Made by a program: the position numbers and the translations under genes
Part shown: positions 1 to 32,791 of the stretch, in pieces
Layout: the number at the start of each line of letters is the position of its first letter
Numbering within the stretch: the first letter of the stretch is position 1
Assembly: GCF_001194135.2 (NCBI RefSeq)
Contig: NC_068992.1
Location: 58,625,382 to 58,658,172 of the forward strand
Length of the DNA stretch: 32,791 nt
Source: Octopus bimaculoides
Taxonomy: Eukaryota
Reading direction: 5' to 3'
The notes under the pieces: model-generated
The model's input: the letters and a program-made list of their open reading frames with translations, nothing else
What the model was told of the DNA's origin: nothing
Databases searched by the model: none

Positions 1-41
<41 letters not shown>

Positions 42-49
42 CGTTTAGC

Positions 50-478
50 TTTTACTTGTGTCAGTCATGAGAATGCGGCCATGCTGGGGCTCTGCCTAGA
101 ACTATTTTTAGTCGAATGAATCGACCCCAGTACATTTTTTTAAAATCCCGGTAGTTATTCTGTCGACCTCTCTTGTCGAATCGCTAAGTTATGGGGACGT
201 AAACACACCGCTACCGGTTGTCAAACTGTGATGGGAGACAAACACAGACACCAAACACACATGCACACACCTGCAAACACACATACACACACATATACGT
301 ACACACTCACACGTATATACGGCGGGCTTCTTTCAGTTTCCGTTTATCAAATCCATTCAACAAGGCTTTGGTAGGCCATAGGCTATAGTTAAAGACACTT
401 ACTCAAGGTGCCACTCAGTGGGGCGGAACCCGGAACCATGTGTTTTGGAAGCAAGCTTCTTACCACACAGCCACGCCT
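50..478 (-). mobile_element. tRNA-headed SINE family A (octopus OR-like/CORE-like), near full length
   Basis: Reverse complement of the + copy at 12830-13230: tail TTTTACTTGTGTCAGTCA...GCGGCCATGCTGG, internal CA/TA tract, head ending CTTACCACACAGCCACGCCT. Confidence 0.9.
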
Positions 479-1835
479 ATAATTTCGTACAAGCACACAC
501 ATAGTTACACGCGGGCGTTCACACTCGCACACGTGTCATATCGAAGAGATAGCTTTACTGAATAGACTAACGGAATATAATAATTAATTGCAGAGTAAAT
601 CCAATTACTTTATGAATTCCAATTCAGAATCTGCAATCATTGATGTCGAGCAGAACTAATAGAAATAACAATAGCATGTAACTCTGGAGGACTCCCTAAT
701 TAATAAACATACTCATTATGTTAATGTAATTATTTAGTGGTTAAATATAAATAATGATCGATGGTTACGCTAGTGTCATAATGTCACAAGGAATTATTTT
801 TCCTTTAAAACCGTATTACTAGAAACAGTTTAACTTATTTTGAGTGATTGTGTTAGATATTAGCATTCTACAGATGAGTATATTAACTAGATTTCTTATT
901 GTATATAAAATCATCAGAAATTTTCCTGTGTATATTAAGTTGTTAATGAATTAGGCTAATCAAACATGATAAATTATATTTGATTATCAAAATGTTAGTT
1001 TAAGCATTTACACCTAATTGTATTATGTGATTAAAGGAAATACACTATGCTTGTTAACGAAGTGGTTAACCACTCAGTAAGCAAGTTAATACCAACAAGT
1101 TAACTTCTGAAAATGCTAACCAGAAATATTAATTACGAATCTTGTTAACTAAGATTGTTTATTCTGTTAGGTGCTCAATAATTTACTATGTGATGTTGAT
1201 ATTCTGCTATGTGATGTTGATATTCAGTTGTGAGGTGATTTAGCAGGGGACAGTGAACGACATACAAAATTCACTACCCTCGCGTGTTTGTTGATTTGGA
1301 ATCAATTCTCCAGGCACCCCCCATACACATTTATATATCCTGAATGTAATTTCATATAAATTTTTAATATTTTTATATATAATACCATCAGAAACGTAAG
1401 ATACCAGTCAACAGTTTTGGATGTCATGCTTTGATTATGAGATTACAGTACACATACGGTATTTGTATCGTATTTTTCTTACTATACATATATCAGTTTT
1501 TATATAAAGTGTAAAAACAAAGCATGCAAAATGATTACAAGTACATGAAATGAAAACTGAAGAAAAGGCAGCATTTTATTTTTAAAGTAAAGCATAAGTA
1601 ATAATGCTAGTGAAATGGCGGAAATGAAATTCAGATTTCACGTAAAAATAATGTTTTGAGCTTACGATAGAAATACAAAAAAGACATGATAATCACTACT
1701 TGTACGCCCACGTGTCATAACGGCACACATCAGCTGTACTTGGTGGAATCTTCTCGGCGCTTTGTGGGATTTCCTATTTGTGGTGTGTCATGTCTGTATT
1801 AAAAAAATCTGAATAAATCTAAACAAATCTGATAA

Positions 1836-2335
1836 AAGCAAAAATCGACAAAACCCAGTCAGACAGCAAACGCAGAATCTGTACAAAAAGAGACGAAATA
1901 TCACTAATCACTTGAGTGAATACAGTACAGTAACGCAAAAAGAGTATAGGCGCAGGGATACATTGGGATGTTAGCCAAGTGTGTTGTTTCAAAATAACAG
2001 AAAAGCGAACACGAACCGGAGACTGCAATAGAAAATAAGAATTACAGGATATAATGAGACTTCCTCATAAAATTGATCGTTCTATTGAAGCAAGAATAAT
2101 TGATGTGATTTTAGAGGACAAAATAAACAATGTAAAATCATAAACTTCACAATTGCCTGTGATAGAAGAGTAGAGTAGATACTAAATAAAATTAACGAAT
2201 AATGAAATATCAGGATCTAGCCAGAGTGTGAAGAGACTGTGGTAATTAGTACTCAGGGCACAACACCGACAATGCTACCTAACTGAATGAGAGAGAGAAT
2301 GCAACTGAGACTCGCATTGTCGACTTGCAGAAGCA
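1836..2335 (+). mobile_element. Old R4/Dong-type non-LTR retrotransposon relic (zinc knuckle + REL endonuclease region)
   Basis: Frameshifted hand translation: KIDKTQSDSKRRIC..., QKEYRRR, IHWDV, EHEPETAIENKNYRI**DF, IDRSIEAR, KYQDLAR, KRLW, IVDLQK. This parallels the motif order of the better-preserved copy at 2556-3160. Confidence 0.75.
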
Positions 2336-2397
2336 TTTTCACCAAACCTCAATATAATATTCCTGCTAATTAAATAATTAAATTAGCATGCACTAAT

Positions 2398-3237
<840 letters not shown>

Positions 3238-3240
<3 letters not shown>

Positions 3241-3241
3241 A

Positions 3242-3316
<75 letters not shown>
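3238..3316 (+). repeat. (AAT)n microsatellite, tail or target of the Dong-type element
   Basis: Read directly. Confidence 0.98.
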
Positions 3317-3319
3317 TGG

Positions 3320-4915
3320 GTCGGAGAGAGAACCCACACATAATGTAGATTATCTCTGTGTCGAAGGAAATGCCCTCTTTCAATGATTTCCAGCGATGTC
3401 ATCCGCCCTATTGATGCATGCTGAATGTTGACCATCAATGTTGGCCAGTCTTAGGACTTCCACCTAACTTTTACTCAAATCACTAGTGGTTAGAACCGTC
3501 AACACCACCCTTGTCTTCTTCGAGTTGAACATGAAAAAGTTGAAAGATGCATGATCAAAGACGAAAACGTGTGTCGTCAGATGTTTTAATTTTCACCTTA
3601 CAAACTCTTTCTTCATAGCCACGAAGGTGTCAGCAAGACTCAGACACTGTCATAACTTTGTGCGAATCTCTAATAGATTTCAACGTTGCTTGTAGAGTTT
3701 ATCGCGAGCTCGCAAACACCCTAAGCTAGGGAGGTCTGAAAGTCGTGCATAGTTACCAAGCAGAATGCCCTCTGAACTAGACTATGGTCCCCGAGTACGT
3801 CGTCACTCTTGGTCAGCAGTAACCCTATATAGAATGAAAAGGTTTAGGACCACCGACCAAACAGCGCTACAGGAGAATCTAATATCATTTCACATGTCAA
3901 AAGCTTAATCCTAATTTTCATTCACCTACAACTACTGCTCCACCCGAGACGATCCGTGCAAAGACATGCCTAGCAAATAACGACTACGCTTGGCACACTC
4001 TTCTTTATGCAGAAGAGTTTGGAAAGAGATGTACCTTTTGAACGAAATAACAAGTTCGTTCCTCTAAAAGTGAAAGAACAGTGAAGAATAGTGAAGGCGA
4101 TTAAATGCTCGCCATTTCTGTCTGACCATATAGGGACAGCTTCTCAGGGATCTTTTTTTTTTTTATTAGACTGGCTGCCCTTATTGCATTTCCGTTCCCG
4201 TTTTTGCCCACCTGAAGGCCTTGCCCGTACCAGATACTATGTTCTATGCCCCGTGACGGTACGGAACCACATGCGCACGAGTTTTTTTTTATTACTGTGT
4301 GCTTGCATTAACCTGTTTTACTTCAGTATAGTGCTAACCACCAGAATGATCCGACACGTTTAGGTCACGCCCAGATTAGAACAACCTGGAAATCCATTCG
4401 TTACCAGTCAGACTGTTGGAACTGCTTGACTAAGTTTGTGTGCCGTTCACAATCCTCTGTCACGTTGGTCATGCTTACACTATCCCAGCTTGCGCTCAAG
4501 ATGACATTATACATGTTCACTAACGGAAGGGTGTGCCGCCCAAGAAAACACTTCTTCATACTTGAAGAAACCTGGCCAATATATTCCAGACAGCACATAA
4601 GTGGATCCAAATCTGAAGTCTCCACCTTCACGCTTGTTCACATCTCGCACCGCTTTCTCACCATCCGAGCCCTGAAAAGTCGTCCGCACCTTGAGTTCTA
4701 TGCCATTCCGAAAAATACGATCTGAGCCGACCGAATGATATATATACCTTCTACGCCCTGAGAGAGAAAGAAAAGCGTAAATACCTGACTTCTGGAAATT
4801 CTGGTCTCACTGATTACTCCTACATGTAAATTTAGTGACCTGAGGTCATTAAGAAAGTGACTTGCAAGAAAATTGAATCCAGGATTTGTGCATTTGCGCA
4901 ACTGATATTCTGTGA
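3320..4915 (-). mobile_element. Degenerate APE-endonuclease LINE (Tx1/L1-like ORF2), apparently with RT domain deleted
   Basis: Minus-strand ISCANA...HFLNDLRSLNLHVGVISETR (APE N-terminal xET motif), DVNKREGGDFR, VFLGRHTLPLVNMYNVIL (decayed GDWN position), QFQQSDW. Near 3420-3650, VAMKKEFV...NFFMFNSKKTRV...VEVLRLANIDG resembles, from recall, Tx1-like ORF2 C-termini. No YADD-type RT motif seen. Confidence 0.6.
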
Positions 4916-5124
4916 GAGAATTAATGTAAGAGTTCATTTCACATTTCGCTGCCCGGGGAAATCACTTATATATATATATATATATATATATNNNNNNNNN
5001 NNNNNNNNNNNNNNNNNNNNNNNNNNNNNNNNNNNNNNNNNNNNNNNNNNNNNNNNNNNAGACACGATTGTAGGCGAATTCGTCAAAGATAATTCATTTA
5101 CAACAATTTATCTACAGGTAAAAC

Positions 5125-5158
<34 letters not shown>

Positions 5159-5372
5159 CAGAGAACGCTGTTAGCATTGAGTGAGAACTTATAATAAGCT
5201 TCTTTTTCTTAATGACCAAACTACCGCTACATGACAATTTGTTTTTCCTAAATAGAACAATATGTATCAATGACAGCACCTTCCAATTTTTAAACTCTCA
5301 GCATTTCTTTCGAGACTTTGTCATAATTTCAAAAGAAAACGGGTAAAACTTCAGTATTCTGAAGCCCATGCA

Positions 5373-5531
5373 ATGGTTCTTCAATATATAAAAGCAGAGA
5401 AACGACGAAAAAAATTAGTTCATGGTGGTTATTTATTCTATAAAAATAGAGAGAATGGAGCCAAGGCTTACTGGAATTGTAATAAACATCACAAATATAA
5501 GTTCTATCAACCCCTCTCTCTCTCTAACTAA
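5373..5531 (+). pseudogene. FLYWCH zinc-finger N-terminal fragment, probably from a MULE/Mutator-like transposase
   Basis: 52-codon ORF (below track cutoff) MVLQYIKAEKRRKKLVHGGYLFYKNRENGAKAYWNCNKHHKYK fits the FLYWCH pattern (L-x-x-x-G-Y ... Y-W-x-C). It runs into (CT)/(ATCT)n repeats before the second Cys. Confidence 0.65.
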
Positions 5532-5535
5532 CTAA

Positions 5536-5591
<56 letters not shown>

Positions 5592-6179
5592 ATATATGTC
5601 TGTTTGTCTATTTGTCTGCATGTATGTATGTGTATAGTCGACATCTATACGCAATTTAACAATAGCTTTAGATATTAAAAAAAGGACAAAATAATAAAAC
5701 TGTGCCTTTCCCAAATGAAACAGGGCTAAGTACATCCAACTACAAAGATCACACACACACACGCACACACACACACACAAATGTATATGTCTGCATTGAT
5801 GAGAATAATAAGTATGGTCTCCGCTCTGCTGACCAGTCCAAGCAGATGGTTTTCAGGCATCTGTCTGTACAAGATAGTATCAACCCAGGCCGACAGTGTG
5901 TCAAACCGGTGCAACGCACTGTTGGCTAAAACTGATGTTCGCGCGATAACGTTTTCTTGTTTCAATTGACACTACGTCATTGAGACACCTTGATAGAATT
6001 GTGATTGCAGTGTGTGTGTGCGTAGAGGTGGTAGTGATGGTGGTGGTGTTGGTGGTTGGATGAGCGGGATGGTGGGAGAAGGGGCAGGAAGTTGAATGTA
6101 GGAAGGAGTTGGAGACGAGCAAAGAGTGAGAAATGGGGTTTTAGGAGTAAAAGACTTTGGTCTGAGATAGATAAACGCA

Positions 6180-6530
<351 letters not shown>

Positions 6531-6539
6531 CGATGACCA

Positions 6540-6864
6540 TGGGGATATGAAGTTGAGAGAAAGAGAATAGAGATGTCGGTTGAAAAGACAAAAGGGCAAA
6601 ACTGTTGGTGACAGGAAACAGAAAGGGTGGGGACGAAAAGGTGGAGAAAGGGTGGGAACGAAAAGAAGATAGGAGAAAAGAAGATAAGGTGGGGACGAAA
6701 AAAAGATGGATGAAGAATAACTAAGTTTCGGGTGGGATAGAAGCAATGTGAGAAAGAAAAGGCGAGAAAAAGAGAAAGAACAGGGAGAGCAAAAGTGTAA
6801 TAAGAAGGGAGAGAAAGAGAGAGAGAGAGAGAGAATGGAAAATATATAGAGAGATAGGGCAGGA

Positions 6865-6908
<44 letters not shown>

Positions 6909-7060
6909 TGAGGGCGGATAATAGATAAACGATGAGGGTTATTGTGTGATTTCAATCATTTGTGATGTTTCTATTGCAATAGAAGAGAAAGAGTAGCAAA
7001 AGAAGGAAAAGGATGAGGAGAAGGTGGCAGAGAAGGAGATGAAAAGTCAGGTAGAATACA
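6540..7060 (+). repeat. Purine-rich (GA-rich) low-complexity tract
   Basis: Strongly A/G-biased + strand with (GA)n runs and a locally repeated GGTGGG(G/A)ACGAAAA. Confidence 0.85.
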
Positions 7061-7515
7061 GTAACAGAACAGAATAGAGCAGAAACGCTCTACATGTTTG
7101 TTTAAGTGTGGTATGCATACACACACATATGCACGCACGCACGCATGCACGCACGCACGCATGCATACATACAAACATAAATACATACGTACACATATAT
7201 GCATGCTTATATGCATAAGTAATGAGCTCCATGCATGGAACCCCCTTTGTCGTTTAGTCGCTTTCTAACTTCTGCTGCCGATAAAATATATATATATATA
7301 ATATATATATAATAAAAATATATATAATATATATATAATATAATATATATATAATATATATATAATAAAAATATATATATATATACTCACGTTTTGTACT
7401 CTGTTTCTCCTGTTTGTATTACCAAACCGCTCTGTGTGTGTGTGTGTGTGTGTGTGCGTGCGTGTGTGCGTGTGTGTGCGTGTGTGCGAGTCTGAGTGTT
7501 TACATACATTTGTAT

Positions 7516-7573
<58 letters not shown>

Positions 7574-7629
7574 GTAGATATATATTTATTTATTTATATA
7601 CATTTATATATTTATGCACACACACTCAC

Positions 7630-7674
<45 letters not shown>

Positions 7675-7949
7675 AGAGATAGATAGATAGATAGATAGAT
7701 AGATAAATATACATATACATATACATATACACACAGACTAACATACAAAGCATATACGGGCGCGCGCACTTATTCATATTTACCTATGCACACATACTTA
7801 TGTATATCAAGAAAAAACACGTCTCTGTTCGCGTTTAATAAAGTTTATTTTCCGTTTTATAAAATATTTTCCGTATCTGTTTATTAGTTCTGAAACAAAA
7901 CTGATTCCTGATTTGGGCAGAAGGTGAACAGTTTTGAGTGCGACGGGGA

Positions 7950-8118
7950 AAGTCCACGCAATCAAGCTCAGCATATGACTGGTAATTCCTTTTATCGAAC
8001 CTGGAGGGCTGGAAAGTAAAGTCGACATTAGCTGAAACCGACGTCAGAGCGTAAAGAGACAGAAAAAATAAGCTAGGCAAAATTTTGCAACGTTGTAACA
8101 CTTTGCTAGCTCATCCCT
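7950..8118 (-). mobile_element. Old SINE family B copy
   Basis: GACTGGTAATTCCTTTTATCGAACC...AAAGTAAAGTCGAC...CAGAGCGTAAAG...TAACACTTTGCTAGCTC is a diverged reverse complement of 27400-27600 and 28039-28154. Confidence 0.65.
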
Positions 8119-8458
8119 TTTTAATTTAAAGCAATAATGTTGATTTATACTTTGATCTATTTCCATTGAAATTCATTTGAGGACTTTCTCTGGTTCATCA
8201 TCAGGATGAAATGATAGGAACAACCAACGGAATACTGTTATATATGATACAATTGCGAACCGCTGATTTAAGATGGCCCACCCGTTAGTCCTTGTAGATT
8301 TCAAGTTTATTTTACATATGGTATACCTGTATGTTAATTTTAGTTTGGATATTTAAATATTAGTAAAGTATCCATAATATTTTACATATTTTAATTTATT
8401 TCTTATATACATTTATATTGACTACATATATTATTCTATCTATTACTTACACATGTAT

Positions 8459-8517
<59 letters not shown>

Positions 8518-9578
8518 ATATACAGTATGTATAATATATATGTATATATATATGCGTGTGTGTGTGTGTTTATTATACACATAAAAATGAGAAAAATATA
8601 GTTTGCACGCCTACACACATTTATGTATGCTTGTATGCGTTTATGTGCACGTATAATATGTAAAGCTGTATATATGTGCAATCATAGATACAAACATACA
8701 TGCGTGTATATATATACATAAATATATATCACACATATATGTATATATATCACACATATATATGTATACATCATACATATATATGTATATATATATATAC
8801 ATTATATATATATACATACGCACACACACGTACAAACACACACACACAGACACACACGCACACATGGTATCTAAATAGATATATTGTTAGATATTCTACT
8901 AAAGAGAAAAAGAAAGAATGGATTTTTAAATTCACATACCTAAATCTATAGATAGATAGATGAACAGATAGATATAAAGACATATAACATGTGTGTGTAT
9001 GTGTGTGTGTATTTGGGTGTGTGTATGTGTGTATGTGTGCGTGTGTGTATGTAAATATGTATACATACACAGACGCATACACATATACACATAAATATGA
9101 ATGTATTTGTGTATGTATGTGCGTGAGATAGACAGATTGATAGATTGATAGCAGAAGTTAGGTTTCTTTTGGCTCGTCCAAAATGAATTAATGTTCGCTT
9201 ACCAAACGACATGCCTCTTTCAAAAGAAAGACATCTAGCTTGGGACAATTTTGAGTGCTTTCCATCGACAATCACAACGGTGTGTGACAGCTATAAAACT
9301 TTCTATACTTTCGGAAACAATTGACCGATACGGCTGAATGACAGAAAGAAAGAACTAGATAATATATATAATAATATAATAAAATGAAATAAAATAAAAT
9401 GAATGAATACATAAATTCATAAATATGAAGGCAAAAAGCATGGTAGAACTGAGAGTTGTTGTTGAGATACAGACAACGGGTGGAGATAAAGACAAGAATA
9501 CACAAACCAAACAGACACACACAAACGCGCATAAACATTTATAATATATGTATGTACACACACACACACACATCAATA

Positions 9579-9689
<111 letters not shown>

Positions 9690-10315
9690 AGGTTTGGAGG
9701 TGATGTACAGAAATTATATAGAAAAAAATTAAGGTACTCAGAAATCTGGATGTTTGTACATTTACAGATTTTTATTAATGTCACATATTAAATAAAGCGC
9801 TTTTCACCTAGTCGTGTAGGATTTTCAAATTGAAAACAATTTATATATATATATATACACTCAGACATATATACATATATATGTATGTATGTATGTATAA
9901 ATATATATGTAAATATGTATGTATGTAATTATACCACACAGATGTTATTCATGTTCCGGGCGCCGTGGTTCTTTCGTTGCTGTGTAGATTTTGCTAACTT
10001 ATTATATATTTTTATATATATATTCTTGGCCTGTCCTTGTCTTTTGCCATCCGTTGTCGCTTACGCGTCTAAGGTATTCATTATGAATAAAGCGGACATC
10101 ATTAAACCCCCTAATTTCTTCTCTCCGGCCTATCTCCTCTCCGCTGCTGAAGATTGAAATCTGTTTATTCCCATGGTCAGTAGAAATAATAAACTCCATC
10201 GTTAAGATTTCCAGCTGCTCTCGTTCAGTTTAATTCAGTTCTGAAGGTTTAATGTCTTTTCGCGGATCTGCAACGCCAATCGATTATATCTGCTTTCCTT
10301 CTTTTCATTTTTTTT

Positions 10316-10568
10316 TTTTTAGTTGTTTCAGTTATTTGACTGTGGCCATGCTGCAGCACATTGTTGAAACGTTTTGACTAACGAATCGACCCCACTCTCC
10401 GTATTAATGTTTTTTAAAGCCTGGCATATATTCTGCTGGTCATCTTGCCAAACCGCTAAGTTACGGGGATACAAACAAACTAGCACCGGTTGTCAAGCGA
10501 TGGTGGATAAGCACAAAAATAAAGACACACATATATATATATATATATATATACGACGAGCTTCTTTC
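10316..10568 (-). mobile_element. SINE family A, 3' two-thirds (ends shortly before an N-gap)
   Basis: TTGTTTCAGTTATTTGACTGTGGCCATGCTG...CCGCTAAGTTACGGGG...CCGGTTGTCAAGCGATGG...ACGACGAGCTTCTTTCA. Confidence 0.88.
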
Positions 10569-10759
10569 ATCATCATCATGTCTATTTNNNNNNNNNNNNN
10601 NNNNNNNNNNNNNNNNNNNNNNNNNNNNNNNNNNNNNNNNNNNNNNNNNNNNNNNNNNNNNNNNNNNNNNNNNNNNNNNNNNNNNNNNNNNNNNNNNNNN
10701 NNNNNNNNNNNNNNNNNNNNNNNNNNNNNNNNNNNNNNNNNNNNNNNNNNNNNNNNNNT

Positions 10760-11029
10760 CCACGAGGCTCCGGCAGGGGATGGTGGTGAACCCTGCTGTA
10801 CTCTTTCACCACAACTTTCTCTCACTCTTTCTTCCTGTTTCTGTTGTGCCTGTAATTCAAAGGGTCAGCCTTGTCACACTGTGTCACGCTGAATATCCCC
10901 GAGAACTACATTAAGGGTACACGTGTCTGTGGAGTGCTCAGCCACTTGCACGTTAATTTCACGAGCAGGCTGTTCCGTTGATCGGATCGACTGGAACCCT
11001 CGACGTCGTAAGCGACAGAGTGCCAACAA
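10760..11029 (+). mobile_element. SINE family C, body and 3' end
   Basis: CACGAGGCTCCGGCAGGGGATGGTGG...CTTCCTGTTTCTGTT matches the reverse complement of 18369-18455. It ends CGTCGTAAGCGACAGAGTGCCAACAA. Confidence 0.85.
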
Positions 11030-11294
11030 TATGGTTGTTCATATGTTTCGACCGTGTAGCGAGATCGTATATGATTGTTTATATGATCGTATATGTTTGT
11101 TTATATCTTTCGACCGTGTAGCGAGATCGTATAGGTACTTTCGATTTAACGCCGAACTCTCCGAAAAAAATCTTCGTAAAATAAGATACATCATAGAATT
11201 TGTTAGCGTTTAAGGTTTAAAGTTGATTTTGATAGGATTCACGGTGCTTGGCAAAGATTTACTACATCAAACTATCATGAAGTAAATCTTGTCG

Positions 11295-11637
11295 TTGACT
11301 TGTTTCAGTCATATAACTGCAGCCATCCTGGGTCACCGTTTTGAAGAGTTCAATCAAAGAAATCGTCCCCGGTAGTTATTTTTAAACCTGGTACTTATTC
11401 TGTTGGTCTCTTTTGCCGAACCTCTAGATCAAGGAGGCGTAAATAAACCAACGTCTGTTGTCAAGTGAGGGACAAACAAAAACAGAAAAACACACACTCA
11501 CAAACACACACACACAAACACACACATACGTCCATGTTTTTTTGCAACGTCATGTACCCAGATATGTATGTATATGTACATGTAGATGAAGGTATGTAGA
11601 TACATGTACATATATATGCATATACTCATATATTGTT

Positions 11638-11695
<58 letters not shown>

Positions 11696-11871
11696 TACAA
11701 CGGGCTTCTCTCAATTTCCCTCTATCAAATCTATTTATAAGCCTTTGGTCTTCCCAAAGCTATAGCAGAAGACACTCGGCCAAGGTACCACGCAATGGGC
11801 CTGAATCCGAAGTCATGTGATTGGCTATGTGACTGGGAAGTAAGCCTCTCATTACACGTCACTCCTGTACC
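11295..11871 (-). mobile_element. SINE family A, diverged full-length copy with expanded internal microsatellite
   Basis: Tail ACTTGTTTCAGTCATATAACTGCAGCC, body GGTCTCTTTTGCCGAACC, CA/TA/GA tract, head AGAAGACACTCGGCCAAGGTACCACGC...CACTCCTGTACCT. Confidence 0.82.
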
Positions 11872-12056
11872 TAGGTAGAAGAATAAACATTAGCTGGTAT
11901 AAGGGAAATAGAATTATTTAGAGAATGAATAATTTAGAGATAATTCAGTAGTTTTAATTGAATTACTCATTTCAGTCATATAAATTATATGGCATTACAA
12001 ACTGATAGGGATGACAACCTGCCATTTCCTTTTCAATGACAATAACCATGTTTGAT

Positions 12057-12257
12057 TTGGGTACAAGGCCGCAATTTTGAAAAGAGGATTATTAATTGAT
12101 ATGAACTTCAGCATTTGATTAGCACTTTATTCCATCTATCCTGAAAAGATGACAGGGACAGTTCATCTTGACAGGATTTGAACTCAGTATATAAAGAGGT
12201 AGAACAAATACGACAAAGTATTTTTTGCAACACTCTAACGATTCTGCCAACTCGCCT
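12057..12257 (-). mobile_element. SINE family B, diverged
   Basis: GGTACAAGGCCGCAATTTT...GGATTTGAACTCAG...CTAACGATTCTGCCAACTCGCC. Confidence 0.8.
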
Positions 12258-12585
12258 ACGATAGCATTACATCAAAGATCATTTCTAGAGAAGAGCAACA
12301 TTTTATAAAAATTATATAAAAGGCCTAGAGTTTGATGTATATGAATACAACAGCACTTCAGTTTTGCCTATAGATAAAAGTACACATTCACCCAAATCTT
12401 ATTTATTTCACCCAAAGTATGTATACTATATCCTTTTGTTCATTTAAAAAAATAAATACTTATACAGCTATAATCTCTGTAATAAGCTTTCACACCTACC
12501 TGCTTTATTTATCTGTTTTCAATGGTTTTGCAGTCATTACTCTCACCACTACGATCACATTCTTTGCATTGTTTAGTTACTGCAT

Positions 12586-12725
12586 GCGTGGCTGTGTGGT
12601 AAGAAGTTTGCTTTCCAGCCACATAGTTCGAGTTCAGTCTCATTGCATGCTACCTTGAGCAAGTTTCTTCTCCCACAAAGTTTTGCATGTGGATTTGGTA
12701 GACGGGAAGTGAAAAAAACTCGTTA
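12586..12725 (+). mobile_element. SINE family A, 5' part (tRNA-like head + CORE-like segment)
   Basis: GCGTGGCTGTGTGGTAAGAAG...GAGTTCAGTCTC...ACCTTGAGCAAGT...GGATTTGGTAGACGG. Confidence 0.85.
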
Positions 12726-12732
12726 TACATAC

Positions 12733-12829
<97 letters not shown>

Positions 12830-12831
<2 letters not shown>

Positions 12832-13230
12832 CACAGGAGTGGCTGTGTGGTTTAGTAGCTTGCTTACCAACCACATGGTCCCGGGTCCAATCCCACTGCG
12901 TGGCACCTTGGGCAAGTGTCTTCTACTATAGCCTCGGGCCGACCAAAGCCTTGTGAGTGGATTTGGTAGACGGAAACTGAAAGAAGCCCGTCGTATATAT
13001 GTATGTATATGTGTGTATGTTTGTGTGTCTGTGTTTGTCCCCCTAGCATTGCTTGACAACCGATGCTGGTGTGTTTATGTCCCCCGTCACTTAGCAGTTC
13101 CGTAAAAGAGACCGATAGAATAAGTACTGGGCTTACAAAGAATAAGTCCCGGGGTCGATTTGCTCGACTAAAGGCGGTGCTCCAGCATGGCCGCAGTCAA
13201 ATGACTGAAACAAGTAAAAGAGTAAAAAAA
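12830..13230 (+). mobile_element. SINE family A, full length and apparently young
   Basis: A-box-like TGGCTGTGTGG (12840-12850), B-box-like GGGTCCAATCCC (12883-12894), CORE-like ACCTTGGGCAAGT (12905-12917), internal GT/TA tract, tail CCAGCATGGCCGCAGTCAAATGACTGAAACAAGTAAAAG plus A-rich end. Confidence 0.93.
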
Positions 13231-13761
13231 AAAATATATATATAATATATATATATATAGGTTTGTACCTCACCAGTCGTAATCGACTTGCCCCTCTTCT
13301 GAAAAAGAGAAATAATCACAATTATCATTGTTGTTATTTTGTGTTGTTTTTGTTGCTGACAGTGTTGTTGCTATTATTGTTGTTATTTATTTCATTCAGT
13401 CAGTACCTCGTCGTTCTCCTGATATAAGATTGCTACATATCAATGCTTGCTATAGAAGCAACCGTCTATAGCAAACATCTTTCTTTTTGTTCTGAGTTTT
13501 CAGTAAAGCTGAGACACCAGAGAGGTCTCTACGTCTCGTGAGGAAGAGGACAGTGGAGTGTGTCTCTTGACCACTGTTACTAGCACACCAGCTGCAGTAA
13601 ACACAATGACAGTGGCTGTCGCATTAGTATCAACACCAATAAAAAAATAAAGACAACAACATCTACTGCAGATATACACCAAAAGACTCACGAAAAAATA
13701 TTCCTACAACAAAAAAAACCTCAGAAAATGTATGGTTAAGGAGCACGACAATGTAGCACGC

Positions 13762-14150
13762 ATGTTTATATATTCGGTGATGATCAAACTCGAATAACCA
13801 GAAGCTAAGTGATCGATTGTCTCTACATAATCACTGTATATACTGAAGTTATTTTTATTTTAAGTTCTGCATCATTGCATACTGGTTGGTAAGTACTGAA
13901 GAAGAAGAAGAAGAAGAAGAAGAAGAAGAAGAAGAAGAAGAAGAAGAAGAAGAAGAAGAAGAAGAAGAAGAAGAAGAAGAAGAAGAAGATTCACAAATAA
14001 ATAAAGAAATAAATAAACTTTGATCTTGTGCAGTGATCAGGAACCGTTCAGTCTCTACTTTGAGTAACCTAAACAAGTAATGAGTTTTGCTTGATCTACT
14101 TCCGATCCACTCAGTATTTCCGATCAATGATCGCGTAATGACTTAGCTTT
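13762..14150 (-). mobile_element. R4/Dong-type LINE relic (post-RT region + zinc knuckle), interrupted by (GAA)n
   Basis: Minus strand EVDQAK-THYLFRLLKVETERFLITAQDQSL, then a microsatellite, then VLTNQY and ETIDHLASGYSSL..TEY. The LKxETE...AQDQ motif followed by an ETxxHxxSGC-type knuckle is typical of this group. Confidence 0.72.
13900..13989 (+). repeat. (GAA)n microsatellite
   Basis: Read directly, about 30 units. Confidence 0.98.
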
Positions 14151-14349
14151 GCAATCACTTTAACATAATCTTTTGCCTTTTGTTTTCTAATTATATTTTC
14201 TGTTTCTATTTAATATCTTGTGTTTAGGATTTGATACACACTTCACGGTCGCCTGGTGCTTTAGGTACTCATTGATAATTATTGACTTGTTTGAACATGG
14301 AAAACAACTTTTTATCATGTCCGTTTTCTGTTATTATTTTTAACTGTTA

Positions 14350-14547
14350 AAGGCGACGAACTGGTAGAATCGTTAGTCTGCTGTAAAAGATATTTAGCAG
14401 CATTTCTTCCGGTTCTTTACGTTCTAAGTTCAAATTCTGCCGAGGTCAGCTTTGCTTTTAAGCCTCTCGAGGTCGGTAAAATAAGTATTAATTGAGCACT
14501 GTGATCACTGTAATCGAGGGCACCTTGGGTAAGTGTCTTCTACAACG
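14350..14547 (+). mobile_element. SINE family B copy joined to a short family A CORE-like fragment
   Basis: AAGGCGACGAACTGGTAGAATCGTTAG...AAGTTCAAATTCTGCCGAGGTC...GGTAAAATAAGTA to ~14518, then GGCACCTTGGGTAAGTGTCTTCTAC. Confidence 0.78.
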
Positions 14548-15316
14548 AATTGCTTAATGCCTGGAATATGTGCGTATGTGTGTGTCTATGCTTATCTCTC
14601 TGTATGTTTGTACACACATACAAACACACATGCATATATATATAAAGTGTTTGTGTATGTGTCCATGAGCGTGTGTGTGGGTGTGTTATCGCTCGTGGAG
14701 TGTATATATCGCTCTTAAAATATATGTATGTATACAAATACATAAATACTTATATATGTATATATATAAACATACACACATACATATATATTTAAGCACA
14801 CGCACACAGTACACATGCGCATACATACTTTTATGTGTGTGTGTGTGTGTATTTGTGTGTGTGTACATGTCTTGATGTGTGGTGTAGATAAATGTTTCAA
14901 TGTATATGTATGTAACTGAGGTTCTTTGTGTGTTTTTTTTTATATTAGATCTTGGCACGTTAGACGTTTGGCGAAATGATGTTATGTGTGGATCGAGGTG
15001 CTATGGATAGTGTATGAATGTACGTGTGTACGTGTGTCTGTGTTGGGTGTATATGCGTGTTAGAGTATGTGTATGAACGTATGTGCCTACGTATGTGTAC
15101 TTATGTGCGCGTATGCATTTTTTCTGTGTGTGTATGTGTGTGTTTGTGTTTCTGTGTGTCTGTATGTGTATACAAGTGGGTGTGAGGTGAGGCAAACAGA
15201 CAGACCTCCGGTTAGAAAATGGCGTATTTATTTAACACCTGTGAGATAGATGTCGCTGTAATCGGAGAGTAAGCAATGACAATGATAGGTTTAACTCCCG
15301 GGTGACACTGTGAGCG

Positions 15317-15353
<37 letters not shown>

Positions 15354-15737
15354 ATGTTTAGATAACTTCATTTCGCGATGAAAGATAACGAAGTGGATGG
15401 TTTTGGTGATTATATTGTCTTGTAATAATGTATTGTTCGTTTGTTTGTTGTTATTGTTGTATCCGTTCTTATTGTATTTGTTGTTATTGTATTCGCTATT
15501 ATTATTGTTTGTTGTCGTTTTTATTGTATTTGTTTGCTATTGTTGTTGTCGTCATCGTCGTTGTTTTTGCTTAACCCCGGATTTCCAGCCGTGACCCTCG
15601 CATCTTTTTAAACGAACACTACAGCCACATAACAAAGCATTATCTAATTTTTCCCTTGCTTCTCTCAGACAGCAGGGTGTCTTATTCGAGGTGGATTGCG
15701 CTACTGTTTCTAGCAATAAAATGTAACATCTTTTATC

Positions 15738-15826
15738 TTTTACTTGTTTGAGTCATATGACTGCGGCCATGCTGGAGCACTGCCTTGAAATTTTAGTCGA
15801 ATGTATCGACCCCAGTATTTACTTTT
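15738..15826 (-). mobile_element. SINE family A 3' tail abutting the Tc1 relic
   Basis: TTTTACTTGTTTGAGTCATATGACTGCGGCCATGCTGGAGCAC...TTTAGTCGAATGTATCGACCCCAGT. Confidence 0.88.
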
Positions 15827-15833
15827 TTCAAAG

Positions 15834-16323
15834 AATGTCATTTTCTCGGACGAGTGATCCTTTCCTTTATTTCCGACCACCGGCCGAGTATACGTGTGGA
15901 GACAGCCAAAAGAAGCATTTAACCCAGACTGCCTTCTTCCAACTGTTAAACATGGAGGAGGATCTGTGATGATCTGGGTGGGGGGGGGGCTATGTCTTGC
16001 AAACCCGTCAGCCCAATGGCTTCCCTTCATGGCAGAATTAATAGTCAAGACTAAACATTTTTATCTGATCAGATTCATCCTATGGTTGCAGAGCTGTTTC
16101 CAGAGGGAAACACAATCTTTTAGGATGATAATGCAACAATTCACACAGTTAAAGTTGTTACTGAATGATACGAGGAACATTCTAGTGAAGTTGAACATCT
16201 TATCTGGCCACCCCAGTCCCCAGATCTCAATATTATTGAATATTCATGGTGGGTGCCTTTTAGAAAAACAAGTAAGAAGTCGATATCTTCCAGCATTATC
16301 ACTGCAAGAACTGGAGACTGTTT
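15834..16323 (+). pseudogene. Tc1-family DDE transposase catalytic domain, part 1
   Basis: NVIFSDE*SF..FPTTGRVYVWRQPKEAFNPDCLLPTVKHGGGSVMIW, LHGRINSQD, DQIHPMVAELFPEGNTIF*DDNA, IWPPQSPDLNIIE, LEKQVRSRY..LQELETV. All three catalytic motifs are present; frameshifts and stops disrupt the ORF. Confidence 0.95.
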
Positions 16324-17220
16324 GGATCTTTTTGGTTTGACGGGCAACATTTTTCATTTATGTTTTATGTAGTGTTTTTAGTACCGAAACACTTTCAAAC
16401 TTCGAATACTTGTATATTTTGTGTTATAGAACAGATAAAAAATTTTGTATTCGAAGTTATTCCATGTAAAAAATTGTTGTATTTCGGTAATTTCAACCAG
16501 TCACTGACGTCTATTGAGATGAAAACAATTACGCCGTGGAATGTAAACAACAGTGTCATGGGATCTTTTCCCTTGAATAAAATTAGTGCCGTTGTTTGTC
16601 AACAACAACTATCCGTTGTCAACAACAACTATCAACGGTATATATTTCGTTTGTCACTGTTATTTATGACATCGTTCATGCGTTTGTACTGGTTTTAGCT
16701 TTAGGGTTTTAGGGTTAGGGTTCGGGTTTTAGAGTTAGAGTTAGTTTTAGGATTACGGTTAGGGTTATGATTATTTTTACCATAACCTCACTCATAACCT
16801 TAACCCTAACCCTAAAACCCTAAAACCCTATAACTCATAACCATAACCCTAACCCTAACCCTAACCCCAACCCTAACCCTAAAACCCTAACCCTAACTCT
16901 AAAACCCGAACCCTAAACCTAAAACCCTAAACCCTCATTAGGGAATAATGATATAATTAAGCAGGGAATAACACACTTGACACCGGCAAAAATTTATTGT
17001 TTACAAAAGAGCACTAACTGTATTCAGCTGAATAGACGTCAGTGATTGGTTGAAATTACAGAAATACGACAACTTTAACATGAAATAACTTGCGATGTAC
17101 AATTTTTTGTTAAGAAGGCTAAGAGAAAAAGATGTTTTATATGACACATTCTACCAGTGTCCCAAGTTTGAAAGTGTTTCGATAAGAAAACAAGTGTTGC
17201 CCGTCAAACCAAAAAGATCC
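16324..17220. mobile_element. 897-bp non-autonomous TIR element (MITE-like; Merlin-like by GG termini + 8-bp TSD)
   Basis: Perfect 26-bp TIR GGATCTTTTTGGTTTGACGGGCAACA (16324-16349; reverse complement at 17195-17220) and exact TSD GACTGTTT (16316-16323, 17221-17228). Imperfect subterminal inverted blocks CGAAACACTTTCAAACTT and GTAATTTCAACCA-TCACTGACGTCTATT. Confidence 0.92.
16691..16935. repeat. Head-to-head degenerate telomere-type repeats: (TTAGGG/TTTTAGGG)n then (CCCTAA/CCCTAAAA)n
   Basis: G-rich arm about 16691-16769, short AT spacer, C-rich arm about 16781-16935. Confidence 0.93.
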
Positions 17221-17328
17221 GACTGTTTTAGCGGAAGAATGGACAAAAATTCCTTTGGAAACAATTCAAACTTTGTACGATTCCATACCTCGTAGAATTC
17301 AAGCTGTAATTACTGCCAAAGGCATCCT
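17221..17328 (+). pseudogene. Tc1-family transposase C-terminus, part 2
   Basis: After removing the insertion the frame reads ELETVLAEEWTKIPLETIQTLYDSIPRRIQAVITAKG, a canonical Tc1 C-terminal motif. It runs into an N-gap. Confidence 0.93.
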
Positions 17329-17679
17329 NNNNNNNNNNNNNNNNNNNNNNNNNNNNNNNNNNNNNNNNNNNNNNNNNNNNNNNNNNNNNNNNNNNNNNNN
17401 NNNNNNNNNNNNNNNNNNNNNNNNNNNNNNNNNNNNNNNNNNNNNNNNNNNNNNNNNNNNNNNNNNNNNNNNNNNNNNNNNNNNNNNNNNNNNNNNNNNN
17501 NNNNNNNNNNNNNNNNNNNNNNNNNNNNNNNNNNNNNNNNNNNNNNNNNNNNNNNNNNNNNNNNNNNNNNNNNNNNNNNNNNNNNNNNNNNNNNNNNNNN
17601 NNNNNNNNNNNNNNNNNNNNNNNNNNNNNNNNNNNNNNNNNNNNNNNNNNNNNNNNNNNNNNNNNNNNNNNNNNNNNNN

Positions 17680-17721
<42 letters not shown>

Positions 17722-18333
17722 TGTGAGTCATGCAGTATAATAGACAGTAAAACTATAGCATCGGTTCACACTTTTTATATTTTGTGCTGTTTCGATGAGC
17801 ATCTCTAAAATAGCTTCCTATGATGCTTTCTTTTTTCTTCATTCAGCTAATCAAAACCTACCCGTCTATAGCACACGTGATACCAAAACTAACAAATAAA
17901 TAAATAACAAAAAATACAACTTAAAGGAAAAAAAAATTAATAAAATAAAGAAACAAAAAACAGTACAAACAATAGCAGCAAGCAAAGCAGAAAACAAAAC
18001 AAGAGAAAAATGTTTTAAAAAATATGGCGGAGATACGCTTGCGGTGTTAGCAATAGAAGATTGTGACATACGCGAATTATATGACGCGTTAGATATAGAT
18101 AATGTGTCATATAACTTTGATTATGCATGATATCTACCTTAATATATACATATAAATACATAAATACAGGAATACTTATATACTTACAGGCATGTATCTA
18201 TGTATGTGTGTGAGTGTCTGTGCGTGTGTTATAAGTACAAGCATATGTGTCAATGTAATTATATAGATTTGTATAGATGCATACATAGACATGTATGTAT
18301 GTATGTATGTATTCATGTAGGTATATATGCATG

Positions 18334-18368
<35 letters not shown>

Positions 18369-18372
<4 letters not shown>

Positions 18373-18566
18373 AGAAACAGGAAGTAAGAGTGAGAGAAAG
18401 TTGTGATGGAAGAGTAGAGCAGGGTTCGCCACCATCCCCTGCCGGAGCCTCGTGGAGCTTTAGATGATTTCGCTCAATAAACACACACAACGCCCGGTTT
18501 GGGAATCGAAACCGCGATCCTATGACCGCGAATCCGCTGCCTAATCACTGGGCCATTGCGCCTCCA
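18369..18566 (-). mobile_element. SINE family C, 5' part with tRNA-like head
   Basis: Minus strand TGGAGGCGCAATGGCCCAGTGATTAGG (A-box-like), GGTTTCGATTCCC (B-box-like), then CCACGAGGCTCCGGCAGGGGATGGTGGCGAACCCTGC, shared with 10760. Confidence 0.88.
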
Positions 18567-18705
18567 CGGAGCTAGATAATACTAGCTGTAAAATAACTGA
18601 AACACTTCGGTTAGAAATTGAACTTATGCTAAAGAATCAGCTCAACGCGATCACTCTAACAACATTTTACAGAGCTCATGCTTGTATTATTATAAGCATC
18701 GGAAA

Positions 18706-18880
18706 AAGTGACGAGCCGGCAGAGCCGTTGGCACGCCGGACAAAACCGTTAGCGGCATTTCTTTCGGCTTCTGCGTCCTGAATTCAAATTTTGCTGCAGT
18801 CTGCTTTGCTCCTCATCCTTTCGGACTCGATAAAATAAGTACCAGTTGAACACTGGAGTCGATGCAATCAACTTACCCTC
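18706..18880 (+). mobile_element. SINE family B
   Basis: GAGCCGGCAGAGCCGTTGGCACGCCGG...GAATTCAAATTTT...CTCATCCTTTCGGACTCGATAAAATAAGTACCAGTTG. Confidence 0.85.
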
Positions 18881-19587
18881 TGACTATAAAACTGCCGACG
18901 AAACCTGAAACCATTATAATCGTGGGAAATTGTATTTTGAAAACTATGAATGATAAAATAATATGAATGAATTCAACCCAAACTCACTCTCTCTCCCCAC
19001 CTCTGACACACACACACACACGCACACTATAAAATTACTCCTTTCCATTGCTATGTCACACTCGCTGTAACCATCTCCATCCTCCCATATTATTTGTATT
19101 GCTTGGTATTCCTTACTCATAGCGTCTTCCGTTAAGTAATTATATCCTCTTATCGACAATCTCGTGAAATATTCCATTTTTATTTTCCATAGAGCTTTAT
19201 TGAATTACTATATCTTATGATAGCGTATTCGAAACCTTCCACAACAACACCACATTTTGTGGGTTATTTTTCTTTTGTCTTTCTGGGCTTATTATGTTCC
19301 TATATACTAGTCTGTTTCTTTGTTTTGTTTGTATGATGTTTGGTGGCTTTAAATATTTTATTATTTTAGTTTATTTACTTACCTGTTTATCTTCAATCTA
19401 GAATGTCAGCTTTTCTTATCTGTAACCACAATCGTGTATGTATGTATGTATGTATGTATGTATGCATGCATGCATGCATGTATGTATGTATGTATATATA
19501 CACGCACACAAATACATATCAACATGAATATACATACGCATGCACACAACACACACACACACACGTATGCATTTAAGTACATATACA

Positions 19588-19847
19588 TTTATCTATCTAT
19601 CTATCTATCTATCTATATATATATATATATATATATACTTACACACACACACACACACACATACACACACACGCATATGTATGTATGTATGTATGCATGT
19701 ATTGTACAAATGNNNNNNNNNNTTTATCTATCTATCTATCTATCTATCTATATATATATATATATATATATACTTACACACACACACACACACACATACA
19801 CACACACGCATATGTATGTATGTATGTATGCATGTATTGTACAAATG
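19588..19847. other. 125-bp duplication flanking a 10-N gap (probable assembly overlap artefact)
   Basis: 19588-19712 and 19723-19847 appear identical, including microsatellite lengths. Confidence 0.85.
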
Positions 19848-20115
19848 AACAATGCTCACTCTTTATCAGACGGTCACAAATATTTCTATTTAAATGCAAT
19901 CGAAGTTAACCTTGTAACCTTTGGGTTAACCGCTCCACCAATATATACCAACACGAAGAATTTCGGATACCTAAATCCGCCATTTTTTTTTTTTTGCGTA
20001 GTTATAGTAGTCATGTAGTGATGTTTTTTTTATTTATTTCTCTTTTCAAGTGTAGTACCTCAAGAAATCATTAATAGTGCAAAAGGTGTCACATTGCCAT
20101 CTCCACTCCCCGCCT

Positions 20116-20175
<60 letters not shown>

Positions 20176-20379
20176 GAGATGTTTACCTTAAAACAATTGG
20201 CTGTGTGGGGAAAGCAGTATAAGGCTGATGCACTGTACCCCGTGTGGTGAATCTTTGAATGTGGGATCTAACCCCACTCCCAGTTAGAGATGGGTATGGA
20301 ATATCTGCATTACTGAACCTACAGATCGTATGTAGTTGCTCCACCGGTTATCAATGTGTCAGAGGCCCACAAGCTCAAC

Positions 20380-20519
20380 CAGTGGCGTAGCCAGAGTACA
20401 TGTCACCCGGGGTAGCCCTTGAGCTTTCTACCGCGATTCAAACCTATACAGGCTTATGCAGCAGACCTAGATGTATCACCGAGGCGGATCGCCCCCTTCC
20501 CCGCCATCTGACACCACTC
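20380..20519. mobile_element. Possible degenerate hAT-type MITE
   Basis: Left end CAGTGGCGTAGCCAG and right end TCTGACACCACTC are imperfectly inverted, with GC-rich subterminal TCACCCGGGG and TCACCGAGGCGG. No TSD match. Confidence 0.35.
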
Positions 20520-20589
20520 ATCCCATTGCCCTCGTCCTCGCCTTTCCTCGCTCTTCCTTGACCCCCTCAGTGACACAACGGCAACGATG

Positions 20590-20830
20590 CATTCTAATCA
20601 TTTGAACCAACCTCATGTGCGATTAACTCTTGTTTTATAAACCAATGACGTTCAAAACAGACTTACGACCGACAATTCAAAGAATCGGAATTAATTACTG
20701 CAACGCACATAGTCTACGGTGTTAATGTTTCATTCACGCCGCTCCACTACCCTCATATTGTCGTAGAATGCTCGAAATGAGGAGTAGATAGACAGCCGAC
20801 AACTGATAAGGGGTCCCTTTGCGTTAATTT
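20590..20830 (+). mobile_element. Possible Penelope-like element 3' relic (GIY-YIG C-terminus)
   Basis: NHLNQPH...RQFKESELI..THIVYGVN resembles the HFN...KE..LI...P.GLN pattern, followed by CTCGAAA and CTGATAAGGGG motifs. Confidence 0.35.
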
Positions 20831-21625
20831 GTCCTGTTTTCCATTTTTTTCTCGTTTACGTATTTCACTCGTATTTCCCTCGTATCTTTACGTATTTCAT
20901 GTTATTTGCACCGTTAGTGACGTCCTGTTCCCATATATGCATGTATATTAATATATTCGTGGTGGTGGTGGTGGTGGTGATGGATCGCTTTGTCACAAGG
21001 GTCGAAAACATTTAGGATAAGACCACATGACAAAGGAAAGTAGGGATTTATACATGCCTGTGTAAAAATTAAGCAATAACGATCAACAAGAAAACTTAGA
21101 AGAAAAAAAAAAAACTTCCTCGGTGTAGGGGTGTACTACTCAGGGACAACCCAGGTAAGCCACCGATCCTGGGTTAGCATAAGCTGCCGTGGGTACCCAT
21201 CACAGAGAGGTATCCTTTCTCTCTTCCACTCACCCCAGCTTGCCAGGATGCAAACTCAGAGCAGGCCGACTCACTCGGACAGAGGAAAACTGACCACCTT
21301 GTCCGGCTGAGACGTTGAATATATTTGCTCTGCTACTTTTAGGGAAGAAGTGGGGTTGTTTTTTTTTAAAATTGTGACGTCACAGTCGCGTGGGAATCAA
21401 ACGGGAGACGAAGATATATATATGTGGGTGGTAAAAAAAAAAGGAAAAGAAGAAAGAAAAAGAGAAAATTGTCAACACAAAAAGATAAAAACAAATAAAG
21501 ATAAATAAATGAAAATATCTTTATAAACACTGTGGTAGTCCCTGTTCTCTCAATTGCTCACTAAACATTGATCCTTCCAGGTTACTGTCTTCATCTAGCG
21601 CTTGTAAATTATTATTATTATTATT

Positions 21626-21660
<35 letters not shown>

Positions 21661-21735
21661 AGTTGTATCTTGCCTTGTCGTGGTCAATAGGATTTTACGT
21701 GGGAAATTACTAATTATTTTGGTTGCTGATAATAC

Positions 21736-21778
<43 letters not shown>

Positions 21779-21845
21779 CAAACATACATACATATACATA
21801 TATATATATTTGTATGTACATATATGTACATGCATGCAAGCATGT

Positions 21846-21887
<42 letters not shown>

Positions 21888-22379
21888 ACAATGCATACAC
21901 ACATATATATAAGAAGAGAAAGAAAGAGAACCCTATGTAAACTAACGATTTTAAAGATTGAAAGCACGCAGATCAGACGGAAGGATAATACGAGGTGTGG
22001 GCTGTTTAGATAAATAAAATCAAATAGAGATAAAGTCGCCACACGACGGGGGTTATGTCTACAAGTTTCTGATATGCGCCATTTTCTGGGAACGACAGCT
22101 ATACACTTCTTGTATTCACCGTTGTGTCTTTGGTCAGAAAAAAAAAAAATTAGAAAATATAAAAAATAAAAACTGCCCGATCAACTGTTATCACCTGATG
22201 CAGGGTCCCTATGTCGTCGCTCAATCTGCAAGATATAGCAGCTAAATCTCTGTCAAGTTATACACTATTATCTTAGTTGGCTCACGTGATCTTGCGTTCA
22301 CTACATCTAGGATTAATATGAGATGGTCGTGGCTGGAATGAATTTGATATCATTAGTTTATTTGATCAGAGCTAACCTA

Positions 22380-22390
22380 AGGCTGTGAGA

Positions 22391-22432
<42 letters not shown>

Positions 22433-23030
22433 AAGAAAGAGAGTAGGAGGGAGAGATGGGAAAGAGAATTAAAGAAGGGAGAGATAGATAAGAGAGACGG
22501 AGATAAATAAGAGAAAGAGAAAGAAGAGTGAAATAGAGAAAAGAGAGGGAGACAGACAGACAGACAGACAAGCAGAGATGAAGAGAGAGANNNNNNNNNN
22601 NNNNNNNNNNNNNNNNNNNNNNNNNNNNNNNNNNNNNNNNNNNNNNNNNNNNNNNNNNNNNNNNNNNNNNNNNNNNNNNNNNNNNNNNNNNNNNNNNNNN
22701 NNNNNNNNNNNNNNNNNNNNNNNNNNNNNNNNNNNNNNNNNNNNNNNNNNNNNNNNNNNNNNNNNNNNNNNNNNNNNNNNNNNNNNNNNNNNNNNNNNNN
22801 NNNNNNNNNNNNNNNNNNNNNNNNNNNNNNNNNNNNNNNNNNNNNNNNNNNNNNNNNNNNNNNNNNNNNNNNNNAAGAGAGGATAGAGAACAAAATGAAA
22901 AGTGAGAGATATAGACATGAGGGAGAAAGCAGAGGGAGAAAAGAGAGAAGCTAAAATGAAAGACAGGCATAGATAGATGGACAGATAGATAGATAGACAG
23001 GAGGAAAGAGAGACGGGGAAGAGAAAAGTG
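22380..23030 (+). repeat. Purine-rich (GA)n/(GACA)n/(GATA)n tract spanning an N-gap
   Basis: Read directly. Confidence 0.9.
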
Positions 23031-23711
23031 CAGTTTTCCCCTTACTGATTTAATGTGACAACAGAAATCTCTGCCCGTCATTGGATTAAACAAACAAGCG
23101 TGCATTGAACAATACCGGTTGAAGATACACACTCATTCTGTCAACTTATTTTGTAACAGGTCTATCTCTCTCTCTTTTTTTGCTCCTGTGTTTCTATGTT
23201 TCTATGTTTCTTGTCCTTTATAATGATTTACAAATGTCTTTCTTTCATTCTTTGCTTTTTCTTTTGTTCTTTTATTACTCCCTTTCCTCGTTTCAAATCC
23301 CAGTATTCGGCCACATTGCAATGCTATCGGTTTCAACTGAGAAAACGATGATGAATAAAAGCTCAACTTGAATGCATGAAATGCTATTCAATAAATTCAC
23401 CAATTATAGGAAATGCTACCCTTAACAATATCATCATCTTAGTTATCCCTAGTCATCGTCATCATCGGCTCGTCATTTTCATCCTTTGGCGACTCTAGCC
23501 CAGATAGACCATACAACCCTTCTTCGGAGCTCAAATTCTGCATTACCATGCGGAGATTTCATAGTTCACATCCTCAATCTCCGGTGATGACATCTGGAAA
23601 GAAGAATTTGCGAGATTTCCACACTGTTTGGTCGAGGTGTTCGAAGGGTAAACGATGATTCTGCTTCTTCTTTTGGTCACTGTTTATGAGGCGATGGTTG
23701 TGGTGGTACCG

Positions 23712-23743
<32 letters not shown>

Positions 23744-24037
23744 TTGCTCAATTTGAAATTTACCATCATTGGAAAATATGAGAACAATTCAGTTTTTCCT
23801 TTCGCTTACGTTGTCTGGAGTGTAGAAGCAATGTCGTCTCTTGTCTTATACTTGTGTTTCCTCCTTGTGTTTATAGGGAACCTCTGCCAGTCAAGGTTCA
23901 CCATTTCCCAGCACACATGCACAGAACTGCTTCTACTGAAGAGATCCAATGAAACAGAAATAGTTTTTATATGAATATTAAGGACTCTATCATTAGATGA
24001 AAAACTAAAGAAAGGGAAACTTAATCAAGTAAATATA

Positions 24038-24515
24038 AGCACAGGTACGTATGCGGGGTTAAGAACCTACCCTTGCAACCATGCAATTTCAGGTTCAGTT
24101 CCACTACGCGGCAATTAGGACAGGTGTCTTCTACTATAGCTCCAGGCAGACCAGTGCTTTTCGAGTAAATTTCGTTGTCTGAAGCCGAGAGGAAAGCTGC
24201 CGTGTGTGTGTGTATGTGTGTGTGTGTGTGTGTGTATGTGTGTGTGTGTGTGCGTGCGTGCACGTGAGTGTGTGTGTGTATGTATGTATGTGTGGGTGCG
24301 TGCATGTGTGTGTGTGTGATTGTATTTTCTTTGTCCTCCGACCGTTTGACAACCAGAGTTGATGCGTTTAGGTCTCCGTAAGCCAGCGGTTCAGCAATAA
24401 AGATCGATGGACTATAAAAATTATAAGCACTAAGGTTGATTTGTACGAGTAAACCTCTGGAGGTGATGCTCCAGCAACGTCGCAATCCAATTGCTTGAAA
24501 TATGTAAACATAAAA
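24038..24515 (+). mobile_element. SINE family A, old full-length copy
   Basis: GCACAGG...GGTTCAGTTCCACTACGCGG...GTGTCTTCTACTATAGC, GT tract, TTTGACAACC...GGTGATGCTCCAGC...TGAAATATGTAAAC. Confidence 0.78.
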
Positions 24516-24664
24516 GTTACAAAGATAATTTTAGTCTTCCAATTAACGAAGAGAAAAAAAAAAGATGATTTTCTTCCTTGCCATGGAGTAGAATAGACAA
24601 ATAAAATAAGCAATTGTTTTTCTAATCTATATAATAATTTGCTTTAGTTAGTTAGAGAGGTGGA

Positions 24665-24720
24665 GGTGGAGTGAGTGAGAGGTGGAGTGAGTGAGAGGTG
24701 GAGTGAGTGAGAGGTGGAGT
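24665..24720 (+). repeat. 16-bp minisatellite GGTGGAGTGAGTGAGA x3.5
   Basis: Exact tandem units at 24665, 24681 and 24697; partial unit at 24713. Confidence 0.95.
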
Positions 24721-25039
24721 AAAAGTGTGAGAGAGAGGGGGAAATGTGAGTAAAAAAGAAAGAAGAGAGGAGTAAGGCCAAATCCATCACGTGGTTAGTT
24801 GAAGAGAGAGGCGAAGAGCAAGAGAAAAATGGGAGAGAGAAGTGTTAATGATGTGCTGTAGAGTGCGGTGGGGAAAAGTGAAGAGAAAGAGAGAAATGTT
24901 AAAGACATGAAGAAGAGAATTACATGGATAAAAAGTTCGTTGGGTGTGTCTCGGCGAGTGATGGTAACAAACATGCAGATTAAAATGTAATAATAATAAT
25001 AGTAACAAGAAGAAGAAGAAGAAGAAGAATCTTTTCTGC

Positions 25040-25190
25040 TATAGGCACAAGGCTTGCAATTTTGTAGTGAACGGTCTAATAGATCACATCGATTCCAGTG
25101 TCAAGGATGAAAGGCCATGTCGAACTCGGCGGAAATGCAAAGGCGGAGGAAATGCCGCAAGCATTTTGGCGTGCTAACGATTCTACTGCC
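25040..25190 (-). mobile_element. SINE family B with internal deletions
   Basis: GGCACAAGGCTTGCAATTTT...GGATGAAAGGCCATGTCGAACTCGGCGG...GCGTGCTAACGATTCT. Confidence 0.8.
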
Positions 25191-25193
25191 ATC

Positions 25194-25252
25194 AATAATA
25201 ATAATAATAATGATGATGATGATGATGATGATGATGATGGTGATGATGATGC

Positions 25253-25304
<52 letters not shown>

Positions 25305-25312
25305 GATGATGA
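25194..25312 (+). repeat. (AAT)n-(GAT)n compound microsatellite
   Basis: Read directly. Confidence 0.97.
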
Positions 25313-25532
25313 TTTCTTTATTAACCACCAGGATTTACATGAAGAAAAACATTATGGACAGTACAGGATAAAGCAACAAAAAAAAAATGGGTGTGTATGT
25401 GTGTGTGTGTGTGAGTAGTTGCGAGGGTTTTGCGTATAAACAAGACTAATAAAAATTGAGAACAGAAAACAAAAAACAAAAAACAAGGGATCAACAATGT
25501 GCGATCCTCAATAATAGTAATGTCTTATTTAG

Positions 25533-25685
25533 GCACCCGGCTAGAAATTTCTTGGAGGAGTTAACAAGTACTTTATTTTATTTTCCCCCCGAAAAGATGA
25601 AAAGCAGAGTCGACCTCGACAGGATTTGAACTCCGAACGTAAAGATCCAGAACAAATACTGAAAAAAACATTTTTTCCGGTTGTA
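25533..25685 (-). mobile_element. SINE family B fragment
   Basis: CCCCGAAAAGATGAAAAGCAGAGTCGACCTCGACAGGATTTGAACTCCGAACGTAAAG. Confidence 0.78.
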
Positions 25686-26299
25686 GAACAAGAAGTATAA
25701 GATAGCATGTCACTTCCCATTGTTCTACTAATAACAACTTTAAAGGCATAAATATCAAGCTACCGAATTAATGAAGAGCTTTTGTGCTCAGTCAACAAGA
25801 GACCAACAACGTTGTTGAGAAAAAGCATAATCTTCTCAGCCTGTTAACCTCCCTCGTCCACTAAAAACTTAACATTTCATGTGCCATGTAAGAAATAATT
25901 ATATATATTTCCTGTAGTTTGTGTATACGTCAATACTTGGGTGTTTATATACGTGTGTGAGTGGGTATATGTACGTTTGCTTACGTATGCGAACTTATAT
26001 TTGTATATGTGTGTATGAATGTTTGTACATGTGTGAGCGAGTGACTGAGTGAGTGAGTGAACGAGTGTGCGAGTTGAGTGCGTGCGGTTTTAGATGCGGT
26101 TGCGACGCGAACTGTTCAATTATGTGTCGCCTGCTTGTCTGTTGGCTAGTTGCATTGGACAAAAGGTGACCATATATAGTGACCGGTTCACTAGCTAGTC
26201 CTTATAGAAATTACAAGGTGACCACCTATACAAGACAAAAGCCTATCACATACACATGTGGATATCCAAACAAGAGTACAAAAAATCTGTAAACACACT

Positions 26300-26347
<48 letters not shown>

Positions 26348-26847
26348 AGTAAAAATAAATACAAAAAAAGGTGGATTTTTTTGTATGATTGTGTATAGAG
26401 GAATATATTATTTTGCTTAAAAGAGTTCCAACACTGTCTGTTTTTTATGTTTTATTTATATTCCTGCAGAACTAATGTGGGATATAGAATATGGAATATA
26501 CAATATATAATATAATATACAATATATAATATAAAATAAAATAAAAATGGATGGCACCATGAAATAAAGTATTGAATGTAGATGAAATATTGAGTGTTCA
26601 ATATAAAGGNNNNNNNNNNNNNNNNNNNNNNNNNNNNNNNNNNNNNNNNNNNNNNNNNNNNNNNNNNNNNNNNNNNNNNNNNNNNNNNNNNNNNNNNNNN
26701 NNNNNNNNNNNNNNNNNNNNNNNNNNNNNNNNNNNNNNNNNNNNNNNNNNNNNNNNNNNNNNGGAAGACACAAACCTACTCATACAAATATACATGCATT
26801 CGATGAGCTAATAAATACACGTACTTCCACATATACGTATATTTACA

Positions 26848-26893
<46 letters not shown>

Positions 26894-27399
26894 CGTGTTG
26901 TATGCAGACGAGCACACATTCATATATGCACATAAATATGACCAACGATATACAACAGAATTTGCACTATTCTACTGCAACAGGAAATCAAAGGCTTTCT
27001 GCTTATTAGCTTATTAGGTTAGCAGAAAAGTTCAAAGTAGCGTGCGGCGTGCGAGGTGGGCGGACCGCGCGAGGCGGCCACATTGGTGGTAGTGGTGGTA
27101 GTAGTGGTTTGGCGATATATATATGTTGAAGTAGTGTCAGGTTTAAGGAAGTAGGCAGTCAATTCGGTTACCAGACCGGCCATAACCTGTCCCATGCCAC
27201 TGCAGAGCAGTCTATCGTGGGCTAAAGCCCATTACATTGGCTCTGCTTTTGAAAGATCTTTTGCAATTCAGGAACAAGAAATTGTGACAAAATATCCAAC
27301 ATCCAAGATTTAGTTTGTTTGGGGCTTTTTAAAAGAAGTTTTGGTGCTCTCTCGACGGGCGACACATGAGGCAGTCAAAATACTCCAACAAGATCGGTC

Positions 27400-27612
27400 A
27401 GCGATCTTTGGCAGAATCGTTAGTACGCCAGACAAAATGCTTAGCGGAATTTCTTCCGGTTTTACACTCTGAGATCAATTTCTGCTGAAGTCGACTTTGC
27501 CTTTCATCTTTTCTTGATCAATAAAATAAGTACCAGTTGAGCAGTGGGGTCGATGCAATCGACTAATCCCCCTTTCCCTAAATTTCAGACCTTGTACCCG
27601 TAGTAAAAAAAT
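27400..27612 (+). mobile_element. SINE family B, near full length
   Basis: TGGCAGAATCGTTAGTACGCC...GTCGACTTTGCCTTTCATC...ATAAAATAAGTACCAGTTGAGCAGTGGGGTCGATGCAATCGAC...ACCTTGTACC. Confidence 0.88.
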
Positions 27613-27717
27613 TATGTGTGTAGGGGTGGATGACAAAGTTGTTAAAGAGTTGAATAGAGTGTTTCGCAATATTTGTTGACTCACAGCACACCGAGTTCAT
27701 ATTTGATCTGATTCACA

Positions 27718-27925
27718 TCACACTGGGGTCAACCTTGCCTTTCATCTTATCAGAGTTGATGAAAAGTATTAATCCAAGATTAGTGGAAGAGTTACAGTGT
27801 ACATCATCAGACAGAATTTCTGGTATAATAAAGAACTGTGGTCGATTTGTTCGATTAAAAAGCCCATCAAAGCGGTGCCCCAGTATGGCCACAATCCAAT
27901 AACTGAAACAAGTAAAAGGTAAAAG
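27718..27925 (+). mobile_element. SINE B central fragment (~27718-27770) and SINE A 3' tail (~27838-27925)
   Basis: GGTCAACCTTGCCTTTCATC; GGTCGATTTGTTCGATTAAA...GCGGTGCCCCAGTATGGCC...ACTGAAACAAGTAAAAG. Confidence 0.75.
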
Positions 27926-28038
27926 CTGAAATATACGATATTTAAATAACAAACCACTTCTTAAAAGACGGGACCTTTGGATAGAATTGAAAAGAAAAAC
28001 AGCAACAATATTCGTCGATATATATTTGATCATTACAA

Positions 28039-28154
28039 GGCGGTGAGCTGGCAGGATCGTCAGCACGTCGGGCAAAATGCTTAGCGGCATTTCGTCTGTC
28101 TTTGCGTTCTGAGTTCAAATTCCGCCGAGATCAACTTTGCCTTTCATCCTTTCG
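28039..28154 (+). mobile_element. SINE family B 5' part with well-preserved Pol III boxes
   Basis: A-box-like TGGCAGGATCG (28049-28059), B-box GAGTTCAAATTCC (28111-28123), then GCCTTTCATCCTTTCG, which from recall resembles the MetaSINE central domain. Confidence 0.9.
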
Positions 28155-29067
28155 CCAGCACCGTCACAGCCACCACTACCGTAACCACTATCAACATCAC
28201 CACTACTATCATCCCTACCNNNNNNNNNNNNNNNNNNNNNNNNNNNNNNNNNNNNNNNNNNNNNNNNNNNNNNNNNNNNNNNNNNNNNNNNNNNNNNNNN
28301 NNNNNNNNNNNCACTACCAGTTATCACCGCAACCTCAGCCACCACCATTGCCTGGACTGTGACTCCCATTACCACTACCATCACCACAGCCACCACCACC
28401 ACCACCACCACCACCACCACCTCTACCACCTCCGTCAACGTTGCCGCAAGCACCACCCCCAACCGACGCCCTCCGTTGAAATGTAGCAGATAACCCGTGT
28501 AAGTCTGACATCAGTAGCTTTGTGGGTGTCCTTCAGTGACCACGCCTACGTCAGTCACTAATTCGGACCACCGCTGGACAACGGTCAACAATGTAAAGGT
28601 CGAAATTATATTATCAAACTGTAATTTTAAGTATTAAGCAGCGTTAAGTGTTATCGCTGTCGTTACTGTTGCTGATGTTTTTGTTGTTGTTGAAATATAG
28701 GTGGTGGTAGTGGTGGTGGTGATGGGGATGGTGGGGTGGTGTCGCCGTCGGTGGTGGTTTTGTGGTGGTGAGAAAGTTGCAATTATTGGGATCAGGTTAC
28801 ATTTCATACTTACGGATTGATAGGAAGAGCAGCAGCAGCAGCAGTAGCAGCAGCAGCAACAGCAACAGCAACAATTGCAACAATAAACCAATAACAACAT
28901 TAGCAACGGCAACAACAATAATAAAACAACAAAACTATAAAAAAACAACAAAAATTTGGCGGCATGGACTTGCTTTTCCAGGTGCCGAGCCGCAAGCCCA
29001 ATGATTTTTTTCTGAAGCCGCCTCGTATTCCTTGAGAGAGGTGCCGAATAATAACAGTTTTAAATTT

Positions 29068-29179
29068 TGGTACAAGGCCAAGAACCGCAAGGGAGGAGGC
29101 TAGTCGGTTACATTGACCTCAGTACACAACTGATATTTTTTTATCGACCGCGAAAGGAAGGCTAGTCCAACCTCGGCAG
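29068..29179 (-). mobile_element. SINE family B fragment truncated at an (AAT)3
   Basis: GGTACAAGGCC...AGTCGGTTACATTGACCTCAGTAC...ATCGACCGCGAAAGGA...CCTCGGCAGA. Confidence 0.78.
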
Positions 29180-29188
29180 AATAATAAT

Positions 29189-29730
29189 CACCAGGTAGAG
29201 GCTTTCACGGCTTCTCATCTTAACTGATTGGAAGTGTTATCATGTACATTGTTTAGTTTTGGTATAAAAGATGGGCTAGAGCAAATATTCTGGTCAATAC
29301 CACAGATTTGCTTGTCAGTTGCTTGACCGTAACCAGTTGAGCATGTCCCTTAGGGGCTGACGATATGTGCATCTCTGATCACGAGCAGAAGTAGTGATGG
29401 AGCATCATAGCCATGTGTTAAGAGGAATTCTTTGGGGTTTCGATAATTCACTTTCGGAAACATGGGTGTTTCGTTCAACATCCTTAAGCAACCCTTATTC
29501 AGGGACCTTTTGAGCAGGGTGGACTACTCGACTTGAAGAAGATTCTAACTGGACCCCGCCTGCAAGGTCATGCACTGTTAATCTTGATATGAGATCACCA
29601 TGTCGCGCACATATGGTTGTGATGCATAGGCTTGATGTACTGTTATCAGACGGGTAGTCATGATGAGTATACTGGGCTTCATATATTTTACCCCAGTGTC
29701 ACCTTGATGGCATGCACTGCTCTCTCACTC
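29189..29730 (+). mobile_element. 542-bp non-coding retro-element segment flanked by AAT repeats (probable long LINE 3' UTR)
   Basis: Preceded by (AAT)3 (29180-29188) and ending CATGCACTGCTCTCTCACTC + (AAT)22 (29731-29796). I recall this sequence as a common octopus repeat but cannot verify it. Confidence 0.55.
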
Positions 29731-29796
<66 letters not shown>

Positions 29797-29914
29797 CCCT
29801 AAAGATCTGAACTAATGGATAAAGGAAATAGGTATAAAACCTAGTTTAGTACAGCTGCAGAAAACAGTGTTATTAGGAAGAGATAGGATACTTAGGATGG
29901 TTTTTGATATCTAA
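29797..29914 (+). mobile_element. Extreme 3' ORF end of another R4/Dong-type subfamily
   Basis: Starts exactly at the end of the (AAT)n tract: PKDLN*WIKEIGIKPSLVQLQKTVLLGRDRILRMVFDI*, homologous to LQGTALLGTARILRMVLEK* at ~3100-3160. Confidence 0.82.
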
Positions 29915-29924
29915 GGCTACTTAG

Positions 29925-30240
29925 ATGTTAGCATCTAGATACTGTTGGTATTCTGAAACCAAATCATTCATGTTAGAATCAGTTTCTATAAACTCCATCC
30001 CATCCATACCTTCACCAATGAATCAAAGTAGGAAAGCTTTCCGCATGAAGATGGCAGTGATCTATTCTGAGATTCTCTTAAAAAGTTCTTGGATTGCTGT
30101 TCTGTTACCGATAAAGGTTACAGGTATTTTGAAACCATATGGAGTTTTGAATTACGAAAAATGTCGCTGAAGAGGTCACAGATGTGTGACGTAAATTTCT
30201 GGACATTGAACATGAGTTAAAATAATAAAATAAGAACAGT
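29925..30240 (+). mobile_element. Penelope-like element 3' relic (GIY-YIG C-terminus + hammerhead-like motif)
   Basis: ORF 29925-30170 contains FMLESVSI...PMNQ...IYSEIL, resembling the LES..I...MN...IY..L tail of PLE endonucleases, directly followed by a hammerhead-like fold. Confidence 0.5.
30160..30207 (+). ncRNA. Degenerate type I hammerhead ribozyme
   Basis: Stem I AATGTC/GACATT, core CTGAAGA (30167-30173), stem II GTCACA-GATG-TGTGAC. It has GTAAA where CGAAA is expected, then TTTC. Confidence 0.5.
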
Positions 30241-31002
30241 AATAAACGAGTGAAGAAAAATATGCAGTGCATGTATTTATTTGGCAAAAGAAAAGATGAC
30301 CGTCCCGAAATATAACAATATCTGTTTCAACACACGTTCTGACATCAGGAATCCTGCAAAATGAATTAATAAACGTATATATATNNNNNNNNNNNNNNNN
30401 NNNNNNNNNNNNNNNNNNNNNNNNNNNNNNNNNNNNNNNNNNGTTACACACCAAAACGGTATAATTTAAATATATTAAGTCTTCATTCTTCTTCTCGAAG
30501 ATCTTTTCTTTCCTTTTCTTTTATGTATTTTTCTTCACTCTGATCAAGCTCCATGTTCCAGATCGGATGTGTTACAAAATATGACAAATATTATTCTCAG
30601 AATTTTCAATTGCAACACCGTAGAACATCGGAAGCAGAAACGGCTGTTAGAGGGGATAAAGTTTTGTATTAAAAAGTAATAATCGATGTTAGTCAATTGT
30701 GGTTGATCAACATTTTTCCATTTTCTGCTTAATTTATATATATATATATATATATATGCACACACACACACATATATGTATATATAACAGCTGTGTACCA
30801 TTCTTAACTGAACTGGAAAAACATGAAAAACATATGTGTGTGTGTTATATATATAATGTTATATATACTATTTATATTAACATACACACACCACACACAC
30901 GCGTGCGTACACACACATACACACGCAAGTTTAAATTGAATTTTTTCAAGAAAATCGTTGACAGTGACATTCAAACTTCTACTAGCCCTTATCAGAATAT
31001 AT

Positions 31003-31031
31003 CCGATGAGAGTGAACAAGCCGAAACGTTC
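31003..31031 (+). ncRNA. Possible second, more decayed hammerhead core
   Basis: CCGATGA-GAGTGAACAAGCC-GAAACGTTC. Core U4 is changed to C, stem II pairs poorly and stem I is not evident. Confidence 0.25.
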
Positions 31032-31196
31032 AAGACACGGTTACTAAACGTATATACATAAAAATAAACATACATACACACACACACACACACATATACG
31101 CACATATGCGGATGTGTGTATGTGAGTGTACATGTAAGTTAATGTATGCATCTGTGTGTCTCATGAATACGTTCATGTAAGCATGTATGAATGTCT

Positions 31197-31232
<36 letters not shown>

Positions 31233-31817
31233 GCACACACGCACACACATATGTTTATATATATATGTATGTATGCATGAATGTATGTACGTATATATGT
31301 ATGTAGAAATTGATGTATGTATGCCACCGATTTCTCGATATTATTCAGTCTCTTCCTCGTCTTTCTTTCGTTTCACCAAACCTCCAAACATCCTATTTCC
31401 CATTTTGTTATCCATCGATGGTATATTAATTGAATAGACACCTCCAGTCTCCGAAAACTTTCACAATAGCTTTGCTTAATGCTATATTATTCAGTCCATG
31501 TTCTCTTGCAAGGTTTCTATAAATATATGAGAATATCAGTCAATAAGAACAAAAATTATGAACATAAAAAATAAAAAGCAAAATGCAGTTAAAAAATAAA
31601 AGAAGCTTACATCAGCCACGAAAACAATAATAGATATTCATGTACGTAAGTATAACATGCGCTATGGTATGTATTTGTGTGCGCACGCACACATATGTAT
31701 ATACACGCACGTAAGCACACTCACACACACACACATGAATAAATTATGTATTGGTATATTTACACATATATATGTACATACATGCATATATGTATTTATC
31801 CATCTATACTATACACA

Positions 31818-31871
<54 letters not shown>

Positions 31872-32076
31872 CACATATGTGTGTATATATATAGATATAT
31901 GTATATATATGTACATATATGTATGTATGTATGTATATATANNNNNNNNNNNNNNNNNNNNNNNNNNNNNNNNNNNNNNNNNNNNNNNNNNNNNNNNNNN
32001 NNNNNNNNNNNNNNNNNNNNNNNNNNNNNNNNNNNNNNNNNNNNNNNNNNNNNNNNNNNNNNNNNNNNNNNNNNNN

Positions 32077-32109
<33 letters not shown>

Positions 32110-32423
32110 TATATAAATATATATAATATTTATATAATACATACTTATATATCACAAAGTACAATAAACACAGCTACATTGAGATGTATGTACAATCTAT
32201 ACACACATATACATACACACACATAAACACACAACTGCACAAGCACAAGAACACATACACACACACTCATGCTCGCATACACACGCGCACACACACGTAC
32301 ACACACGCACACACATACACGTAAGAACTCATATACACACATATTTATATACATGCATACATAGGCAAAAATATAGATCTCAGCACAATAAACACGATCA
32401 CGCAACATATGTGTGTGTGTTTG

Positions 32424-32473
<50 letters not shown>

Positions 32474-32747
32474 GACATGATTGTATGCTTGTATGCTTTT
32501 ATGTATGTGTGTATATAAAGATATCTATCGTATTGATCATAATATATCACATAAATGCTTAAATTCAAATGAAGCCATTTTATTCAATACATTTCTATGG
32601 TCAAATTTAAAAGCTCTGAATCATACGAAAGTATATAATATGACGAAGAGACACTTTATGTATGTACTTACGTATGTGTATATAACTACAGACGTATGAA
32701 CATATATTGGTATATGTACATCTATGCATAATCTATGTACAGTTATC

Positions 32748-32791
<44 letters not shown>

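What the first reader, a model, noticed from the sequence alone, without database searches (positions are those of the whole stretch)
16324..17220. Telomere-repeat-carrying TIR element (Merlin-like MITE) with exact 8-bp TSD
Seen: perfect 26-bp TIRs starting GG, exact TSD GACTGTTT, about 200-bp imperfect inverted arms, a central (TTAGGG)n/(CCCTAA)n cassette and no transposase. Established: GG termini with 8-9-bp TSDs characterise Merlin (IS1016-related) elements, whereas hAT elements with 8-bp TSDs usually start CAG or TAG. TTAGGG is the molluscan telomere repeat. Inference: a mobile family that spreads interstitial telomeric sequence, possibly seeding telomere-protein binding sites or fragile sites across the genome. 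Perfect TIRs and TSD suggest fairly recent mobilisation. I know of no description of such a family in cephalopods, though telomere-like repeats inside DNA transposons are reported in other animals.
Basis: partly seen in the sequence, partly recalled or inferred. Interest (0 to 1): 0.8.

Follow-up and report, generated by a model that had tools for sequence, protein, structure and literature searches.

The report
Octopus jumping element carrying telomere-like repeats
This is a real 897-bp non-coding "cut-and-paste" transposon of an octopus genome, probably moved by a Merlin-type enzyme, and it carries a mirrored block of decayed telomere-like repeats; it is a tidy but fairly ordinary example of how such repeats get scattered inside chromosomes.

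Summary
Window 16324-17220 is an 897-bp element with perfect 26-bp terminal inverted repeats (TIRs) starting GG. It has an exact 8-bp target-site duplication (TSD), GACTGTTT, and no coding capacity. Removing the element plus one TSD copy restores a continuous Tc1-like transposase reading frame, so it is a true insertion.

The whole element is an imperfect palindrome. The "cassette" is the mirrored inner part: a degenerate (TTAGGG)n array facing a (CCCTAA)n array.

I found a second full copy in Octopus bimaculoides contig LGKD02092233.1. It is 93% identical and has a different 8-bp TSD, TAACGTTG. It has the same variant-by-variant left array and a shorter right array. The family is therefore mobile, and the array is inherited rather than added to each copy.

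On that contig a related element end lies 545 bp after a Merlin (DDE_Tnp_IS1595) transposase gene, in the orientation of that gene's right end. The matching left end is missing. Other octopus Merlin elements also show GG termini and 8-bp TSDs. Merlin membership is likely but not proven.

Genome-wide copy number, presence in Repbase or Dfam, and any telomere-related function could not be tested. Verdict: a new member of a known kind, of modest interest.

The parts
16316..16323 (.). Left copy of the 8-bp target-site duplication, GACTGTTT
   Evidence: one of only two occurrences in the window. It directly abuts the left TIR.
16324..16349 (+). Left TIR, GGATCTTTTTGGTTTGACGGGCAACA. It is a perfect 26 nt, or 29 nt to 16352 with one mismatch.
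   Evidence: (0 expected by chance), I11.
16350..16690 (+). Left subterminal arm. Conserved blocks at 16376-16433 and 16470-16531 pair with the right arm, and a GACGTC motif lies at 16506. An arm-specific stretch at about 16575-16690 contains a 2 x 20-bp direct repeat (16596-16633).
   Evidence: (I3, I5, D4).
16691..16779 (+). Left degenerate (TTAGGG)n-like array, with the G-rich strand on + reading toward the centre. It holds one G-quadruplex-type motif at 16704-16726.
   Evidence: The array is about 96% identical, variant unit by variant unit, to the array in the O. bimaculoides copy.
16780..16939 (-). Right degenerate (CCCTAA)n-like array, with the G-rich strand on - reading toward the centre. 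Its outer part, 16887-16931, mirrors 16700-16744 at 96%. It holds three G-quadruplex-type motifs on the - strand.
   Evidence: (I1, I6). The array is 112 nt shorter in the second copy.
16940..17194 (-). Right subterminal arm, an inverted homologue of the left arm. A GACGTC motif lies at 17035.
   Evidence: It is 88.6% identical to the right arm of the L004 copy.
17195..17220 (-). Right TIR, the perfect reverse complement of the left TIR
17221..17228 (.). Right copy of the TSD, GACTGTTT
15843..16323 (+). Host sequence, upstream part: a decayed Tc1-like transposase (frameshifts and stop codons) that the element interrupts
   Evidence: Sleeping Beauty SB100X matches at E = 1.2e-31, with a gap-free alignment across the excision junction. 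Pfam DDE_3.
17229..17328 (+). Host sequence, downstream part: the Tc1-like transposase C-terminus (AEEWTKIPLETIQTLYDSIPRRIQAVITAKG), which runs into the N gap at 17329-17679

Best explanation
Window 16324-17220 is one copy of a non-autonomous, palindromic TIR DNA transposon family (MITE-like, 0.7-0.9 kb) of an Octopus genome. The genome is O. bimaculoides or a very close relative.

Most likely mechanism: a DDE transposase supplied in trans, most probably of the Merlin/IS1595 type, binds the identical 26-bp GG-termini and perhaps the conserved subterminal blocks. It cuts the element out and re-inserts it at an 8-bp staggered cut, and repair of that cut produces the 8-bp duplication. Here the target was an old Tc1-like transposase relic.

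The central telomere-like repeats are a passive passenger. They were acquired once, before the sampled copies diverged. They appear head-to-head because the whole element is an inverted duplication of one half (end - subterminal region - TTAGGG-like array). Since then they have decayed by point mutation, and deletions or slippage have changed the array length.

Every transposition therefore deposits a short, degenerate, G-quadruplex-capable interstitial telomeric sequence.

Shown: the insertion, TIRs and TSD; a second copy with a new TSD; inheritance of the array; palindromy; lack of coding capacity.

Inferred: the Merlin enzyme, the one-half foldback origin, and the passenger status of the array.
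For: Insertion and boundaries. TIR and TSD are significant. Deleting the element plus one TSD gives ...LSLQELETVLAEEWTKIPLETIQ..., which aligns without a gap to Sleeping Beauty transposase (E = 1.2e-31).

Family and mobility.
- O. bimaculoides contig LGKD02092233.1 (L004) carries a 710-bp copy at 5575-6284.
- Both its TIRs read GGATCTTTGGGGTTTGACGGGCAACA, and its TSD is a different 8 bp, TAACGTTG.
- It is 93.4% identical over 709 aligned nt, K2P 0.07.
- A fragment of the arm block is present in O. sinensis (L006 11886-12045).

Inherited array. The left array is identical in the order of its variant units between the two copies. Within the window copy, the outer 45 nt of the two arrays mirror each other at 96% (I6).

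Palindrome. (z = -24).

Merlin link.
- GG termini and 8-9-bp TSDs define Merlin (PMC8101967).
- O. bimaculoides has 191 Merlin proteins, the most among the bilaterians surveyed in that paper.
- L004 4505-4602 is an element end, GGATCTTTTTTAAAACGG..., that is 88.75% identical to element nt 19-98.
- That end lies 545 bp past the stop codon of the Merlin gene P0004 (Pfam DDE_Tnp_IS1595, E = 5e-17), in right-end orientation.
- It lies 115 nt beyond a conserved Merlin subterminal motif, matching the 128-nt geometry of the O. sinensis Merlin in L005.
- Another octopus Merlin-bearing element has GG-starting TIRs and 8-bp TSDs at two paralogous sites.
- GACGTC motifs lie 150-215 nt from the ends both in the element and in the L005 Merlin.

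No coding capacity..
Against: - No element with a Merlin ORF between two GGATCTTTTT-type ends was recovered.
- In L004 the expected left end is absent. The end at 4602 could instead be a truncated family member that landed beside, or replaced, the Merlin terminus.
- The TIRs of the other octopus Merlins (GGTACTATTTAAG..., GGCGATGTTTCG...) show no significant similarity to this TIR beyond the GG.
- Only two full copies, one related end and one fragment were seen, so copy number is unknown.
- 8-bp TSDs also occur in hAT, P and some Mutator-like elements.
- The foldback origin is inferred from symmetry alone.
- Positions 9-10 of the TIR differ between the copies but are the same in both arms of each copy. 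Simple neutral decay does not explain this.
Confidence: 0.7

Rival explanations
1. It is a non-autonomous element of another superfamily that also makes roughly 8-bp duplications. Candidates are hAT, P, a Mutator-like or Foldback/Phantom element, or an undescribed superfamily. On this view the neighbouring Merlin gene in L004 is a coincidence.
For: - 8-bp TSDs are not unique to Merlin.
- Long inverted arms that contain tandem repeats are the hallmark of Foldback- and Galileo-type elements (PMC4168063 appears in the search listing; the resemblance rests on my own knowledge).
- The left end of the putative Merlin parent was not found.
- TIR similarity to verified octopus Merlins is not significant.
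Against: - The termini are GG, not the CAG/TAG (YARNG) of hAT or the CA... of P elements (my own knowledge of those consensus sequences).
- Foldback elements make 9-bp TSDs, whereas both copies here have exactly 8.
- A related end lies in the correct orientation and at the correct distance after a Merlin ORF.
- Other octopus Merlins obey the same GG plus 8-bp rule.
Confidence: 0.22
2. The telomere-like arrays are not passengers. They were added by telomerase or by telomere capture at breaks in individual copies, or they are a selected functional module (telomere-protein binding, a seed for new telomeres, or a G-quadruplex element) that helps the element or the host.
For: - The head-to-head orientation, with G-strands pointing at the centre, is the geometry of two fused chromosome ends.
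- Each arm keeps at least one G-quadruplex-type motif.
- An unrelated-looking inverted-repeat-flanked locus in O. sinensis (L005 7082-7663) also holds a TTAGGG-like array.
Against: - The two copies share the same order of degenerate units. This excludes per-copy telomerase addition.
- The arrays are decayed, with 74-78% matches and perfect runs of at most 24 nt.
- The right array has lost 112 nt in one copy. That looks like neutral decay rather than constraint.
- The head-to-head layout follows automatically from whole-element palindromy.
Confidence: 0.06
3. It is not a mobile element at all. It is a local fold-back (palindromic) duplication or an assembly artefact around an interstitial telomeric tract.
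For: The window is a gap-rich draft (nine N runs). It contains at least one likely assembly duplication, at 19588-19847.
Against: - There is no gap inside the element.
- It precisely interrupts a Tc1 reading frame with an 8-bp duplication.
- An independent contig carries the same structure at a different site with a different 8-bp duplication.
Confidence: 0.02

Closest known systems
Merlin superfamily DNA transposons and their short non-autonomous derivatives (Feschotte 2004; survey in PMC8101967)
   Same: TIRs begin 5'-GG, and TIR length falls in the reported 24-462 bp range. TSDs are 8 bp. The host genome is unusually rich in Merlin transposases. A related end sits next to a DDE_Tnp_IS1595 gene.
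   Different: No autonomous copy with both matching ends was recovered. Whole-element palindromy with a mirrored telomere-like array is not mentioned for Merlin in the survey I read: a search of its text for 'telomer' and 'MITE' found nothing.
Foldback-type elements: Drosophila FB (Phantom/MULE-related) and Galileo (P superfamily)
   Same: They have very long inverted arms, with inner parts made of tandem repeats that vary in number between copies. They have strong hairpin potential and little or no coding sequence.
   Different: FB makes 9-bp TSDs and Galileo 7-bp TSDs (my own knowledge). Here the TSD is 8 bp, the termini are GG, and the repeats are telomere-like hexamers.
Tandem-repeat-carrying non-autonomous elements of molluscs (bivalve pearl/DTC84-type elements; Helentron-derived elements of Crassostrea gigas, PMC7492417)
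   Same: These are mollusc mobile elements that disperse short tandem arrays through the genome.
   Different: They are rolling-circle (Helentron) derivatives without cut-and-paste TIRs or 8-bp TSDs, and their repeats are satellite-like units of about 150 bp rather than telomeric hexamers. PMC7492417 only appeared in the search listing and I did not read it, so this comparison rests on my own knowledge.
Mobile elements associated with telomeric repeats: ciliate Tel-1/TBE1, Paramecium chromosome-capping Helitrons (PMC13085455), rotifer Athena/Penelope-like elements, and C. elegans elements holding TTAGGC tracts
   Same: Each is a transposable element physically linked to the host's telomere repeat.
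   Different: In those elements the repeats lie at the ends, or are added by reverse transcription, or the elements sit at real telomeres. Here the array is internal, mirrored, decayed and carried to interstitial sites by a TIR element. Apart from PMC13085455, which appeared in the search listing and which I did not read, these comparisons rest on my own knowledge.
Interstitial telomeric sequences (ITS), including the head-to-head fusion-type ITS such as human 2q13
   Same: They are degenerate TTAGGG tracts away from chromosome ends, and the fusion type shares the head-to-head orientation. Reviews propose spread by transposable elements as one origin (PMC6410037, PMC9693754).
   Different: Classical short ITS are single-orientation insertions made at break repair. 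Fusion-type ITS are unique loci. Neither has TIRs, TSDs or paralogous copies.

Membership tests
Merlin (IS1595/IS1016-related) superfamily | TIRs start with 5'-GG | tested here: met
   Both ends of both full copies, and the related end in L004, start GGATC. The rule is taken from PMC8101967.
Merlin (IS1595/IS1016-related) superfamily | 8- or 9-bp target-site duplication | tested here: met
   GACTGTTT in the window and TAACGTTG in L004. Both are exactly 8 bp.
Merlin (IS1595/IS1016-related) superfamily | Shares its ends with an autonomous element that encodes a DDE_Tnp_IS1595 transposase | tested here: inconclusive
   A related end (88.75% identity over 80 nt) lies 545 bp 3' of the Merlin ORF P0004, in right-end orientation. 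The left end was not found. No other O. bimaculoides Merlin locus could be retrieved.
MITE (miniature inverted-repeat transposable element) | TIRs plus TSD, and no coding capacity | tested here: met
MITE (miniature inverted-repeat transposable element) | Small size (usually under about 800 bp) and high, homogeneous copy number | not testable with these tools
   The copies are 897 and 710 bp, at the upper edge of the usual size. Only 2 full copies, 1 end and 1 fragment were seen, in 33 kb of window plus about 112 kb of octopus loci. No octopus genome is searchable by DNA here, and the two metagenome-contig scans and one viral-contig scan found nothing.
hAT superfamily | 8-bp TSD together with termini of the YARNG type (CAG/TAG...) | tested here: not met
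   The TSD length fits, but the termini are GGATC. The hAT consensus is from my own knowledge.
P superfamily | 7-8-bp TSD together with CA-starting TIRs | tested here: not met
   The termini are GGATC. The P consensus is from my own knowledge.
Foldback (FB/Phantom) elements | Long inverted arms with internal tandem repeats, and 9-bp TSDs | tested here: not met
   The arm architecture resembles FB, but both TSDs are 8 bp.
Telomerase-inserted short interstitial telomeric sequence | A single-orientation TTAGGG tract inserted at a break and absent from paralogous or orthologous sequence | tested here: not met
   There are two opposed arrays. The same variant order is present in an independent copy.

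The most novel reading that the evidence does not exclude
Octopus genomes may harbour Merlin-mobilised palindromic elements that began as a transposon half healed by telomerase, or captured at a chromosome end, and then folded back. Their head-to-head telomere arrays could still matter to the host. They might act as dispersed binding sites for telomere proteins, G-quadruplex or fragile sites, or seeds for new telomeres, and so contribute to the extensive chromosome rearrangement seen in cephalopods. The symmetric change at TIR positions 9-10 in both arms of each copy would then reflect active arm-to-arm correction in a hairpin intermediate.
Probability: 0.08. Interest if true: 0.6.

Novelty: new member of a known kind. 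Interest (0 to 1): 0.3.

Why it matters
[quoted passage not shown] Neither passage I read names a concrete element family as an example. This family is a clean one. It has defined ends and two insertions with different 8-bp duplications. Its telomere-like array is demonstrably inherited with the element.

It also adds a probable non-autonomous partner to the unusually large Merlin population reported for O. bimaculoides.

The practical value is mainly for annotation. TTAGGG hits inside octopus scaffolds should not be read as relics of chromosome fusion, or as assembly errors, without first checking for these TIRs.

No host function is shown, and the arrays look as though they are decaying. The biological weight is therefore modest.

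Tried and rejected
1. I used spurious ORFs of the element to fish for other copies. The exact look-up of the 112-aa ORF found nothing on record, and the homology search found no candidates.
2. Exact-pattern scans for the 22-nt TIR and for a conserved arm block found nothing in JGI metagenome contigs or IMG/VR. Those collections evidently hold no octopus DNA.
3. I looked for the left end of the L004 Merlin. Inverted-repeat and fuzzy TIR searches found only an 18-nt pair with about a 0.1 probability of arising by chance, by my own rough estimate.
4. I tested TIR similarity to other octopus Merlins by local alignment against shuffles. It was not significant: 16/30 ungapped matches at best.
5. I tried other Merlin proteins. 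P0010 is not on record. P0142 and P0014 come from non-octopus eukaryote-like contigs in ENA metagenomes and carry no family members.
6. An Rfam scan of the window found no known RNA family, so there is no annotated hairpin RNA or miRNA.
7. Literature searches for a described telomere-repeat MITE in octopus or elsewhere found none in the searchable library. Repbase Reports and Dfam are not covered.
8. I considered per-copy telomerase addition, a local palindromic rearrangement and an assembly artefact. All three are rejected by the second copy.

Full report
**1. The observation**

The sequence at 16324-17220 is as described.
- The 26-mer GGATCTTTTTGGTTTGACGGGCAACA occurs exactly twice in the 32.8-kb window, once on each strand, at 16324-16349 and 17195-17220. 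This holds even with three mismatches allowed, and none is expected in shuffles.
- The pairing extends to 29 nt with one mismatch (I11).
- GACTGTTT abuts both ends (16316-16323 and 17221-17228). These are its only two occurrences in the window.
- The neighbouring bases differ, so the duplication is exactly 8 bp.
- TTAGGG dimers with at most one mismatch occur 15 times, all inside the element, against 0.03 expected.
- The longest ORF is 112 aa. It has no Pfam match and no relative among 5.8 billion proteins.

**2. It is a true insertion**

The flanks encode a decayed Tc1-like transposase. Deleting 16324-17228 (the element plus one TSD copy) joins ...RSRYLPALSLQELETV to LAEEWTKIPLETIQTLYDSIPRRIQAVITAKG in one frame.

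I stitched the three reading-frame pieces of the relic into one peptide. It matches the Sleeping Beauty SB100X catalytic domain at E = 1.2e-31. The alignment crosses the junction without a gap. The peptide also hits Pfam DDE_3. This paralogous "empty site" fixes the boundaries and the 8-bp duplication independently of the TIRs.

**3. Anatomy**

- Aligned to its own reverse complement, the element shows homology over its whole length.
- Conserved blocks include 16376-16433 with 17133-17190 (78%) and 16470-16531 with 17015-17076 (87%).
- About 115 nt are private to the left arm. This stretch includes a 2 x 20-bp direct repeat at 16596-16633.
- The inner arms are the telomere-like arrays: 16691-16779 (G-strand on +) and 16780-16939 (G-strand on -).
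- The arrays mirror each other down to the variant units. 16700-16744 and 16887-16931 are 96% complementary over 45 nt (I6).
- The arrays are degenerate. They hold 4 and 12 perfect hexamers, perfect stretches of 14 and 24 nt at most, and 74-78% matches by Tandem Repeats Finder.
- One G-quadruplex-type motif lies on the + strand and three on the - strand.
- As single-stranded DNA the element folds end to end, dG -196.8 against -80.4 +/- 4.8 kcal/mol for shuffles, z = -24.

**4. Finding relatives**

No tool here searches octopus genomes by DNA, so I went through proteins.
Merlin TIRs are 24-462 bp, start GG, and come with 8- or 9-bp TSDs.
- The same survey reports that O. bimaculoides has 191 Merlin-like proteins, the most among the bilaterians it surveyed.
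- I took one of those proteins (KOF79200.1) from the supplement and searched with it. I then searched again with its relative P0004.
- I fetched the loci that encode the octopus hits. L001, L003, L005 and L006 come from O. sinensis, L002 from O. vulgaris and L004 from O. bimaculoides.

**5. A second copy**

BLASTN of the element against these loci found a full copy in the 8-kb O. bimaculoides contig LGKD02092233.1, at L004 5575-6284.
- It is 710 bp. Both TIRs read GGATCTTTGGGGTTTGACGGGCAACA.
- It is flanked by a different perfect 8-bp duplication, TAACGTTG.
- Over 709 aligned positions the copies are 93.4% identical (K2P 0.07). They differ by six indels, and in every case the sequence is absent from L004.
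- The left TTAGGG-like array is the same unit by unit, including TTAGCT, TTCGGG, TTTTAGAG, TTAGTT and TTACGG.
- The right array is 112 nt shorter in L004.

Three conclusions follow. The family has transposed at least twice and made 8-bp duplications each time. The array was present in the common ancestor of the copies and was not added to each copy. The array length is unstable.

The window also shares octopus SINE-like repeats with the O. sinensis and O. vulgaris loci, at up to 92% identity. Together with the 93% match between the two element copies, this places the window in an Octopus genome, most likely O. bimaculoides.

In about 104 kb of O. sinensis and O. vulgaris DNA, only a 160-nt fragment of the arm block was found (L006 11886-12045, 83%).

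**6. The Merlin link**

On the same contig, L004 4505-4602 on the minus strand is an element end: GGATCTTTTTTAAAACGGGGGCCACATTTTTCATTAACG...
- It shares the first 10 nt with the element's TIR and is 88.75% identical to element nt 19-98.
- It lies 545 bp past the stop codon of P0004, a 277-aa protein with Pfam DDE_Tnp_IS1595 (E = 5e-17). Its orientation is the one expected for that gene's right terminus.
- Just inside it lies ACTTTCACTTCTGACAGC (4470-4487). This motif recurs in the subterminal regions of the O. sinensis Merlin copies L005 and L006.
- The distance from this motif to the terminus is 115 nt in L004 and 128 nt in L005.
- GACGTC motifs sit 150-215 nt from the ends both in the element and in the L005 Merlin.

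The weakness is the left end.
- Homology of L004 to the O. sinensis Merlins starts only 36 bp before the ATG.
- No GGATC-type end lies upstream.
- Only a marginal 18-nt inverted repeat pairs the two sides.
- The O. sinensis relative has a different TIR, GGTACTATTTAAGAAGAGTGG..., and its similarity to the element's TIR is not significant.
- No other O. bimaculoides Merlin locus was retrievable.

An independent octopus Merlin-bearing element (L001 and L003, about 8.7 kb) has GG-starting TIRs and 8-bp TSDs at two paralogous sites, GCAAATCT and CAAGGCTT. The GG plus 8-bp rule therefore holds for Merlins in these genomes.

I rate Merlin membership at roughly 0.7. Two defining features are met, and the third, a shared autonomous partner, is only suggested.

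**7. How it most likely works**

Shown: it is a non-coding TIR element that inserts with 8-bp duplications and carries its array along.

Inferred:
- A Merlin DDE transposase supplied in trans recognises the identical termini.
- The palindrome arose by inverted duplication of one half-element (end, subterminal region, array). That step automatically places the arrays head to head.
- The array was acquired once. The source could have been telomere-adjacent DNA, telomerase healing of a break, or growth of a microsatellite. These cannot be told apart here.
- The array is now decaying.

One thing remains unexplained. Positions 9-10 of the TIR are TT in both arms of the window copy and GG in both arms of the L004 copy. 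The inner arms of a single copy, by contrast, are only 66-90% alike. This points either to arm-to-arm correction of the terminal stem or to subfamily masters with co-evolved ends.

**8. Comparison with what is known, and novelty**

In kind, this is a non-autonomous TIR transposon of MITE/foldback architecture.
- Carrying internal tandem repeats is known for other mobile elements, including some in molluscs (PMC7492417, a title from the search listing that I did not read).
- Links between mobile elements and telomere repeats are also known. Examples are the Paramecium Helitrons (PMC13085455, likewise only listed) and the ciliate, rotifer and nematode cases I know of.
- Reviews propose transposon-mediated spread of interstitial telomeric sequences, mostly without concrete families.
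- TTAGGG is the reported octopus telomere repeat (Adachi et al. 2014, as cited in PMC6160780).
- I found no description of this family in the searchable literature.
- Repbase and Dfam cannot be consulted here, and the O. bimaculoides repeat library may already hold it.

I therefore file it as a new member of a known kind with an unusual passenger.

**9. Verdict**

The structural interpretation is essentially right. The superfamily assignment is probable. The "recent" label is only relative (K2P 0.07 between copies). The functional speculation is untested, and the visible decay of the arrays does not favour it. Interest is modest, at 0.3.

Noticed in passing
window 15843-16323 and 17229-17328: This is a decayed Tc1-like transposase relic with frameshifts near 16090 and 16255 and several stop codons. 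It is the target of the insertion, lacks its N-terminal half, and runs into the N gap at 17329-17679.
   Followed up: yes
L005 (O. sinensis VCDQ01004827.1) 7082-7663: About 175 nt of imperfect inverted arms flank a single-orientation TTAGGG-like array at 7392-7499, which includes TTTTAGAG variants. This may be a second, unrelated inverted-repeat element carrying a telomere-like tract. No clear ends or TSD were found.
   Followed up: partly
window 16332-16333 and 17211-17212, against L004 5583-5584 and 6275-6276: TIR positions 9-10 are TT in both arms of the window copy and GG in both arms of the O. bimaculoides copy. This is a symmetric four-base difference that neutral decay does not explain.
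   Followed up: partly
L006 (O. sinensis CM016877.1) 11632-11882 and L005 9415-11751: A 251-bp palindromic MITE in L006 has the same TIR (GGTACTCTTTAAGAAGAGTGGTCCCGGTGCGCGCAC) as the Merlin copy in L005. This is a clear Merlin/MITE pair in O. sinensis, and the MITE is inserted right beside the fragment of the telomere-repeat family.
   Followed up: partly
L001 4266-12988 and L003 4253-12989 (O. sinensis chromosomes CM016860 and CM016861): An 8.7-kb element, 99.6% identical between two chromosomes, has roughly 350-bp TIRs starting GGCGATGTTTCG and 8-bp TSDs (GCAAATCT, CAAGGCTT). It carries the Merlin ORF P0077. Short derivatives with the same ends interrupt the Merlin ORF in L005 (10778-11249) and lie at L006 about 11190-11600.
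   Followed up: partly
L001 about 300-3144: This is a large palindromic structure with arms of about 1.2 kb. It contains roughly 120-bp tandem repeats, a piece of a Merlin ORF and the Merlin subterminal motif. It suggests that foldback-like rearranged Merlin derivatives are common in octopus.
   Followed up: no
window 16-481, 10300-10570, 11292-11520, 12822-13260, 24092-24252: These are copies of an octopus SINE-like repeat shared with the O. sinensis and O. vulgaris loci at 70-92% identity. They were useful as evidence that the window is octopus DNA.
   Followed up: partly
window 19588-19847: This is a perfect 135-bp tandem duplication of a microsatellite-rich stretch around a 10-N gap (19713-19722). 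It is probably a scaffolding artefact.
   Followed up: no
L007-L011 (ENA assemblies ERZ26052287 and ERZ25070786): Merlin transposase ORFs 60-64% identical to the octopus protein lie in long eukaryote-like contigs of metagenome assemblies, among reverse-transcriptase genes. They contain no octopus repeats and no member of the family.
   Followed up: partly
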